Shown here one piece after another: positions 1-64,000 of a stretch of 64,000 nucleotides of DNA (its first letter is position 1; each line of letters begins with the position of its first letter). The notes below the pieces were generated by a model. The model did no database searches. It was not told where the DNA came from and saw nothing but the letters and a program-made list of their open reading frames with translations. Origin of the DNA: a virus (taxonomy: Duplodnaviria > Caudoviricetes); the IMG/VR virus record IMGVR_UViG_3300049979_000170, positions 1-64,000 of that record. One strand, 5' to 3'. The position numbers and the translations under genes are program-made.

Positions 1-85
1 GTGACAATTCTATTTATGTCAGACACCACAAACGGCTGTCAAATGGTTTTTTACGATTTCCGAGATTTTTTCGTTCGACCGATTT

Positions 86-340
86 TCAGGACCAGCACAT
101 GCGCCATTCCAGTGCCGTGTCGTCGTCAAAAATGAGCGCACACAGGAAGTATTCTACGAACCCCCTGACAACGTGCACCTCCGTGTGGATGGGAATCATC
201 CGCTCCCGGAGCCATGCAAGGTATTCCTCCGTGGCGCCCTTATCGATGGTCGCGACGATCCAGACGCCAGGGTGCCGGTCAAGCGTACCCAAGCCTCGAC
301 CCTCGGCATAGTACTCATGCTTGGGCTGCGGATCGCCCAC
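86..340 (-). CDS. FKMRW-motif small protein
   Basis: 84 aa, ends IFDDDTALEWRMCWS. Confidence 0.8.
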   Translation of the reverse strand: MGDPQPKHEYYAEGRGLGTLDRHPGVWIVATIDKGATEEYLAWLRERMIPIHTEVHVVRGFVEYFLCALIFDDDTALEWRMCWS

Positions 341-341
341 G

Positions 342-626
342 TTATTCCTCGGGAAAGTCGAGAGGGCGGAACAGCGGCCGGGTCCAGTCGCGCTCTGCTT
401 CGACCGAGGTGAGCCCCTGATCGATTACGGCCCTCTGAATGTAGCCGAGCCAGCGGCAGAGCTTGCGATCGGGGAGGCCATCGACGCAGCCGTTGATGAA
501 CTCGGTGCTGAACGTGAACAACGGGGTGTTCTCGTCCTCACCGGATTCGATCAACATGAAGTGGTATCGCTGGCCGCATTTCAGAAGAGCTTCGTGGTAG
601 GCGGTCATCTCGGATTTCTGATTCAT
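342..626 (-). CDS. hypothetical phage protein
   Basis: 94-aa ORF abutting the downstream gene, protein-like composition. Confidence 0.7.
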   Translation of the reverse strand: MNQKSEMTAYHEALLKCGQRYHFMLIESGEDENTPLFTFSTEFINGCVDGLPDRKLCRWLGYIQRAVIDQGLTSVEAERDWTRPLFRPLDFPEE

Positions 627-728
627 CCTGTTAACCCTGTTGTGATCGACGGAGATTCATGGATTGACGGATACGATGATTCGATGCATATTGTGATGGT
701 CAGGGCAGCACAGAGCCACGGTGAAACG

Positions 729-893
729 ATGAACGATTTTCTTGTCGAAGTAACGGTGGACGGTAAATCCAATGCTGGTACGCGCCGATACCATCAGGTT
801 GATGCGCAGGAGGTTGCTGAGAAGCTTCTTCTAGCTCTCGAAGAGGCTGGCCTCTACGATGTTTTGGTTCGAGCGGTTCCTGCTCAAGATTGA
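729..893 (+). CDS. small hypothetical protein (MNDFLVEV..., 54 aa)
   Basis: ATG at 729 downstream of a TTGACG-N17-CATATT promoter-like element near 664-692. Confidence 0.5.
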   Translation: MNDFLVEVTVDGKSNAGTRRYHQVDAQEVAEKLLLALEEAGLYDVLVRAVPAQD

Positions 894-899
894 ACATCA

Positions 900-1120
900 A
901 CCCGCATGGAGCGTCGCGATGGTGGGATTTCATAAGACCTATCTCGAATCCGTACACGGGTGAGCCGTGTATAAAGCCGGAAGGCACCACCGATAGAATG
1001 CGATAACAGTGGAGTAGAGCATGAACCATCCGGATAAGACGTACGATTCCGCCGGGCACGGGTGAGCCGTGCTAGGCGGAACAGTAAGATAAGGAAAGGC
1101 TCCCTCAGGGTTGAGCATTC
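900..1120. ncRNA. candidate structured RNA with a duplicated hairpin
   Basis: 15-mer CACGGGTGAGCCGTG at 955-969 and 1057-1071, each a stem with a GTGAG loop; outer stem TTCCGCC/GGCGGAA. Confidence 0.4.
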
Positions 1121-1304
1121 CTTCTACTCGACGACCGTACCCACCGGGCCTAACAACCCCAGACCCTCAACCTCGATGATGGAGACCATCATGATCGCCT
1201 TCCATAAAACAGTCCGAAAGCGGTAACCTACCCGCTGTGATAGATGAATGATCATACCATACCCGTACCAGCGCCTGATCCAAGAAATGGATCGGGTGCT
1301 TTTT

Positions 1305-1604
1305 TTATTCATAGATGGTCGAGCGATTGGTGGGCATCTCCTCGACGGGTTTCCCGCCCCACCGGAGCCGGAAATGGACCAAGCTGGGCTCGTCCTTGAA
1401 GAGCAGGAACACTCGGTAGGAGTTCCGTACGCCATCTCGATCGTGAATATACACCTCTCTCGCGATCATGCGGACATGGTCCTTCTCGAAGTGGTCTTTC
1501 CACCACTTCTCAACATTGGGCCGGATTTGCGGGTAACACCCCCCAGGCAGATGAACGTACTGCCACAGGCTGGTCATATGGATGTCGAGAATCGCCGTCG
1601 TCAT
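1305..1604 (-). CDS. FKMRW-motif small protein
   Basis: FKDEPSLVHFRLRWG plus short tail; ATGA overlap at 1601-1604. Confidence 0.8.
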   Translation of the reverse strand: MTTAILDIHMTSLWQYVHLPGGCYPQIRPNVEKWWKDHFEKDHVRMIAREVYIHDRDGVRNSYRVFLLFKDEPSLVHFRLRWGGKPVEEMPTNRSTIYE

Positions 1605-1858
1605 GTCCAGCGGGTCCGTGCCTCGAACGCGGCGACCGGGTCGATGATGCGGGCAAACAGCCATTCGAGATGATCACGACCCAGATAGACCGGAATCATC
1701 CGGTCTTTCAGCCATCGAATCGCGTCTTGATTCTGGGAAGCCTTGTGCAGGAACGCCATCTCGTACGTCCCGTTGTCGTCACAGGCCAGTAAACGAGTGG
1801 CACAATCGGATACCCACACGCCATCGCCCCGGAAGTCGATCAACGTCGTCTCCATCAT
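1601..1858 (-). CDS. FKMRW-motif small protein
   Basis: ends IIDPVAAFEARTRWT; ATGA-coupled. Confidence 0.8.
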   Translation of the reverse strand: MMETTLIDFRGDGVWVSDCATRLLACDDNGTYEMAFLHKASQNQDAIRWLKDRMIPVYLGRDHLEWLFARIIDPVAAFEARTRWT

Positions 1859-2112
1859 GTCCATCGCATCCGCCATTCCGCTGCCACCGCGTGGTCGAAG
1901 ATCATCCCCATCAGGGAGACAATCTCGACATCTCCGTCGATCATCAAATGCATGTACAGGGGGATACCACGCTGGGCGAACCAAGCGGCATATTCGAGTT
2001 CATCGTTCGGGTCCGGGAGCGTCCAGTAGTAGAACGCGCAGGTTAACCAAATATCTGGATACCGCATTGAGGGGGTCATGTGGAGGGTCTGGGACTTATT
2101 CCGAAACATCAT
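1855..2112 (-). CDS. FKMRW-motif small protein
   Basis: ends IFDHAVAAEWRMRWT. Confidence 0.85.
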   Translation of the reverse strand: MMFRNKSQTLHMTPSMRYPDIWLTCAFYYWTLPDPNDELEYAAWFAQRGIPLYMHLMIDGDVEIVSLMGMIFDHAVAAEWRMRWT

Positions 2113-2375
2113 GTCCAGCGCATCCTCCAGGCCATCGCCGTGGCGTCACTGAAGATGTGACCGATTAGGAAGAAGCGGTCGTGCAGGAACAGCGAGAGAC
2201 CCTGCTCGCGGAACCATGTGGCGTACTCAATCTGCCGTGGCACATCTGAGGCGTACATGAACATTCCGCAGGACAGCCACACACCGGGATGCGACTTGAT
2301 CCTACAGATGTATCGGGTGTCCGCCGCGTCCTTGAAGTGCGTTTCGGTGAACTGGAAAGTCATGTGGAAAGTCAT
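2109..2375 (-). CDS. FKMRW-motif small protein
   Basis: ends IFSDATAMAWRMRWT. Confidence 0.85.
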   Translation of the reverse strand: MTFHMTFQFTETHFKDAADTRYICRIKSHPGVWLSCGMFMYASDVPRQIEYATWFREQGLSLFLHDRFFLIGHIFSDATAMAWRMRWT

Positions 2376-2614
2376 GTCCCCCACCAGCGGGTCTTAAAGT
2401 GGAACGCGTCCGTCTCGCTCTGGAACCTCGCACCGATCTGCGTGTGCATGGTTAGCCCATAGACTTCCTGCGTTATGATCACCTCGACCGGGTGATCGAG
2501 ATTGTCCGCACACCATTCGGCTACATCGGGGCGAAGCATGAATGACCAGTGAAGTTGGTCAACCGTTTCCAGCCGGACCAACCCGGTTTCTGCAAGATTC
2601 AAGTCCACGCGCAT
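2372..2614 (-). CDS. FKMRW-motif small protein
   Basis: internal VAEWCADNL, ends FQSETDAFHFKTRWWGT. Confidence 0.85.
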   Translation of the reverse strand: MRVDLNLAETGLVRLETVDQLHWSFMLRPDVAEWCADNLDHPVEVIITQEVYGLTMHTQIGARFQSETDAFHFKTRWWGT

Positions 2615-2865
2615 CAGCGATCATCGCGGTCGCCCGGTACGCTCCAACGCATCCGATAGGCGAAGAAGACGTTCGGATCGAGCATCCAGGCGCAGTAGAT
2701 GCGCTCGCCCTCGCTGCCCTTCCAGGCCCCTCCGATGGTCTGACAGCCGTTCTGAGCGATCCAGTCGAGCCATTCCTGCTCGACTTCTTCCTCTCCCACG
2801 GCGAACTCCACCATCACCTGGGGCGGGGTGTCCTCATCATGGTCCTTGATCTGGTAGAACGCCAT
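2614..2865 (-). CDS. FKMRW-motif small protein
   Basis: LDPNVFFAYRMRWS; TGATG start at 2865. Confidence 0.8.
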   Translation of the reverse strand: MAFYQIKDHDEDTPPQVMVEFAVGEEEVEQEWLDWIAQNGCQTIGGAWKGSEGERIYCAWMLDPNVFFAYRMRWSVPGDRDDR

Positions 2866-3083
2866 CAGCACCACCTCAGACGGAACGCCAGGGCGGCGTC
2901 GGGATTCATGAACGTCAGCGCGCCGCCGGTTCCGACATAATCGACCCCGTCCCGGTACTGCTCCAGCCACGCTTGTACAAGCTGCCGATTCATCCACGCC
3001 TTCGACAGCGGGTCGGTTCGGTCCTTGATCAGTTGGAAATGGATCAAGCCAGTGTTCGGCCTGCTGACAAGCTTGTATCGCAT
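2865..3083 (-). CDS. FKMRW-motif small protein
   Basis: MRYKLVS...FMNPDAALAFRLRWC; TGATG-coupled. Confidence 0.85.
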   Translation of the reverse strand: MRYKLVSRPNTGLIHFQLIKDRTDPLSKAWMNRQLVQAWLEQYRDGVDYVGTGGALTFMNPDAALAFRLRWC

Positions 3084-3385
3084 CACTCGACCTTCAAGAT
3101 TTGGTCTTGCGCATGACTCGTTTTGAGTGTGGTGAAGACGCGCTGGCCGATGTAGTTGTAGATCAGCCGGACCACCACGAAGGCGTTCCCACTCGGCACG
3201 GCGACGTCCACGGCGACCCGTCCGCCGGGTACGGCCCTGCGATCGAAGATGTCCCTGTGCGCGTCCTCGATGCGCGGCACGATCGCGTCCAGCGCTTCCT
3301 GGGCGAAGACGTGATCGGGGTAGCGCTCTGCCAACCGCTCGAACGCGTGTGCGGACCAGTAATGCGGTCTCTGAAGTGTCATCAT
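3083..3385 (-). CDS. hypothetical protein with an HAFERLAER motif
   Basis: coupled at both ends; N-terminal SAHAFERLAERY. Confidence 0.7.
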   Translation of the reverse strand: MMTLQRPHYWSAHAFERLAERYPDHVFAQEALDAIVPRIEDAHRDIFDRRAVPGGRVAVDVAVPSGNAFVVVRLIYNYIGQRVFTTLKTSHAQDQILKVE

Positions 3386-3624
3386 CCCCACCGAATCTTG
3401 AACGCCACAGCATCTTCTTCGTTGCGGAATCCGAGCATACTCTGAGCCTTCTTCCATCGCCTCCGTGTGGGCGCGCCGAACTGATCCATGCACCATTCGA
3501 ACACCGCCCGCTTTTCCCGGCTGAGATTAGCGGGCTGAATGGGTCTCTTGACCGCGAACATCACGTACATGTGCTTGCCATTGTAGCACATGTTGCCGAC
3601 CCGAACGTAGCGAATATCTGTCAC
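3382..3624 (-). CDS. FKMRW-motif small protein
   Basis: VFEWCMDQFG...FRNEEDAVAFKIRWG; GTGA overlap. Confidence 0.85.
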   Translation of the reverse strand: MTDIRYVRVGNMCYNGKHMYVMFAVKRPIQPANLSREKRAVFEWCMDQFGAPTRRRWKKAQSMLGFRNEEDAVAFKIRWG

Positions 3625-3932
3625 TTCGACACCAACACAGGAGGGTGCTGGCGGTTCGCCTGGATCATCGCCTCGATCTGATCGGAGCGCTCCTTGGCGA
3701 TCTTCGAGACCAAGGCGAGATCGCCGAATCCCTTGGCCTGAGACATGTTCCCCCAGCGGAGCCGGTAGAGGTCCCACTCTTTGATGTCGTAGGAGAACTC
3801 CTCCTCCGGCGCGTAGGCGAACCGCGCCGGGGACGCGCCCTCGATCTGGAAATCCGGTTGCGGAAGCGGAACTCGCACGACGGCAGTCCAGAGGAATTGC
3901 GCCACCACCTCCGCCTTCAGCTTCTTCGCCAC
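3621..3932 (-). CDS. hypothetical protein
   Basis: first gene of the leftward operon; GGGG-rich RBS upstream. Confidence 0.7.
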   Translation of the reverse strand: MAKKLKAEVVAQFLWTAVVRVPLPQPDFQIEGASPARFAYAPEEEFSYDIKEWDLYRLRWGNMSQAKGFGDLALVSKIAKERSDQIEAMIQANRQHPPVLVSK

Positions 3933-4054
3933 GTCAACCCCCCTAAAACGGCTACCAAGAAAATAGTACGAACACGGTTAAGATAGCACTTGCACGCCCG
4001 TCACGGTATGCTAGAACGACTAGAACGGACTACCCGGACGGAGACACCCATACC

Positions 4055-4519
4055 GTGCTGACCATTTCCCCCGAGGCTATGCGCCTCTTTTCCCCGGCGA
4101 CCCAGAACGAACTGCTTGCCTACGCGGCGGGCAAGCTGATCGTCGATCCTACCCCGGCGTCCCCGACTAAGAAGGTTGATTACACCGGTATCAACATTGA
4201 AGTCGCCACCGACCTGACCCCGGCCATGGTGACGAAGTTCTTCTGGGTCTGCTCGGAAGAGTACAAGCAGGGCCTGCGCCTCTTTGCGGAAAAGGGTCCA
4301 ATCCTCGACTTCAACGAACTCGTCGCTATCGGGATCAAGCCGTCGCAGTTTCAGAGCCGTACCACCGTCCGCACCCGCTCGGTCACCCATGACCCGGAAT
4401 CCCGCCTCCTCGCCTGGGACGAGTGGACCCGCGACGATAATGGGCAGTACGCCAAGGGGAACTACGCGGTGACGATGATCACCTACCAATCCCTGCGCAA
4501 GCACTTCGGCCTCGACTAA
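4055..4519 (+). CDS. hypothetical protein
   Basis: 154 aa, GGAG RBS, GC3-rich codons, followed by a terminator hairpin. Confidence 0.8.
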   Translation: MLTISPEAMRLFSPATQNELLAYAAGKLIVDPTPASPTKKVDYTGINIEVATDLTPAMVTKFFWVCSEEYKQGLRLFAEKGPILDFNELVAIGIKPSQFQSRTTVRTRSVTHDPESRLLAWDEWTRDDNGQYAKGNYAVTMITYQSLRKHFGLD

Positions 4520-4524
4520 TCCGG

Positions 4525-4547
4525 GCGGGGCGGGAATCTCCCGCCCC
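4525..4547. terminator. hairpin between convergent genes
   Basis: GGGGCGGGA-ATC-TCCCGCCCC. Confidence 0.6.
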
Positions 4548-4550
4548 TCC

Positions 4551-4766
4551 TCAGGGGTGCGTGTCCAGCCACGCGTGGAATTCGCGTCTCCGCGTCTCCA
4601 TGTGTCGATCACGCTCGGCAACGGTACGATACTCATGATTGTTGAACGCGGAGACTTCTTCGACCCAACGAGCTTCGCGGTATCTCAGCCACATGCTGAC
4701 GGGAAACGCCAGACAGATAGAGACGAAGAAAGCTATTCCGAGAAAGTTGAGTAGGGCCTCGACCAT
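4551..4766 (-). CDS. small membrane protein
   Basis: N-terminal hydrophobic helix LLNFLGIAFFVSICLAFPVSMW. Confidence 0.7.
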   Translation of the reverse strand: MVEALLNFLGIAFFVSICLAFPVSMWLRYREARWVEEVSAFNNHEYRTVAERDRHMETRRREFHAWLDTHP

Positions 4767-5041
4767 CACTCGTCGTCCACCACGGTGACGCTGCCCTGGG
4801 CGCGTCCGTTCCAGTGCTTGGCTACCGCGTCCGCATCGGCCTTGTCGGCGACGTAGAACGTCTCTCCGCCCGAGATCGACCACCGTGCCGCATTGAGGCC
4901 GAACTTCGAGTAGGCCCAATCGTAGATTTTCTGAAGGTTCTCGTCCGTGCTGGTCACCGTGATGGAGTAGCCGTAGCCTTCCATCTTGGTCTGGGCGACC
5001 TCGACAACGATCGGGGGAAGTTCGGTGCTCTGAGTGGTCAT
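4766..5041 (-). CDS. divergent FKMRW-family-like small protein
   Basis: IYDWAYSKFG...RWS...FYVADKADADAVAKHW matches the family layout. Confidence 0.7.
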   Translation of the reverse strand: MTTQSTELPPIVVEVAQTKMEGYGYSITVTSTDENLQKIYDWAYSKFGLNAARWSISGGETFYVADKADADAVAKHWNGRAQGSVTVVDDE

Positions 5042-5153
5042 GCTGGTCTCCGTTGCTGGTCTCCTCGTTATAAGCCAAAACGTTAGAGAGTCAATAGGTT
5101 TTCGTCGAACTAAATCCGTTGACCAAAATGTTTTCCTGCGCCACATCTGGGGA

Positions 5154-6011
5154 ATGAATTATCTCGAACGCCTGAACCGCTCGATCCGTGCCACGGGTAA
5201 ACGCTACGCCAGGGGCGAGGTTACCGAGGCGGAGATGCGCGCGGCGCGCTCCCGTGTGGAGCGGTTGAAGAACCGTATCCTCTGGGTGCAGCAACGCAAC
5301 CGGCGCCGCGAGCGTCTAGCCTCGGTCCGCCGTGCGATCGAGCGGGTCCGCGCCTGTGTGAACGAGGGTGGTCGGATGACCTCCTATGACACCGAGTACG
5401 TGAACGACGGCCCGGTGCAGCAGCTTGGGATCACCGTGTGGGAAAACCACGTGATGACCACCACAACGTACACGACACCGCACTTCGACCGCGCGGTGGT
5501 CATTAAGGGCCTCTATGGGGTGGATGAGATTCGTTCGTCCGGGGAGATGCGCGAGATCGCTCAGTCTCTCTACCGACGCGACGCGATTCAGGTGTTCCAC
5601 GCCGCTCAGGTGGAGTTCACCAAGCTCGGGCTGACCTCGACGAACGCCTACTACGTGGATACTGCCCGGATCGGCCACGTGTTCTACGCAAAGGCCAACA
5701 TCCCCGGACTGGACAAACTCTGTGCGCGCTATGGGATCGTCCCCACGGGCCAGCACAACGCGGGCAACGACTCCCGCTACACCATGGAGGTTCTACTGGC
5801 GATGGCCGCCGACCCTGCCTGGGACACCCCGGAGACCCGTTCGGGTGAATGGTCCGACCGGCTCAACGCAATCGAGAAGTTCGCGCCCACGCGATTCCCG
5901 CCACTACTCCCGAGCGAGATCAAGCAGCGCCGCCGGGCTCTCCTGGCGCGGATGCGGTCAGAGATGCAGGCAACGCCCACATCGACCCACCCTGATAGGT
6001 CACCCGGATAG
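5154..6011 (+). CDS. DEDDh 3'-5' exonuclease-fold protein (Gfd2/YDR514C-like) with a basic helical N-terminus
   Basis: SYDTEY (ExoI-like), VFH, HNAGNDSRYT (ExoIII-like). Confidence 0.65.
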   Translation: MNYLERLNRSIRATGKRYARGEVTEAEMRAARSRVERLKNRILWVQQRNRRRERLASVRRAIERVRACVNEGGRMTSYDTEYVNDGPVQQLGITVWENHVMTTTTYTTPHFDRAVVIKGLYGVDEIRSSGEMREIAQSLYRRDAIQVFHAAQVEFTKLGLTSTNAYYVDTARIGHVFYAKANIPGLDKLCARYGIVPTGQHNAGNDSRYTMEVLLAMAADPAWDTPETRSGEWSDRLNAIEKFAPTRFPPLLPSEIKQRRRALLARMRSEMQATPTSTHPDRSPG

Positions 6012-6297
6012 GCTCGGGGCCGTCATTCATCTCGATGATCCCGGCGTTCCAGGCCACGCGGAGTTCGACCGCCGCGTCGGCGTCGAACGGAATGTCGATC
6101 TGGGCGAAATGCATATTGTCGGAGCCGAAACACACCTCCAGGCACCGACCCCGCGTGACGAACCACTCCTTCATGTCGTCGGTGATCCTGGCGGGGTCGA
6201 ACATCCCACAGGCCCGGAACCAATCGAAATTCTCGGACAGCGGAAATATCCACAGACGATTCCGATTGGCACTGAAGTCGAGATTCTTAAGTTTCAC
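5920..6297 (-). CDS. hypothetical protein, degenerate FKMRW-like motif
   Basis: PFDADAAVELRVAW; GTGA overlap with the upstream gene. Confidence 0.6.
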   Translation of the reverse strand: MKLKNLDFSANRNRLWIFPLSENFDWFRACGMFDPARITDDMKEWFVTRGRCLEVCFGSDNMHFAQIDIPFDADAAVELRVAWNAGIIEMNDGPEPIRVTYQGGSMWALPASLTASAPGEPGGAA

Positions 6298-6581
6298 AGC
6301 CACCTCATCTTGAATTCGAACGCCTGTTCGGGAGTATCGAAGGCCAGATTCCATCCGATAGGCATCCTCAAGTTGATACTTCCAGGGAAATGTGCATAAC
6401 TTTCTCCATATTCGACTTTGAATCCAGCCTCCTTCAGCCAGCCCTCAACGAGATCGTAGTTCAACATCTCGGTGTCGCGACCTTTACCGAAGACTTTCCA
6501 GAATTGATCGTCGTTCAATTCGAGAAGATTCGGCTTTGTGATCGGATCAACGTCGTCGGTAAAAATTAGGTACTCTGACAT
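6294..6581 (-). CDS. FKMRW-motif small protein
   Basis: ends FDTPEQAFEFKMRWL. Confidence 0.85.
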   Translation of the reverse strand: MSEYLIFTDDVDPITKPNLLELNDDQFWKVFGKGRDTEMLNYDLVEGWLKEAGFKVEYGESYAHFPGSINLRMPIGWNLAFDTPEQAFEFKMRWL

Positions 6582-6850
6582 CAGGTCCACCGCATCCGGA
6601 ACGCCAGGGCGAGATCGGGGCAGGCGAACGCCACACCACCGTACTGCATCCGCGCCCATCGGGAATTCTCTCCCGCCAAGGTCGAGGTCTCGTTCCAGGC
6701 CGGGCCGAACTGATCCCGGCACCACTGGATCACCTCGCCCCGCTGGGCCGAAGTTGGAAGCTCCGGAACCCCTGTGGGTCGATAGATCAGGTTGAACGAT
6801 GTTTCGGAAAGTTTTTCATCGAACACCTGATGGTAACGGACCTCGTTCAT
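6581..6850 (-). CDS. FKMRW-motif small protein
   Basis: VIQWCRDQFG...FACPDLALAFRMRWT. Confidence 0.85.
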   Translation of the reverse strand: MNEVRYHQVFDEKLSETSFNLIYRPTGVPELPTSAQRGEVIQWCRDQFGPAWNETSTLAGENSRWARMQYGGVAFACPDLALAFRMRWT

Positions 6851-7065
6851 GCCCACCTCATCTTGAAAGCGAACGCCGTATCGGGATCGTTGAAGTGGAA
6901 CGAGTACTTGCCCTCGTTCGTGCGATCGAACAGGAAGTGGTAGAAGAAATCGCCCTTGTACTGACGACTGCGCGCCCAATACAAAGATTCTCCCATCCGA
7001 TCGTGCGGGACATCGACCCGATGCGGAAGCCTGTTGAGATCGGCCCTCGATACGAGCAGCGCCAT
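6847..7065 (-). CDS. FKMRW-motif small protein
   Basis: ends FNDPDTAFAFKMRWA. Confidence 0.85.
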   Translation of the reverse strand: MALLVSRADLNRLPHRVDVPHDRMGESLYWARSRQYKGDFFYHFLFDRTNEGKYSFHFNDPDTAFAFKMRWA

Positions 7066-7361
7066 TACACCCACCGGAGCTTGAATTCTATCACCTGCTG
7101 AGGCGTGCTGAAATAGACCGTCGCGTTCATCCCGCCCCAATTGGCTACCGTCCACGGCGCGATGATGTCGCCGCAATCGATCGCCTCGATCGGGCGGCCG
7201 AATCGCTCACGGCACCACGTGCTGATCTCCGCAAATCGAGCCCGGTCAGATTCAAGAGATTCATCATCGAAACCGATCCGGGTGATCACGGAGAAACACC
7301 CGCACCAATCCCGACCGATATGACGGAAGTACGTACTATCATACTGCTTGATAGTGATCAC
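7065..7361 (-). CDS. FKMRW-motif small protein
   Basis: ISTWCRERFG...FSTPQQVIEFKLRWV. Confidence 0.85.
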   Translation of the reverse strand: MITIKQYDSTYFRHIGRDWCGCFSVITRIGFDDESLESDRARFAEISTWCRERFGRPIEAIDCGDIIAPWTVANWGGMNATVYFSTPQQVIEFKLRWV

Positions 7362-7816
7362 ACCCACCTCAGCTTGAATTCGAGCGCCTGATCGGACGTA
7401 CGAAAATAGATCGCACACGCCGAGGAAAGGAAGTCGTTCACCGCCCAATTCACGGGGTAGTCCCGGTCAAAATGCATGGGTTCGCTGAATCTCTCCCGGC
7501 ACCATTCGGTGATCTCCCGAAAGACCCTGTCGTCCGAGTCAGACCATCCGAATACACGCGGGCGCGTCATCAAAAATCGCGCCACCCATTCGACATTTCT
7601 GTATCGGAACGGTGAGACGACGCCATTGCGCACGTACGGGTCGATCTGCAACACCTTAACGGCCACGTCTAACTCCATCTCAAGGCAATGGTCGCAGAAA
7701 GCGATGAGATGGTCATCGACCCTTCGGTCATACCCAGGCTTAGGACGGGAAGGTCGGTGCTGTTTCTTGCATGATAACATGGATTCGGTGTAGCACGAGA
7801 CCCGTATCAGAGCCAT
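7358..7816 (-). CDS. FKMRW-motif small protein (start uncertain)
   Basis: ITEWCRERFS...FRTSDQALEFKLRWV; close paralog of 7065-7361. Confidence 0.8.
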   Translation of the reverse strand: MALIRVSCYTESMLSCKKQHRPSRPKPGYDRRVDDHLIAFCDHCLEMELDVAVKVLQIDPYVRNGVVSPFRYRNVEWVARFLMTRPRVFGWSDSDDRVFREITEWCRERFSEPMHFDRDYPVNWAVNDFLSSACAIYFRTSDQALEFKLRWV

Positions 7817-7834
7817 CGGCTACACCGGAAATGG

Positions 7835-8674
7835 TTACCAAGGGATATTGTTTGCTTTCTTGTAAACGAAGTTCGGACCGAAGTTAGCCCTAATCGTACC
7901 CGACCCATCGATTGAGGCCGCCGGAAATACCGTTCGACCAGCAGGCATTTTAGCTGTGGTCGAGAGCGACGTAACTGCCGGAGTTCCATTGAGATAGAAT
8001 TGAACGTTTCTGCCGTCCCACTCTATTCCGACAATAGAACCATTCGTGGCCCGATTCAGAGAAGAAGAAATCGTAGAGACGCCTTGATAAAGGATGGTGT
8101 CGTATGGAGAATATCCAGGGTAACCCTGATCGATAAAGTTTCCGTTGAAAGAAACATTACTATCCACGAGTCCAACTCGAATGTTCAATGAGCTTACATT
8201 CAACTCAACATACCAAGGCTTTGCCACACTCGCGTTGCTAGAAAGCTGACCATTCGTCCCGGCCACCGTTCTCCAAGTTGACGCAGAATTGGTTGCGGTG
8301 AGGTTGTTATTCGACAACGTAATACCGCTGCCGCGCTTCAGAGGGTCAAACGTGGCAATTCCTGAAAGCGTGGTAACGCCCAGAGGGGCAGATGCACTTC
8401 CAAATCCATACCGGTTCACTCCCCGAACACGAACCTGATATGTGGTGGAACTAGATAGGTTCAAGATTGTCCGATCCGCCGGGAGAGTCACCCAAGGACC
8501 ATTGTTGAGAGAATACTGGTACGTCGTGTTTGGTGTAAGAACGAATACCAGGGTCGCCGAAGCTGCCGTTACTCCTGTAGTTGATACCGATGTAATCACC
8601 GTAGGCAAGACGTACGGAAGCTTGACGTTGATACGTCCGGTCGGAGAAAATCCGCCAATAATCTTTAGACTCAT
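7835..8674 (-). CDS. fibronectin type III + SPRY/B30.2-like virion-associated protein, copy 1
   Basis: LSSSTTYQVRVRGVNRYG (FN3); FDPLKRGSGITLSNNNLTA...WYVEL...VFPAAS...NFG (SPRY). Confidence 0.75.
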   Translation of the reverse strand: MSLKIIGGFSPTGRINVKLPYVLPTVITSVSTTGVTAASATLVFVLTPNTTYQYSLNNGPWVTLPADRTILNLSSSTTYQVRVRGVNRYGFGSASAPLGVTTLSGIATFDPLKRGSGITLSNNNLTATNSASTWRTVAGTNGQLSSNASVAKPWYVELNVSSLNIRVGLVDSNVSFNGNFIDQGYPGYSPYDTILYQGVSTISSSLNRATNGSIVGIEWDGRNVQFYLNGTPAVTSLSTTAKMPAGRTVFPAASIDGSGTIRANFGPNFVYKKANNIPW

Positions 8675-8799
8675 AATTTACTCCGAATATAGGTGATTTA
8701 TTTAAGGAAATATACAAAGAGCATACTACAACGTTAAAAATTACCAGGATATATTTTTGGAAAATTCCTTGTCAAACGCCAGTGAATTTCCCAAAAATC

Positions 8800-9621
8800 T
8801 TACCAAGCCGAGTATCCAGGCGGAACAGTATACGTGAAGTTGGGGCCAAAGTTGGCAGTGACGGACGATGACGATCCGAACACTGAGGCCGCCGCCGACC
8901 CACCACTAACAGAGATCGGAATACCATGATCTGGATTCGTGCTGTCAGGAGGACCAAACAGCCACGTGCCATTCCGGCCAAACCAAGCCTTGAAACCATT
9001 CCAAGCCATCATAACGATATCGCCGTTACTGCCCGAGGATGCACGGTTATAATAATTGTTGTTTAAGATTAAGGCTCCCTCAGAGTTGTTGAAGCAAGGA
9101 AGTGACTTTTGGGTCAACGTTCCATTAGAATCAACGGCCAAGTTAGCAACACCAATGTATGTCTCACCAAATGATCGAAATTCTGCGTAGACCTTTTGGT
9201 TTGATCGGGTCGCAACGCTAAATGCGGTGACGCCGCTAAACGTCGTCGAGAGGGTCAACCCGCTGAGATTCCCCGTTGGCGTACGAGCAACATTCCAAGT
9301 GGTCGAAGCAGAAAGTGTCGTGAACGATACGGGGGATGAAGCCGCGCCCGCCCCATACTTGTTCTTCCCACGAACGCGAATCCCGTACGAGGTCGTCCCA
9401 GCAAGACCCGTGATGGTCCGATTCGCTGGAAGAGGAGACCAAGTTAGGCCATTGAACGAATACTCATACGTGGTATTTGGCGTTAGGACGAAATTAAGAG
9501 TTGCTGAACTCGCTGTAATAGCAGTCGCCGTAACCATGCCGATTGCGGCTGGTAAAACATTGAGAAGCTTTACGTTAATGCGTCCGGTCGGAGAAAATCC
9601 GCCAGTTATTTTTAGACTCAT
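8800..9621 (-). CDS. fibronectin type III + SPRY/B30.2-like protein, copy 2
   Basis: same N-terminus MSLKITGGFSPTGRINVKL, FN3 YGIRVRGKNKYG, SPRY-like GDIVMMAW...WFGRNGTW. Confidence 0.75.
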   Translation of the reverse strand: MSLKITGGFSPTGRINVKLLNVLPAAIGMVTATAITASSATLNFVLTPNTTYEYSFNGLTWSPLPANRTITGLAGTTSYGIRVRGKNKYGAGAASSPVSFTTLSASTTWNVARTPTGNLSGLTLSTTFSGVTAFSVATRSNQKVYAEFRSFGETYIGVANLAVDSNGTLTQKSLPCFNNSEGALILNNNYYNRASSGSNGDIVMMAWNGFKAWFGRNGTWLFGPPDSTNPDHGIPISVSGGSAAASVFGSSSSVTANFGPNFTYTVPPGYSAW

Positions 9622-9743
9622 AGTATTCTCCAAACAGGTGCAAATTATTTAAGTCAATATCGTAATCGCCAACTACATCCTTAATATGTTCAGGATATAG
9701 TTGGCAAATGGTATTTCTAACGCGACCGAATTGCCCTAAAATC

Positions 9744-10583
9744 TTACCAGCCAGCGTATCCCGCCGGGGGCGCGTAGGTGAATGGTGCAGTGAATTTCAT
9801 TGTAACGCTTGTGGTAGCATTCGGACAAGAGATCGCAGGATATACGTCGCCATCTGAGATGATGTAGTTGAACCCATCCGTATCCGTCGCAGGATTTCCA
9901 CGAATCCAAGTACCATTCCTACCAAACCAAATTTTGTCATTATACCAAGCGACCATCACTGTATCACCTGAATTAAACGGAGTTACATTAACAGTGGCAC
10001 TACCATTTTGATTGATAACTCCCGCAGTAGCGTAAAGCCAAATCGTTCGACCATCAGAAAATATTCCATCATTCGAAACCGTATTAGATTTCGACAAACC
10101 AATAATGACTGAATTCGTGATTCTTGCTTCAAAATACCCACGATATCCATTCGGACGACCCTTCGTCGCAAACGCAGACCTCCAATACCCTTGGTCGCCG
10201 ATACCAGTCGCGGTCAAGTTGCCATTAGACAAAGTCAAACCCGTACGGGTAGGGTCGAGCGTCAGAGGAACGAGAGACAACGTCGTAAGCGACACGGTCG
10301 AGGAAGGGCCGTATCCATAACGGTTCACCGCACGTACTCGCACGTTGTACGGGGTCGAGCCAGACAGACCCGTGATGACGCGATTCGCCGGGACCGGAAA
10401 CCACGTCGTGCCGTTCAACGAATACTCGTACGAGGTGTTCGGGGTGAGGACGTAGCTCAGCGTCGCCGTGGTCGCAGTGATCGCCGTCGCGGTGACCGTA
10501 CCAACCGTAAGAGGCAACACGTAGGTAAGCTTGACTCGGATTCTGCCCTTAGGCGAAAACCTACCTAGAATCTTGATACTCAT
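9744..10583 (-). CDS. fibronectin type III + SPRY/B30.2-like protein, copy 3
   Basis: YNVRVRAVNRYG; LTLSNGNLTAT...GYFEARI...GDTVMVAW...YPAIS. Confidence 0.75.
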   Translation of the reverse strand: MSIKILGRFSPKGRIRVKLTYVLPLTVGTVTATAITATTATLSYVLTPNTSYEYSLNGTTWFPVPANRVITGLSGSTPYNVRVRAVNRYGYGPSSTVSLTTLSLVPLTLDPTRTGLTLSNGNLTATGIGDQGYWRSAFATKGRPNGYRGYFEARITNSVIIGLSKSNTVSNDGIFSDGRTIWLYATAGVINQNGSATVNVTPFNSGDTVMVAWYNDKIWFGRNGTWIRGNPATDTDGFNYIISDGDVYPAISCPNATTSVTMKFTAPFTYAPPAGYAGW

Positions 10584-10658
10584 CTAATACTCCATCTGGA
10601 AATGAAGTATTTAGTGTAGTGTTAATAGGTGATTTTGACGATTTTATTATAGGGAAAT

Positions 10659-10733
10659 TGGAGCGGGCGACAGGGATCGAACCTGCGACGAACAGCTTGG
10701 AAGGCTGACACTCTACCGCTGAGTTACGCCCGC
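10659..10733 (-). tRNA. tRNA-Gly(TCC)
   Basis: GCGGGCG acceptor, anticodon loop CT-TCC-AA, GGTTCGA T-loop, encoded CCA. Confidence 0.95.
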
Positions 10734-10744
10734 ATCACTCTTAT

Positions 10745-11272
10745 TTATCCGACCGTACCACGAGGGTCAAGATTTTGTTTACGTCGCCCGTTGCTTTTCT
10801 CCCGCTTCATCGCACAGTTACCCCACGAATCGGTCTGGCGGTGGCAGTTCGGGCAGAGGAAGCGGAGATTCGAGGGGAAATTGTTCGCAGGATTGCCGTC
10901 GATATGGTCAACGTCAAGGGATAGAGGCTTACCGTTCCAGTCTTCGATTCCGCATTCCGCGCACGAGTATCCATCGCGTTCAGTTAGGAATTTAGAAAGA
11001 GTGCGTCGATCAGAAACTGATCCGGCTTCGATTTCTGATTTCTTTCTTGTCTTCCATAAGTAAAGCCATTGGCACTGATTGGAGCAATACATTTTTCCAG
11101 ATGACAGATACGCTTTGAATGGCTTGCTGCATTCTAAGCAAGAATAATCTAAGCGACTATTCCTTCGACTTCCTGGCGCATATGCTCCACCTTCAGAGTT
11201 ATGGACTCTGAGATGCGCATTTACGGCTTGAATTGATTTGAATTCTTTGGAGCAAACTGAACAATTGAACAC
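10745..11272 (-). CDS. HNH homing endonuclease with an N-terminal C2H2 zinc finger
   Basis: CSVC...HLRVH; CAECG...DVDHIDGNPANN..SNLRFLCPNCH; sits between tRNA genes, lower GC. Confidence 0.9.
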   Translation of the reverse strand: MFNCSVCSKEFKSIQAVNAHLRVHNSEGGAYAPGSRRNSRLDYSCLECSKPFKAYLSSGKMYCSNQCQWLYLWKTRKKSEIEAGSVSDRRTLSKFLTERDGYSCAECGIEDWNGKPLSLDVDHIDGNPANNFPSNLRFLCPNCHRQTDSWGNCAMKREKSNGRRKQNLDPRGTVG

Positions 11273-11332
11273 TGGAATATCTGCAATTAATATGCAGATA
11301 TTATCTCACTACTGTTTCAATTATTCAATAAA

Positions 11333-11407
11333 TGGTGCGCACGGCTGGGTTCGAACCAGCGGCTTCAACCATGTCAAGATTGCACTCTACCACTGAGTTA
11401 CGCGCGC
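11333..11407 (-). tRNA. tRNA-Val(GAC)
   Basis: cloverleaf, CAATC-TT-GAC-AT-GGTTG, CCA end. Confidence 0.95.
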
Positions 11408-11413
11408 ATTCGT

Positions 11414-11490
11414 TGGTTGGCCTGACTGGATTCGAACCAGTGACCTCAGTCTTATCAGGACTGCGCTACTACCAACTGAGCTACAGGCCA
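11414..11490 (-). tRNA. tRNA-Ile(GAT)
   Basis: cloverleaf, CAGTC-CT-GAT-AA-GACTG, CCA end. Confidence 0.95.
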
Positions 11491-11544
11491 TCACAACGAG
11501 ATTCTATTTACGCACACTCTCGAATTTCGTGCAACAAAAATCTT

Positions 11545-12315
11545 TCAGCGATCCACAGAATGCCAGGACACGTACCGGTGGATAGCGGCGAGCCATGCTG
11601 GGAACGCAGCGAGGAACGCCACATCCTGATCCAGCGGGGCATCGGACTTGCGTGCGATCACCTGGGGATACTTCTCAAAGTGTCCACCCACGTACAGAAC
11701 CTCGACCGAACTCCATCCCTGTTCGACCGCGAGGATCACGTCGGACTTCTGGAGGTCGCCGTTGTGGACAAATCCCTCGATCATTCCCTGGAGGGTTTCC
11801 ATCGTCCCGGTCACGTCGTCGAGGTGTTCGATTGGCGGGGCCTGACGCTTGCTTGCACCGCCTGGGAGGCCCTTGGTCTCGGCCGGAGCCGTGTACACGT
11901 ACAGGTGGGTGACCGTGTGGTCGTTGCGGCGCGCTCTGTCTCCGGTCGGCCATGTCCGCTTCGGAGCGGGTGGGCGATCTCCGGCCATCTTCGAGCGCAT
12001 CCAGTCGCGACCACCCTGGGCCATATCGGCGCCTGAGGGGGCGGAATCACCGTTGGTGATCGATCCGGAGAATCCGGCCTTGATCACGTCGTAGGCTGCG
12101 TTAACTTCTGCTGCGGCGTTTCCGTCGCCCCCTGCATCGGGGTGATTCGCCTTGTTCACGGACAGGCGGAACTGCTTTAGGTAGGATGGGTCGCCCATCC
12201 GCTCGGCGTCCGCACCATGCGCGGTGAACACCGCTGCGGCCTGCTGCGGAGTAAGGGCTTCGGCCAGCTTGAGGCGGCCGGACAGTTCAAGCAGACGTAG
12301 GAGCGAAAAGGACAT
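11545..12315 (-). CDS. J-domain (DnaJ-like) protein
   Basis: FRLSVNKANHPDAGGDGNAAAEVNAAYDVIK (HPD motif and helix III); TAAATA 4 nt upstream of ATG. Confidence 0.75.
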   Translation of the reverse strand: MSFSLLRLLELSGRLKLAEALTPQQAAAVFTAHGADAERMGDPSYLKQFRLSVNKANHPDAGGDGNAAAEVNAAYDVIKAGFSGSITNGDSAPSGADMAQGGRDWMRSKMAGDRPPAPKRTWPTGDRARRNDHTVTHLYVYTAPAETKGLPGGASKRQAPPIEHLDDVTGTMETLQGMIEGFVHNGDLQKSDVILAVEQGWSSVEVLYVGGHFEKYPQVIARKSDAPLDQDVAFLAAFPAWLAAIHRYVSWHSVDR

Positions 12316-12414
12316 GCGTTATTTATGTTTTTGGTTCCATGATTCGTGAGACGAAATTCGTTTGACCTTCTCACGGAACATGGCACGATCGATGGTCATT
12401 TAAAGGTAGAACCC

Positions 12415-13383
12415 ATGATCCCCGCCGTCGTCTACACGTCCGACAACGCGTGCCACCAGCATGTTCGAAGGCTGATCGAGGAGCATGCGGGGGATTACAC
12501 CAACCCGATGCAGCACCTGATCAAGATGGTGAGGCCGCTGATCCGTCAGTATGCGAGCCGCAAGAAGGCGAGGCGGGGTGAGGTGTTCCCGGCGATGCGG
12601 GAGCTACACGAGAAGCTTCAGGCGTCGCCCAGCGTGATTCACGCGGATTTTCACACTCACATGCAGAGCCGCCTCAGCGCGAACGAGTCGTTCGAAATTG
12701 GATTCCTTCAGACGGCCAGACCAGAACATAGGCTTGCCCTGGAAGTGATGTATGGGCGGATCAAGACCAGTCGCACCGCCATGAGCATGGCGACGGGATC
12801 AACCAAATTTATTGTGACCGAGCATGTTTTGAATCGCTACATGCGTCGTGAGCGAAAGCCGCCCTCGGAGTTCTTCGCGCAGCTACAGCCTGCCCTTCAC
12901 ATGGCGTATACGATGGGCCTTGGCGCGTTGAGCAAGGATCGGAACGAGATCATCCTACCTCATGGGGATGGTCTTCTTCTTGGGTATGCCTATTGGTCGA
13001 AGGCTGAACAGGGAGAAGAAATTACCGAGGTGCTGTTTTCAGTAGATAACGCCGAGCTTCGTGGGGCCAAGTGCGTGAAGCGCCAAGGACCAATCAGCAA
13101 ATGTGTGCCACAGTTTGAAATCAGCACATATTTGAGTTCTGACGATCTTCTTGCGGCCAAAGAAGCGGTTCGAGACATGTTAAAAAAATACTACGCTGAA
13201 TATCAGATGACCTTACAAGAGGCTTTTGACGGAATTCTGTTGCAACGTGGTGCTCATGCGAGTTCTGAGGAGTTGATCGCCTGTATCCGCGCGGGAAAAG
13301 CTTTGCTTGATACTCCACAGTGGGACCGCTACCTGAACCTGCGTGAGCGAAATTCATGGTCTGAGTATGCGGAGAGCGCTTGA
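12415..13383 (+). CDS. hypothetical protein
   Basis: long ORF, AAGG RBS, overlaps the next gene. Confidence 0.8.
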   Translation: MIPAVVYTSDNACHQHVRRLIEEHAGDYTNPMQHLIKMVRPLIRQYASRKKARRGEVFPAMRELHEKLQASPSVIHADFHTHMQSRLSANESFEIGFLQTARPEHRLALEVMYGRIKTSRTAMSMATGSTKFIVTEHVLNRYMRRERKPPSEFFAQLQPALHMAYTMGLGALSKDRNEIILPHGDGLLLGYAYWSKAEQGEEITEVLFSVDNAELRGAKCVKRQGPISKCVPQFEISTYLSSDDLLAAKEAVRDMLKKYYAEYQMTLQEAFDGILLQRGAHASSEELIACIRAGKALLDTPQWDRYLNLRERNSWSEYAESA

Positions 13384-13433
13384 CGTTCTCACGAATAGGT
13401 GTATGGTGGGTCCATCAGTTAAGGGGACCCGCC

Positions 13434-13760
13434 ATGCAGCTTCGCCTCGAACAGTACAACGACAACACCACTAGCATTCGTGAGGCGATTGCCTCGCTGA
13501 TCGGTTGCCGGGACAACGAGGTGGCCAACGAGGCGCAAATCCTGCGCCGGGTTCTGCACACGCATCGCAACGACACGTTGCTGCGTCGGAAGCCGGAGGC
13601 GATCGAGCGCCGCGCCGCCATGGTGGCCCGTGCGGAAGAGGCCCTGAGCGCTCGGACGATTGCGGCGGCGAACGCCCTCGTCAACGCGACGCAGAAACAT
13701 TTTCAGGCGGTCGGTGATGCGTCGGCCAAGTCTCTCCTCGAAATGATGAAGAGGGCCTAA
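13434..13760 (+). CDS. hypothetical protein
   Basis: AAGGGG RBS before the ATG at 13434. Confidence 0.7.
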   Translation: MQLRLEQYNDNTTSIREAIASLIGCRDNEVANEAQILRRVLHTHRNDTLLRRKPEAIERRAAMVARAEEALSARTIAAANALVNATQKHFQAVGDASAKSLLEMMKRA

Positions 13761-13763
13761 GCG

Positions 13764-13919
13764 ATGCGCTGCGTGATCGCGTACAAATGGTCCGAGACCG
13801 ACCGGGGTATCTGCTCGGTCGAGTTCGCTGTCACCTCGGAGACCGACGTGCATATCGAGGCGGAGCGGACGCGCCTGATCGAAAAAGGCATGCACATCGT
13901 CCACGTTCGATTTTGGTGA
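13764..13919 (+). CDS. small hypothetical protein (51 aa, MRCVIAYKW...)
   Basis: fills the operon gap, GAGG RBS; below the ORF-track cutoff. Confidence 0.55.
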   Translation: MRCVIAYKWSETDRGICSVEFAVTSETDVHIEAERTRLIEKGMHIVHVRFW

Positions 13920-13923
13920 CCTG

Positions 13924-14307
13924 ATGAAACCGCAACCCGTCTCGGTCGAGCAATTCCACGCCCTCCTGAAGGGTGAGACCACCGTGGAAGATATCCGCCA
14001 AAAGCGGATCGAGCGGCAGCAGCGGCGTGCGGCGGCCAAGCTCCAGCAGGCGTTCGAGGAATTCTACCGACATCGCTCGACCCCGTACTTGCTCAACGCG
14101 CTTCGGCGGAATCGTCTCGAACGGATGCGCGACATGGAATGGGAAAGTCTTTCCCTGACCGCGAAACAGGAGTCCGATGCGCGATGGTGGGCGGTGAAGA
14201 AGATTCTCGCGACCCGCCCGCATCATCTGAAAAAGCCTGAGCGTCTGGCGCTACGGCGAGCGAATGCGCTGGCCAATCGCGGCTTGGGGAAGGCCAAGAA
14301 CCGATGA
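13924..14307 (+). CDS. basic hypothetical protein
   Basis: ATGA-coupled to the next gene. Confidence 0.7.
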   Translation: MKPQPVSVEQFHALLKGETTVEDIRQKRIERQQRRAAAKLQQAFEEFYRHRSTPYLLNALRRNRLERMRDMEWESLSLTAKQESDARWWAVKKILATRPHHLKKPERLALRRANALANRGLGKAKNR

Positions 14308-14606
14308 GCGGGGCGGAGCGAATCTTCCCCGATCAATTCACTGAGCTTTTCCCAGGGTTTGATGTGAATCGACAGAACATCGAGGCGACCAGTTGGTCCG
14401 TCCTGCATGTGCGGGGCAAGCTTCTGGACGAGGCGTTCGACAGTCGGTCTCTGACTAGGGGGTTTGACGCCTGGGTGAGCGAACACTGTACGGGGCGATA
14501 CTTCGTCTCGTATTGGCTCCCTGATCTGAACAACGATCAGGCCACCCTAGTGGTGTGCTTCGAAGACGCAACCTCGGCGATGAACGTGCGCATGCGTTGG
14601 ACCTGA
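14304..14606 (+). CDS. FKMRW-motif small protein
   Basis: AWVSEHCTG...CFEDATSAMNVRMRWT. Confidence 0.85.
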   Translation: MSGAERIFPDQFTELFPGFDVNRQNIEATSWSVLHVRGKLLDEAFDSRSLTRGFDAWVSEHCTGRYFVSYWLPDLNNDQATLVVCFEDATSAMNVRMRWT

Positions 14607-14704
14607 ATACAACAATGGAGAGTTCCAATGGTAGAAATCAAGAACCGCTCCACTCTGGTCAAGATTGAGGATCACCCGACAACCCTGGGCGGCGGGCTCC
14701 TCGT

Positions 14705-15028
14705 ATGACCGCTCAGGCTCTGACGAAACAGCAGATGAAGCAGCAGAAGAGGAGACGAGGCCGCCCTATGGTGCGCGCGGTGATCCCATCGGACCCGATC
14801 GAGCGTCAGTCAACCGCATACATGTGCCAACTCGCCAAAATTCCGGCGGGGCAGGATTTTGTGGCATCGATGCGTTTTGCCCTGAAACAGCGCAGGCTCG
14901 AATTGCTCCAGCAGATCGAGCAAATCGATGAGGCGGACGCGGTGCTCCAGAAGAACCTGTTTTGGATGATCCGTGCCCGTGCTCGATCGAAACAAGTGCG
15001 CGAGAAGATCATGAGGGCACGGCCATGA
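14705..15028 (+). CDS. hypothetical protein
   Basis: ATGA-coupled to the next gene. Confidence 0.7.
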   Translation: MTAQALTKQQMKQQKRRRGRPMVRAVIPSDPIERQSTAYMCQLAKIPAGQDFVASMRFALKQRRLELLQQIEQIDEADAVLQKNLFWMIRARARSKQVREKIMRARP

Positions 15029-15366
15029 GAATCGCCCGTACAGCCCCGGATAGAGAAATTCTGGCCACGCGTCGCTGGGTATGGCTCAACGGCGCCCTGA
15101 GCCACGTGGTGAGGCTGGAGAGGCCATCCAAGGACACCTACGAGCCGGACTTCGCCGCGCCCCGCTCCAATTGGTGCCGTGAGGAGTTCGGTGAGTCCTG
15201 CCTATCCTCGGAGTACGCGTTCGACCACGTCGCTCTGAAGACCTCTCGGATGAACACCGAGGGAGTCTGGGCGTACGTCGAAGGGGTGTGGCGGTTCAAA
15301 CACGCGACTGCCGCGTTCGTGTTCAAGATGCGCTGGTGGGGCGACAACCAACTGGATCGGTCCTGA
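15025..15366 (+). CDS. FKMRW-motif small protein
   Basis: NWCREEFG...FKHATAAFVFKMRWW. Confidence 0.85.
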   Translation: MRIARTAPDREILATRRWVWLNGALSHVVRLERPSKDTYEPDFAAPRSNWCREEFGESCLSSEYAFDHVALKTSRMNTEGVWAYVEGVWRFKHATAAFVFKMRWWGDNQLDRS

Positions 15367-15620
15367 TGGGGTATTCGGTCCAGTTTCCTCCGGCGATCTG
15401 TTTCGATCACTCCGTTCGGTGGCGGAAACGCCCAAAGTTCGTGGACGATCTCGCCCGCCGGGATGCGAAGCTTTGGTGCACCGAACGATTCGGTCCGGAA
15501 CTATCCAAGGAAGAAGTTCGGCAGGGCGCGCTCGTTACCGCGATATGGCGGGCGACGTGGCAGGGCTTCCATTTTCTCCGCCCCGAACACGCTTTCGAAT
15601 TCAAAATGGTCTGGGGCTGA
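15366..15620 (+). CDS. FKMRW-motif small protein
   Basis: LWCTERFG...FLRPEHAFEFKMVWG. Confidence 0.85.
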   Translation: MGYSVQFPPAICFDHSVRWRKRPKFVDDLARRDAKLWCTERFGPELSKEEVRQGALVTAIWRATWQGFHFLRPEHAFEFKMVWG

Positions 15621-15850
15621 TGGCGATCGATCTGAATCGAAATCCTACGATGCGAAGGATCGACAATCCGCATGTCGTTGTGATTCTCCATGCGATATCA
15701 AACACGGAAATCAGAGATATGCGCGAATGGTGCACTGAGTCGAAAAATGCCGGTTTCTTTCTGTACTACTTCGACAAATCTCGTCAAGGCATGGTGTTTG
15801 TGTTCAGCCATGAGAACGTCGCGTTCGAATTCAAGATGAGGTGGGGTTGA
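15620..15850 (+). CDS. FKMRW-motif small protein
   Basis: MREWCTE...FSHENVAFEFKMRWG. Confidence 0.85.
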   Translation: MAIDLNRNPTMRRIDNPHVVVILHAISNTEIRDMREWCTESKNAGFFLYYFDKSRQGMVFVFSHENVAFEFKMRWG

Positions 15851-16068
15851 TGGCTACGCAATCGAGTGAACTCACCCTGAAGCTCGACCTCGGTCGGGAC
15901 GCCTATCCGTTGGTCATCCGCAACGCTCTGGATTGGCTCGATGCCTTGCACTGGATTCTTGATTCGTCACGCCCAGGTCGATTCTCGTATGAACGCCACG
16001 TTGCCGGATGGACTTTCTACGTGACTGACCCCGATACAGCGGTTGAGTTCCGCATGCGGTGGTGCTGA
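15850..16068 (+). CDS. FKMRW-motif small protein
   Basis: ends VTDPDTAVEFRMRWC. Confidence 0.85.
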   Translation: MATQSSELTLKLDLGRDAYPLVIRNALDWLDALHWILDSSRPGRFSYERHVAGWTFYVTDPDTAVEFRMRWC

Positions 16069-16146
16069 TTAAAGACTCTCGCTTGGAGTAAGACTTCCCG
16101 ATCCATTAGGTATCCCACGTAGAACCTTTATTGCATAAATAAGGCC

Positions 16147-17037
16147 ATGTCAGACATGCGCCATATCATCAACATCTTGAATGAGAGCCAAGTGCTCGAC
16201 GAGATGCCGATCGCTCACCACCAGACCGTGGGCAACTTCGACAAGAATTCGTCCTTCCGTCACCCGGAGGATCGCAAGATTGTCACCTCGCCCAAAGCCG
16301 TGGCCAAGCTTCACAAGAAGTTCGCCAATAACGAGTTCGACTTCGGCATGTTCTTCGTGAACTCGCCGGAAGCGAACCGCCACACTGAGGTCGGCCGGGT
16401 CGATGCCGCCTGGATGGAGCAGAACATGCCCAAGGCATGGACAGAGATCGCTCCGAACGTGAACCCGAATTCGATCAACATCGTCTTCACCAACAATAAG
16501 GGCTCAGAGCGCTACCCGATGACCCCCTGGATCATCGCGCATCGCCTTGGCCACGTGTTCTACGCGGCAGGCCGCCGATCGCCTGGGGCGGTCCTCTGGG
16601 CTGAAGCGGAGAAGACCGCGAACGAATACACGGAATCCCTGCTGAAGCTGTTTGGCGTGACTTCGCCCCGTTCGCGTGGATACGGTGGCGGATACGGCGG
16701 ATATGGTCGCGACGACTACAAGCAGACCCAGGCGTACGATCAGTACAAGCGCCGCCTCTATCACGGCATCGGCACGATGAAGTCGGCCCGCGACAACAAC
16801 CTGCGCAACCCACACGAATTCCTGCACGAGATGCTTGCGCAGTACCTGACCACGGGCTCGATCAAGTTCCAGCCGATCAACCAGATCATCGACGGATACG
16901 CCTGGGGCAAGCCGCAGTACCGTGGCACGCGCGATGCCGAGGAAGTCGCCCATCTGCTTCAGTCGTTCGAGAACGACATGAACTACCACATCGAGAACAT
17001 CCTGCATCAGGCTGTTGGCTCGCTGTTCGTGATGTGA
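16147..17037 (+). CDS. late-expressed protein with a zincin-like HxxxH motif
   Basis: TAAATA-N5-ATG; WIIAHRLGH and HEFLHEMLAQ. Confidence 0.6.
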   Translation: MSDMRHIINILNESQVLDEMPIAHHQTVGNFDKNSSFRHPEDRKIVTSPKAVAKLHKKFANNEFDFGMFFVNSPEANRHTEVGRVDAAWMEQNMPKAWTEIAPNVNPNSINIVFTNNKGSERYPMTPWIIAHRLGHVFYAAGRRSPGAVLWAEAEKTANEYTESLLKLFGVTSPRSRGYGGGYGGYGRDDYKQTQAYDQYKRRLYHGIGTMKSARDNNLRNPHEFLHEMLAQYLTTGSIKFQPINQIIDGYAWGKPQYRGTRDAEEVAHLLQSFENDMNYHIENILHQAVGSLFVM

Positions 17038-17468
17038 TGCGGTACCGCGAGCTTCTAGAAGGTCGAATCTTCCCCCTCGGCAAATCCGAGGAACAACTCA
17101 TAGAGATGTTCATGGAAGGCCAGTGCTGGTCCCTGGCCATCGCTCACCACCGCCGCTACGGCTGGCCAATCTTCGTCCTGGGCGGGTACGAGGACGAGAA
17201 CGAGCGGGACAATTGGGAGACTATCACGTTCTACCACGTGATGATTCGCCATCCCTCGGGTCCTGCGCTCGATATCAAAGGACCGCAGGACGTATCTGAG
17301 TTGATGCAAGAATGGCCCGACGCGGAATTCCTCCCCCTGACGGAGAATCAGTTGGTCAAGCTGTTCCGGAACCCCGAGATGGCACCTAAACCGGCAGAGA
17401 TCGACTTCGCCGGAAAGGTGATCGACTACTACATGAAGAAGAAGTACCCATCCTTATACCAGGGATAG
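17037..17468 (+). CDS. hypothetical protein, possible Cys-His-Asp (papain/transglutaminase-like) fold
   Basis: MRYRELLE N-terminus; GQCWSLA...YHV...LDIKG. Confidence 0.5.
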   Translation: MRYRELLEGRIFPLGKSEEQLIEMFMEGQCWSLAIAHHRRYGWPIFVLGGYEDENERDNWETITFYHVMIRHPSGPALDIKGPQDVSELMQEWPDAEFLPLTENQLVKLFRNPEMAPKPAEIDFAGKVIDYYMKKKYPSLYQG

Positions 17469-18035
17469 GGCACCACGAAGCTCGGTGGCCTGCGCCTCGA
17501 CCATCTTGAGCAGGTCTTCCATGAAGGCGCGATCATGCAGACGAGGCCCACCGTGGTCGGTACCAACGTACTTGATCTCGCCATCGTGGCGGATCACCGC
17601 GTACTCGTTGTCCATCTCCCAGCCCACGTGGGCGACCGAAATGATCTTGATCAGTTCGAATTCCGAATTTCTATTCAGAACGCGGCGAATCAGTTTCAGC
17701 ATACGCTCGTTCGCAATATCTTTCTGCTCGCGATCGATGAACGCGTCGCGATGCTCGTAGTAGGCGTCATGGAACTCCTGCCCCATCACGTGGCAGAAGT
17801 CGTCTCCGACAGGCACGGCGTCGTAGAACGCCTGGGCGAACTCGATGCACGCGGTATAGTCGGTGAACTCGGTCGGACTGAATGACCGGAGCGGACGCCC
17901 CAGCACGAGAAAGTCACCGAGGGCGACGCCATTGATCTGATGTTCCAGGCCGTAGACGGTGTTGTCGGGCATCGGAATGTCTCCTGATAATTTCACTAAT
18001 ATACACCGATACGGTACAACGTCAACACGGTTCAA
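17454..18035 (-). CDS. hypothetical protein
   Basis: 193 aa, coupled to the upstream gene. Confidence 0.7.
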   Translation of the reverse strand: MNRVDVVPYRCILVKLSGDIPMPDNTVYGLEHQINGVALGDFLVLGRPLRSFSPTEFTDYTACIEFAQAFYDAVPVGDDFCHVMGQEFHDAYYEHRDAFIDREQKDIANERMLKLIRRVLNRNSEFELIKIISVAHVGWEMDNEYAVIRHDGEIKYVGTDHGGPRLHDRAFMEDLLKMVEAQATELRGALSLV

Positions 18036-18259
18036 CCGAATGCGAGCTTGAACGCCACGGTGATGTCAGGATCGGAAAACTTGAAGGTCAGGAATTGCTC
18101 GCAATCCGAGACCCGCGTGTGCCAGTATGCTCGGGTGTCCGGATGCTGATCGAGCCATAGACTGATCTGACGCTCCTGTCCCAAAGCTTTCTTCATCGTA
18201 ATGGTGAATTCGGCCCAAGGAAAATCCACTTCCTTCGGCATACAATTGGCATGGTCCAT
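18032..18259 (-). CDS. FKMRW-motif small protein
   Basis: ends FSDPDITVAFKLAFG. Confidence 0.8.
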   Translation of the reverse strand: MDHANCMPKEVDFPWAEFTITMKKALGQERQISLWLDQHPDTRAYWHTRVSDCEQFLTFKFSDPDITVAFKLAFG

Positions 18260-18274
18260 AAAATATAGCCCGAA

Positions 18275-18676
18275 TCAACCCCAGCGCATCTTAAATTCAA
18301 ATGCGTCGTCTGGTCTGGTAAAAAACCCGTGGACCCTCTGATAACCGTACTGACTGTCTTCGTCCATTATGTAAACCGGAACTATGACGAACCGACCGAG
18401 CCGCCCGGTCCCGATCTGGATCATCGGACCCTTGCTGATCCAATTCGTACCAACCGAGAACCCGTCATCCCCAAATCGCTCCAGGCACCAGTCTCGAACC
18501 GCCAGAACAAGAACCTCGTCACGATCCGCCGCGATGACTTGATAGCAGTATTTGTCCGTGATCAGATTGAGATGGGTGATCTGATCCTCGTATGCGAGTC
18601 GCCGCAGATTCCCAAATTGCGCAACGACGGCGTCACGAATCTTGCGGTTCGAGCGCCGCCGCTTGGCTGGATTCAT
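18275..18676 (-). CDS. FKMRW-motif small protein
   Basis: VRDWCLERFG...FTRPDDAFEFKMRWG. Confidence 0.85.
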   Translation of the reverse strand: MNPAKRRRSNRKIRDAVVAQFGNLRRLAYEDQITHLNLITDKYCYQVIAADRDEVLVLAVRDWCLERFGDDGFSVGTNWISKGPMIQIGTGRLGRFVIVPVYIMDEDSQYGYQRVHGFFTRPDDAFEFKMRWG

Positions 18677-19098
18677 GGGCCGGGTGGCTTTACTTTGCTG
18701 AACTGGCCGAACGTGGCAACCTTCACGTTCGGACCCGTCATCACCCTGTTGATGACCAAGGCGTCTTCGGAGTCGCCCATCATTTCCTTCGGATCAGGCT
18801 CCGGCTCCTTCACCGGAACCCCGTCAATGAACTTCCTGTAGATTCGGGAGGTCTGATAGTACGACGGCACAGGAGTCATCGCAGCACGAGCGCGCTGCAT
18901 CATGAGGATCATCTCGTCCATCATCTCGATGTCGTTCACCGGGATTTGTACGGCCTGCCTCACTCCGTAGTGGGAAAGCTCATGCACCAGATGATACGAG
19001 GCATCCTGCCCGTACGAATCCCGGACGATCTCGAACGTCATCCCACCGTTGCCGGTGCTGAAGTGCGTGGATTCGAGCGTTTCGGTCTTCTTGCTCAT
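18673..19098 (-). CDS. hypothetical protein
   Basis: MSKKTETL..., ATGA-coupled. Confidence 0.7.
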   Translation of the reverse strand: MSKKTETLESTHFSTGNGGMTFEIVRDSYGQDASYHLVHELSHYGVRQAVQIPVNDIEMMDEMILMMQRARAAMTPVPSYYQTSRIYRKFIDGVPVKEPEPDPKEMMGDSEDALVINRVMTGPNVKVATFGQFSKVKPPGP

Positions 19099-19295
19099 GG
19101 GAATTTCCGTTCGGTGAACAACTTCTTCAGGTTGACCGGAAGAGATTCGTACTGTGCCTGACTGATCATCCCCGGACCAGGGAACGGAAGCGTCTGAAGG
19201 ATCAGGAGCAAATCGAAAAGCTCGTCCGGCGTGGGGGCGGCCACATTGGTCGCACGAATGTATGTCGAGGGGAGCATATCTGACCTTATGACCAA
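19095..19295 (-). CDS. small hypothetical protein
   Basis: coupled within the operon. Confidence 0.6.
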   Translation of the reverse strand: MVIRSDMLPSTYIRATNVAAPTPDELFDLLLILQTLPFPGPGMISQAQYESLPVNLKKLFTERKFP

Positions 19296-19525
19296 CGCAT
19301 GCGGAATTCAAAAGCGGCAGTCTCGTCATAGATGACGAATAGAGCGGTCGCAACAACCGGACGACGGCTGGGTGAGCCAAACCACGAGGGTGTGGTTTTC
19401 ATCCACGTGTCGCTGGGCATCGACCCGTATCGCTCCTCACAGTACGCCGTGGCCTCATCGATCTGATCCTGCTCTTGGATGACGAACTCAGCCTCCCCAT
19501 CCCACACCTCAAATTTCTCAGACAT
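19286..19525 (-). CDS. FKMRW-motif small protein
   Basis: AYCEERYG...IYDETAAFEFRMRWS; GGGAGG RBS. Confidence 0.85.
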   Translation of the reverse strand: MSEKFEVWDGEAEFVIQEQDQIDEATAYCEERYGSMPSDTWMKTTPSWFGSPSRRPVVATALFVIYDETAAFEFRMRWS

Positions 19526-19576
19526 TGACTTCCTCCCAAATTGACGTATTTTCTATCATACAGGAGAGGGCAATCA

Positions 19577-19723
19577 ATGCGCAATTTTATCACGCGGGAA
19601 GCCGCAGCGATGCACGAACGTCTTCAGATGGCGAAAGCGCTTGGGATCGACGTGAGCCGGATCAAGAAGGTCCACGTCAGCGGTAAGACCCGGCTCGGGG
19701 TGATCGATGGATGTAAGCGTTGA
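19577..19723 (+). CDS. small hypothetical protein
   Basis: GGAGAGG RBS; coupled to the next gene. Confidence 0.55.
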   Translation: MRNFITREAAAMHERLQMAKALGIDVSRIKKVHVSGKTRLGVIDGCKR

Positions 19724-19965
19724 TCAGCTTCGAATACCTCTTCCTGCCGGAGGACGACGAAGGGTTCTTGCACGAATTCAGTCTTCGTGGACCACTGTTC
19801 GAGGCCGATGACGCCGAGGTAGAAGCTGCGGATGCGTGGTGTCACGAGCATTTCGGCCCACCGGGGTTCGGCGAAGAATGCCGCTGGGTCGCGAACAGTA
19901 CGCTGAACGCGTACTGGTTTCGCAACGAGTTGGATGCGTTTACGTTTCGAATCAGGTGGGGATGA
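19720..19965 (+). CDS. FKMRW-motif small protein
   Basis: DAWCHEHFG...FRNELDAFTFRIRWG. Confidence 0.85.
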   Translation: MISFEYLFLPEDDEGFLHEFSLRGPLFEADDAEVEAADAWCHEHFGPPGFGEECRWVANSTLNAYWFRNELDAFTFRIRWG

Positions 19966-20204
19966 ACATGGCAAAGGACGCGAACAGAGGATCACACGGG
20001 CACATAACTCTAGTGCCCTTGGCTTACCCCGCTGAGGTGCGCCGAGACATCTCGAACGCCGAGATCGGACGGATGCTCGAATGGGCCAAAGACCCGGAGA
20101 TTCCCGGCCTCTTCCGTCACCGCTACGATCATCAAAAGAAGGCGATGGTCGTCTCGTTCACGGACGAGAATGCCGCGTTCCAGTTCAAGGTCCGGTGGGG
20201 ATGA
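19962..20204 (+). CDS. FKMRW-motif small protein
   Basis: ends FTDENAAFQFKVRWG. Confidence 0.85.
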   Translation: MNMAKDANRGSHGHITLVPLAYPAEVRRDISNAEIGRMLEWAKDPEIPGLFRHRYDHQKKAMVVSFTDENAAFQFKVRWG

Positions 20205-20380
20205 ACGCACAACTCGACACCCTCCTCGACGCGCTCGATCGGGCCATCCAAACGCGGGAAGCAGCCGAAACCACTGGATGGACCAATCGCTCGCCCGAGG
20301 AAGCCCGCAAGATGGTTGCGGATGCCCGCCACGCCATCCATGACTTCGTCGCGGCACTCGCCACAGGGAAGCTACCATGA
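20201..20380 (+). CDS. small hypothetical protein
   Basis: ATGA-coupled at both ends. Confidence 0.65.
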   Translation: MNAQLDTLLDALDRAIQTREAAETTGWTNRSPEEARKMVADARHAIHDFVAALATGKLP

Positions 20381-20568
20381 CCCCGGAAGAGAAGCGGGCT
20401 CGCTACGTCGAAGAGTTGATCTTCGGTCTCAAGACGGCCCTGGAATGCGCCGAGATCGTCCAGAAAGACCCGAGCAATCGAACCGCCCTTCGAACGCTCG
20501 ACCGACACATCAAGATGTCAGCCGCGATACATCAGGACATCGTCAAAACGGCCGAGGCGGATCGATGA
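20377..20568 (+). CDS. small hypothetical protein
   Basis: ATGA-coupled. Confidence 0.6.
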   Translation: MTPEEKRARYVEELIFGLKTALECAEIVQKDPSNRTALRTLDRHIKMSAAIHQDIVKTAEADR

Positions 20569-20878
20569 AGTCCTCGCGCCGGATGTGCTTGCGAGCGTTG
20601 TTGTAACGCTCGCAATCCTCCCCGGTCATCGCCCGTGATCCAGTCCGGGCGTAGACCTCGTCCTCGATCGTCCGCTGAGCCGCGTATACGGCTGCGCCCC
20701 AGCGGCTGTCGATCTCCTTATCCCGCTTCCACTGGCGGTTCTCCCGGAGCGTCCTTGGGAGCCGAATCGTGTAGGCATATCCAAGCACCAGAAACGTGTA
20801 CGTGTAGATGTACGCTCCGGCCCAGAATCCCCGCGCGTGCAGGTTCGGCGTGAAGTCTTCGAGCTTCATCGGAAACAC
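20543..20878 (-). CDS. putative membrane protein
   Basis: hydrophobic stretch FWAGAYIYTYTFLVLGYAY. Confidence 0.6.
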   Translation of the reverse strand: MFPMKLEDFTPNLHARGFWAGAYIYTYTFLVLGYAYTIRLPRTLRENRQWKRDKEIDSRWGAAVYAAQRTIEDEVYARTGSRAMTGEDCERYNNARKHIRREDFIDPPRPF

Positions 20879-21087
20879 GCTACCAGTTGGGTGAGCCCGC
20901 CGATCAGGCCCACGGCGAAGAACAGGGTCGCCAGAATGACCCCGTCATGAACCCGCATGATCCGATTGTGCATATGGTCGTGCGCCGACGACCAGACGCG
21001 CAACTCCCTGCCACGCCGATAATGCCATAGATTCCATAGAAATGACCGCCTGGGATCGACCATTCCACGTTCAAGTACACTCATCAC
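20866..21087 (-). CDS. putative membrane protein
   Basis: C-terminal hydrophobic helix. Confidence 0.6.
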   Translation of the reverse strand: MMSVLERGMVDPRRSFLWNLWHYRRGRELRVWSSAHDHMHNRIMRVHDGVILATLFFAVGLIGGLTQLVACFR

Positions 21088-21749
21088 AGCATCCCGTATT
21101 TCTTCAATTCGACATCGATCTCGCGAATGCGAGCATGTAGTTCATTATTGTCGTCGTACCGCACCAGCCTATCGGGATAGTCTGGTACCTGCTGAGACGA
21201 ATACTTCGTCTCGACCCGATCGCGGTATCGGTCCGGAGACGAGACACGCCCGAACCGCGTGGTCACCGAACTCCCGTAACCGACAAGCTCCATCGATCGC
21301 TCCTGCCAGCAGCCGGTCACGACGCTCTTAGTGCGACGACCCTCCCTGGCATCGTCCCACTGCCGATGATACTCGGCCTCGCGTACGGCGAACCGCGCGT
21401 CGTTTTGGGCGATCTTGGCCAGAAGCACGGTCTTCTCGTTGAGCAGCTTGAACGCGCCAGGACCGCGCATGTCGAGGACCCGGCGCTCGAACGCGTCATA
21501 CGCCTTCAGAATCTCATCCCGATTTCGCTCTGTCCACAGCCGGACATGCTTGCGTGTTTCGTTAAGGTTTAACCCGTACCCGCCATCACGGAATCGAATG
21601 CCCTTCCACTTCTCATGATGCCCGTCGAAATCGAAGTGGACGCGGAATCGATCGTACCTATTCTGGTAGTGATTGAACAGCTTGATCTGGACACCCCGAA
21701 AAGGACTTGCGCGATTGTCCTTCCAATTCATCACGAGATTGGCCATCAC
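21084..21749 (-). CDS. hypothetical protein
   Basis: 221 aa, GAGGGG RBS. Confidence 0.75.
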   Translation of the reverse strand: MMANLVMNWKDNRASPFRGVQIKLFNHYQNRYDRFRVHFDFDGHHEKWKGIRFRDGGYGLNLNETRKHVRLWTERNRDEILKAYDAFERRVLDMRGPGAFKLLNEKTVLLAKIAQNDARFAVREAEYHRQWDDAREGRRTKSVVTGCWQERSMELVGYGSSVTTRFGRVSSPDRYRDRVETKYSSQQVPDYPDRLVRYDDNNELHARIREIDVELKKYGML

Positions 21750-21755
21750 GCCCCC

Positions 21756-22142
21756 TCAGGAAAACTTCATCCGGAACATAAACGCGGTTGCCGGATCAGT
21801 AAACGTGTACGTGTATATATCTCCGATTTTCGTCGGCTCTTCGACCATCCCACCCTCAGGCGGAAACGTGACGAACGCAAAGTCCGGAAGAACCTCCATC
21901 AGAGGCTCCTCCCGGATGTGGACGAACCCCTGGGCCTCCGACGACGAGACCCATTCATGCGCGGCCATAGCCACCATATGGGCGTCGATCCCATAGAGTA
22001 AGACAGAAGGGAGATGAACATTCAAGAAGTACAACGGCACCTTCAGAACCACCTGGGGGTGCTTGCGCCGGATGAACCCGCCGCCGAAACGCTCACGGTC
22101 CTCCCACTCTTCGTCGTTCAACAGGATCGCCATCAGCACCAC
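21756..22142 (-). CDS. FKMRW-motif small protein
   Basis: ends FTDPATAFMFRMKFS. Confidence 0.8.
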   Translation of the reverse strand: MVLMAILLNDEEWEDRERFGGGFIRRKHPQVVLKVPLYFLNVHLPSVLLYGIDAHMVAMAAHEWVSSSEAQGFVHIREEPLMEVLPDFAFVTFPPEGGMVEEPTKIGDIYTYTFTDPATAFMFRMKFS

Positions 22143-22378
22143 CGGAGGCGGAATTCAAACGCATCGCACTCGTGCTTGAAACAAAATACGAAATCGGTCC
22201 GATTAATCATGTGAGAAAGCAAATCGACGAAGTGCCGGTCTTCGCACCACTTGCGAACTTCCGCCAGAAACGCATTGGAAGTCACGACCGTAGCGGGGCT
22301 GTCATTCTGCGGCCACGGAATCCAACCGAATATGTGCGGATACGTGCGGTCCGGAAACGAATGGTAGCTCATGCTCAT
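22133..22378 (-). CDS. FKMRW-motif small protein
   Basis: VRKWCED...FKHECDAFEFRLRWC. Confidence 0.85.
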   Translation of the reverse strand: MSMSYHSFPDRTYPHIFGWIPWPQNDSPATVVTSNAFLAEVRKWCEDRHFVDLLSHMINRTDFVFCFKHECDAFEFRLRWC

Positions 22379-22387
22379 GATTCGATC

Positions 22388-22603
22388 TTACCCGAATCTC
22401 AAGACGAACGCGAACGCCTCTTCGTAATTTTTGAAGAAGGCGCAGTACTCAGACATCCTTGGAGTCAACTCGAAAGAATCGCATGTGCCGGACGAGCCTT
22501 GCTGCTCGAACCACTCATTGGCCTCGTGGAACCGTGTGAACTGAAGAGGGACACGATAGAGGTACGTCTGCCCAAGAGAGATGAAGCTGCATTCGATAAT
22601 CAT
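22388..22603 (-). CDS. FKMRW-motif small protein (RFG subfamily)
   Basis: ends FKNYEEAFAFVLRFG. Confidence 0.85.
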   Translation of the reverse strand: MIIECSFISLGQTYLYRVPLQFTRFHEANEWFEQQGSSGTCDSFELTPRMSEYCAFFKNYEEAFAFVLRFG

Positions 22604-22612
22604 CTCGCGATC

Positions 22613-22888
22613 CTAACCGAATCGCATCTGGAAGGCGAACGCGTCCTCATAGGAGGTGAAGCCAAACGAGCACTCCTGCTGCTCGAACAGGTTTTCCTCC
22701 ACAAACAACTTGTAAATGGCGATCGGGAAAACGCCCGGCGTATGCTGGGCCAGCCATACCTCAGCGTCAGCGATCCTCTCCAGCATGCGCGTATCATCCT
22801 GATCACCCGAACTGTCCCGCAGAATCGGAAGTTCGACGCTATGCGTCAGGTGGACCCCGTAACGGGATAGGGAGATCGGCTTGATCAT
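22613..22888 (-). CDS. FKMRW-motif small protein (RFG subfamily)
   Basis: ends FTSYEDAFAFQMRFG. Confidence 0.85.
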   Translation of the reverse strand: MIKPISLSRYGVHLTHSVELPILRDSSGDQDDTRMLERIADAEVWLAQHTPGVFPIAIYKLFVEENLFEQQECSFGFTSYEDAFAFQMRFG

Positions 22889-23089
22889 GCAAATTTCATC
22901 ACGTACGAGAAGGCGTCCTCATACCGGACGAAATACATGTGTGTAATGATCCGTGGATACTTCAATTTCACAAACCGCCGCAATGCCCTGTTGAGAAACC
23001 CACCCCCTCGAAGGCTCAAGCTGGCCGTATACGGGAACGCGGAAGCTGTAGACACGGCCTCTGAGCGGTAAAGAAACGGTTTCGATCAT
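22885..23089 (-). pseudogene. frameshifted FKMRW-family member
   Basis: 205 nt (3n+1); the ATG frame matches paralog 22388-22603, while the motif FVRYEDAFSYVMKFA is in the +1 frame after GTATTTC (about 22931). Confidence 0.75.
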
Positions 23090-23379
23090 CCGAATCTCAT
23101 CAGAAACGCGAACGCATCCTCATAGCAGGTGAAGCCGATCCAGTACTCCTGCGCGGTCGCCCAGCTTTCAATCGCCGGGTTGAAGTCGAGGTTGATCACG
23201 ATCGGATAGGCCGTGCCCATGCCGACCTTGCGCTTCGACACCCCAGGGGTGTTCTTCTTGATCCACGCCCAAGCCTCGTCGATGAGGTCCCAAGTCTGCT
23301 CACCGTCGTCGAGATCGGGAAGGAGGACCCGATGGGTGAAGAGGACGCCGTCGTGGGTCTCGTTGATGGGTACGATCAT
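23086..23379 (-). CDS. FKMRW-motif small protein (RFG subfamily)
   Basis: ends FTCYEDAFAFLMRFG; start uncertain. Confidence 0.85.
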   Translation of the reverse strand: MIVPINETHDGVLFTHRVLLPDLDDGEQTWDLIDEAWAWIKKNTPGVSKRKVGMGTAYPIVINLDFNPAIESWATAQEYWIGFTCYEDAFAFLMRFG

Positions 23380-23437
23380 GGAGAGCGCCGAAATCGGTCC
23401 TAAATGCGATGAATGGCGACTCCATGATAAATAAAGG

Positions 23438-23983
23438 ATGTGGTCATGTAAACATTGCAAACAAGAATTCGACTATTCATCGACAAGCCAGAAGGCCAAC
23501 CATTCTCGGTGGTGCATTGCCAAGCCGGGTAGCCGCGACACTACGGTGTTGAAGGCGGCACAAATGCGCGTTCAAAACGAGAAGCTTGGACTGATGACCA
23601 AGTTTATCGTTAAGTGCGATCGATGTGAATCAGATGTAGAAGTTACTGAGAGAAAAAACCTTCATCCCGTAAAAGAAAAATACTTCTGTGGTAGGAAATG
23701 CAGCAATTTTCGCGGCAGCGGTCTCGAATGGCACAAAGGGAAGCGTGAACTTACCAGATATACAACCATATGCTTTGCGCATCATGAAAAGAAATGCGTT
23801 GTATGTGGCGAGAACAAAATCGTGGCTGTTCACCACCTTGACGAGAATCATAAGAACAACGATCCATCGAATCTCGTTCCAATGTGTCCGACTCATCATC
23901 AATACTGGCACAGTCCACATAGAGCGGACGTAGAACAGTCTGTGCAGGAATATATCGGTAATTGGATCAATAAAAACAACTAA
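23438..23983 (+). CDS. HNH homing endonuclease with N-terminal Zn-ribbon motifs
   Basis: CKHC, CDRC; CVVCG...VHHLDENHKNNDPSNLVPMCPTHH; TAAATA-N4-ATG; abuts a tRNA. Confidence 0.9.
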   Translation: MWSCKHCKQEFDYSSTSQKANHSRWCIAKPGSRDTTVLKAAQMRVQNEKLGLMTKFIVKCDRCESDVEVTERKNLHPVKEKYFCGRKCSNFRGSGLEWHKGKRELTRYTTICFAHHEKKCVVCGENKIVAVHHLDENHKNNDPSNLVPMCPTHHQYWHSPHRADVEQSVQEYIGNWINKNN

Positions 23984-23992
23984 TACAACCTG

Positions 23993-24068
23993 TGGTGGAG
24001 TACTAGGGAATCGAACCCTACGAAAACTGCTTGCAAAACAGCCGGTGTCCCCAGCTACCTCGTACCCC
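23993..24068 (-). tRNA. tRNA-Ala(TGC), atypical D-arm
   Basis: GGGGTAC/GTACTCC with G3:U70, A73, loop TT-TGC-AA, CCA; G at position 8. Confidence 0.85.
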
Positions 24069-24071
24069 AAG

Positions 24072-24250
24072 CCACAGTTGTAAAAACTCTCCCTTAGCAG
24101 GGGAGAGGCCGTCTTAGTACAACATCTAAGTCCGGATGCAACCCCGGAATCCCTTCGCGTGGATCGCTCCACGTTACTTTGCCTAACCATCGCGATGGGC
24201 AGGCGCGTGAGGAAGCCGTTCTCACCTCAGTAGACGTTGGTAGTCTCGTT
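24072..24250 (-). ncRNA. candidate multi-hairpin structured RNA
   Basis: six hairpins by eye, including CGTGGA-GCGA-TCCACG and CTCTCCC-N7-GGGAGAG-TTTTT; no credible ORF. Confidence 0.55.
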
Positions 24251-24252
24251 GT

Positions 24253-24329
24253 TGGTTGCGGAGCTTGGATTTGAACCAAGGACCTCTAGGTTATGAGCCT
24301 AGCAAGCTACCAGACTGCTCCACCCCGCA
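24253..24329 (-). tRNA. tRNA-Met(CAT), initiator-like
   Basis: TGCGGGGTGGAGCAG...CT-CAT-AA...TTCAAAT..CCGCAACCA resembles bacterial tRNA-fMet. Confidence 0.9.
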
Positions 24330-24352
24330 ACAGCCAACAACGTTGAGATATT

Positions 24353-24427
24353 TGGAGCGGGCGATCGGGATCGAACCGACGACAGCCACATTGGCAATGT
24401 GGTACTCTACCGCTGAGTTACACCCGC
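24353..24427 (-). tRNA. tRNA-Gly(GCC)
   Basis: CCACA-TT-GCC-AA-TGTGG, CCA end. Confidence 0.95.
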
Positions 24428-24511
24428 GCACCAAATAACGAATCTATTTAGTAACAGACTCGATTATCGTAGGCGAGCAAGGTCAAAACCTTCGGGAACG
24501 GCCGGTTCAAA

Positions 24512-24712
24512 TGGCCTGGGGTCCGTGTTGGAACCCTTCCGAGGGGGAATCGAACCCCCGTAGCATGACCAGGGCTAGAGCTATGCTCCCTACCGCGATC
24601 CTTCCGCTACCCCAAACCTGGGACGCAGTGATTACATAGTAGCGCCCCTGATGACGCCTCGAATGACTACCACTGCCGGGGCGCCTTGACGCCCAACTCG
24701 CCTTCGATTCAC
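24512..24712 (-). ncRNA. candidate ncRNA: pseudoknot followed by a tRNA-like domain ending in CCA
   Basis: T-arm GGGGG-TTCGATT-CCCCC; TTGGGGT/ACCCCAG-G-CCA; crossing stems GCGCCCC/GGGGCGC and GCAGTGGT/ATCACTGC. Confidence 0.55.
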
Positions 24713-24714
24713 CC

Positions 24715-24743
24715 AATATAGGGATTCCTAGCGAGGCTGTCAA
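24715..24743 (-). promoter_or_regulatory. sigma70-type promoter for the ncRNA/tRNA cluster
   Basis: TTGACA-N17-TATATT. Confidence 0.75.
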
Positions 24744-24782
24744 CTAATTCGTCGAACAATTTCTACGAAAATAAATACCCCT

Positions 24783-25316
24783 ATGAGGTACCATGAAATT
24801 GTGTCCGAGGGACGCACGATCGAAATTGACGGCAAGAGTCCATACGAGAAAGAAAGTAAGATGATGAGGTTCTTTGAGAATCCATCACTATCTCAGATAA
24901 TTTCCCTGGCTGCTAGGTTTGATCTTCGTGGCAGCGCTGATGGTGAATCTGTTTTCGTATGGGACGCAAGGCAGATCATTCATCACAATGCGCGTTATCA
25001 TTTAAGGCACGAATCTCAATTCGGCGAGGATAATGTGCCTTATGCGTTCAATTTCTACGTCATAAACAAGAATACGAAGTCGGATAGACAGACTCGTGAG
25101 GAATGGGCTTCGTCGAAGCGGTGCGACTTTTACTTGGTTAATCCTCTAACGGTCATCAGCGTGATGAAAAATTGGGGTCCAAAACTTGAGTTGATTCCAA
25201 GTTTCTCCCGGCTCGTTCAGGGCGCGTCGATGATTCCTACGATTCGGTCCAAACCCTCGGCTCCGGATCAGTCGTCTTCTTCGTCCTCGCCTGTTCCTGG
25301 GTCGATCACCGCGTAA
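24783..25316 (+). CDS. late hypothetical protein with a CTS-like N-terminus
   Basis: TAAATA-N5-ATG; MRYHEIVSE. Confidence 0.7.
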   Translation: MRYHEIVSEGRTIEIDGKSPYEKESKMMRFFENPSLSQIISLAARFDLRGSADGESVFVWDARQIIHHNARYHLRHESQFGEDNVPYAFNFYVINKNTKSDRQTREEWASSKRCDFYLVNPLTVISVMKNWGPKLELIPSFSRLVQGASMIPTIRSKPSAPDQSSSSSSPVPGSITA

Positions 25317-25891
25317 TCGCTGATTCGGACCTGGGTGAATCCCGCCTTCACGAGAGCGCGTTCTGACGCGTTTACGCACCCGAAGTTCTCACCGGGGCAG
25401 TGCCACGCGCCCGTGACGACGATCGGGTTGTCTGGCTGAAGCTTCATCGCCTTGACTGCTTTGGCTACTTTCGGGGGCCAGTTTGGTGTGAGGTTATCAC
25501 AGGCGAAGATTCGCCCTGCGATGAGCCCGGCATTCTTCGCACGGTGCAGGGCTCCTTCGAGTGCCCGACTGTAGGTCATGTACATGGGGATTTCGTCGCT
25601 CAGTTCCCCATCGACCACGAGGATATGACCGGTCCAGTGGTTGAGTTCGATGATCAATCCGTCGCGTGATGCACGGGCATCGTATCGCCCAAGAAGGTTG
25701 TCGGCTGAGCCGCAGGCTGACCCCGGATGGGTGAGCACCAACAGGGGCACCACGGGCTGTTCCGGAACAGGCTTTGCCTTCGCCGCCTTGGCGGGCTTCA
25801 TAGGCGCTGGTGGGGCTGCTGGGGCGTGCGGGGCGGTGGTGGGTTCGTTCTGCGCGGCTTCGAGCAGATTGATGATCGAGCGAATATCCAT
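25268..25891 (-). CDS. late protein, possible isochorismatase-like cysteine hydrolase
   Basis: TAAATA-N5-ATG; MDIRSIINLLE; Pro/Ala linker; LLVLTHP...IVVTGAW...GCV. Confidence 0.5.
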   Translation of the reverse strand: MDIRSIINLLEAAQNEPTTAPHAPAAPPAPMKPAKAAKAKPVPEQPVVPLLVLTHPGSACGSADNLLGRYDARASRDGLIIELNHWTGHILVVDGELSDEIPMYMTYSRALEGALHRAKNAGLIAGRIFACDNLTPNWPPKVAKAVKAMKLQPDNPIVVTGAWHCPGENFGCVNASERALVKAGFTQVRISDYAVIDPGTGEDEEDD

Positions 25892-25996
25892 ACTCGTATT
25901 TAGAAAAAAATATTGACCGCCGATTCGCCCGATTCGTACAACGCAGGCATTCCACGGCACCCAATTTTTCCATGCATATTTTTAGGCATTTTTCTC

Positions 25997-26611
25997 ATGG
26001 CCCGTCATCATTACCAGAAGTGCAATCCGGAATCTGATTTTGGCTACCGCGACCTCATCTACAAGGTGATGGTCGAGGTTGGTACGCCGATGTTTTCCAA
26101 CGACGTGTGGGCGTACGCGGTCGAGAAGGGTTACGACAAGCTTCTCTATCGGAACGGTGAGACCTTGGCGAAGACCCCGCATGCGACCGTGTATGCGCGG
26201 ATGTCTGAGGAGGCCAAGCGCGGCGGCTTCCTGAAGCGGACCGAGGTGACTGGTCGAGCCTACCTGTACGAGCTTGTGCCGGGCAAGACGCCCAAGAAAG
26301 GGCGCAAGCTCGATTACAAGTCGAAGAACGTCTACGTGTATGCGTTGTACGAGGCGGAGACGGAGATTCCGTTCTACGTCGGCATGGGTGTTGGTCAGCG
26401 CAAGGACGTTCATCTGGTTGGTGAGTCGCACAGCCCGGTGGTGAACAAGGTGGTCTCGCACCTTCGTTCCCAGGGTCGGACTCCGGTGGCGAAGATTCTG
26501 GAGCAGCGTTTGGACCGCCACACTGCTCGGAAGTTTGAGGCCGCTTATATCAAGGAATGGGGGCGTCGCAGTTACGATCTAACTGGCGTTCTGTTTAACC
26601 AAAAAGCTTGA
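25997..26611 (+). CDS. HARE-type winged HTH fused to a GIY-YIG (LEM-3-like) nuclease
   Basis: KTPHATVYARM; YVYALY...PFYVGMG..QRKDVHL...AYI. Confidence 0.7.
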   Translation: MARHHYQKCNPESDFGYRDLIYKVMVEVGTPMFSNDVWAYAVEKGYDKLLYRNGETLAKTPHATVYARMSEEAKRGGFLKRTEVTGRAYLYELVPGKTPKKGRKLDYKSKNVYVYALYEAETEIPFYVGMGVGQRKDVHLVGESHSPVVNKVVSHLRSQGRTPVAKILEQRLDRHTARKFEAAYIKEWGRRSYDLTGVLFNQKA

Positions 26612-26653
26612 TATGCATTGACCTGACGAATCCGCAGCCATATCCCACGGGGT

Positions 26654-26953
26654 ATGGCCGCGTTCGTTCGAACTCCTGCGTTGCAGTTCCCCATCGACCC
26701 CTCTTGGGTCGCGGTGATTCTTCGCCTGAGCAACATGCAGTTGTTCGAGGGTCGCCACGAGGACATCGTGGCGTGGATCGAGACGGACGAGGTTCCTGGG
26801 ACGGTATTTTTCTATCACCGGGAGTGGACTGAGCCTTCGCAAAAGCCGCTCCCCAAGTTCTTCGACCCCAACATGCCCCATAAGGGTCGGGACCACGTTT
26901 ACGTGTTCGACAATCCGGACGCGGCGTTCGAATTCAAGCTTCGGTGGGCCTGA
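26654..26953 (+). CDS. FKMRW-motif small protein
   Basis: ends FDNPDAAFEFKLRWA. Confidence 0.85.
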   Translation: MAAFVRTPALQFPIDPSWVAVILRLSNMQLFEGRHEDIVAWIETDEVPGTVFFYHREWTEPSQKPLPKFFDPNMPHKGRDHVYVFDNPDAAFEFKLRWA

Positions 26954-27219
26954 TGAATTGGAGATTCAAGCTCTACCCTTCTGAGAAGTGGAATTTTCTG
27001 AAACAGCACAATCCGGGAATGGCTCATGCGTTCTGTCCGGATGACAACGAGTTTTGGAAGCACGAGATCGGAGAACGTGAGGACTTGGTGAGTCCCGCCA
27101 TCGCATGGTGCCACGAGCATTTCGGAAAGCCGTTCACCGGGGTGTGGGCGCATTCGAGTTCATGGATTATGTTCGGCGATGACAACCGAGCGTTCGAATT
27201 CAAGCTTCGGTGGGCTTGA
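26953..27219 (+). CDS. FKMRW-motif small protein
   Basis: IAWCHEHFG...FGDDNRAFEFKLRWA; TGATG. Confidence 0.85.
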   Translation: MNWRFKLYPSEKWNFLKQHNPGMAHAFCPDDNEFWKHEIGEREDLVSPAIAWCHEHFGKPFTGVWAHSSSWIMFGDDNRAFEFKLRWA

Positions 27220-27476
27220 TGGCTAAGTGGGTGACTACGGCGGCGACCGCCGACCATCATACCGGGTCCGTTCATGTTCGGATCGAGCGATCGATGTTTT
27301 CGAACGACCTATTGGTTGAGATGGTTTCTTGGTTGGCCAGACACGATCGCCCTGGTAGCTTCTCTTATCGGGACGCCCGGCGAGAACTTAACTTCAACAA
27401 AAAGAAAAATCAGGTTGTGAGTTTCCACATTACCGATCCGGATGTGGCGATGGAATTCAAGATGCGGTGGTTCTGA
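27219..27476 (+). CDS. FKMRW-motif small protein
   Basis: ends ITDPDVAMEFKMRWF; TGATG. Confidence 0.85.
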   Translation: MAKWVTTAATADHHTGSVHVRIERSMFSNDLLVEMVSWLARHDRPGSFSYRDARRELNFNKKKNQVVSFHITDPDVAMEFKMRWF

Positions 27477-27706
27477 TGGCACGGCGGATTGTTCCGAGCG
27501 ACGGCATCGATTTACCTGCGGGGTGCACGAACGTTCGTATACCCCGAGGTCCCGGACGGCCGGGTCGTGCGGAGATGGTCAACTGGTTGATGGAGAATGA
27601 TCGCCCAGGGGTGTTCCGGTACACCCGTATAAACGGCTTCAGCGCGATCTACTTCTATATCTCAGACCCTGGCGTGGCGTTCGAATTCAAGATGCGGTTT
27701 GGCTGA
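27476..27706 (+). CDS. FKMRW-motif small protein
   Basis: ends ISDPGVAFEFKMRFG; close paralog of the previous gene (WL..NDRPG.F.Y). Confidence 0.85.
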   Translation: MARRIVPSDGIDLPAGCTNVRIPRGPGRPGRAEMVNWLMENDRPGVFRYTRINGFSAIYFYISDPGVAFEFKMRFG

Positions 27707-27957
27707 TGGCGACACAATGCCAAGTCCTGCCTGAAGTGCACCGGACGAGCTTCCATTTCCTCCAGGTGGTGGGGCCGCGCTTTTCGTTGTCGAAGGAGCC
27801 GATCCGAGAGTGGCTGAGTAATCCATCTCGGCCGGGCTTCTGGACGTGGGGTGGATGGTGGCTGGCGAGCGAGGGTAACTTCAGCCCGAACGACTGTATC
27901 GAGGTTGCGATCACTGATTCTCAAGTGGCATTCGAGTTTAAAATCCGATGGGTATAA
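27706..27957 (+). CDS. FKMRW-motif small protein
   Basis: ends ITDSQVAFEFKIRWV. Confidence 0.85.
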   Translation: MATQCQVLPEVHRTSFHFLQVVGPRFSLSKEPIREWLSNPSRPGFWTWGGWWLASEGNFSPNDCIEVAITDSQVAFEFKIRWV

Positions 27958-28196
27958 AAGTCCGCCAGATCAAGGTTGATGAGCCCGAGGTGGCCGGTAT
28001 GTACCCGTTTGGTTTCTTTTACATGCACGAGAATCAACGGTGTGACGAGATTATCAAATGGTGTGAGGATCAGTTCGGGGAGTTTTCCTTCAAACACGCG
28101 CGCGGCCGGATGGCCTGTGATATCGGACCGATCCTCCGCTACGTGCTGTTTCGCGATCAATTGGACGCGATTGCGTTCAAGCTCCGGTGGATGTGA
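27948..28196 (+). CDS. FKMRW-motif small protein
   Basis: IIKWCEDQFG...FRDQLDAIAFKLRWM; its ATG lies inside the upstream CGA-TGG (RW) codons. Confidence 0.85.
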   Translation: MGIKVRQIKVDEPEVAGMYPFGFFYMHENQRCDEIIKWCEDQFGEFSFKHARGRMACDIGPILRYVLFRDQLDAIAFKLRWM

Positions 28197-28462
28197 TGGC
28201 AGCGATCGTGAGAGATCAGGGGAAGTTAGGCCCCGGTGCAATCCCGGTCTGGTTCGACTGTTTGAGCCGAGTGGTGTGCCCGATCGACGAGATGATCACT
28301 CCAATGGGCAGCATACTGAGTTGGTGTGTAGATAATTTAGACGGACTTGTTTATTTTGAACTCGATCCCTTCTCCAATAATGATGAACACTATGGGACCA
28401 AATACGTCTTGTGGTTCTCTGACGAAAATGCGGCGTTTGCGTTCAAGATGAGGTGGAAATAA
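28196..28462 (+). CDS. FKMRW-motif small protein
   Basis: ILSWCVDNL...FSDENAAFAFKMRWK. Confidence 0.85.
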   Translation: MAAIVRDQGKLGPGAIPVWFDCLSRVVCPIDEMITPMGSILSWCVDNLDGLVYFELDPFSNNDEHYGTKYVLWFSDENAAFAFKMRWK

Positions 28463-28788
28463 TGTCGAATAAAAGTATGAGGAGATTTAGCGGATTTATC
28501 GGCGAGAAAAAGCTCTCTAAGTTATCGAGGAAAACCGATTTTACATCGGTAACTCTTTACCACGACCTCAAGAATCCGAAAAAGAGTCCGATTCCGGAGA
28601 TTGAAGATTGGTGCAGGACATACGCGGTTGGCCGTATCTGTTATCAGGTGTTTGAGAATTGGGAACCGTATGCGGTATACACACCGGATGGTTCTCAACG
28701 GACTGAATACCGAATAACCGGCCATCGTCATTGTGTGACATTCGAGAATTCGAATGTGGCATTTGCGTTTAAGATGCAATGGGCCTGA
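28462..28788 (+). CDS. FKMRW-motif small protein
   Basis: IEDWCRTY...FENSNVAFAFKMQWA. Confidence 0.85.
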   Translation: MSNKSMRRFSGFIGEKKLSKLSRKTDFTSVTLYHDLKNPKKSPIPEIEDWCRTYAVGRICYQVFENWEPYAVYTPDGSQRTEYRITGHRHCVTFENSNVAFAFKMQWA

Positions 28789-29240
28789 TGGGTTGGCTGA
28801 AGCGGGCTTGGGAATGGCTCCCGCGCATCACGATCCAAAAGAAGCCGTTGTCGCCGGGAAGTCCATCCATTCTGAGGCGGCGAGCGGCCGAGGCCGCCGC
28901 GATGCTCAAGGCCGGTTGCTGGCTCGATCGCGCATCCTACGACGCCCGTGGCCTGCATGTCCCTCTTACGGTGGTGAAGATTCATCGCCGCCAAGAGGAT
29001 GGATTGCTGATCCCCGACTTCATCTCGCTGATCGCCTGGACCGGGGAAAACGTAGAGGGGGAAATCGTCTACGAGGTCATTGACGAGCATGTCGAGGCGG
29101 GCAGCAGCACGATACGTGTCCCTCACAACGGCGGACTTCATACTATCCGAACACCCCGTTATGTCCGGATCGGGTGCTGGCATTCGTTCTCGTTCACCAA
29201 TCCGGATTCGGCGTTCGCGTTCAAGATGCGGTGGGCTTGA
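28788..29240 (+). CDS. FKMRW-motif small protein
   Basis: ends FTNPDSAFAFKMRWA. Confidence 0.85.
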   Translation: MGWLKRAWEWLPRITIQKKPLSPGSPSILRRRAAEAAAMLKAGCWLDRASYDARGLHVPLTVVKIHRRQEDGLLIPDFISLIAWTGENVEGEIVYEVIDEHVEAGSSTIRVPHNGGLHTIRTPRYVRIGCWHSFSFTNPDSAFAFKMRWA

Positions 29241-29290
29241 TTTATTATAGAATACGCGTACATTAGGGGGATCAGCGCAGGAGATTCCCG

Positions 29291-29707
29291 ATGTCCAGTG
29301 TTCCCGAGTTCATCGCCCGCCGCGTCTCCAGCCGGATTTACCCCGGTGGGTTCTACTGGTCGCTGCGCCTCCGTCCGATTCACCCGACCTCGCATTTCGA
29401 GTGGGCTCAGCTTGCCTGGATCAACGGAGAGTGGCGCGCTTGGGGCGACGACGAGGACATGGGTCGGGTCCTGCGGGCGAGCCTGTATGATGTCCGTCGC
29501 GGCACCCTGGAACAGGCTCTGGCGGCATGCCGCACCGCCTACATGCGGTACTGGCACACCGAGACGCCCCCGACAGAGCTTGACGACGAGAACGCCGCGA
29601 TGTCCGCCGAGGAGGCGCGTCACGACTATGAACTCCGCATGGAAGGCCATTTCGATGCAACCGGTCCGGGACAGGATTGGGATGCCAATCACGGGTTCGA
29701 TTGCTGA
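29291..29707 (+). CDS. hypothetical protein
   Basis: GGAG RBS, 138 aa. Confidence 0.7.
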   Translation: MSSVPEFIARRVSSRIYPGGFYWSLRLRPIHPTSHFEWAQLAWINGEWRAWGDDEDMGRVLRASLYDVRRGTLEQALAACRTAYMRYWHTETPPTELDDENAAMSAEEARHDYELRMEGHFDATGPGQDWDANHGFDC

Positions 29708-29718
29708 TGAGGTGGCGC

Positions 29719-30129
29719 ATGGATAAAAAACAGATACTGGCCGCCCGTAAGGCGGCCTTGGACGCGAAGGCTGCACCGAAACCTACGATCATCCACGTTA
29801 AGGCGGGATTGTTCTGGCGCGGGGTTGATCTTGAAACGCTTCCGTTCTTTCAGGAGATCAGATCGGATGATTACGTGGTCCTCGATCACCATTCCTCTGA
29901 GATTCATCGGTGGTGTCTTGCAAATGACCTATTGATTGCGGTCGATTCCGTTAACAAAAAGCAGCGCATTCTCGCCGAAGCAAGGCGACGGTGGAGCCTC
30001 GGGCAAATCACAGCGAATGATGTCGAGCATGAATTCGTTCTCGCTCAGCGGATGTATCCTAACTCGGGATGGTTCATTCGATTCCGTCAAGAAGGTGCCG
30101 ACATGGCCTTAAAGATGCGATGGTTTTAG
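29719..30129 (+). CDS. FKMRW-motif small protein
   Basis: GAGGTGG RBS; IHRWCLAN...FRQEGADMALKMRWF. Confidence 0.8.
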   Translation: MDKKQILAARKAALDAKAAPKPTIIHVKAGLFWRGVDLETLPFFQEIRSDDYVVLDHHSSEIHRWCLANDLLIAVDSVNKKQRILAEARRRWSLGQITANDVEHEFVLAQRMYPNSGWFIRFRQEGADMALKMRWF

Positions 30130-30189
30130 GGAACCTCGGTCGCAACCAATACGTTTTTGCCCGTGCCTGATCTCAAGCATCCGGCACAA

Positions 30190-30252
30190 CAGGGACTCTC
30201 GCCGCTCATCCAAGCTCCCCCTCAAGCCTGAGCGTGCGAGAGTCCTTTCTTT
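30190..30252. terminator. long hairpin between convergent genes
   Basis: GGACTCTCGC-CGCTCA...TGAGCG-T-GCGAGAGTCC followed by TTTCTTTT. Confidence 0.55.
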
Positions 30253-31629
30253 TTAGAGCGTTAGGCGCCAATAGCCGGGTGGGTATACCCCCTCGATCGT
30301 CTTGACCCAATCCGTGCCGTTCCAGCGAAGCTGATTACCCGAGTTGGTATTCAGGACGAAGTCGGCGGTCGTTGAACCGTGGACGGGTGAGAACACCACG
30401 GTCCAGGCGCCGGACCGATACTCGATAATGTCGTTGTGCTTTGCCGTCAGGGCGCCCCAGGCTTGGCTTGGGCCAAGGTCGTGTAGGATGAGATAGCGCT
30501 GGCCGTTGACCTGCCCTGGCAGGCCCTTTCCGGGATAGGTTCGGATCGGATCAATGACGCCGTCAATCGTCCCCTGGGAGTTTGCCGGGAGCGTATCCAG
30601 ATCGACCTGCCAATGGATGATGTTGGGATTCGTCGCATCGTACTGAAGCGTCCCGATGATGTCGTGGCTCCAATCATCGATCTGGTCCGGGCTCGTCTTC
30701 AGGTGAATCTTTGACAGGCCGGGGCGTAGCGTCCCATAGAGGTCGATAAGCTTCTTCCACGGGAAGAAATCTCCTCCCACGTCGGTCTCCGCCCCATCGG
30801 GTCCGAGAAGGCGAATGAGCCCATCGTGCACCTCGATCAGGTTGTTGCCCGGCGTGGTGATATGCTGGAACATGAAGGTCTGATCGGTGATCGCGCCATC
30901 TTCCTCGCGACCGTCATAGACGTTCGTGATGATCTGCTCGATGATGCGCTGCTGCATGACCTTCGCGGGCGGCGAGAGCCAGAATGGGAGGCGGAACGTC
31001 AGCGTGGTCACGTCGATATCTGAATCCACGCCCACGGGGATCGAGCGGGACGACCACTGGATGTCGGTGAGTTCCATCATGGTCATGGCGGTCCAGTCCA
31101 GAGCGTTGTCTGAGTTCTGAATCTGGAAGTCCGGGTACACGACCACGAGAATCTGCTCCATGATCTGGTATTTCTGCTGCTGATTCGATGTCCAGATGTC
31201 CACGTTGACGGTCATCTCGAACGGGCGGGGCATCATGCGCTCGACCGTGTAGGAGCGACCTGGGCGGATACCGGCGGCATCCGTGTACTGTCCCGTGGCT
31301 TCGTCGAAATCACGCTCCAGTACCTGTCTGGTGTCCACGTGTCCGGTATGCTGGAGATCACCGCGTCGTCCAGCTAGACCGACATGCGCGATCGTGATCC
31401 GAGGGGCCGCCATCGCGGTGTTCTCGGAGTTGTTCCGAAGGATATGGCCCACGGTGCGATCCTGAATGGCCATCGAGCAGGGGACCACCTTTAGCTGGGG
31501 TTCAATCACGATTCCGTTCACGACGCGGCGACCGGTCATGTACTGGAACCCTGAGAACGCACGCATCATCTGCTGAAGGAATCGCTCCTGCTGATTATCG
31601 TACCAATAGTCGAGTTGCTGAAGTGCCAC
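30253..31629 (-). CDS. tail completion / sheath stabilizer protein (T4 gp15-like) with a C-terminal extension
   Basis: DYWYD.Q..RFL..., VP...; YTVERMMPRPFEMTVNVDIWTSNQQQKYQIMEQIL; TAAATA at 31657-31662. Confidence 0.7.
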   Translation of the reverse strand: MALQQLDYWYDNQQERFLQQMMRAFSGFQYMTGRRVVNGIVIEPQLKVVPCSMAIQDRTVGHILRNNSENTAMAAPRITIAHVGLAGRRGDLQHTGHVDTRQVLERDFDEATGQYTDAAGIRPGRSYTVERMMPRPFEMTVNVDIWTSNQQQKYQIMEQILVVVYPDFQIQNSDNALDWTAMTMMELTDIQWSSRSIPVGVDSDIDVTTLTFRLPFWLSPPAKVMQQRIIEQIITNVYDGREEDGAITDQTFMFQHITTPGNNLIEVHDGLIRLLGPDGAETDVGGDFFPWKKLIDLYGTLRPGLSKIHLKTSPDQIDDWSHDIIGTLQYDATNPNIIHWQVDLDTLPANSQGTIDGVIDPIRTYPGKGLPGQVNGQRYLILHDLGPSQAWGALTAKHNDIIEYRSGAWTVVFSPVHGSTTADFVLNTNSGNQLRWNGTDWVKTIEGVYPPGYWRLTL

Positions 31630-31716
31630 TTTTAAATCCTCGTTCGGTTATGTGCTTATTTATTGACGCAAACGAGGCGTGATCCTTAATTGGACTGGTT
31701 GATTAAGGAATTTTTC

Positions 31717-32409
31717 ATGTCTTTCGGAATCAGAGTGAGCAATTCAGGTATAACGGTTGGCGCGGCTGTTAGTGTGAAGTCCGCCAAAGCATCGTCAGGC
31801 AGTTGGAATCATCATGCTCCGGCCCCGGCTATCTCTCTGTCGGGCACGCTTGGCAAGAAGGTTCAAAACCGAGTGAAGGCGCTCAAGCGCTCTAAGGTGA
31901 AGGCGGGTGGGGTCGGTGAGCCGATCCAGACGGTGATTCCGGCGGGCTTTGCCTTCATCATGCTGGTTGGTGAGACCATGGAGACCGCGAACTGGCAGTT
32001 CGTGACGTTTGAGTACGGGCGCACCCTTGGTACATCGACGCAGCCCTTCATGGTGTTCAAGGAGATCACCAACGAGATGCACCGATTCTGGAAGCGCGTC
32101 GTCATCGACGGGTCTTTCCAGGCGAACGAGCGCGGCATGTGGATGCGTTCGATGAAGCTGGTTGAGGTCCATCAGTCGGCCAAGGACGTGACCGAACGGC
32201 TGTTCGGCGAGGAGGAGGCGTTCAAGGATTCGATGCGGCTCGGCGCAATGGCCAAGCTCTCTCCCCAGGAGGCGAAGCTGCTCGGCCTAGAGACGGAATA
32301 CACGATGCTCCGGCTTATCCAGACCGGACCCCGCGAAACGGAGGATGACAACCTCGCCAGCACACTTCGGGACTCACTATGCGCGCTTGGACTTGATAAA
32401 TCCATTTGA
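31717..32409 (+). CDS. hypothetical protein
   Basis: AAGGA RBS, 230 aa. Confidence 0.75.
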   Translation: MSFGIRVSNSGITVGAAVSVKSAKASSGSWNHHAPAPAISLSGTLGKKVQNRVKALKRSKVKAGGVGEPIQTVIPAGFAFIMLVGETMETANWQFVTFEYGRTLGTSTQPFMVFKEITNEMHRFWKRVVIDGSFQANERGMWMRSMKLVEVHQSAKDVTERLFGEEEAFKDSMRLGAMAKLSPQEAKLLGLETEYTMLRLIQTGPRETEDDNLASTLRDSLCALGLDKSI

Positions 32410-32453
32410 CGGTCTCTCGATTCGGTGTATAGTAATGGCATCAGCAACGGGAG

Positions 32454-32933
32454 ATGCACATGCTCGCAAAGGATCAGCCCCTCAGCGCTCAGTCGGATGC
32501 CGCCAAGGCGTATCTGCCGCTGATCACTAACGGCAAGGGGCTGATCCGGGCATCGAAGCCCAAGGATGGCAACGCTGCCTACGTCTGGCGGATGGTGGCG
32601 TTCTCGGTGTCCACGGACCGTCGTCAGCAGTGCATGCCGATGACGGCGGATTTCGGCGTCACCGTTCCCGAGGACTGGCGGGTGAACGCTCCGGCGGATT
32701 GGATCGAGGCGCGGGTCGCGAGCACCTACGAGCGGCCGGACGACGTGGCATTCTGCCAGCGGCAGAACGGTTCGGTCCGCGCCTATCACGTTGCCCAATG
32801 GGAGAAGTACGATCGTCGCCGCGCCTACATCAAGGACGTGCTCGACCCGATCGTGAAAGAGATCGTGGACAGCGTCCATGTGACGAAGCAAGCTGGCACG
32901 ATGCGTTGGGCTCGCGCGTTCGGAGTTGCATAA
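32454..32933 (+). CDS. hypothetical protein
   Basis: GGGAG RBS, downstream of a TTGACG-N16-TATAGT promoter-like element. Confidence 0.75.
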   Translation: MHMLAKDQPLSAQSDAAKAYLPLITNGKGLIRASKPKDGNAAYVWRMVAFSVSTDRRQQCMPMTADFGVTVPEDWRVNAPADWIEARVASTYERPDDVAFCQRQNGSVRAYHVAQWEKYDRRRAYIKDVLDPIVKEIVDSVHVTKQAGTMRWARAFGVA

Positions 32934-32942
32934 TTGTTTCAC

Positions 32943-33095
32943 ATGACGGTCGAGACGTACTTCATGTTCGTCCTGCCAGGGATGATCCTGGCCTTATCAA
33001 TGACCATGGTTGGGATCATGCAATTCCAACTTTGGTTGCGACGCCGTCGCAAGCGCTACCTGAAAAAGCAAAACATGGATGGTGACGGAATCTAA
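32943..33095 (+). CDS. 50-aa single-pass membrane protein
   Basis: hydrophobic helix followed by RRRRKR. Confidence 0.55.
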   Translation: MTVETYFMFVLPGMILALSMTMVGIMQFQLWLRRRRKRYLKKQNMDGDGI

Positions 33096-33132
33096 GTAGT
33101 TCGCTATCGAGGCACCCATGCAGGAGGAACCC

Positions 33133-33348
33133 ATGCGCAAGGCATTCATCGTTTTCGAAGAGTCGTGGACCGGTCGGCAGTCCGCCCATATCGTGTGGGA
33201 CGAGGTGAATGCCCCGATGGAGTCGAAACTCTCACGGCAGATCGGCCCGGCGATCGAACTCACCGGACAGCTTCTCGAACTGGCCAATGGAACCCGTGAG
33301 AACCGGATCAGCCTGATCGTCGCGGGCCTGTCGAGAAACGCCGCCTAA
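33133..33348 (+). CDS. small hypothetical protein
   Basis: AGGAGG RBS. Confidence 0.7.
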   Translation: MRKAFIVFEESWTGRQSAHIVWDEVNAPMESKLSRQIGPAIELTGQLLELANGTRENRISLIVAGLSRNAA

Positions 33349-33372
33349 TTGGCTCTCTGCGGCGCCAGCGCC

Positions 33373-33456
33373 TAAATACTCCTGCCCCCTCCCAGGGGGA
33401 TGGTTGCACTCTTCCCGCGATTACGGCCCCCGTGAGACATCTCCGGGGGCCGTTTT
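33373..33456 (+). ncRNA. candidate late small RNA
   Basis: TAAATA, then hairpin CCCCCT-CCC-AGGGGG, then terminator ACGGCCCCCG...CGGGGGCCGT-TTT; no ORF. Confidence 0.4.
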
Positions 33457-33459
33457 CGT

Positions 33460-33936
33460 TCAGGGGACGATCTCGAACTTCAGATCGAAATTGGTCGTGT
33501 AGTAGACCTGCTCGCCCGCACAGAACGACACGGTCTTGCGGACGAACCGGTATACCCCCGGTGTGATCCCCTGGGGGAGGATAAGAGATTCGGAAATCTC
33601 AAACGTGTCCGCGCGCACCCAGGTGAGATAGGATTCTCCGCGATAGAGAATCTTGGTCTGCTCGTTCACGAACACGTTCGACGTGGTGGTGTGGCAGGAC
33701 TGATTCTTACGGAAGTTCTCGTGCGTGAAGACGGGCTCCAGCATCTTGAAGGTGCTTTTGCGGACTCCGTTCACGTCGTGCAGGTAGGCGGGCTCGATCT
33801 GCTCATGCGCGGAGACGGACGTTTTCGCACGAAGTGATCCGGCCGAACGTTGGGCGATGTCCACGAGGTAAAGGATGCTCACGACAACCGCGAACACCAG
33901 GGCGATAACGCTTAGAATCTTTTTAAACTTAGTCAA
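33460..33936 (-). CDS. membrane-anchored protein
   Basis: N-terminal KKK followed by a transmembrane helix. Confidence 0.7.
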   Translation of the reverse strand: MTKFKKILSVIALVFAVVVSILYLVDIAQRSAGSLRAKTSVSAHEQIEPAYLHDVNGVRKSTFKMLEPVFTHENFRKNQSCHTTTSNVFVNEQTKILYRGESYLTWVRADTFEISESLILPQGITPGVYRFVRKTVSFCAGEQVYYTTNFDLKFEIVP

Positions 33937-34006
33937 GATATTTCCCCTTTTAACAACAAAGAATCAACGTTTTCATGAACCATAAGTTCATTTTTTTAAT
34001 ATTGCG

Positions 34007-34852
34007 ATGGAAATCTCGGCTGGTTATGGTTGGCACATATTCCATTCAAGGATTTTATCAGTGCTTTCAGTCGAACAACTCAAGGGCGTCCACATTGCTG
34101 TAGCTACGCCGTGCTATGGTGGGCAGGTATTTCAGAATTACTTCATGAGTATTCTGAAACTCGTGTTCAATGCGCACTCGAACAACGTTGCGCTGAGCTT
34201 CCTCATCCGTGGTGGCGATTCGCTGATCCCGCGAATCCGCAACTCGATGGTGGCGGAATTCCTTGCGACAGACCACTACACCCACCTGCTCTGGATCGAC
34301 GCCGATCTTGGATTCGAGCCCGAGGCGGTGTTCCGTCTGATTAAGGCGGATCGCGATGTCGCGGCTGGCGTCTACCCGATGAAGACCCAGGCATGGCCGG
34401 ACAAGATTCCCGAGGGCATGACCAAGAAGGATTTCGAGGCCAAGTATGGTCGCTATCCGTTCAACCCGATTGGCGGCAAGGTCAAGATCGATGAGGACGG
34501 CTTCATTGAAGTACTTGACGCGCCGACCGGTCTGATGCTGATCAAGCGGGAAGCGCTCCTGCGGATGGTCGAAGCCTATCCTGACCATAAGATCATCGCC
34601 GACCATATGCCGGGCCTGGAGCATATCGCTGAGAAGATCGAGAAATTTAACTATCGCCTCTTCGACGTGATGACAGAACCGAACGGTCGATACCTCTCTG
34701 AGGATTATGCGTTCTGTCGCCGCTGGCAGGCGATCGGTGGACGCATCTTCGTGGATGCGGCCTCGAACATGACCCACCAGGGCGGTATGCTGTACGGGGG
34801 CAACTTCCTAGAACACATTCGGGTGACATATGCGAAGCCGCCGGTCGGCTAA
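34007..34852 (+). CDS. GT-A fold glycosyltransferase
   Basis: IAVATPCYGG...DSLIPRIRN...THLLWIDAD (DXD)...YLSEDYAFCRRW. Confidence 0.8.
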   Translation: MEISAGYGWHIFHSRILSVLSVEQLKGVHIAVATPCYGGQVFQNYFMSILKLVFNAHSNNVALSFLIRGGDSLIPRIRNSMVAEFLATDHYTHLLWIDADLGFEPEAVFRLIKADRDVAAGVYPMKTQAWPDKIPEGMTKKDFEAKYGRYPFNPIGGKVKIDEDGFIEVLDAPTGLMLIKREALLRMVEAYPDHKIIADHMPGLEHIAEKIEKFNYRLFDVMTEPNGRYLSEDYAFCRRWQAIGGRIFVDAASNMTHQGGMLYGGNFLEHIRVTYAKPPVG

Positions 34853-35096
34853 AATTTCGTGTGGCGATACGGCGATCTCCCTAAGGGAGCGCCGATCCCT
34901 GTTGAGCCAGACCTCTAAATCATACGAGTTCAGTTCCGACGTGCTCGAATGGATCAGAGGGACAGGTCTCGGTCGGTATACGATCGGAACCGAGTTCGAG
35001 GATGTGGAGCATGCGCCTGGATACGTCCTGGCGTACCCGGTGGCGCACTTCGAATCTCCCAGCGACGCATTGGCGTTCAAGATGAGATGGCTATGA
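34830..35096 (+). CDS. FKMRW-motif small protein
   Basis: VLEWIRG...FESPSDALAFKMRWL. Confidence 0.8.
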   Translation: MRSRRSAKISCGDTAISLRERRSLLSQTSKSYEFSSDVLEWIRGTGLGRYTIGTEFEDVEHAPGYVLAYPVAHFESPSDALAFKMRWL

Positions 35097-35368
35097 CGGC
35101 GATTCCCCTGGATTGGAACACGCACAAACATCTACTCTGGGGACGTAAGCCAGTCTTTGCGACACCGAATGGCCTGATCGGCGGGGGATGGGAGGTACCA
35201 CGGTTCATTGAGGAATGGCGCCGGGAGGCTGGGATCGGGCCGATCGAGTTTCGAATGCGAACCGGTGACTCTGAAGTGATCACGTTCGAGGTGTTTCATC
35301 GGAAAGAGGCCGAGGCGGTATTCTGTTCAGAAAATGATGCATTTATGTTTAAAATGAAATGGCTATGA
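35093..35368 (+). CDS. FKMRW-motif small protein
   Basis: IEEWRRE...FCSENDAFMFKMKWL. Confidence 0.85.
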   Translation: MTAIPLDWNTHKHLLWGRKPVFATPNGLIGGGWEVPRFIEEWRREAGIGPIEFRMRTGDSEVITFEVFHRKEAEAVFCSENDAFMFKMKWL

Positions 35369-35496
35369 AAGATACTCCTCAGATTTCGGATAACAGCAAG
35401 AAGATCGCCAGCCTCATTGTTTTATGGCTGCTCGTGGCGGGATCGTGGAAGTCGATCGAGGTTATTGCCACTTTGTTCAAGTGGGTATTCCATTAA
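35365..35496 (+). CDS. 43-aa membrane peptide
   Basis: ATGA-coupled; KKIASLIVLWLLVAGSW. Confidence 0.5.
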   Translation: MKDTPQISDNSKKIASLIVLWLLVAGSWKSIEVIATLFKWVFH

Positions 35497-35528
35497 CGAA
35501 AAAGGCCGCCCAATGGGCGGCCTTTGTC

Positions 35529-36092
35529 TTAGGAGAACCAGCCCTTCTTGACTGGTGCGGCGAAGATCAACGGCATCGCTTTAGCAGCGTTCTCCGTGCG
35601 CAGGATACGATCGTCGAGACCGTTGTAGCCTCCGTTGATCCGCTTGGTGATCGAACGAATATCATCCACGTCCGCGTAAGTGGAAAGTTTACGCGAGTTC
35701 CAATACTCACAAGCAGTTAGCACTGCATACTTGGGATCGCACGCAAGTTCAGGATTTGAAACAAGGTCAACACCGAGTCTGCTACCAAAGACTTTGTAAT
35801 TTGCCTTGCCGGTTAGCTGAAAAATTCCGCGACCCTTGTACCGGACTCCATCTCCGGCAGACAGGTTACCGAGGTCTTTACGGCCTTCATAGGCGCGCCC
35901 TGAGGCATACTCAGTTAGCGTGGCGAATCCATCAGTTTCGTGTGACGCCTGTCCGAGGAAGTGCTTCACACGCAGAGGGGTGTTGATCTCGTACTTCTCC
36001 AGAGCGTCGGCCATAAATCCGGCGAGACCGTCGATGACCGACTTCTTGCCACGAGGGGCGACCTTTAAAAGAATTTCCGATGTAATGATCAT
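35529..36092 (-). CDS. glycoside hydrolase family 19 endolysin/lysozyme
   Basis: HFLGQASHETDGF...YEGRKDLGN...GDG.RYKGRG.FQLTGKANY...ITKRINGGYNGLDDR; TAAATA at 36118-36123. Confidence 0.9.
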   Translation of the reverse strand: MIITSEILLKVAPRGKKSVIDGLAGFMADALEKYEINTPLRVKHFLGQASHETDGFATLTEYASGRAYEGRKDLGNLSAGDGVRYKGRGIFQLTGKANYKVFGSRLGVDLVSNPELACDPKYAVLTACEYWNSRKLSTYADVDDIRSITKRINGGYNGLDDRILRTENAAKAMPLIFAAPVKKGWFS

Positions 36093-36174
36093 GAAATAAC
36101 TCCACAATGAGCAGAGTTATTTACGGCTACTTACATTCGAATTATCCGCTGGTTAACCATCCTCCTGAGAAGCC

Positions 36175-36202
36175 TTGACAGGCTCGCAAATCGTGCTACT
36201 TT
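36175..36202 (+). promoter_or_regulatory. sigma70-like promoter
   Basis: TTGACA-N16-TACTTT upstream of 36226. Confidence 0.5.
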
Positions 36203-36225
36203 GTCGAGAAGGAGTGGAACCAGCT

Positions 36226-36609
36226 ATGGAAGACAACGGTGGGCTTGGCCCGTCCCCAGGGAATCGGACGGTCATCGCACGCATGTATGCGGCGCAGGTG
36301 ACAACGGACGATCGCGGTGGTCGCGGCGACATGATCGGCATTTACGAGAAAGAAGCCGATGCCACGACGGCCTCCAAAGGCCGAGGCTGGTATGGAGGCG
36401 ATGCGGATGTCTATCCGGTCAGCACGATCACGCTGCCCTCGGGACAGACCTACCTGCTGAGAGACCCCAGCCCGATCACGGTGAACGTTGATCTGATCCA
36501 ACGGAACAAGGACGTTCGTGAGCAGGCCCGACAGAAGCTCGCCGCCCTCGGGCTCACGGAAGAGGAGCGCAAACTCCTCGGTATCACCGACAGAATGATC
36601 GCGCCATGA
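36226..36609 (+). CDS. hypothetical protein
   Basis: AAGGAG RBS, coupled to the next gene. Confidence 0.7.
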   Translation: MEDNGGLGPSPGNRTVIARMYAAQVTTDDRGGRGDMIGIYEKEADATTASKGRGWYGGDADVYPVSTITLPSGQTYLLRDPSPITVNVDLIQRNKDVREQARQKLAALGLTEEERKLLGITDRMIAP

Positions 36610-37313
36610 TGGATACGGGATTCAATGAGGGAAATCTGCAAGTGACAAGCGAGACTCACGCTCCGGACGACACCCCAGATGACGGCGCCGGTCGCGTTGA
36701 CCGCGACGCCCTCCGACGAATGCATGCGCAGAAAATGACGCTCCGTGCGATGTCGGAAGAACTCGGGGTGTCGCGTGAGAGAGTTCGGCAGGTCATCCGG
36801 AAAATGGGGCTGAAGTCGAAGCTTCAGATGATTAAGGAGCGAAATACCGCAATCCTTGAAGAGTCCGCTTCTGGAAATGCCACGGATGAGGAACTGGCCG
36901 CCAAATACGACGTATCACCGGCAAGCATCGCTCTAATTCGGCGGCAGCACGGCTTTGGAGCAACCGAGTATCGCTCGGAGCGACTTCTCTCTGCCATTCA
37001 GGCGGTAATGGACGGTATGTCCATTCGAATGGCCGCGTCCGAGTATGGTGTCTCTCCAGGGACCCTTGCGGGCCGCCTGGACAAGACCGGAGTGAAATCC
37101 ACATACGGGCGGTGGGGCGCGCTCAAGCATCGCTACGACGTGATCCCGGAAATGCTGAGAGACGGGAAAACGTGGCATCAGATTATCGATCGGCTATCGG
37201 AGATCGAAAGGCGAAAGATTCGCTACGAAACTCTCCGTATCTGGATCGCGAATCACCTTGTCGATATCGACATGCCCGGATCAGACGATTCGAAGGATCA
37301 TTCCGCGACCTGA
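36606..37313 (+). CDS. multi-HTH DNA-binding protein
   Basis: TLRAMSEELGVSRERVRQVI (sigma r4-like), TDEELAAKYDVS, SIRMAASEYGVSPGTL (Psq-like). Confidence 0.75.
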   Translation: MMDTGFNEGNLQVTSETHAPDDTPDDGAGRVDRDALRRMHAQKMTLRAMSEELGVSRERVRQVIRKMGLKSKLQMIKERNTAILEESASGNATDEELAAKYDVSPASIALIRRQHGFGATEYRSERLLSAIQAVMDGMSIRMAASEYGVSPGTLAGRLDKTGVKSTYGRWGALKHRYDVIPEMLRDGKTWHQIIDRLSEIERRKIRYETLRIWIANHLVDIDMPGSDDSKDHSAT

Positions 37314-37657
37314 CCCTTCAAAACACGGAGATTCAGAATCTCGGCGGCCTGTCCTGGCTTGATTGCCCCTTTCGGGAGTGGGCCGCCGTAGGTCCACGCG
37401 AGAACATCGCGTAGGTAGACTTCGTGGTAGTCGATCGTATCGCACCGCCCGTATTGGTGAAGGCGATACTCACGTCTTCCAGACGGATACTGCATGAGAA
37501 AGAATGTGATTTCTTCGTCATACGTGGCGAAGTCGGCCGCGTCCTGAGGGTCTTCGAAGGGCCAGTCCACTTTGTGATCGACCATTGCAACCAGGGTTGG
37601 TGCAATCAGCCCGAGACGTTCGAGTGCAATCAGGGCTGGGTTGAAAATTGGATACAT
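37298..37657 (-). CDS. hypothetical protein
   Basis: AAGG RBS, 119 aa. Confidence 0.7.
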   Translation of the reverse strand: MYPIFNPALIALERLGLIAPTLVAMVDHKVDWPFEDPQDAADFATYDEEITFFLMQYPSGRREYRLHQYGRCDTIDYHEVYLRDVLAWTYGGPLPKGAIKPGQAAEILNLRVLKGQVAE

Positions 37658-37741
37658 AGGAATGGCCTTCAAAATACCGCTTCACTGTAAAGCGGCAACC
37701 CGTTAAGAGCAAAATTAATCAACAAGATTCGGAAGGAATCG

Positions 37742-37996
37742 ATGGCCTACGCTCTGAACGAAGTTCTCGACTACGTCGCTTACGCGCACGCGCGGAACCA
37801 GTCGTTCCCCTACGTGGATTTCGTCGCAGATGGCCTCAAAGTGCCCCAGAAGCTCCGTGATGGAGCCGTGGTGTTCCCGAACGGGTGGGCGGATGCGAAG
37901 CGTCTGAATTGGCGGCGCCGCCACAAGCTAACCATTCCGGACAAGGTCGTACGGGACCGCCGGGCTCCGTACGAACACGCCCCGGTGATGGATTAG
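37742..37996 (+). CDS. hypothetical protein
   Basis: GGAAGGA RBS. Confidence 0.65.
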   Translation: MAYALNEVLDYVAYAHARNQSFPYVDFVADGLKVPQKLRDGAVVFPNGWADAKRLNWRRRHKLTIPDKVVRDRRAPYEHAPVMD

Positions 37997-38355
37997 CCTT
38001 TTGGTGCAGCGAATCGCATCTTGAAGGCGAATCCTACCAAACACTGAGAGAATCGGAACGTCGCCATCCGACTGTTGCGCCGGTACATGAACCGGGAGAG
38101 CTTCCCGCTTTCGGGTGAGCGCATGTTATCGGGGTCATTGATCCACGCGACCACGTCATCCCAATCGCCCCCGTCGATTACGATTTTCGGTCCCGGAATG
38201 CCCGATTGCCTGTTCTGGGTATGGAAGAGTGTCTTATTGCGCGGGGGAAGCCGTAGGCGGGCAGGCTGCTTGCTCAGCCACTCCGCAAACTCCGAAGGGT
38301 GTGTGGCCATCCAGCGCCGTGTGGCGGCGATCTGCGCGGCACTCCGTTCAGCCAT
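37993..38355 (-). CDS. FKMRW-motif small protein
   Basis: VVAWIND...FRFSQCLVGFAFKMRFA. Confidence 0.8.
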   Translation of the reverse strand: MAERSAAQIAATRRWMATHPSEFAEWLSKQPARLRLPPRNKTLFHTQNRQSGIPGPKIVIDGGDWDDVVAWINDPDNMRSPESGKLSRFMYRRNSRMATFRFSQCLVGFAFKMRFAAPKG

Positions 38356-38362
38356 CCAAGCC

Positions 38363-38587
38363 TCAGTGTGTTGGTGTACCTTCGAGCTTTGCCTCCAGAG
38401 CCCTACAAAGATCAAGTAGGTTCTGCGGAAGCTCGGCTGTGGCGGTCTCCTCCCACGCGCGAACGAGAGTGTCGGTCACCGGCAGGTATTGCTGTGATCC
38501 GGACGGGCATAGACCCTTGGCTAGCTTCTTGGACATTTCTCGCTGACGGATAAATTCCGCACGGTCTAGCTTAACAGTAGATGACAT
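38363..38587 (-). CDS. small hypothetical protein
   Basis: AGGGG RBS before MSSTVK. Confidence 0.6.
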   Translation of the reverse strand: MSSTVKLDRAEFIRQREMSKKLAKGLCPSGSQQYLPVTDTLVRAWEETATAELPQNLLDLCRALEAKLEGTPTH

Positions 38588-38681
38588 GATAACCCCTGAA
38601 TTCGTAGCCAAATGACCACATTCCACCCTTTTAGGTCAAGCTACCATGACCTCACAAAACCCGATTGATATTATACTGTAC

Positions 38682-39770
38682 TTAGAAGTCCGTTTCGGGT
38701 TTAACTGCCTTGAACAGCGGTACCTTTTCAGCCCTCTTTCGTCCGTCCTTAAACACAGACACCTTATCGTTGTTGATAAAGTCTTCGAGTAGACGGTGCG
38801 CAACACTCCAATGCCCTCGGCGATAGTCAAGCTCCTGAACGTACCAATTACGTCCTTCCAGTCGGAAAAGAGTTTCAGGAGAATAATCCGTTCGGAGATA
38901 GTAATCGCCTTCATTGGCTTCTAGCGGAAACTTGGAGCCCGACCCGAGGGACTTCGCGCCATTAGGCGGCGTACCATCGCCCGCATAGACCCACGGATTC
39001 TGCCTACCGGTGATGCCACCCTCACCTTCGATGATATAGAAGTGCCGAGTCTCGAAATTGCGCGCCTTGACGTTCTGCTTTGCAAGCTCGACAACCTCTT
39101 CGTTCAACTGAAGTTCCACCGCTACCGCCGAGAGAGTCTGTCCAAGAATCGTCCCATCATCGACGCCGAAGGGATTCGTACCCGCACCCTCCAGAATATC
39201 CGCATATGCCTGAGTTGCGGTCATCGGCTCGCACTTTAACCGCCACACGTGGGGGAACCACGTCGCCGAATACCCACTCGATGCCCGACTCGTATCGGTG
39301 ATTGAGTAGAATTTGTTAATTGCAGGGGCATCCGGATCAAGTAGCGCGTCATCGCGCTGGTGAGGGAGTTCGATAACGTCGCCCGCCATAAGCTTACGCC
39401 CAATCTGGGCAATCATATCGTTTAGATGCACCTCAATGAAGAGCGTATCCCCGGTCAGAAATAGTCCAAACTGTTTAAGGTCGAAATCATTATCTTGTAC
39501 GTTGTAAGTACCACGCATCTCATAGACTGTGGTATCGTACTTTCGATCTCTATTCTCTAAGAATAGAGGGTCCTGAATCGACCGTTCAGTAATTGCCTTG
39601 ACAGGGTCTCCAGGCTTAGCCGTGGACGGGTCTGTCTGATCATGCGGCCCAAGATACTTGTGCACGTACAGAGCAGTTCCAGACGCGAAGAAGTAACCAG
39701 AAATCTGGCGATCAATGAACTTGTAGTCGGCACCCTTTTTGCCGCTATTCCAAAGGCTAAGTCTAGGCAT
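38682..39770 (-). CDS. neck / head-closure protein (T4 gp14-like)
   Basis: IQDPLFLENRDRKYD...FDLKQFGLFL..DTLFI...GRKLMAGDVIELPH; TATAAATA-N5-ATG. Confidence 0.75.
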   Translation of the reverse strand: MPRLSLWNSGKKGADYKFIDRQISGYFFASGTALYVHKYLGPHDQTDPSTAKPGDPVKAITERSIQDPLFLENRDRKYDTTVYEMRGTYNVQDNDFDLKQFGLFLTGDTLFIEVHLNDMIAQIGRKLMAGDVIELPHQRDDALLDPDAPAINKFYSITDTSRASSGYSATWFPHVWRLKCEPMTATQAYADILEGAGTNPFGVDDGTILGQTLSAVAVELQLNEEVVELAKQNVKARNFETRHFYIIEGEGGITGRQNPWVYAGDGTPPNGAKSLGSGSKFPLEANEGDYYLRTDYSPETLFRLEGRNWYVQELDYRRGHWSVAHRLLEDFINNDKVSVFKDGRKRAEKVPLFKAVKPETDF

Positions 39771-39894
39771 AGTGCTATTTATAGATAAATTATTTTATGA
39801 GATATCTTCATGATGGAGATAGAGAATGGTATTGATCATAGGCTTTATCATTATTTTTCTGATTGTTATTACATCTACATAACAAAATTTGAAG

Positions 39895-40458
39895 CTATCT
39901 ATCAGGCGTATCTTGAGAAATACGCCAGACTTGCTTTGGACTAAAAATTGCGTAGCTTAAAGAACCGCTATCCTCGACCCGATTGACATAATGAATGCCG
40001 TCGAAGCCTTCGCTCATGAAAAATTTAATAATTGGCGCCCACGACCTGACTCGTTTGACCTTAAGCTGACGAAGTTTGTCGAAAATAACACCTTCGTCCG
40101 AAATACCCTCGTCAAACAATTGCGTACAATAGCCAATGTCATTTAAGAAAGCTTCAATGTTATGGTTCCAGCCGTTGTCAACAAAACGGCAGGGGTTTTG
40201 TATAGATAGATGTACACCTATAACGTGACCTTCAGCGTCTAAGTGCTTTAATCGATCTTGTGCTGCACCTTCTGTACCAAAGTGGCTCATGGGCTTAAAT
40301 GAATTGAACGTTGCGCTTGTGCCGTGAAACATGATTGCTGGAGTACCGTCACTGTTCACTGCTTTAGATTTACTAAACCATTGTCCGAATGCTGGTGAGC
40401 TTGATGCAATGGTCTCGCGCTGTACTCGCTCTATAAGATTTATGTAGGACCTGATCAT
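39895..40458 (-). CDS. ADP-ribosyltransferase-like protein (ART-PolyVal type)
   Basis: WF..SKAVNSDGTP.IMFHGT...FGT...LSIQNP...GFDGI.Y.N..ED..S..YAIFSPKQV; MIRSYINLIE N-terminus. Confidence 0.6.
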   Translation of the reverse strand: MIRSYINLIERVQRETIASSSPAFGQWFSKSKAVNSDGTPAIMFHGTSATFNSFKPMSHFGTEGAAQDRLKHLDAEGHVIGVHLSIQNPCRFVDNGWNHNIEAFLNDIGYCTQLFDEGISDEGVIFDKLRQLKVKRVRSWAPIIKFFMSEGFDGIHYVNRVEDSGSLSYAIFSPKQVWRISQDTPDR

Positions 40459-40536
40459 CAATATGTCTTCCTTGCGAATTAGCAATCATGAACGTATTTA
40501 CCCGACTTCAACAATGGCTTTGGCCTAAATAGTTTT

Positions 40537-41307
40537 ATGAGTATCCCAGCCCGCCAGAAACTGATTCGAGAAGTCCAACTCCGCCTTGGTGGCGGAATGG
40601 TAGATATCGAACTCGATCCCGCCCACTACGATCTGGCTGTCGATCTTGCCCTCGACACGTATCGTCAGCGTTCTCAGAACGCTATGGAGGAGTCCTTCCT
40701 GTTCCTCGACGTCCAACCGGACGTGGCCGTGTACACTCTCCCCCGCGAGGTTCAGGAGGTCCGCGACATCTATCGGCGCAATATGGGTGGAACCTCGGCC
40801 GGGTCCGGCGCCACCATCGATCCATTTGGTCTCGCCTACACCTCCAGCCTGTACCAGCTTGGCGCAGGCGGCTCGAATACCGGCGGCATGGGCGGGATGA
40901 GTTTGGCTACATACGAGCTTGGTATGCAGTATCAGGAACTCTTGGGCCGTATGTTCGGGCGAGAGGTTCAGTTCAATTGGAATCCAGCAACGAAGAAAAT
41001 CGTGATTCAGCGCCGCTTCCAGGCGACCGAAGAGATCGCCCTTCAGGTCTACAACACGAAGCCGGAGGAAGTCCTCCTCGAAGACCCCTATGGCCGCCCA
41101 TGGCTTCGCTCCTATACGACCGCGCAATGCAAGCTTATGCTCGGCGAAGCCTATTCCAAGTACTCAGGTCTCGCCGGTCCCCAGGGCGGGATTACCCTCA
41201 AAGGCGACGCACTTAAGGCTGAGGGACAAGCCGAGATCGAAAAGCTTGAAAAAGAAATCTACGATCTCGTTGATGGCCATGTTGGCTATCACTTCATCGT
41301 CGGTTAA
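40537..41307 (+). CDS. neck protein (T4 gp13-like)
   Basis: LRLGGGMVDIELDP...YTLP.EV..V..I...WLRSYTTAQCKLMLGEAYSKY...GGITLKGD.LK.E; TAAATA-N5-ATG. Confidence 0.85.
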   Translation: MSIPARQKLIREVQLRLGGGMVDIELDPAHYDLAVDLALDTYRQRSQNAMEESFLFLDVQPDVAVYTLPREVQEVRDIYRRNMGGTSAGSGATIDPFGLAYTSSLYQLGAGGSNTGGMGGMSLATYELGMQYQELLGRMFGREVQFNWNPATKKIVIQRRFQATEEIALQVYNTKPEEVLLEDPYGRPWLRSYTTAQCKLMLGEAYSKYSGLAGPQGGITLKGDALKAEGQAEIEKLEKEIYDLVDGHVGYHFIVG

Positions 41308-41312
41308 CCACG

Positions 41313-41678
41313 ATGACACGTCGTGTCACTCTTTCTGATATTGAACTACGGAGTGTGCGACAAAGAATGTTGCTTGATGATGTGATCCTTCACATCCCCT
41401 TGGATAAGCTCAGCATACTACTTTGGTGGGTTGATTGTGAAGAAATCAACCCCGAGTCAGCTAACGCGCGTTACAAATACTCTGCCCATGTCGAGCTTCT
41501 ACCAGAAATATCGGATTGGTGTGAAAGATATCTTACTGGATTCCCAACTTTTACAGTGTGCGATTTCCCCCAACCTGATTACGAACAGTATTTGAAACCA
41601 TATGTGGAGGCTCCAAGTCTTGAGCTTCACTTTCTATCACATTCGGACGCGATGCTTTTTAAGCTTCGATGGTTTTAA
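41313..41678 (+). CDS. FKMRW-motif small protein
   Basis: ISDWCERYL...FLSHSDAMLFKLRWF. Confidence 0.85.
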   Translation: MTRRVTLSDIELRSVRQRMLLDDVILHIPLDKLSILLWWVDCEEINPESANARYKYSAHVELLPEISDWCERYLTGFPTFTVCDFPQPDYEQYLKPYVEAPSLELHFLSHSDAMLFKLRWF

Positions 41679-41684
41679 GTATAC

Positions 41685-41960
41685 ATGTGGACATCTTTAA
41701 ATACTTTGATGTCAGAGCGAAAAAGTCCCTTTGAATTTCATCTGATGCTCCCCCTGCATCTTGTTTCCACCCTCGGGCTGTTTTGGTGCTCCGACAATCC
41801 CCTGTTGATTCTGCGCGAAGATGTGCTCGAATGGCTGGAAGCTAATGACATTTGCTACTCGATCTCGTACGACGAAACTGACCTTGAGGACGAGTGCGAT
41901 CATTTTATCTCGTTTCAAAGTCACTACGATTCGTTCGCATTTAAGATGCGTTGGTTCTAG
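41685..41960 (+). CDS. FKMRW-motif small protein
   Basis: VLEWLEAN...FQSHYDSFAFKMRWF. Confidence 0.85.
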   Translation: MWTSLNTLMSERKSPFEFHLMLPLHLVSTLGLFWCSDNPLLILREDVLEWLEANDICYSISYDETDLEDECDHFISFQSHYDSFAFKMRWF

Positions 41961-42367
41961 GAGAGGGACGTTTGGATCAAATCTATTTGTACATCCTGAT
42001 GCGCCAGGATTTGGCGTCGATGAACGCCGGTAAAGCGGTCGCCCAGGGCGCCCACGCGGCGAACCAGATGGTCTACGAGATGGACCCCGGCAATCCCGAC
42101 CATAACGCATGGCTGACCGCATGGCAGGGCGAAACCGGCAAGGGGTTCGGTACCACCATCACCTTGGATGTTCCCGGTCGCAAGCTCACCACGGTGGTCG
42201 AATGGGCCAAGCTGCTGAACCTCCACGCAGGCGTCACCCACGACCCCACGTATCCGTTGAAGGACGGTGACTCGTTCCACCTGATCCCCCTGGATACGTG
42301 CGCGTACGTGTTCGGCCCCAAGGGTCTGTGCCAGTTCGCGGTACGCGACTTCAAATTAATGGACTAG
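41951..42367 (+). CDS. peptidyl-tRNA hydrolase, Pth2-like (copy 1; TTG start, exact position uncertain)
   Basis: LYILMRQDL..M.AGKAVAQGAHAA...W...G..TTI.L. Confidence 0.75.
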   Translation: MVLGEGRLDQIYLYILMRQDLASMNAGKAVAQGAHAANQMVYEMDPGNPDHNAWLTAWQGETGKGFGTTITLDVPGRKLTTVVEWAKLLNLHAGVTHDPTYPLKDGDSFHLIPLDTCAYVFGPKGLCQFAVRDFKLMD

Positions 42368-43455
42368 ATCGCGCCAAGGGGTGCTTCCAACGAATAGACC
42401 AGCCCGGACGCCTCATAGGTCGAGGTGCCCTGGCTCCCTGGTACGGACAGCCCCATCCCGATCAAGGTTGACCCAAAACCACGTTGAGAAGGTTCCATGG
42501 CAATACTTGGTCCACCAGTCTCGATCCATTTGAAATGGAACATCGTTGGGGTTGTCCACCATGTAATAGACACCTGACCACTGTCCGTTGAGAGGGCGCC
42601 ATACTTGATTGAATTCGTTGAAAGCTCATGCAGGATCAAGCTAAGTGATACCGCAGACCGAGCCGAAATTGTGATATCCGGACCCTCTTCGCTGATCTGC
42701 TCTCCATCGTAAAGATCGATCATGGCGTAAACGATTTGCTTGATCGTCGAGGAATTTGTCTTACGAATCAGGATATCGTTAGCGCGACTCAAGGCATGGA
42801 ATCGCGCGTACATCACCGTCTTGGCTTCCTCCAGATTGCACCCCTTTCGAAGAGTTGCCCCGACGATCGACTGGATCAACGAGAACATGTTCTTCATTCG
42901 ATGAGCAATCTCGGTCTTCAAGATAGCTTGGCGATGCGTAAAATCACGAGTCTCGATCGATTTTACGACCTGACGAGACAGTGCCCACAAACACGTGGTC
43001 TGACGCTCGTTAAGACCCTGCGGCCTGGGGTTGAAGTCCACAACGCACAAAGCGCCATAAACAAAATTACTTTTTCCTATAAGGGGAACCCCTGCATAGA
43101 ACTTATAGTACGGAGATGTTTGAATGTAAGGTAAGTTCTTAGTCAAATCTTCGGTTGAAAGGTCTTTGACAACGTAGATATCTTTACGCTCTACCGTGAT
43201 AGAGCATACTGCATTGTGCCTCTCAATGAATTCAACCTCTTTGAATCCAACGCTACCTTTGAAGATAGCATCATTTTCAGAGATGATATTGACCATAGCC
43301 GTATGAGAGTCGCAAATTTCTTTTGCAACCAAACAAATATCATTGAAATCGTCTTCGAACCCAACGCTCAAGAGTTCGAGATTATTCAAAATATTTTGGC
43401 GGTTTGGCATTATCTCGGTCTCGGTTTCGCTGATATTATCCCGAACGGATGTCAC
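42364..43455 (-). CDS. GAF + HWE histidine kinase
   Basis: GAF (FYAGVPL...GALCVVD..PR); EIAHRMKN; HELSTNSIKYGALS; W.ETGGP...GFGS. Confidence 0.9.
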   Translation of the reverse strand: MTSVRDNISETETEIMPNRQNILNNLELLSVGFEDDFNDICLVAKEICDSHTAMVNIISENDAIFKGSVGFKEVEFIERHNAVCSITVERKDIYVVKDLSTEDLTKNLPYIQTSPYYKFYAGVPLIGKSNFVYGALCVVDFNPRPQGLNERQTTCLWALSRQVVKSIETRDFTHRQAILKTEIAHRMKNMFSLIQSIVGATLRKGCNLEEAKTVMYARFHALSRANDILIRKTNSSTIKQIVYAMIDLYDGEQISEEGPDITISARSAVSLSLILHELSTNSIKYGALSTDSGQVSITWWTTPTMFHFKWIETGGPSIAMEPSQRGFGSTLIGMGLSVPGSQGTSTYEASGLVYSLEAPLGAI

Positions 43456-43471
43456 AGCGCAATCGGAGTCG

Positions 43472-43669
43472 TTATCCGTAGATGCTAGATTGGCCCTCTT
43501 TTACAACTTGGCCGATCGAAAGATCAACCACCTGCCACAAATCATAATCAAAGCGTTCGCTCGACCCATGGGATTCGGCATCTTCGATCGTGTCAAAGCT
43601 CCCGATGAAATCTCGAAATCCGCCGCTTGGATAGTAGCGCGATCCGGCGAAGAGCAGGTAGCGGTTCAT
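43472..43669 (-). CDS. small hypothetical phage protein
   Basis: YLLFAGSRYYPSGG..DF..SFDT; coupled. Confidence 0.7.
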   Translation of the reverse strand: MNRYLLFAGSRYYPSGGFRDFIGSFDTIEDAESHGSSERFDYDLWQVVDLSIGQVVKEGQSSIYG

Positions 43670-43932
43670 CGGATGAGTCCGAGTTCGAGCGCGGTACGGC
43701 GCATGTGGTCGATCCCCGTGGGGATCGACATCTCGACCCCGCCACGGTTGACCCAGGTATCCACGTCGTAACCCGCCGCCAGCGCCTTCCGGTACGCCTC
43801 AGGGAGCGAGTATGCGTTCAACTCGACGATCTCGACGCTGGTCGGAGTGGTCTCCACACGAAGCCAGAACGGGCACATCGTGCTGGTACGGCTGATCTCG
43901 GCGTTGTCGAACACGATCGTGGTTTTGGTCAT
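43666..43932 (-). CDS. hypothetical protein
   Basis: GGAGAGG RBS. Confidence 0.75.
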   Translation of the reverse strand: MTKTTIVFDNAEISRTSTMCPFWLRVETTPTSVEIVELNAYSLPEAYRKALAAGYDVDTWVNRGGVEMSIPTGIDHMRRTALELGLIR

Positions 43933-43984
43933 TCGGGGAACCTCTCCTGTTGATTCCCCGAATGTACATCATTTAAAAAATAAG

Positions 43985-52439: not shown

Positions 52440-52690
52440 GGTGGTTCGTGAAGTTGATCGGAATTCAAGATCAAGCAAGGGATACCATCCCTCACAGGGT
52501 AGGCTCCCCTCCGCGAACCGTCCTACTAAATCACACGCGCGTGTTAGTTCACGCTCTCTTATTCGTCTCCCATGCCAATGGGCGTATACTTTTTCGCGCT
52601 TGGCAAAGCGCACCCTAATCACCACGAATAAGCTTATAGGTTCAGGACACTGAAGCCCCTGGTGAGCCGGACATCTCCGACCTGTTCAAC
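52440..52690. ncRNA. candidate structured RNA
   Basis: at least seven stems by eye, including TTATTCGT/ACGAATAA enclosing two hairpins. Confidence 0.4.
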
Positions 52691-52719
52691 ATAATTGGGT
52701 GATTCAGCTAGCGCAATAT

Positions 52720-52962
52720 TTAAAACCAAGCTACTTTAAAGAATAACGCATCATCTGCATCACCGAAGTGCACTTTGGCGTCGATCGAGGAAAGGTGAAC
52801 GCGATATTTGGGAATCCACTTATGTTCCTGAATCACCTCTAGCCGGGGAACGTAGGTGAGGTTGCTGGCAATCCAAGCCGCGACATCCTCCCGGAACACC
52901 CATTCATCATCGAACAACCTTGCGAGCGCGGGTGTAATATCAAGTGTAGTGGGTTCATTCAT
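52720..52962 (-). CDS. FKMRW-motif small protein (late promoter)
   Basis: VAAWIASNL...FGDADDALFFKVAWF; TAAATA-N5-ATG. Confidence 0.85.
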   Translation of the reverse strand: MNEPTTLDITPALARLFDDEWVFREDVAAWIASNLTYVPRLEVIQEHKWIPKYRVHLSSIDAKVHFGDADDALFFKVAWF

Positions 52963-53067
52963 AAACGTATTTAGTCGATCAAATAATCCTTTAGCTTCAA
53001 AGTAAACACAGCACTTATTGCAATCGAATAAATACTTCGTAGCTCATTATACGGAGTATTTTTAAAT

Positions 53068-53649
53068 ATGACCACGCTCCAGAATTTCGGCGTCCCGCTT
53101 GGCGGTGGCTCCGGCCGTGGCGGCATTCTCATGCCGAAGCCGAAGCACCGCTTCCGCGTCCGCGTCATCAACTTCGGACCCATCGCTGGTGGTCTCGAAC
53201 TGACTCAGCAGGTTGTTAGCGTTTCGCGCCCGACAGTCCAGCAGAGCCCGGTTGAAGTCCATTCGTACAACTCGGTTGCCTACTACGCTGGCAAGCATGC
53301 CTGGAACTCGATCGACCTCACGGTTCGTGACGACGTTACCAACGCGGTTTCCAAGCTTGTTGGTCACCAAGAACAGAAGCAGATGAACCACTTCGAGCAG
53401 ACCTCTGCTCTGGCGGGCTCTAACTACAAGTTCGAAGCTTACATCGAGACGCTTGACGGCGGTAACGACGGAATGCTTGAGCAGTGGTACCTTGAGGGCT
53501 GCTTCCTTGAGCAGATCAACTACGGCGAATTCGACTATTCCACTGCTGACGCGATGACGATCCAGATGACGGTTCGTTACGATAACGCCACGCAGTCTGG
53601 TGGTCTGATGCCGGAGAACCCGGAACTCAAGACCGGACCGATGATCTAA
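53068..53649 (+). CDS. tail tube protein (T4 gp19-like)
   Basis: PKPKHRFRVR...VSRP...YYAGKH.W..I..TVRDD...QWYLEGCF...YGE.DYS...I..TVRYD. Confidence 0.9.
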   Translation: MTTLQNFGVPLGGGSGRGGILMPKPKHRFRVRVINFGPIAGGLELTQQVVSVSRPTVQQSPVEVHSYNSVAYYAGKHAWNSIDLTVRDDVTNAVSKLVGHQEQKQMNHFEQTSALAGSNYKFEAYIETLDGGNDGMLEQWYLEGCFLEQINYGEFDYSTADAMTIQMTVRYDNATQSGGLMPENPELKTGPMI

Positions 53650-53653
53650 TCAC

Positions 53654-55249
53654 ATGTCCAGTGGCATCACATTTGATTCTGGCGACGAGATTCTTCGGTC
53701 GCCGCGTCAGGCGTCGAGCATCTTCGGCCTGGGGGGCGCTCGCCCTCCCCGGCAGAAGAATCTGTTCGTCGTCAACTTTCGTAAGAATGGCGACGCGACG
53801 ACTACTTCTGGATCGAACTCAGCATCAAGTCTTGGCACTGGAACATGGAACAAAGATTTGGGCTTCTTGGTCAAATCGGTTGATCGACCATCGGTCGAGC
53901 CGAAGACCGAGGAGCTTAATCAGTACAACAAGAAAAGAATCATTCATACTGGCTATAAAATTGGCCAGACACGTCTGACTCTTTACGATACCGCCGACTC
54001 TATGGCTATGAGAATGTGGGCAGAATATTCGAAGTATTACTTCGGAGATTTCCGTCATCAAAGCACTACGTCTGGTACCTCGAATACTGACTTTCAGTTC
54101 GACACGGTTCTTCCTGAGTTCAAGGACACCAATAAGGCTGGATTCGGATTTTCACCACAGTCCTCCACCAGCACGGCTGCGACAACCACTTCAGATTACA
54201 CAGTCCCGTATTTCTTTGACTCGATTTCCGTCTATCAGGTTTTCGGAAAGAAATACGTACGGTTCGATCTCGTCAATCCAAAGATTACGTCATTCGATCC
54301 GGACGAACTCGACTACAGCAACTCAGAAGTGGCGTCATTCTCCATGCAGATCGCATGTGAGGCCGTTATCTACCAGAACGATTTTCAGCCACAGGATATC
54401 AGCAGCGACTCCTTCCTCAAGGAAGCGTTCGGCGACATCTCACGCTTCAACGGCGACGTTCACAACTATCCGGGAAACGATTCGACTTCGGCGATCTCCT
54501 ATCCAAGCTCGACCCTGGCCGCGACGGTTTCTCAGCCGGTCTATCAGAATCCAGTGGTCAATGCACCCGTGGAGCTTCAAAGCTACTCATCCTCGATCTC
54601 CAGTGGGTCGTTAAACGCGTATGGGCAGTACAATTTTGGATCGACCTCATCCGGTGGAACTGCCGTACGATCACTTTCCACGGATATAGCACTCTCGGCG
54701 ACCAACAATCCCGCTCTGGCGTCCGTCCTCGGACTGGCAGATCGAACCTCCTATGCGGATTCCAGCGTACGTAGCCTTATTTCCCCGTACGCGGCGCCGA
54801 CGTACATTTCGCAGTCAACCTACGACGACGCATCCGCTGCCGTTGCTGCCCTCAGTGGGCTCGATCAGAACGGTGGCGCCGGTTCGCGTGACCTCATGAA
54901 CGCCCTCACGTATGGCGCGATCTCGGCCGCCCTGGCGACCGGTCTGACCTCGCGCGACCATCTCTACAACCGGAAGCCTCCCATCGAGGTGGAGCCGCCG
55001 AATTCGTGGTCCTCAACCACCTCTCCCGGCATGGCCCTGACGAATGAGGCTTACGGAATCATGAACGCTCAGCGGCCCGCATCATCCCAGATTGGATTCA
55101 ACATGCAGAGCGCGGCTCCATATAGCCCGCCGCAACGGGCGGTCTCTGTGGGCGTTGGCGGCACAAATAGCGGTATTTCGGTGATCGAAGGAGGCTCTTC
55201 CATTCCAGGCTTCGTGAAGCCGTCGCCTTTCATTGGGCCTCTCGGCTGA
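53654..55249 (+). CDS. tail-tube-like baseplate protein (gp54/gp48-like) with an S/T-rich C-terminus
   Basis: LVKSVDRPS...NQYNKKRII..., LVNPKITSF..DELDYS...FSMQIACE. Confidence 0.6.
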   Translation: MSSGITFDSGDEILRSPRQASSIFGLGGARPPRQKNLFVVNFRKNGDATTTSGSNSASSLGTGTWNKDLGFLVKSVDRPSVEPKTEELNQYNKKRIIHTGYKIGQTRLTLYDTADSMAMRMWAEYSKYYFGDFRHQSTTSGTSNTDFQFDTVLPEFKDTNKAGFGFSPQSSTSTAATTTSDYTVPYFFDSISVYQVFGKKYVRFDLVNPKITSFDPDELDYSNSEVASFSMQIACEAVIYQNDFQPQDISSDSFLKEAFGDISRFNGDVHNYPGNDSTSAISYPSSTLAATVSQPVYQNPVVNAPVELQSYSSSISSGSLNAYGQYNFGSTSSGGTAVRSLSTDIALSATNNPALASVLGLADRTSYADSSVRSLISPYAAPTYISQSTYDDASAAVAALSGLDQNGGAGSRDLMNALTYGAISAALATGLTSRDHLYNRKPPIEVEPPNSWSSTTSPGMALTNEAYGIMNAQRPASSQIGFNMQSAAPYSPPQRAVSVGVGGTNSGISVIEGGSSIPGFVKPSPFIGPLG

Positions 55250-55716
55250 TGGGAAATTTCAAAACCGCCAAAGACTTCTTCATCCCGAAGAATCCGAGCA
55301 AATACATCGGCAAGCACCCGATCATGTATCGCTCTGGTTGGGAACTCACCATGATGATGTGGCTGGACAAGCACCCGTTCGTGCTCCAGTGGGCATCCGA
55401 GTCCACGCAGATTCAGTACAAGAATCCGCTCACCAATCGCTGGTCCATCTACATTCCCGACTTCGTCATCATATACGCGGACGGTTCAGGAAATGGAAAC
55501 ACCCATTGCGAGATGGTCGAAGTTAAGCCGAAGAAGGAATGCCCCGGTCATCAGCCTGTCTCCAAGCGGACCGGTCGGAATCTCAAAGTCTCCCAGGAAA
55601 CCCGCATGGCACAGGCGGTAAACCAAGCAAAATGGGAAGCTGCTCTCCAGTATTGTCAAAAGATGGGCTGGAAGTTTCGTGTCATCACGGAAGAAAGTTT
55701 GTATAACTATAAGTAA
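55249..55716 (+). CDS. head completion nuclease (T4 gp4-like)
   Basis: F.PKNPSKY.G...YRS.WE...W.D..P.VLQWASE...Y..P...YIPDF...EVKP. Confidence 0.9.
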   Translation: MGNFKTAKDFFIPKNPSKYIGKHPIMYRSGWELTMMMWLDKHPFVLQWASESTQIQYKNPLTNRWSIYIPDFVIIYADGSGNGNTHCEMVEVKPKKECPGHQPVSKRTGRNLKVSQETRMAQAVNQAKWEAALQYCQKMGWKFRVITEESLYNYK

Positions 55717-56231
55717 TGACTATTCATTTGGATAACGCGTTCGGCCTTCCTCACCTTGATGATCTCATGAAGGATGAAGGAGTCGTTCCGACGCAACCTT
55801 CGGAGGCCGTGGTCACGGACGCCGATGCGAATCAGATTGTGGCGGGCCTGACCGCTGCGCAGAACAATGCGGTTGCCGTTTCAGGCGTAGATACGGCCGA
55901 TCACGGTCGGTCCATGGACCTTCTCTACGATGAGACCCTGGACTATGCCCAGAAGGTCATGGACCTCGGATTCAACATCGACCCGGCTCGCGCGCCCCGC
56001 ATGTTCGAAGTCGCCACTGGTCTGTACAAGGCCGCGATGGATGCGAAGAATTCCAAGATGGACGCCCAGCTTAAGGCGCAGCAGTTGATGCTCAATCGCG
56101 CCAAATTCGAGCACGAGAAGAACGGCTCTCAGGGCGAATCTGGCGGCGAGGCGATCGAAACCCGTGGGGTGATGGTCGAGGACCGCAACGAGCTTCTGAA
56201 GCGCCTACGCGCCCAGATGAAGGGCGACTGA
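55716..56231 (+). CDS. probable terminase small subunit
   Basis: APRMFEVA..L.KAA..AK...; C-terminal DRNELLKRL; follows gp4. Confidence 0.5.
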   Translation: MTIHLDNAFGLPHLDDLMKDEGVVPTQPSEAVVTDADANQIVAGLTAAQNNAVAVSGVDTADHGRSMDLLYDETLDYAQKVMDLGFNIDPARAPRMFEVATGLYKAAMDAKNSKMDAQLKAQQLMLNRAKFEHEKNGSQGESGGEAIETRGVMVEDRNELLKRLRAQMKGD

Positions 56232-56251
56232 GATGCGCGCTGAAATGTAAA

Positions 56252-56275
56252 AAGCCCGACGTGCACGCCGGGCTT
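56252..56275. terminator. bidirectional terminator-like hairpin
   Basis: AAGCCCG...CGGGCTT between convergent genes. Confidence 0.55.
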
Positions 56276-56392
56276 CTCTGTCGAACCGTACCAGTACATC
56301 CGTGGCCAACGATTCGCTCTGATGGTGACTTAATCCAGCGTTGGGGCGCCTGTCAATATCTATTTATCAAAAATCGCAAAAAAAGGTGCGTT

Positions 56393-56626
56393 TTAACACC
56401 AGCGCATTCGAAACGCGGTTGCGTAGGTCGGGTGGATGATCAGGATGGATGAAAGGCAAGCCGAGCTAGACCGATTGATCGTCAAGTAGCAAAACGGTAC
56501 ATTCTCTTCCGCCCAGGTTCGGGCGGCCTCCCATACGCCTTCTCCATTTCGCCATGTTTCTTCATCGATAATTCTTGGTCTGAACCAGTATTCTCCGTTC
56601 CGTGGCGGAGCCATCTCGAATCCCAT
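56393..56626 (-). CDS. FKMRW-motif small protein
   Basis: ARTWAEEN...IHPTYATAFRMRWC. Confidence 0.8.
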   Translation of the reverse strand: MGFEMAPPRNGEYWFRPRIIDEETWRNGEGVWEAARTWAEENVPFCYLTINRSSSACLSSILIIHPTYATAFRMRWC

Positions 56627-56889
56627 TAGCACCACCGCATTTTGAACTCGAACCCGAACGTCGAGTCTTCAAAATAGAAAACCCCCATCTTGGAATAGTC
56701 CCACGGCTTCGTAACCCCGCTCGGGCCGAACCGCTCCTCGCACCACGCGACGATTTCCTCGACGAACGGCGCGAACTGAGACCGCTGCCCTGGATGGTTC
56801 GACATGGTCTCGCTGAAGCTGGCACGAAACAGCCACATGCCCTCACAGGGGGTATTCTGCTCGATCTCGAAAGTGAAAGGCTGATCCAT
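56626..56889 (-). CDS. FKMRW-motif small protein
   Basis: IVAWCEERFG...FEDSTFGFEFKMRWC. Confidence 0.85.
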   Translation of the reverse strand: MDQPFTFEIEQNTPCEGMWLFRASFSETMSNHPGQRSQFAPFVEEIVAWCEERFGPSGVTKPWDYSKMGVFYFEDSTFGFEFKMRWC

Positions 56890-57290
56890 CAGTCCACCTT
56901 CCCGGAAATTTTTTGGGCGACCCACATCGCAGGGAAGTCCTTGGAGAGCATCGTAACCTTCTGGTTAACGACAACTGTTCGACCGGTCCGACTGCGGATG
57001 GTAAGCGGCGAGAGCGTGAACATATCAAACGCCTCGATGAGATCGCGTGCCGACCAGATCGTATCGTCCGGGACCTTCCATTCCATAGAGGCGGTCCAGC
57101 CATGGCAGAGGTCTTTCGAACCCCGATCGTACCATGTATTGTCAATCTCACCATCTGGTCCCACCGGAATCGTCTCGGACCGGAGAATGTTCGAAAAGAC
57201 CACACTGGACATCGGAGTATTCTGGACCAGCCACGCAGCGATGCCGCTGAATGAGCACTGCCTACGAAGAGAGTCCCCAAGGTCTTCCAT
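56889..57290 (-). CDS. hypothetical protein
   Basis: TGATG-coupled. Confidence 0.65.
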   Translation of the reverse strand: MEDLGDSLRRQCSFSGIAAWLVQNTPMSSVVFSNILRSETIPVGPDGEIDNTWYDRGSKDLCHGWTASMEWKVPDDTIWSARDLIEAFDMFTLSPLTIRSRTGRTVVVNQKVTMLSKDFPAMWVAQKISGKVD

Positions 57291-57392
57291 GAACGCTCCA
57301 TAAAATGGTAGAATCAATCCTATGAGTTTGCCACAGAACGATTTTCGGTCTACTAAAATCTGACTCCAACCCTACGGCATAGTTAACGCGTC

Positions 57393-57656
57393 ATGACGAG
57401 CACGAACCCCGACCGCGAAGTCACCCCCGACATCGCCATGCCGATCGTCTCCAAGCTGATCGACGAGGCAATCGGAATTCTGCGCCAGAACCCCTCGGCT
57501 GATCCGAACGTGCATCAGCAGGTGATCACGCGTGTCCTGGGTCAGTACAACGACACCCAGGGGCATTATCACGCCGAGATCGCTCACCTCGAAGTCGGAG
57601 AGACCGATGGCCAGTTCAACCTGGGGGTCGCCCTGAGCCACCGGTACCTGCATTAA
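57393..57656 (+). CDS. hypothetical protein
   Basis: 87 aa, GC3-rich codons. Confidence 0.65.
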   Translation: MTSTNPDREVTPDIAMPIVSKLIDEAIGILRQNPSADPNVHQQVITRVLGQYNDTQGHYHAEIAHLEVGETDGQFNLGVALSHRYLH

Positions 57657-57946
57657 TCAAAATTATCGACGGCCATCACAAACTTAACTTTCTCGGGCGG
57701 GATTTTAATTCCTTCGTGGAACAAGATGATCGCCGAGACTGCTTCTCGTAGAAATCCGTCGCGCTCGTCATCCGTAAATATACCGTCGCCCCGAGGTGAG
57801 GCTGCAAACATCTCGATTCCTCTTGAGTCAGGGCAATTTACCCGGAAATGGCCATGTCGGAGACGAAGGTATCCGACCTGCTCCCCGTTCCTGTACGCGT
57901 CGTACTGCTCCGGGCAGGCGCCGCAGGTCATGACGAGCTTGATCAT
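57653..57946 (-). CDS. hypothetical phage protein
   Basis: TCGACPEQYDAY...VGYLRLRHG.F; ATGA-coupled. Confidence 0.75.
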   Translation of the reverse strand: MIKLVMTCGACPEQYDAYRNGEQVGYLRLRHGHFRVNCPDSRGIEMFAASPRGDGIFTDDERDGFLREAVSAIILFHEGIKIPPEKVKFVMAVDNFD

Positions 57947-58203
57947 CGGCTGAACCCCTCGCAGTAATGGCGCTGTTGCAGGTTGGTGATCGAGGCGCAC
58001 TCGCCCGGTCGGCCTGTCTGGGCACCACAGATTCTACGCTTCGTCGGGTCCTGAATCGACGCGCAGTAGCCGGGCTTTCCCTCGTCGCGCGCGCGGCAGA
58101 GCCAGCGATCGTCCGTGTCCCGAATGAGCGCGCACGACGACGGTTGGGCATGGGCGGCGCTAGCGGCGACGAGCACACCCAGGGCGAGGATCACGCGAAT
58201 CAT
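57943..58203 (-). CDS. secreted Cys-rich repeat protein
   Basis: signal peptide (ASAAHA); three C-x2-I-x7-C repeats. Confidence 0.75.
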   Translation of the reverse strand: MIRVILALGVLVAASAAHAQPSSCALIRDTDDRWLCRARDEGKPGYCASIQDPTKRRICGAQTGRPGECASITNLQQRHYCEGFSR

Positions 58204-58355
58204 TCGCGGAACGCCGTGAGTGACGCGCCGAAAAAGAAGAATCCAGCGCCCCTCAGATTGGGGTCATCGAACGCGTTTCCAGCCCCATAGAAGAGGACCC
58301 CCACCCCGAGGATAAACAGAAACGTCTTGATCGACGGATCGAGTAATTTTGTCAT
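58200..58355 (-). CDS. 51-aa membrane protein
   Basis: two hydrophobic segments, ATGA-coupled at both ends. Confidence 0.6.
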   Translation of the reverse strand: MTKLLDPSIKTFLFILGVGVLFYGAGNAFDDPNLRGAGFFFFGASLTAFRE

Positions 58356-58693
58356 TCCGAAGCTCCCCGGCGGGCAAATTCCCGCTCCGCTATGATGGAC
58401 GAGTAGTGGCGAGTTTCCCCGGTCGGACCGCGCACGATGAACGGCTGAGGGTCCATCGCTGACGTATAAACTAAGGTAACCTCACCCTTCCGGGCGAGGA
58501 CCCCTCCGTTCTTCTGGTGACACACCCACTGGAGAACCGCGTTGGCCTTGTCAGTGGCTTCCTTTTCCGCCTTCACGGGTTCGGCCCAGCCGCTGCGGGC
58601 GGTAAAGTCGCTGACCAACTGGCGGTAATGGGACTGGAAGTATTTGGCGTCAGGATTCACAGCGGGGTCAAGCAACTTCTGGATCGTCCACAT
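58352..58693 (-). CDS. hypothetical protein
   Basis: 113 aa, abuts its neighbours. Confidence 0.7.
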   Translation of the reverse strand: MWTIQKLLDPAVNPDAKYFQSHYRQLVSDFTARSGWAEPVKAEKEATDKANAVLQWVCHQKNGGVLARKGEVTLVYTSAMDPQPFIVRGPTGETRHYSSIIAEREFARRGASE

Positions 58694-59002
58694 TTATTTG
58701 AATCCACTGTTCTCGGCCACGTTGAGACTGAGCTTGAGCAGCATCATATCGATCTCGAACGCTTCGCAATCGCCCATGACATATGCGCGCGTAGCGGTAC
58801 CGGGCTCGTACTTGACCGGGCAGTCACATGACCAGCCCTCGCCTTTGAACCGGACCTTCTGGTTCATCGGTAGCATCGTAAACCGCTTACCGCTCATCTC
58901 GATCTGCGCTCCATCACCACCGCCCTCCTTGGCCGCGACAATTGCGGCCTGGAGCGCCTTGAGAGTACGAACATCGGGGCGCTTCAGTTCACGAGGCTGC
59001 AT
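58694..59002 (-). CDS. hypothetical protein
   Basis: AAGGAG RBS. Confidence 0.7.
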   Translation of the reverse strand: MQPRELKRPDVRTLKALQAAIVAAKEGGGDGAQIEMSGKRFTMLPMNQKVRFKGEGWSCDCPVKYEPGTATRAYVMGDCEAFEIDMMLLKLSLNVAENSGFK

Positions 59003-59073
59003 AGGTGTAAACTCCTTCTATTACCATCATAATACGCTATTTCGAAAGTACGTCAACCGGTATCCTTAGATGG

Positions 59074-59081
59074 TATAAATA
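59074..59081 (+). promoter_or_regulatory. T4-type late promoter
   Basis: perfect TATAAATA upstream of 59112. Confidence 0.75.
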
Positions 59082-59111
59082 CAGTTAATTCACTTACCGC
59101 ACGGGGATCAG

Positions 59112-59864
59112 ATGGACATCCGCCACTATATTTCGCAGGTCGAGAAGACTTATAACTACCGCATCAAGACTGTTGTCCCATTGAACGATGATTCGATGGG
59201 TCGAATCGAGCGGGTTATTCTAAAGTACCAGCCACAGAATCTTTCCGACCCCCGCCGCACGATGTTCCAGAAGAATCCACTGGATTTCCCGACTGTTCCG
59301 GGAGCCGAAGTGTACATCGTGGATGTCGAACTCGGGCTTCCTGCGTCATCGTTCAACCTCGCCCGCGAGATCAAGGACGCTCTCGGTATTCCGGACAAGT
59401 TCGTAGTCGTCCGTGGCGAGAACGACCCGACCGAGCTTGAGACCCAGGCGCTGGTGACCAAGGCCGAAATGGACGAAGTTGCCGAGAAGGCAGGAATGGT
59501 TCCGGGCGCGCTGCTCGACCACCCGACTTACGACGAGTCCGACATGAAAGACGGCGCCGAGTTCTACGGCGACACCTACAACAAGCGCTTCCTCGGATAC
59601 CTGTCCAAGGTCGAGGGCGAGCGTAAGGAGAAGACCAAGCGTGATCCGGTCAACGCACCGTTCGGCTGGCTCGAAACGCCGAAGTCCGACGTTCCGCAGG
59701 ACGATGGTCCGACCATTGGTACCGAGCAGGGCACGCAGAGCGACGTGATCTCCGGAAAGGGCAATATCGACGGCGACAAGCGTTCGTACAGCCGCGTCTA
59801 CCAGAAGCAGGGCAAGACCTTCGTCAAGACCGACGCAGGCGACCCGATTCGAAAGGGAAAGTAA
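59112..59864 (+). CDS. late, probably virion-associated protein
   Basis: late promoter; acidic C-terminal half. Confidence 0.7.
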   Translation: MDIRHYISQVEKTYNYRIKTVVPLNDDSMGRIERVILKYQPQNLSDPRRTMFQKNPLDFPTVPGAEVYIVDVELGLPASSFNLAREIKDALGIPDKFVVVRGENDPTELETQALVTKAEMDEVAEKAGMVPGALLDHPTYDESDMKDGAEFYGDTYNKRFLGYLSKVEGERKEKTKRDPVNAPFGWLETPKSDVPQDDGPTIGTEQGTQSDVISGKGNIDGDKRSYSRVYQKQGKTFVKTDAGDPIRKGK

Positions 59865-60512
59865 GTGTCTGACCTGATCTCGCAGCTTCACAAAATGGTT
59901 TCAAAGGTTATTTCGGACGAGAATCTGATCGGTGGCGTTCGCCTCAGCCAGAGTGGTTGTGAGAAGGTCGCCAATCGCCTTGGTATCTCGGCGGGCGAAG
60001 TGAATTCGCTCCTGCAAAGTCTTGCCGGACGACTACGAGACGATCGCGTAGTCGAAACTGAGATGACCGAAGCCCTAGGATCGAACGAGCGCTTCAGCTT
60101 TGAGCGGGACCTCATGAAAAACGTGATGGTGCGCGATAATCGGACGGGTAAATCGGCTTTCCTACGTGGATCAGAGGCGGCGGCGCTTCTGAATAAGCTC
60201 TCGGCAGGTGCAGACGAGCAGGCCGTGCTCAGCGCATACGCGCCGCTGATGGAAGGTCGCAAGACAATCGTCGATGAGGACGAGGATTCTTTTCATAACG
60301 AAATTCACTCCTCCCATGGTGCGTATAACTTCCCCTGGCGAGTCGGTGATCTGCGTGGCCATGCAACGGCGCGCTTCAAGGGACGCGGACCTCAAATGAG
60401 CGTCAGCCTGTTGTCGGTTCGTGACGATGATGGTGAAGAGATTGAAAACGTGAACGAGCAACTGAAGCAGGCCATTCAAGAAAGAGCCGTGGCGTTCATC
60501 GGGCAGGAATAA
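59865..60512 (+). CDS. late hypothetical protein
   Basis: abuts the previous gene. Confidence 0.7.
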   Translation: MSDLISQLHKMVSKVISDENLIGGVRLSQSGCEKVANRLGISAGEVNSLLQSLAGRLRDDRVVETEMTEALGSNERFSFERDLMKNVMVRDNRTGKSAFLRGSEAAALLNKLSAGADEQAVLSAYAPLMEGRKTIVDEDEDSFHNEIHSSHGAYNFPWRVGDLRGHATARFKGRGPQMSVSLLSVRDDDGEEIENVNEQLKQAIQERAVAFIGQE

Positions 60513-60556
60513 CGCTCTTCTTGACAAACGCTCGAATCCGGTCATAGGGTTGGCGC

Positions 60557-60787
60557 ATGTTTTGGGAAAACCCTAAAGAGAAGCTGGCGGCCCTGAAGGA
60601 TTTGGCTACTGCCAATCCCTCACTGCCGTGGCAACGGATACACGAGGTCATGGAATCCAGATTCCGTGAGCCCTATAAGATTGAGGTGCTTCAACGTATC
60701 GCGCACACTTACGGGTATCGGCCCCGAGAAGTGACAAGGCGATATGGGTCGCGAAAGCGACAAGACACTCAATCGGTCAACCAATAG
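60557..60787 (+). CDS. small hypothetical protein
   Basis: TTGACA-containing promoter-like element upstream; terminator downstream. Confidence 0.6.
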   Translation: MFWENPKEKLAALKDLATANPSLPWQRIHEVMESRFREPYKIEVLQRIAHTYGYRPREVTRRYGSRKRQDTQSVNQ

Positions 60788-60789
60788 AA

Positions 60790-60815
60790 AAGGGCGCGGA
60801 TTACTCCGCGCCCTT
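60790..60815. terminator. bidirectional terminator-like hairpin
   Basis: AGGGCGCGG-ATTACT-CCGCGCCCT. Confidence 0.65.
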
Positions 60816-60839
60816 CTTCATATCGGGTATTTGGGACGA

Positions 60840-61079
60840 TCAGGTGTTAGAGGACTGCTGCCCCTGACCCGACTGGTTGCCCTGGTTGCCAGCGCCTTGT
60901 CCGGACTGGTTGCCCGACTGATTCCCTGATTGGTTGCCCTGCTGTCCGGACTGCTGTCCTTCGGTGCCGGTCTGCGTACCGGTCTGACCCGACTGTCCTG
61001 ACTTCTGGCCTGACTGATTCCCCGTCTGGCCCTGCTGATTCTGGTTCTTCTGGTCCATATTGCCTGTAGACTGGCTCAT
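60840..61079 (-). CDS. Q/G/S/N-rich disordered hydrophilin-like protein
   Basis: repeats of GNQS/GQQS; AGGAG RBS. Confidence 0.75.
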   Translation of the reverse strand: MSQSTGNMDQKNQNQQGQTGNQSGQKSGQSGQTGTQTGTEGQQSGQQGNQSGNQSGNQSGQGAGNQGNQSGQGQQSSNT

Positions 61080-61441
61080 GTGAAGGTCTCCTGAATCTAG
61101 TCCAACCAAATCGTTGGACACGGCGCTAAGTTAGACAACACAAGAGATGACGCAAGCCCATCTTTACGTTAAAATTTTGGGAACGAATCGTCGAATACCA
61201 TGATTGCGCCCATACTGGAGATACCCATGACGGCGATGCGAACCCTTGATCTCGCTGATATTACAGCGACGTTCGACCAAATGCTGGATGATCTCGATTG
61301 TCTGAATCTGGACGCGCGGTCACGGCGACACCCACACGCGACCGAAACCCCGCGCAGTTCTCGGGCCGAACCCGAGATGGAAATTGGCGTCGGAACCTCG
61401 CGCGTCCGCCGCCTTCCCACACAGGAAGCCTCACAGGCCCA

Positions 61442-64000: not shown

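What the first reader, a model, noticed from the sequence alone, without database searches (positions are those of the whole stretch)
26654..29240. The family's terminal codons double as the ribosome-binding site and start of the next gene
Seen: in tandem runs the R-W-x-stop codons read (A/C)GG-TGG-NNN-TGATG, -TAATG or -ATGA. This puts GGTG/GAGGTG about 6 nt before the next ATG (e.g. 15850, 26953, 27219, 27476, 28462). At 27948 the next ATG lies inside CGA-TGG itself. A 26-nt exact repeat, GCGTTCGAATTCAAGCTTCGGTGGGC, is at 26924-26949 and 27190-27215. Established: GGTG/AGGTG pairs with the 16S rRNA 3' tail (CACCUCC), and TGATG/ATGA overlaps give translational coupling. Inference: the shared 3' end could serve as a recombination handle plus a built-in RBS, so any gene swapped in behind it is expressed at once. 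That would be an integrase-free cassette array explaining the accordion-like expansion.
Basis: partly seen in the sequence, partly recalled or inferred. Interest (0 to 1): 0.72.

Follow-up and report, generated by a model that had tools for sequence, protein, structure and literature searches.

The report
Protein tail codons double as ribosome-binding site
In a giant phage, a hugely expanded family of small genes ends in Arg-Trp codons, and wherever the next gene's start overlaps the stop the Arg is spelled AGG/CGG, which forms a ribosome-binding site; this is a clean but mechanistically ordinary case of translational coupling, and nothing supports the proposed cassette-swapping system.

Summary
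Window 26654-29240 holds nine head-to-tail genes of one family ending ...AFxFK(M/L)RWx-stop. The contig is a 75-kb fragment of a jumbo phage and holds 59 members. The junctions read (A/C)GG-TGG-NNN-TGATG, TAATG or ATGA as described, and the 26-nt repeat is exact.

The ribosome-binding-site reading is statistically supported.
- Where the next start overlaps the stop, 21 of 24 Arg codons are AGG/CGG. In uncoupled members it is 2 of 11 (Fisher 1.4e-4).
- Background use of AGG/CGG is 30%. AGG alone is 11 of 24 against 5.6% background.
- The pattern replicates in other phage contigs. Pooled counts are 42/48 versus 10/41 (p = 1.3e-9).
- Predicted pairing to the 16S rRNA tail is -7.8 kcal/mol for coupled tails and -4.0 for uncoupled ones.

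Arg-Trp itself is kept in both classes. It lies in a confidently modelled C-terminal helix. So the protein constrains the residues, and only the synonymous spelling tracks coupling.

The recombination-handle, cassette and accordion reading is not supported.
- Identical peptides plus codon bias give a 26-nt or longer match in 12.5% of simulations.
- Paralogues share at most about 45% identity outside the tail, so no duplication is recent.
- The junctions have no room for recombination sites.
- No close relative was available to map breakpoints.

The mechanism is already known in kind. Interest is low to moderate.

The parts
26654..26953 (+). Family member 1 (99 aa), first gene of the run. Its tail CGG-TGG lies at 26942-26947. 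The stop TGA at 26951-26953 shares its A with the next ATG (26953).
26953..27219 (+). Family member 2 (88 aa). Tail CGG-TGG at 27208-27213. TGATG junction, next ATG at 27219. It carries the second copy of the 26-nt repeat (27190-27215); the first copy is at 26924-26949.
27219..27476 (+). Family member 3 (85 aa). Tail CGG-TGG at 27465-27470. TGATG junction, next ATG at 27476.
27476..27706 (+). Family member 4 (76 aa). It ends Arg-Phe-Gly (CGG-TTT-GGC), so it has no GGTGG. TGATG junction, next ATG at 27706.
27706..27957 (+). Family member 5 (83 aa). In its tail CGA-TGG (27946-27951) the A-TG forms the candidate start of the next gene at 27948.
27948..28196 (+). Family member 6 (82 aa from ATG 27948, or 65 aa from the alternative ATG 27999 behind GAGGTGG). 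Tail CGG-TGG at 28185-28190. TGATG junction, next ATG at 28196.
28196..28462 (+). Family member 7 (88 aa). The tail ATG-AGG-TGG gives GAGGTGG at 28450-28456. TAATG junction, next ATG at 28462.
28462..28788 (+). Family member 8 (108 aa). It ends Gln-Trp-Ala (CAA-TGG-GCC). ATGs for the next gene lie at 28779 (inside CAA-TGG) and at 28788 (TGATG).
28779..29240 (+). Family member 9 (153 or 150 aa), last gene of the run. Its tail is CGG-TGG (29229-29234), but the next start is 53 nt away and has its own AGGAGA.
29707..30129 (+). Family member 10 (140 aa). It is coupled by TGATG to the non-family gene 29291-29707. Its own tail is CGA-TGG-TTT-TAG and no gene follows on that strand.
15620..16068 (+). 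Member 15620-15850 ends ATG-AGG-TGG-GGT-TGATG, giving GAGGTGG 6 nt before the ATG at 15850 of member 15850-16068.

Best explanation
The genes belong to one very large, uncharacterised family of small alpha/beta proteins of giant phages. The family's C-terminal helix ends ...F-K-(M/L)-R-W-x, exactly one residue before the stop.

Arg-Trp is kept for the protein's sake. Because Trp is TGG and lies two codons before the stop, spelling Arg as CGG or AGG creates CGGUGG or, after a codon ending in G, GAGGUGG. These pair with the 3' tail of 16S rRNA. The element sits 3-6 nt before a start codon that overlaps the stop (AUGA, UGAUG, UAAUG).

Selection on this one synonymous site has turned the tail into the Shine-Dalgarno element of whichever gene follows. 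Ribosomes finishing one cistron, or newly recruited ones, can then initiate efficiently on the next. Expression is therefore sustained along runs of up to nine cistrons that have no internal promoter-like sites.

A second solution is Arg spelled CGA or AGA, which places an AUG inside the Arg-Trp codons themselves.

Shown here: the junction anatomy, the coupling-dependent codon choice, its replication in other phages, and the predicted pairing energies. Inferred: that the element works as a ribosome-binding site in the unknown host, and that selection rather than ancestry maintains it.
For: (1) Codon choice depends on coupling. In the 75-kb contig, 21 of 24 Arg-Trp tails with a start at -1 or +2 use AGG/CGG. 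Only 2 of 11 uncoupled tails do (Fisher 1.4e-4). Background AGG/CGG use is 30%. AGG alone is 11 of 24 against 5.6% (2e-8). Internal Arg-Trp dipeptides elsewhere use CGC 16, CGG 5 and AGG 0 of 25.

(2) Independent replication. The 608-kb relative plus Sinorhizobium phage Phosso give 3/3 versus 0/9. Eighteen loci from eight other IMG/VR viral contigs give 18/21 versus 8/21, p = 0.0036 (three of these members lie in the 608-kb relative and also enter the tallies). Pooled counts are 42/48 versus 10/41, p = 1.3e-9.

(3) Pairing energy. Duplex energy of the last 15 nt with the anti-SD is -7.7 to -7.8 kcal/mol for coupled tails and -4.0 for uncoupled tails (Mann-Whitney 3.5e-5). Random positions give -4.2. 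GAGGTGG alone gives -10.3 and CGGTGG -6.4.

(4) Extension of the element. AGG is preceded by a codon ending in G in 10 of 11 cases. Leu before AGG is CTG in 3 of 3 cases. Leu before CGG is CTT or CTC in 5 of 5 cases.

(5) The residues are a protein constraint. Arg-Trp is conserved in uncoupled members too. It lies in a C-terminal helix of a confident AlphaFold model (pLDDT 88 overall, 93-95 at the end).

(6) One transcription unit is plausible. The region 25800-30400 has no sigma-70-like promoter sites and no excess of terminator-like sites.

(7) Literature. Downstream genes of overlapping pairs are typically preceded by an SD inside the upstream gene. Removing that SD lowered reinitiation in 4 of 5 E. 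coli pairs (PMC6728339).
Against: There is no expression data, and the host and its 16S 3' end are unknown.

SD use in this phage is otherwise weak. Starts of non-family genes average -5.0 kcal/mol. Fourteen overlapped junctions behind non-family genes average -4.4, which is close to random. Coupling here evidently does not require an SD.

Three coupled tails use CGC or CGT, and two run-terminal tails keep CGG.

Neighbouring synonymous sites are somewhat more alike among coupled members (0.63) than among uncoupled ones (0.48). Some shared ancestry of the tails therefore cannot be excluded.

Gene starts were assigned by rule, not by experiment.
Confidence: 0.75

Rival explanations
1. Recombination handle and integrase-free cassette array. 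The shared 3' nucleotides act as a substrate for exchange that inserts, deletes or swaps whole genes, each arriving behind a ready-made ribosome-binding site. This would produce accordion-like expansion.
For: Identical stretches of 17-26 nt do exist between tails.

The slot holding this run, between the sheath-completion-like gene and the tRNA cluster, has different content in the 608-kb relative.

About half of the detectable nearest paralogues are not adjacent.

No member has a clear orthologue in the relative.
Against: The long identical runs are no more frequent or longer than codon resampling predicts. The maximum is 26 nt or more in 12.5% of simulations. Pairs with 17 nt or more number 13 observed against 10.9 expected.

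No two members are recent copies; identity outside the tail is at most about 45%.

The junctions overlap, so there is no intergenic room for a recombination site.

Most downstream genes are family members that share the whole domain, not foreign cassettes.

No promoter-terminator cassette of the PeSL type is present.
Confidence: 0.08
2. The AGG/CGG bias is inherited, not selected. Tandem duplication or gene conversion copied whole junctions, so coupled tails look alike through ancestry.
For: Synonymous identity at flanking control codons is higher within coupled members (0.63) than within uncoupled ones (0.48).

Adjacent genes are each other's nearest paralogue in 14 of 26 cases.
Against: Bodies are so diverged that synonymous sites should be saturated.

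The same association appears in unrelated contigs with GC content from 36% to 64%.

The rare codon AGG is enriched about eight-fold, and specifically after a G.

Long identical runs are not in excess.
Confidence: 0.1
3. Coupling works purely by termination-reinitiation without any SD contribution. The GG-ending Arg codons would then be favoured for another reason linked to overlap, such as local mRNA structure or decoding speed near the stop.
For: Other overlapped junctions in the same contig lack SD-like sequence.

The contribution of the SD to reinitiation varies from none to essential between gene pairs (PMC6728339).
Against: The favoured spellings are exactly those that extend complementarity to the anti-SD (GAGGTGG). 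The neighbouring Leu codon co-varies to supply the G. The spacing of 3-6 nt is in the functional range. No alternative cause is evident.
Confidence: 0.07

Closest known systems
Translational coupling of overlapping gene pairs with an intragenic Shine-Dalgarno (termination-reinitiation; Huber et al. 2019, PMC6728339)
   Same: Co-directional genes have ATGA or TGATG stop/start overlaps. The SD lies in the 3' end of the upstream gene at functional spacing.
   Different: Here the SD is built from two conserved residues of one protein family. The same solution therefore recurs at dozens of junctions. It is visible as a switch in one synonymous codon between coupled and uncoupled paralogues.
Codon usage at gene ends shaped by the downstream gene's ribosome-binding site (Eyre-Walker 1996, J Mol Evol; recalled from my own knowledge, not read here)
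   Same: Synonymous codon choice near a stop codon is biased by the need to encode the next gene's SD.
   Different: That work describes a genome-wide statistical trend. This is a within-family natural experiment with paralogous controls.
PeSL mobile regulatory cassettes of T4-type phages (Arbiol et al. 2010, PMC2839356; Comeau et al. 2014, PMC4122927)
   Same: Short repeated expression signals between small non-essential genes in plastic regions mediate modular shuffling.
   Different: PeSLs are intergenic promoter plus stem-loop terminator elements with demonstrated recombination products. Here there is no intergenic DNA, no promoter or terminator, and no nucleotide identity beyond coding need.
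Integron gene cassettes
   Same: Arrays of small same-strand genes are expressed from one end.
   Different: Integrons need attC inverted repeats and an integrase. Neither is present, and the genes here are paralogues of each other.
Gene accordions (recent tandem amplification, as for poxvirus K3L; recalled from my own knowledge)
   Same: Tandem paralogue arrays occur in a large DNA virus.
   Different: Accordions consist of near-identical recent copies. These copies share at most about 45% identity outside the tail.

Membership tests
Overlapping, translationally coupled gene pairs with intragenic SD | Co-directional genes whose stop and start overlap (ATGA, TGATG or TAATG) | tested here: met
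   39 of the 59 family members in the contig have a downstream start at -7, -1 or +2. Depositors' annotation of the cultured phage Phosso shows the same 4-nt overlaps.
Overlapping, translationally coupled gene pairs with intragenic SD | SD-like sequence in the 3' end of the upstream gene at functional spacing | tested here: met
   GGTGG or GAGGTGG lies 3-6 nt before the start. Mean duplex energy is -7.8 kcal/mol, against -4.0 for uncoupled tails and -4.2 for random positions.
Overlapping, translationally coupled gene pairs with intragenic SD | Downstream translation depends on upstream translation and/or on the SD | not testable with these tools
   This needs reporter fusions or ribosome profiling.
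PeSL-type mobile regulatory cassettes | Intergenic sigma-70-like promoter followed by a terminator stem-loop | tested here: not met
   The region 25800-30400 has 0 promoter-like sites (3.1 expected) and 4 weak terminator-like sites (5.4 expected). The junctions have no intergenic DNA.
PeSL-type mobile regulatory cassettes | Repeated nucleotide sequence that serves as a recombination substrate, seen as indel breakpoints between close relatives | tested here: inconclusive
   Identity is not in excess of coding need.
Integron cassette array | attC recombination sites between cassettes, and an integrase | tested here: not met
Genes overlap or abut, so there is no space for attC. No integrase was sought beyond the run.
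Gene accordion (recent tandem amplification) | Near-identical tandem copies | tested here: not met
   The best N-terminal identity between any two members is 47.6% over 21 aa; the best longer match is 43% over 46 aa. Most pairs are undetectable.
Catalogued protein families (Pfam, PHROGs, NCBIfam) for the repeated gene | Significant profile match | tested here: not met
   No hit passes threshold in Pfam, PHROGs or NCBIfam. Foldseek gives E of 0.9 or worse, and VIA-align gives Z of 4.9 or less.

The most novel reading that the evidence does not exclude
The fixed Arg-Trp-x-stop tail is a dual-purpose module that makes every tandem duplicate self-expressing. Microhomology-mediated unequal exchange at the 17-26-nt stretches it shares then adds, removes or reorders whole genes, always in frame and always coupled. 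This would explain why the family reaches about 59 copies in 75 kb here.
Probability: 0.12. Interest if true: 0.55.

Novelty: new member of a known kind. Interest (0 to 1): 0.3.

Why it matters
The case gives an unusually clean natural experiment for dual coding. Dozens of paralogues keep the same two residues but switch one synonymous codon according to whether a gene is coupled behind them. That is direct evidence for selection on an intragenic ribosome-binding site in a phage whose other genes make little use of one.

It also helps annotation. The correct starts in these arrays are the ATGs at -1 or +2, not the GTG at -7 that longest-ORF rules pick.

It does not reveal a new gene-mobility mechanism.

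The larger open question is what this abundant, uncharacterised family does. It has 1234 cluster representatives in public data and 33-59 copies per giant-phage genome or fragment.

Tried and rejected
Relatives and breakpoints:
- A metagenome scan with gene 7 found no relative.
- megablast of 26000-32000 against GenBank phages found nothing.
- A word-indexed protein search with gene 2 found only itself.
- Five other family-bearing contigs lack a closer copy of the flanking sheath-completion-like gene. Syntenic breakpoint mapping was therefore not possible.

Function of the family:
- Pfam, PHROGs and NCBIfam gave no family.
- The ESM Atlas gave only unnamed viral clusters.
- Foldseek and VIA-align gave only generic two-layer alpha/beta matches.
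- The jumbo-phage comparative paper PMC7824862 does not mention this family in the passages searched.

Ideas considered and dropped:
- The 26-nt repeat as evidence of gene conversion. Codon resampling reaches 26 nt or more in 12.5% of simulations, so the repeat needs no such explanation.
- The TTCGAA, GAATTC and AAGCTT sites in the repeat as a cloning artefact. They are simply the codons for Phe-Glu-Phe-Lys-Leu, in frame.
- GGTGG as a Chi-like recombination hotspot. Only the 3' pentamer of the E. coli octamer is present, and Chi sequences are host-specific.
- Intragenic SDs as a general feature of overlapped junctions in this phage. Non-family junctions average -4.4 kcal/mol, which is like random sequence.
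Full report
**Context.** The window is the first 64 kb of a 75,026-bp IMG/VR viral contig that CheckV rates as 17% complete. It has 55% GC and six tRNA genes. The sheath-completion-like gene at 30253-31629 (-) is 41-42% identical to those of Sinorhizobium phage Phosso (469 kb) and Agrobacterium phage Atu_ph07 (490 kb). It is 53% identical to that of a 608-kb IMG/VR contig. The source is therefore a fragment of a giant phage of that group. The host is unknown.

**What is at 26654-29240.** Nine same-strand genes of 76-153 aa abut or overlap. A tenth family member follows at 29707-30129, behind one non-family gene.
- All ten end in variants of (D/N)xxxAFxFK(M/L)RWx-stop.
- A six-frame motif scan finds 24 strict copies in the window.
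- An iterated HMM finds 59 members in the 75-kb contig, on both strands and in about a dozen runs.

The similarity is not confined to the tail. An alignment shows a nearly invariant central Trp, often within W-C-x-E-x-F-G, about 40 residues upstream of the tail. An AlphaFold model built on 125 homologues is confident (mean pLDDT 88). It shows a beta-alpha-beta-alpha-beta-beta-alpha domain whose last helix is the AFxFKMRW segment, with pLDDT 93-95. The tail is thus an integral part of a protein fold.

**The family is widespread but uncharacterised.**
- It matches nothing in Pfam, PHROGs or NCBIfam.
- It matches no solved structure: Foldseek E of 0.9 or worse, VIA-align Z of 4.9 or less.
- It has 1234 cluster representatives at E of 0.001 or better among 1.84 billion proteins.
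- It has at least 46 copies in the 608-kb relative.
- It has at least 33 copies in Phosso and none in Atu_ph07.

**Check of the observation.**
- The tails read CGG-TGG-NNN-TGATG at 26951, 27217, 27474 and 28194.
- The tail reads AGG-TGG-AAA-TAATG at 28460 and AGG-TGG-GGT-TGATG at 15848.
- The ATG at 27948 lies inside CGA-TGG.
- The 26-nt repeat is exact at 26924-26949 and 27190-27215.

One caveat applies. Gene 6 has an alternative in-frame ATG at 27999, preceded by GAGGTGG and a 5-nt spacer, so its start is ambiguous.

I classified the 41 members that end Arg-Trp-x-stop by whether a downstream open frame starts at -1 or +2 (coupled), at an ATG at -7, or further away or not at all (uncoupled).

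| Class | AGG | CGG | CGA | AGA | CGC | CGT |
|---|---|---|---|---|---|---|
| Coupled, start at -1 or +2 (n = 24) | 11 | 10 | 0 | 0 | 2 | 1 |
| ATG at -7 (n = 6) | 0 | 0 | 4 | 2 | 0 | 0 |
| Uncoupled (n = 11) | 0 | 2 | 2 | 1 | 3 | 3 |

- Coupled against uncoupled gives Fisher p = 1.4e-4.
- Genome-wide, AGG/CGG make up 30% of Arg codons and AGG alone 5.6%. The coupled tails are enriched at p = 6e-9 for AGG/CGG and p = 2e-8 for AGG.
- Arg codons before internal Trp codons elsewhere are CGC 16, CGG 5 and AGG 0 of 25.
- AGG follows a codon ending in G in 10 of 11 cases, which yields GAGGTGG. The Leu codon before AGG is CTG in 3 of 3 cases, while before CGG it is CTT or CTC in 5 of 5 cases.
- Predicted duplex energy of the last 15 nt with a generic 16S 3' tail averages -7.7 to -7.8 kcal/mol for coupled tails and -4.0 for uncoupled ones (p = 3.5e-5). 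Random positions give -4.2.

**Replication.**
- In the 608-kb relative and Phosso, few members end Arg-Trp. Coupled ones are 3/3 AGG/CGG and uncoupled ones 0/9.
- An unbiased DNA pattern that allows all six Arg codons retrieved 18 loci from eight other viral contigs, one of them the 608-kb relative (GC 36-64%). There, coupled tails are 18/21 AGG/CGG and uncoupled tails 8/21 (p = 0.0036).
- Pooled counts are 42/48 against 10/41 (p = 1.3e-9). The external data alone give p = 8e-6.
- Phosso's deposited annotation independently-nt overlaps at such junctions.

**Caveats on the ribosome-binding-site reading.**
- Flanking synonymous sites are modestly more alike among coupled members (0.63) than among uncoupled ones (0.48). 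Some shared history of the tails cannot be ruled out. The Arg site differs far more sharply: identity between the two classes is 0.11.
- The phage otherwise uses little SD. Non-family starts average -5.0 kcal/mol, and many sit 4-8 nt behind a TAAATA box. Fourteen overlapped junctions behind non-family genes average -4.4. The family tail is therefore the main source of strong intragenic SDs in this contig, and coupling as such does not require one.
- One rationale, which is inference: in chains of up to nine cistrons, losses at each reinitiation step multiply. A strong SD at every junction would keep distal genes expressed.
- The run has no sigma-70-like promoter sites and no excess of terminator-like sites. 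This is consistent with a single transcript.

**The recombination-handle, cassette and accordion reading.** Four tests bear on it.
1. Nucleotide identity. I resampled synonymous codons from the contig's own usage for the same 59 tail peptides. The longest shared run averaged 22 nt and reached 26 nt or more in 12.5% of 200 simulations. Pairs sharing 17 nt or more number 13 observed against 10.9 expected, with a 5-95% range of 5-18. The repeat therefore needs no explanation beyond an identical peptide plus codon bias.
2. Age of copies. Outside the tail the best identity between any two members is 43% over 46 aa, with one 48% match over only 21 aa, and most pairs are undetectable. Of the 26 members with a significant paralogue, 14 have it within two positions. 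This points to old tandem duplication and divergence with some dispersal, not a currently breathing accordion.
3. Anatomy. Junctions overlap, so there is no intergenic room for attC-like or PeSL-like elements. No promoter-terminator cassettes are found. PeSLs are the documented precedent for expression signals that act as recombination handles in T4-type phages (PMC2839356).
4. Synteny. In the 608-kb relative, the slot between the sheath-completion-like gene and the tRNA cluster holds unrelated ORFs and no family member. No window member has a clear orthologue there; best hits are at most 41% identical, no better than paralogues. This shows fast divergence or turnover, but at this distance breakpoints cannot be located.

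Closer relatives were not obtainable. The idea is therefore unsupported rather than disproved.

**Comparison with what is known.** Overlapping ATGA or TGATG pairs with an SD inside the upstream gene are near-universal in bacteria. Removing that SD reduces reinitiation in most E. coli pairs tested (PMC6728339). An effect of the downstream ribosome-binding site on codon use at gene ends has also been described (Eyre-Walker 1996, from memory). This finding is a striking instance of that known mechanism. It is special only in that one conserved dipeptide supplies the SD at dozens of junctions, and that paralogues provide built-in controls.

**Verdict.**
- Observation: confirmed.
- Interpretation: partly supported. 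The ribosome-binding site and coupling are supported; the cassette system is not.
- Novelty: a new member of a known kind.
- Interest: about 0.3.
- The uncharacterised, massively expanded protein family is the more intriguing object, but it is a separate finding.

Noticed in passing
window-wide, e.g. starts at 12315(-), 16147(+), 25960(-), 34007(+), 39770(-), 40537(+), 52071(-): Many larger non-family genes have a T4-late-promoter-like TAAATA or ATAAATA box ending only 4-8 nt before the ATG, with no SD. This suggests late transcripts with very short or absent leaders.
   Followed up: no
window 27999: Gene 6 has an alternative in-frame ATG, preceded by GAGGTGG and a 5-nt spacer. The start inside CGA-TGG at 27948 is therefore not the only candidate.
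   Followed up: partly
proteins P0002, P0003, P0005 (metagenomic homologues): Some homologues are two family domains fused in one ORF, with an internal ...FKMRW/FKLRW motif followed directly by a second domain. Neighbouring cistrons appear to have merged by loss of the stop.
   Followed up: no
contig beyond the window: G000 70405-70889 and 72017-73153: Two convergent family genes end with abutting stop codons at 70671-70675. A 377-aa protein carries the family tail at its C-terminus, so larger proteins can end in the same module.
   Followed up: no
window 26924-26949 and 27190-27215: The 26-nt repeat contains adjacent TTCGAA, GAATTC and AAGCTT restriction sites and looks like a polylinker. It is simply the in-frame codons for Phe-Glu-Phe-Lys-Leu.
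   Followed up: yes
Phosso (PV764938.1) versus Atu_ph07 (NC_042013.1): The family has at least 33 copies in Sinorhizobium phage Phosso and none detectable in the related Agrobacterium phage Atu_ph07. In Phosso and the 608-kb relative the tail is more often FKL(T/A/W)(W/F) and the genes are more scattered.
   Followed up: partly
L008 11270-13468 (-), 608-kb relative: The slot that holds the family run in this phage is occupied in the relative by a 732-aa ORF. That ORF appears to be made of many repeats of a short helix-turn-helix-like unit.
   Followed up: no
window 56889-57317(-) / 56629-56889(-): A non-family gene ends ...GGG-AAG-GTG-GAC-TGATG, giving AAGGTGGA (-11.2 kcal/mol) before a family gene. 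It is the one non-family junction with the same architecture.
   Followed up: partly
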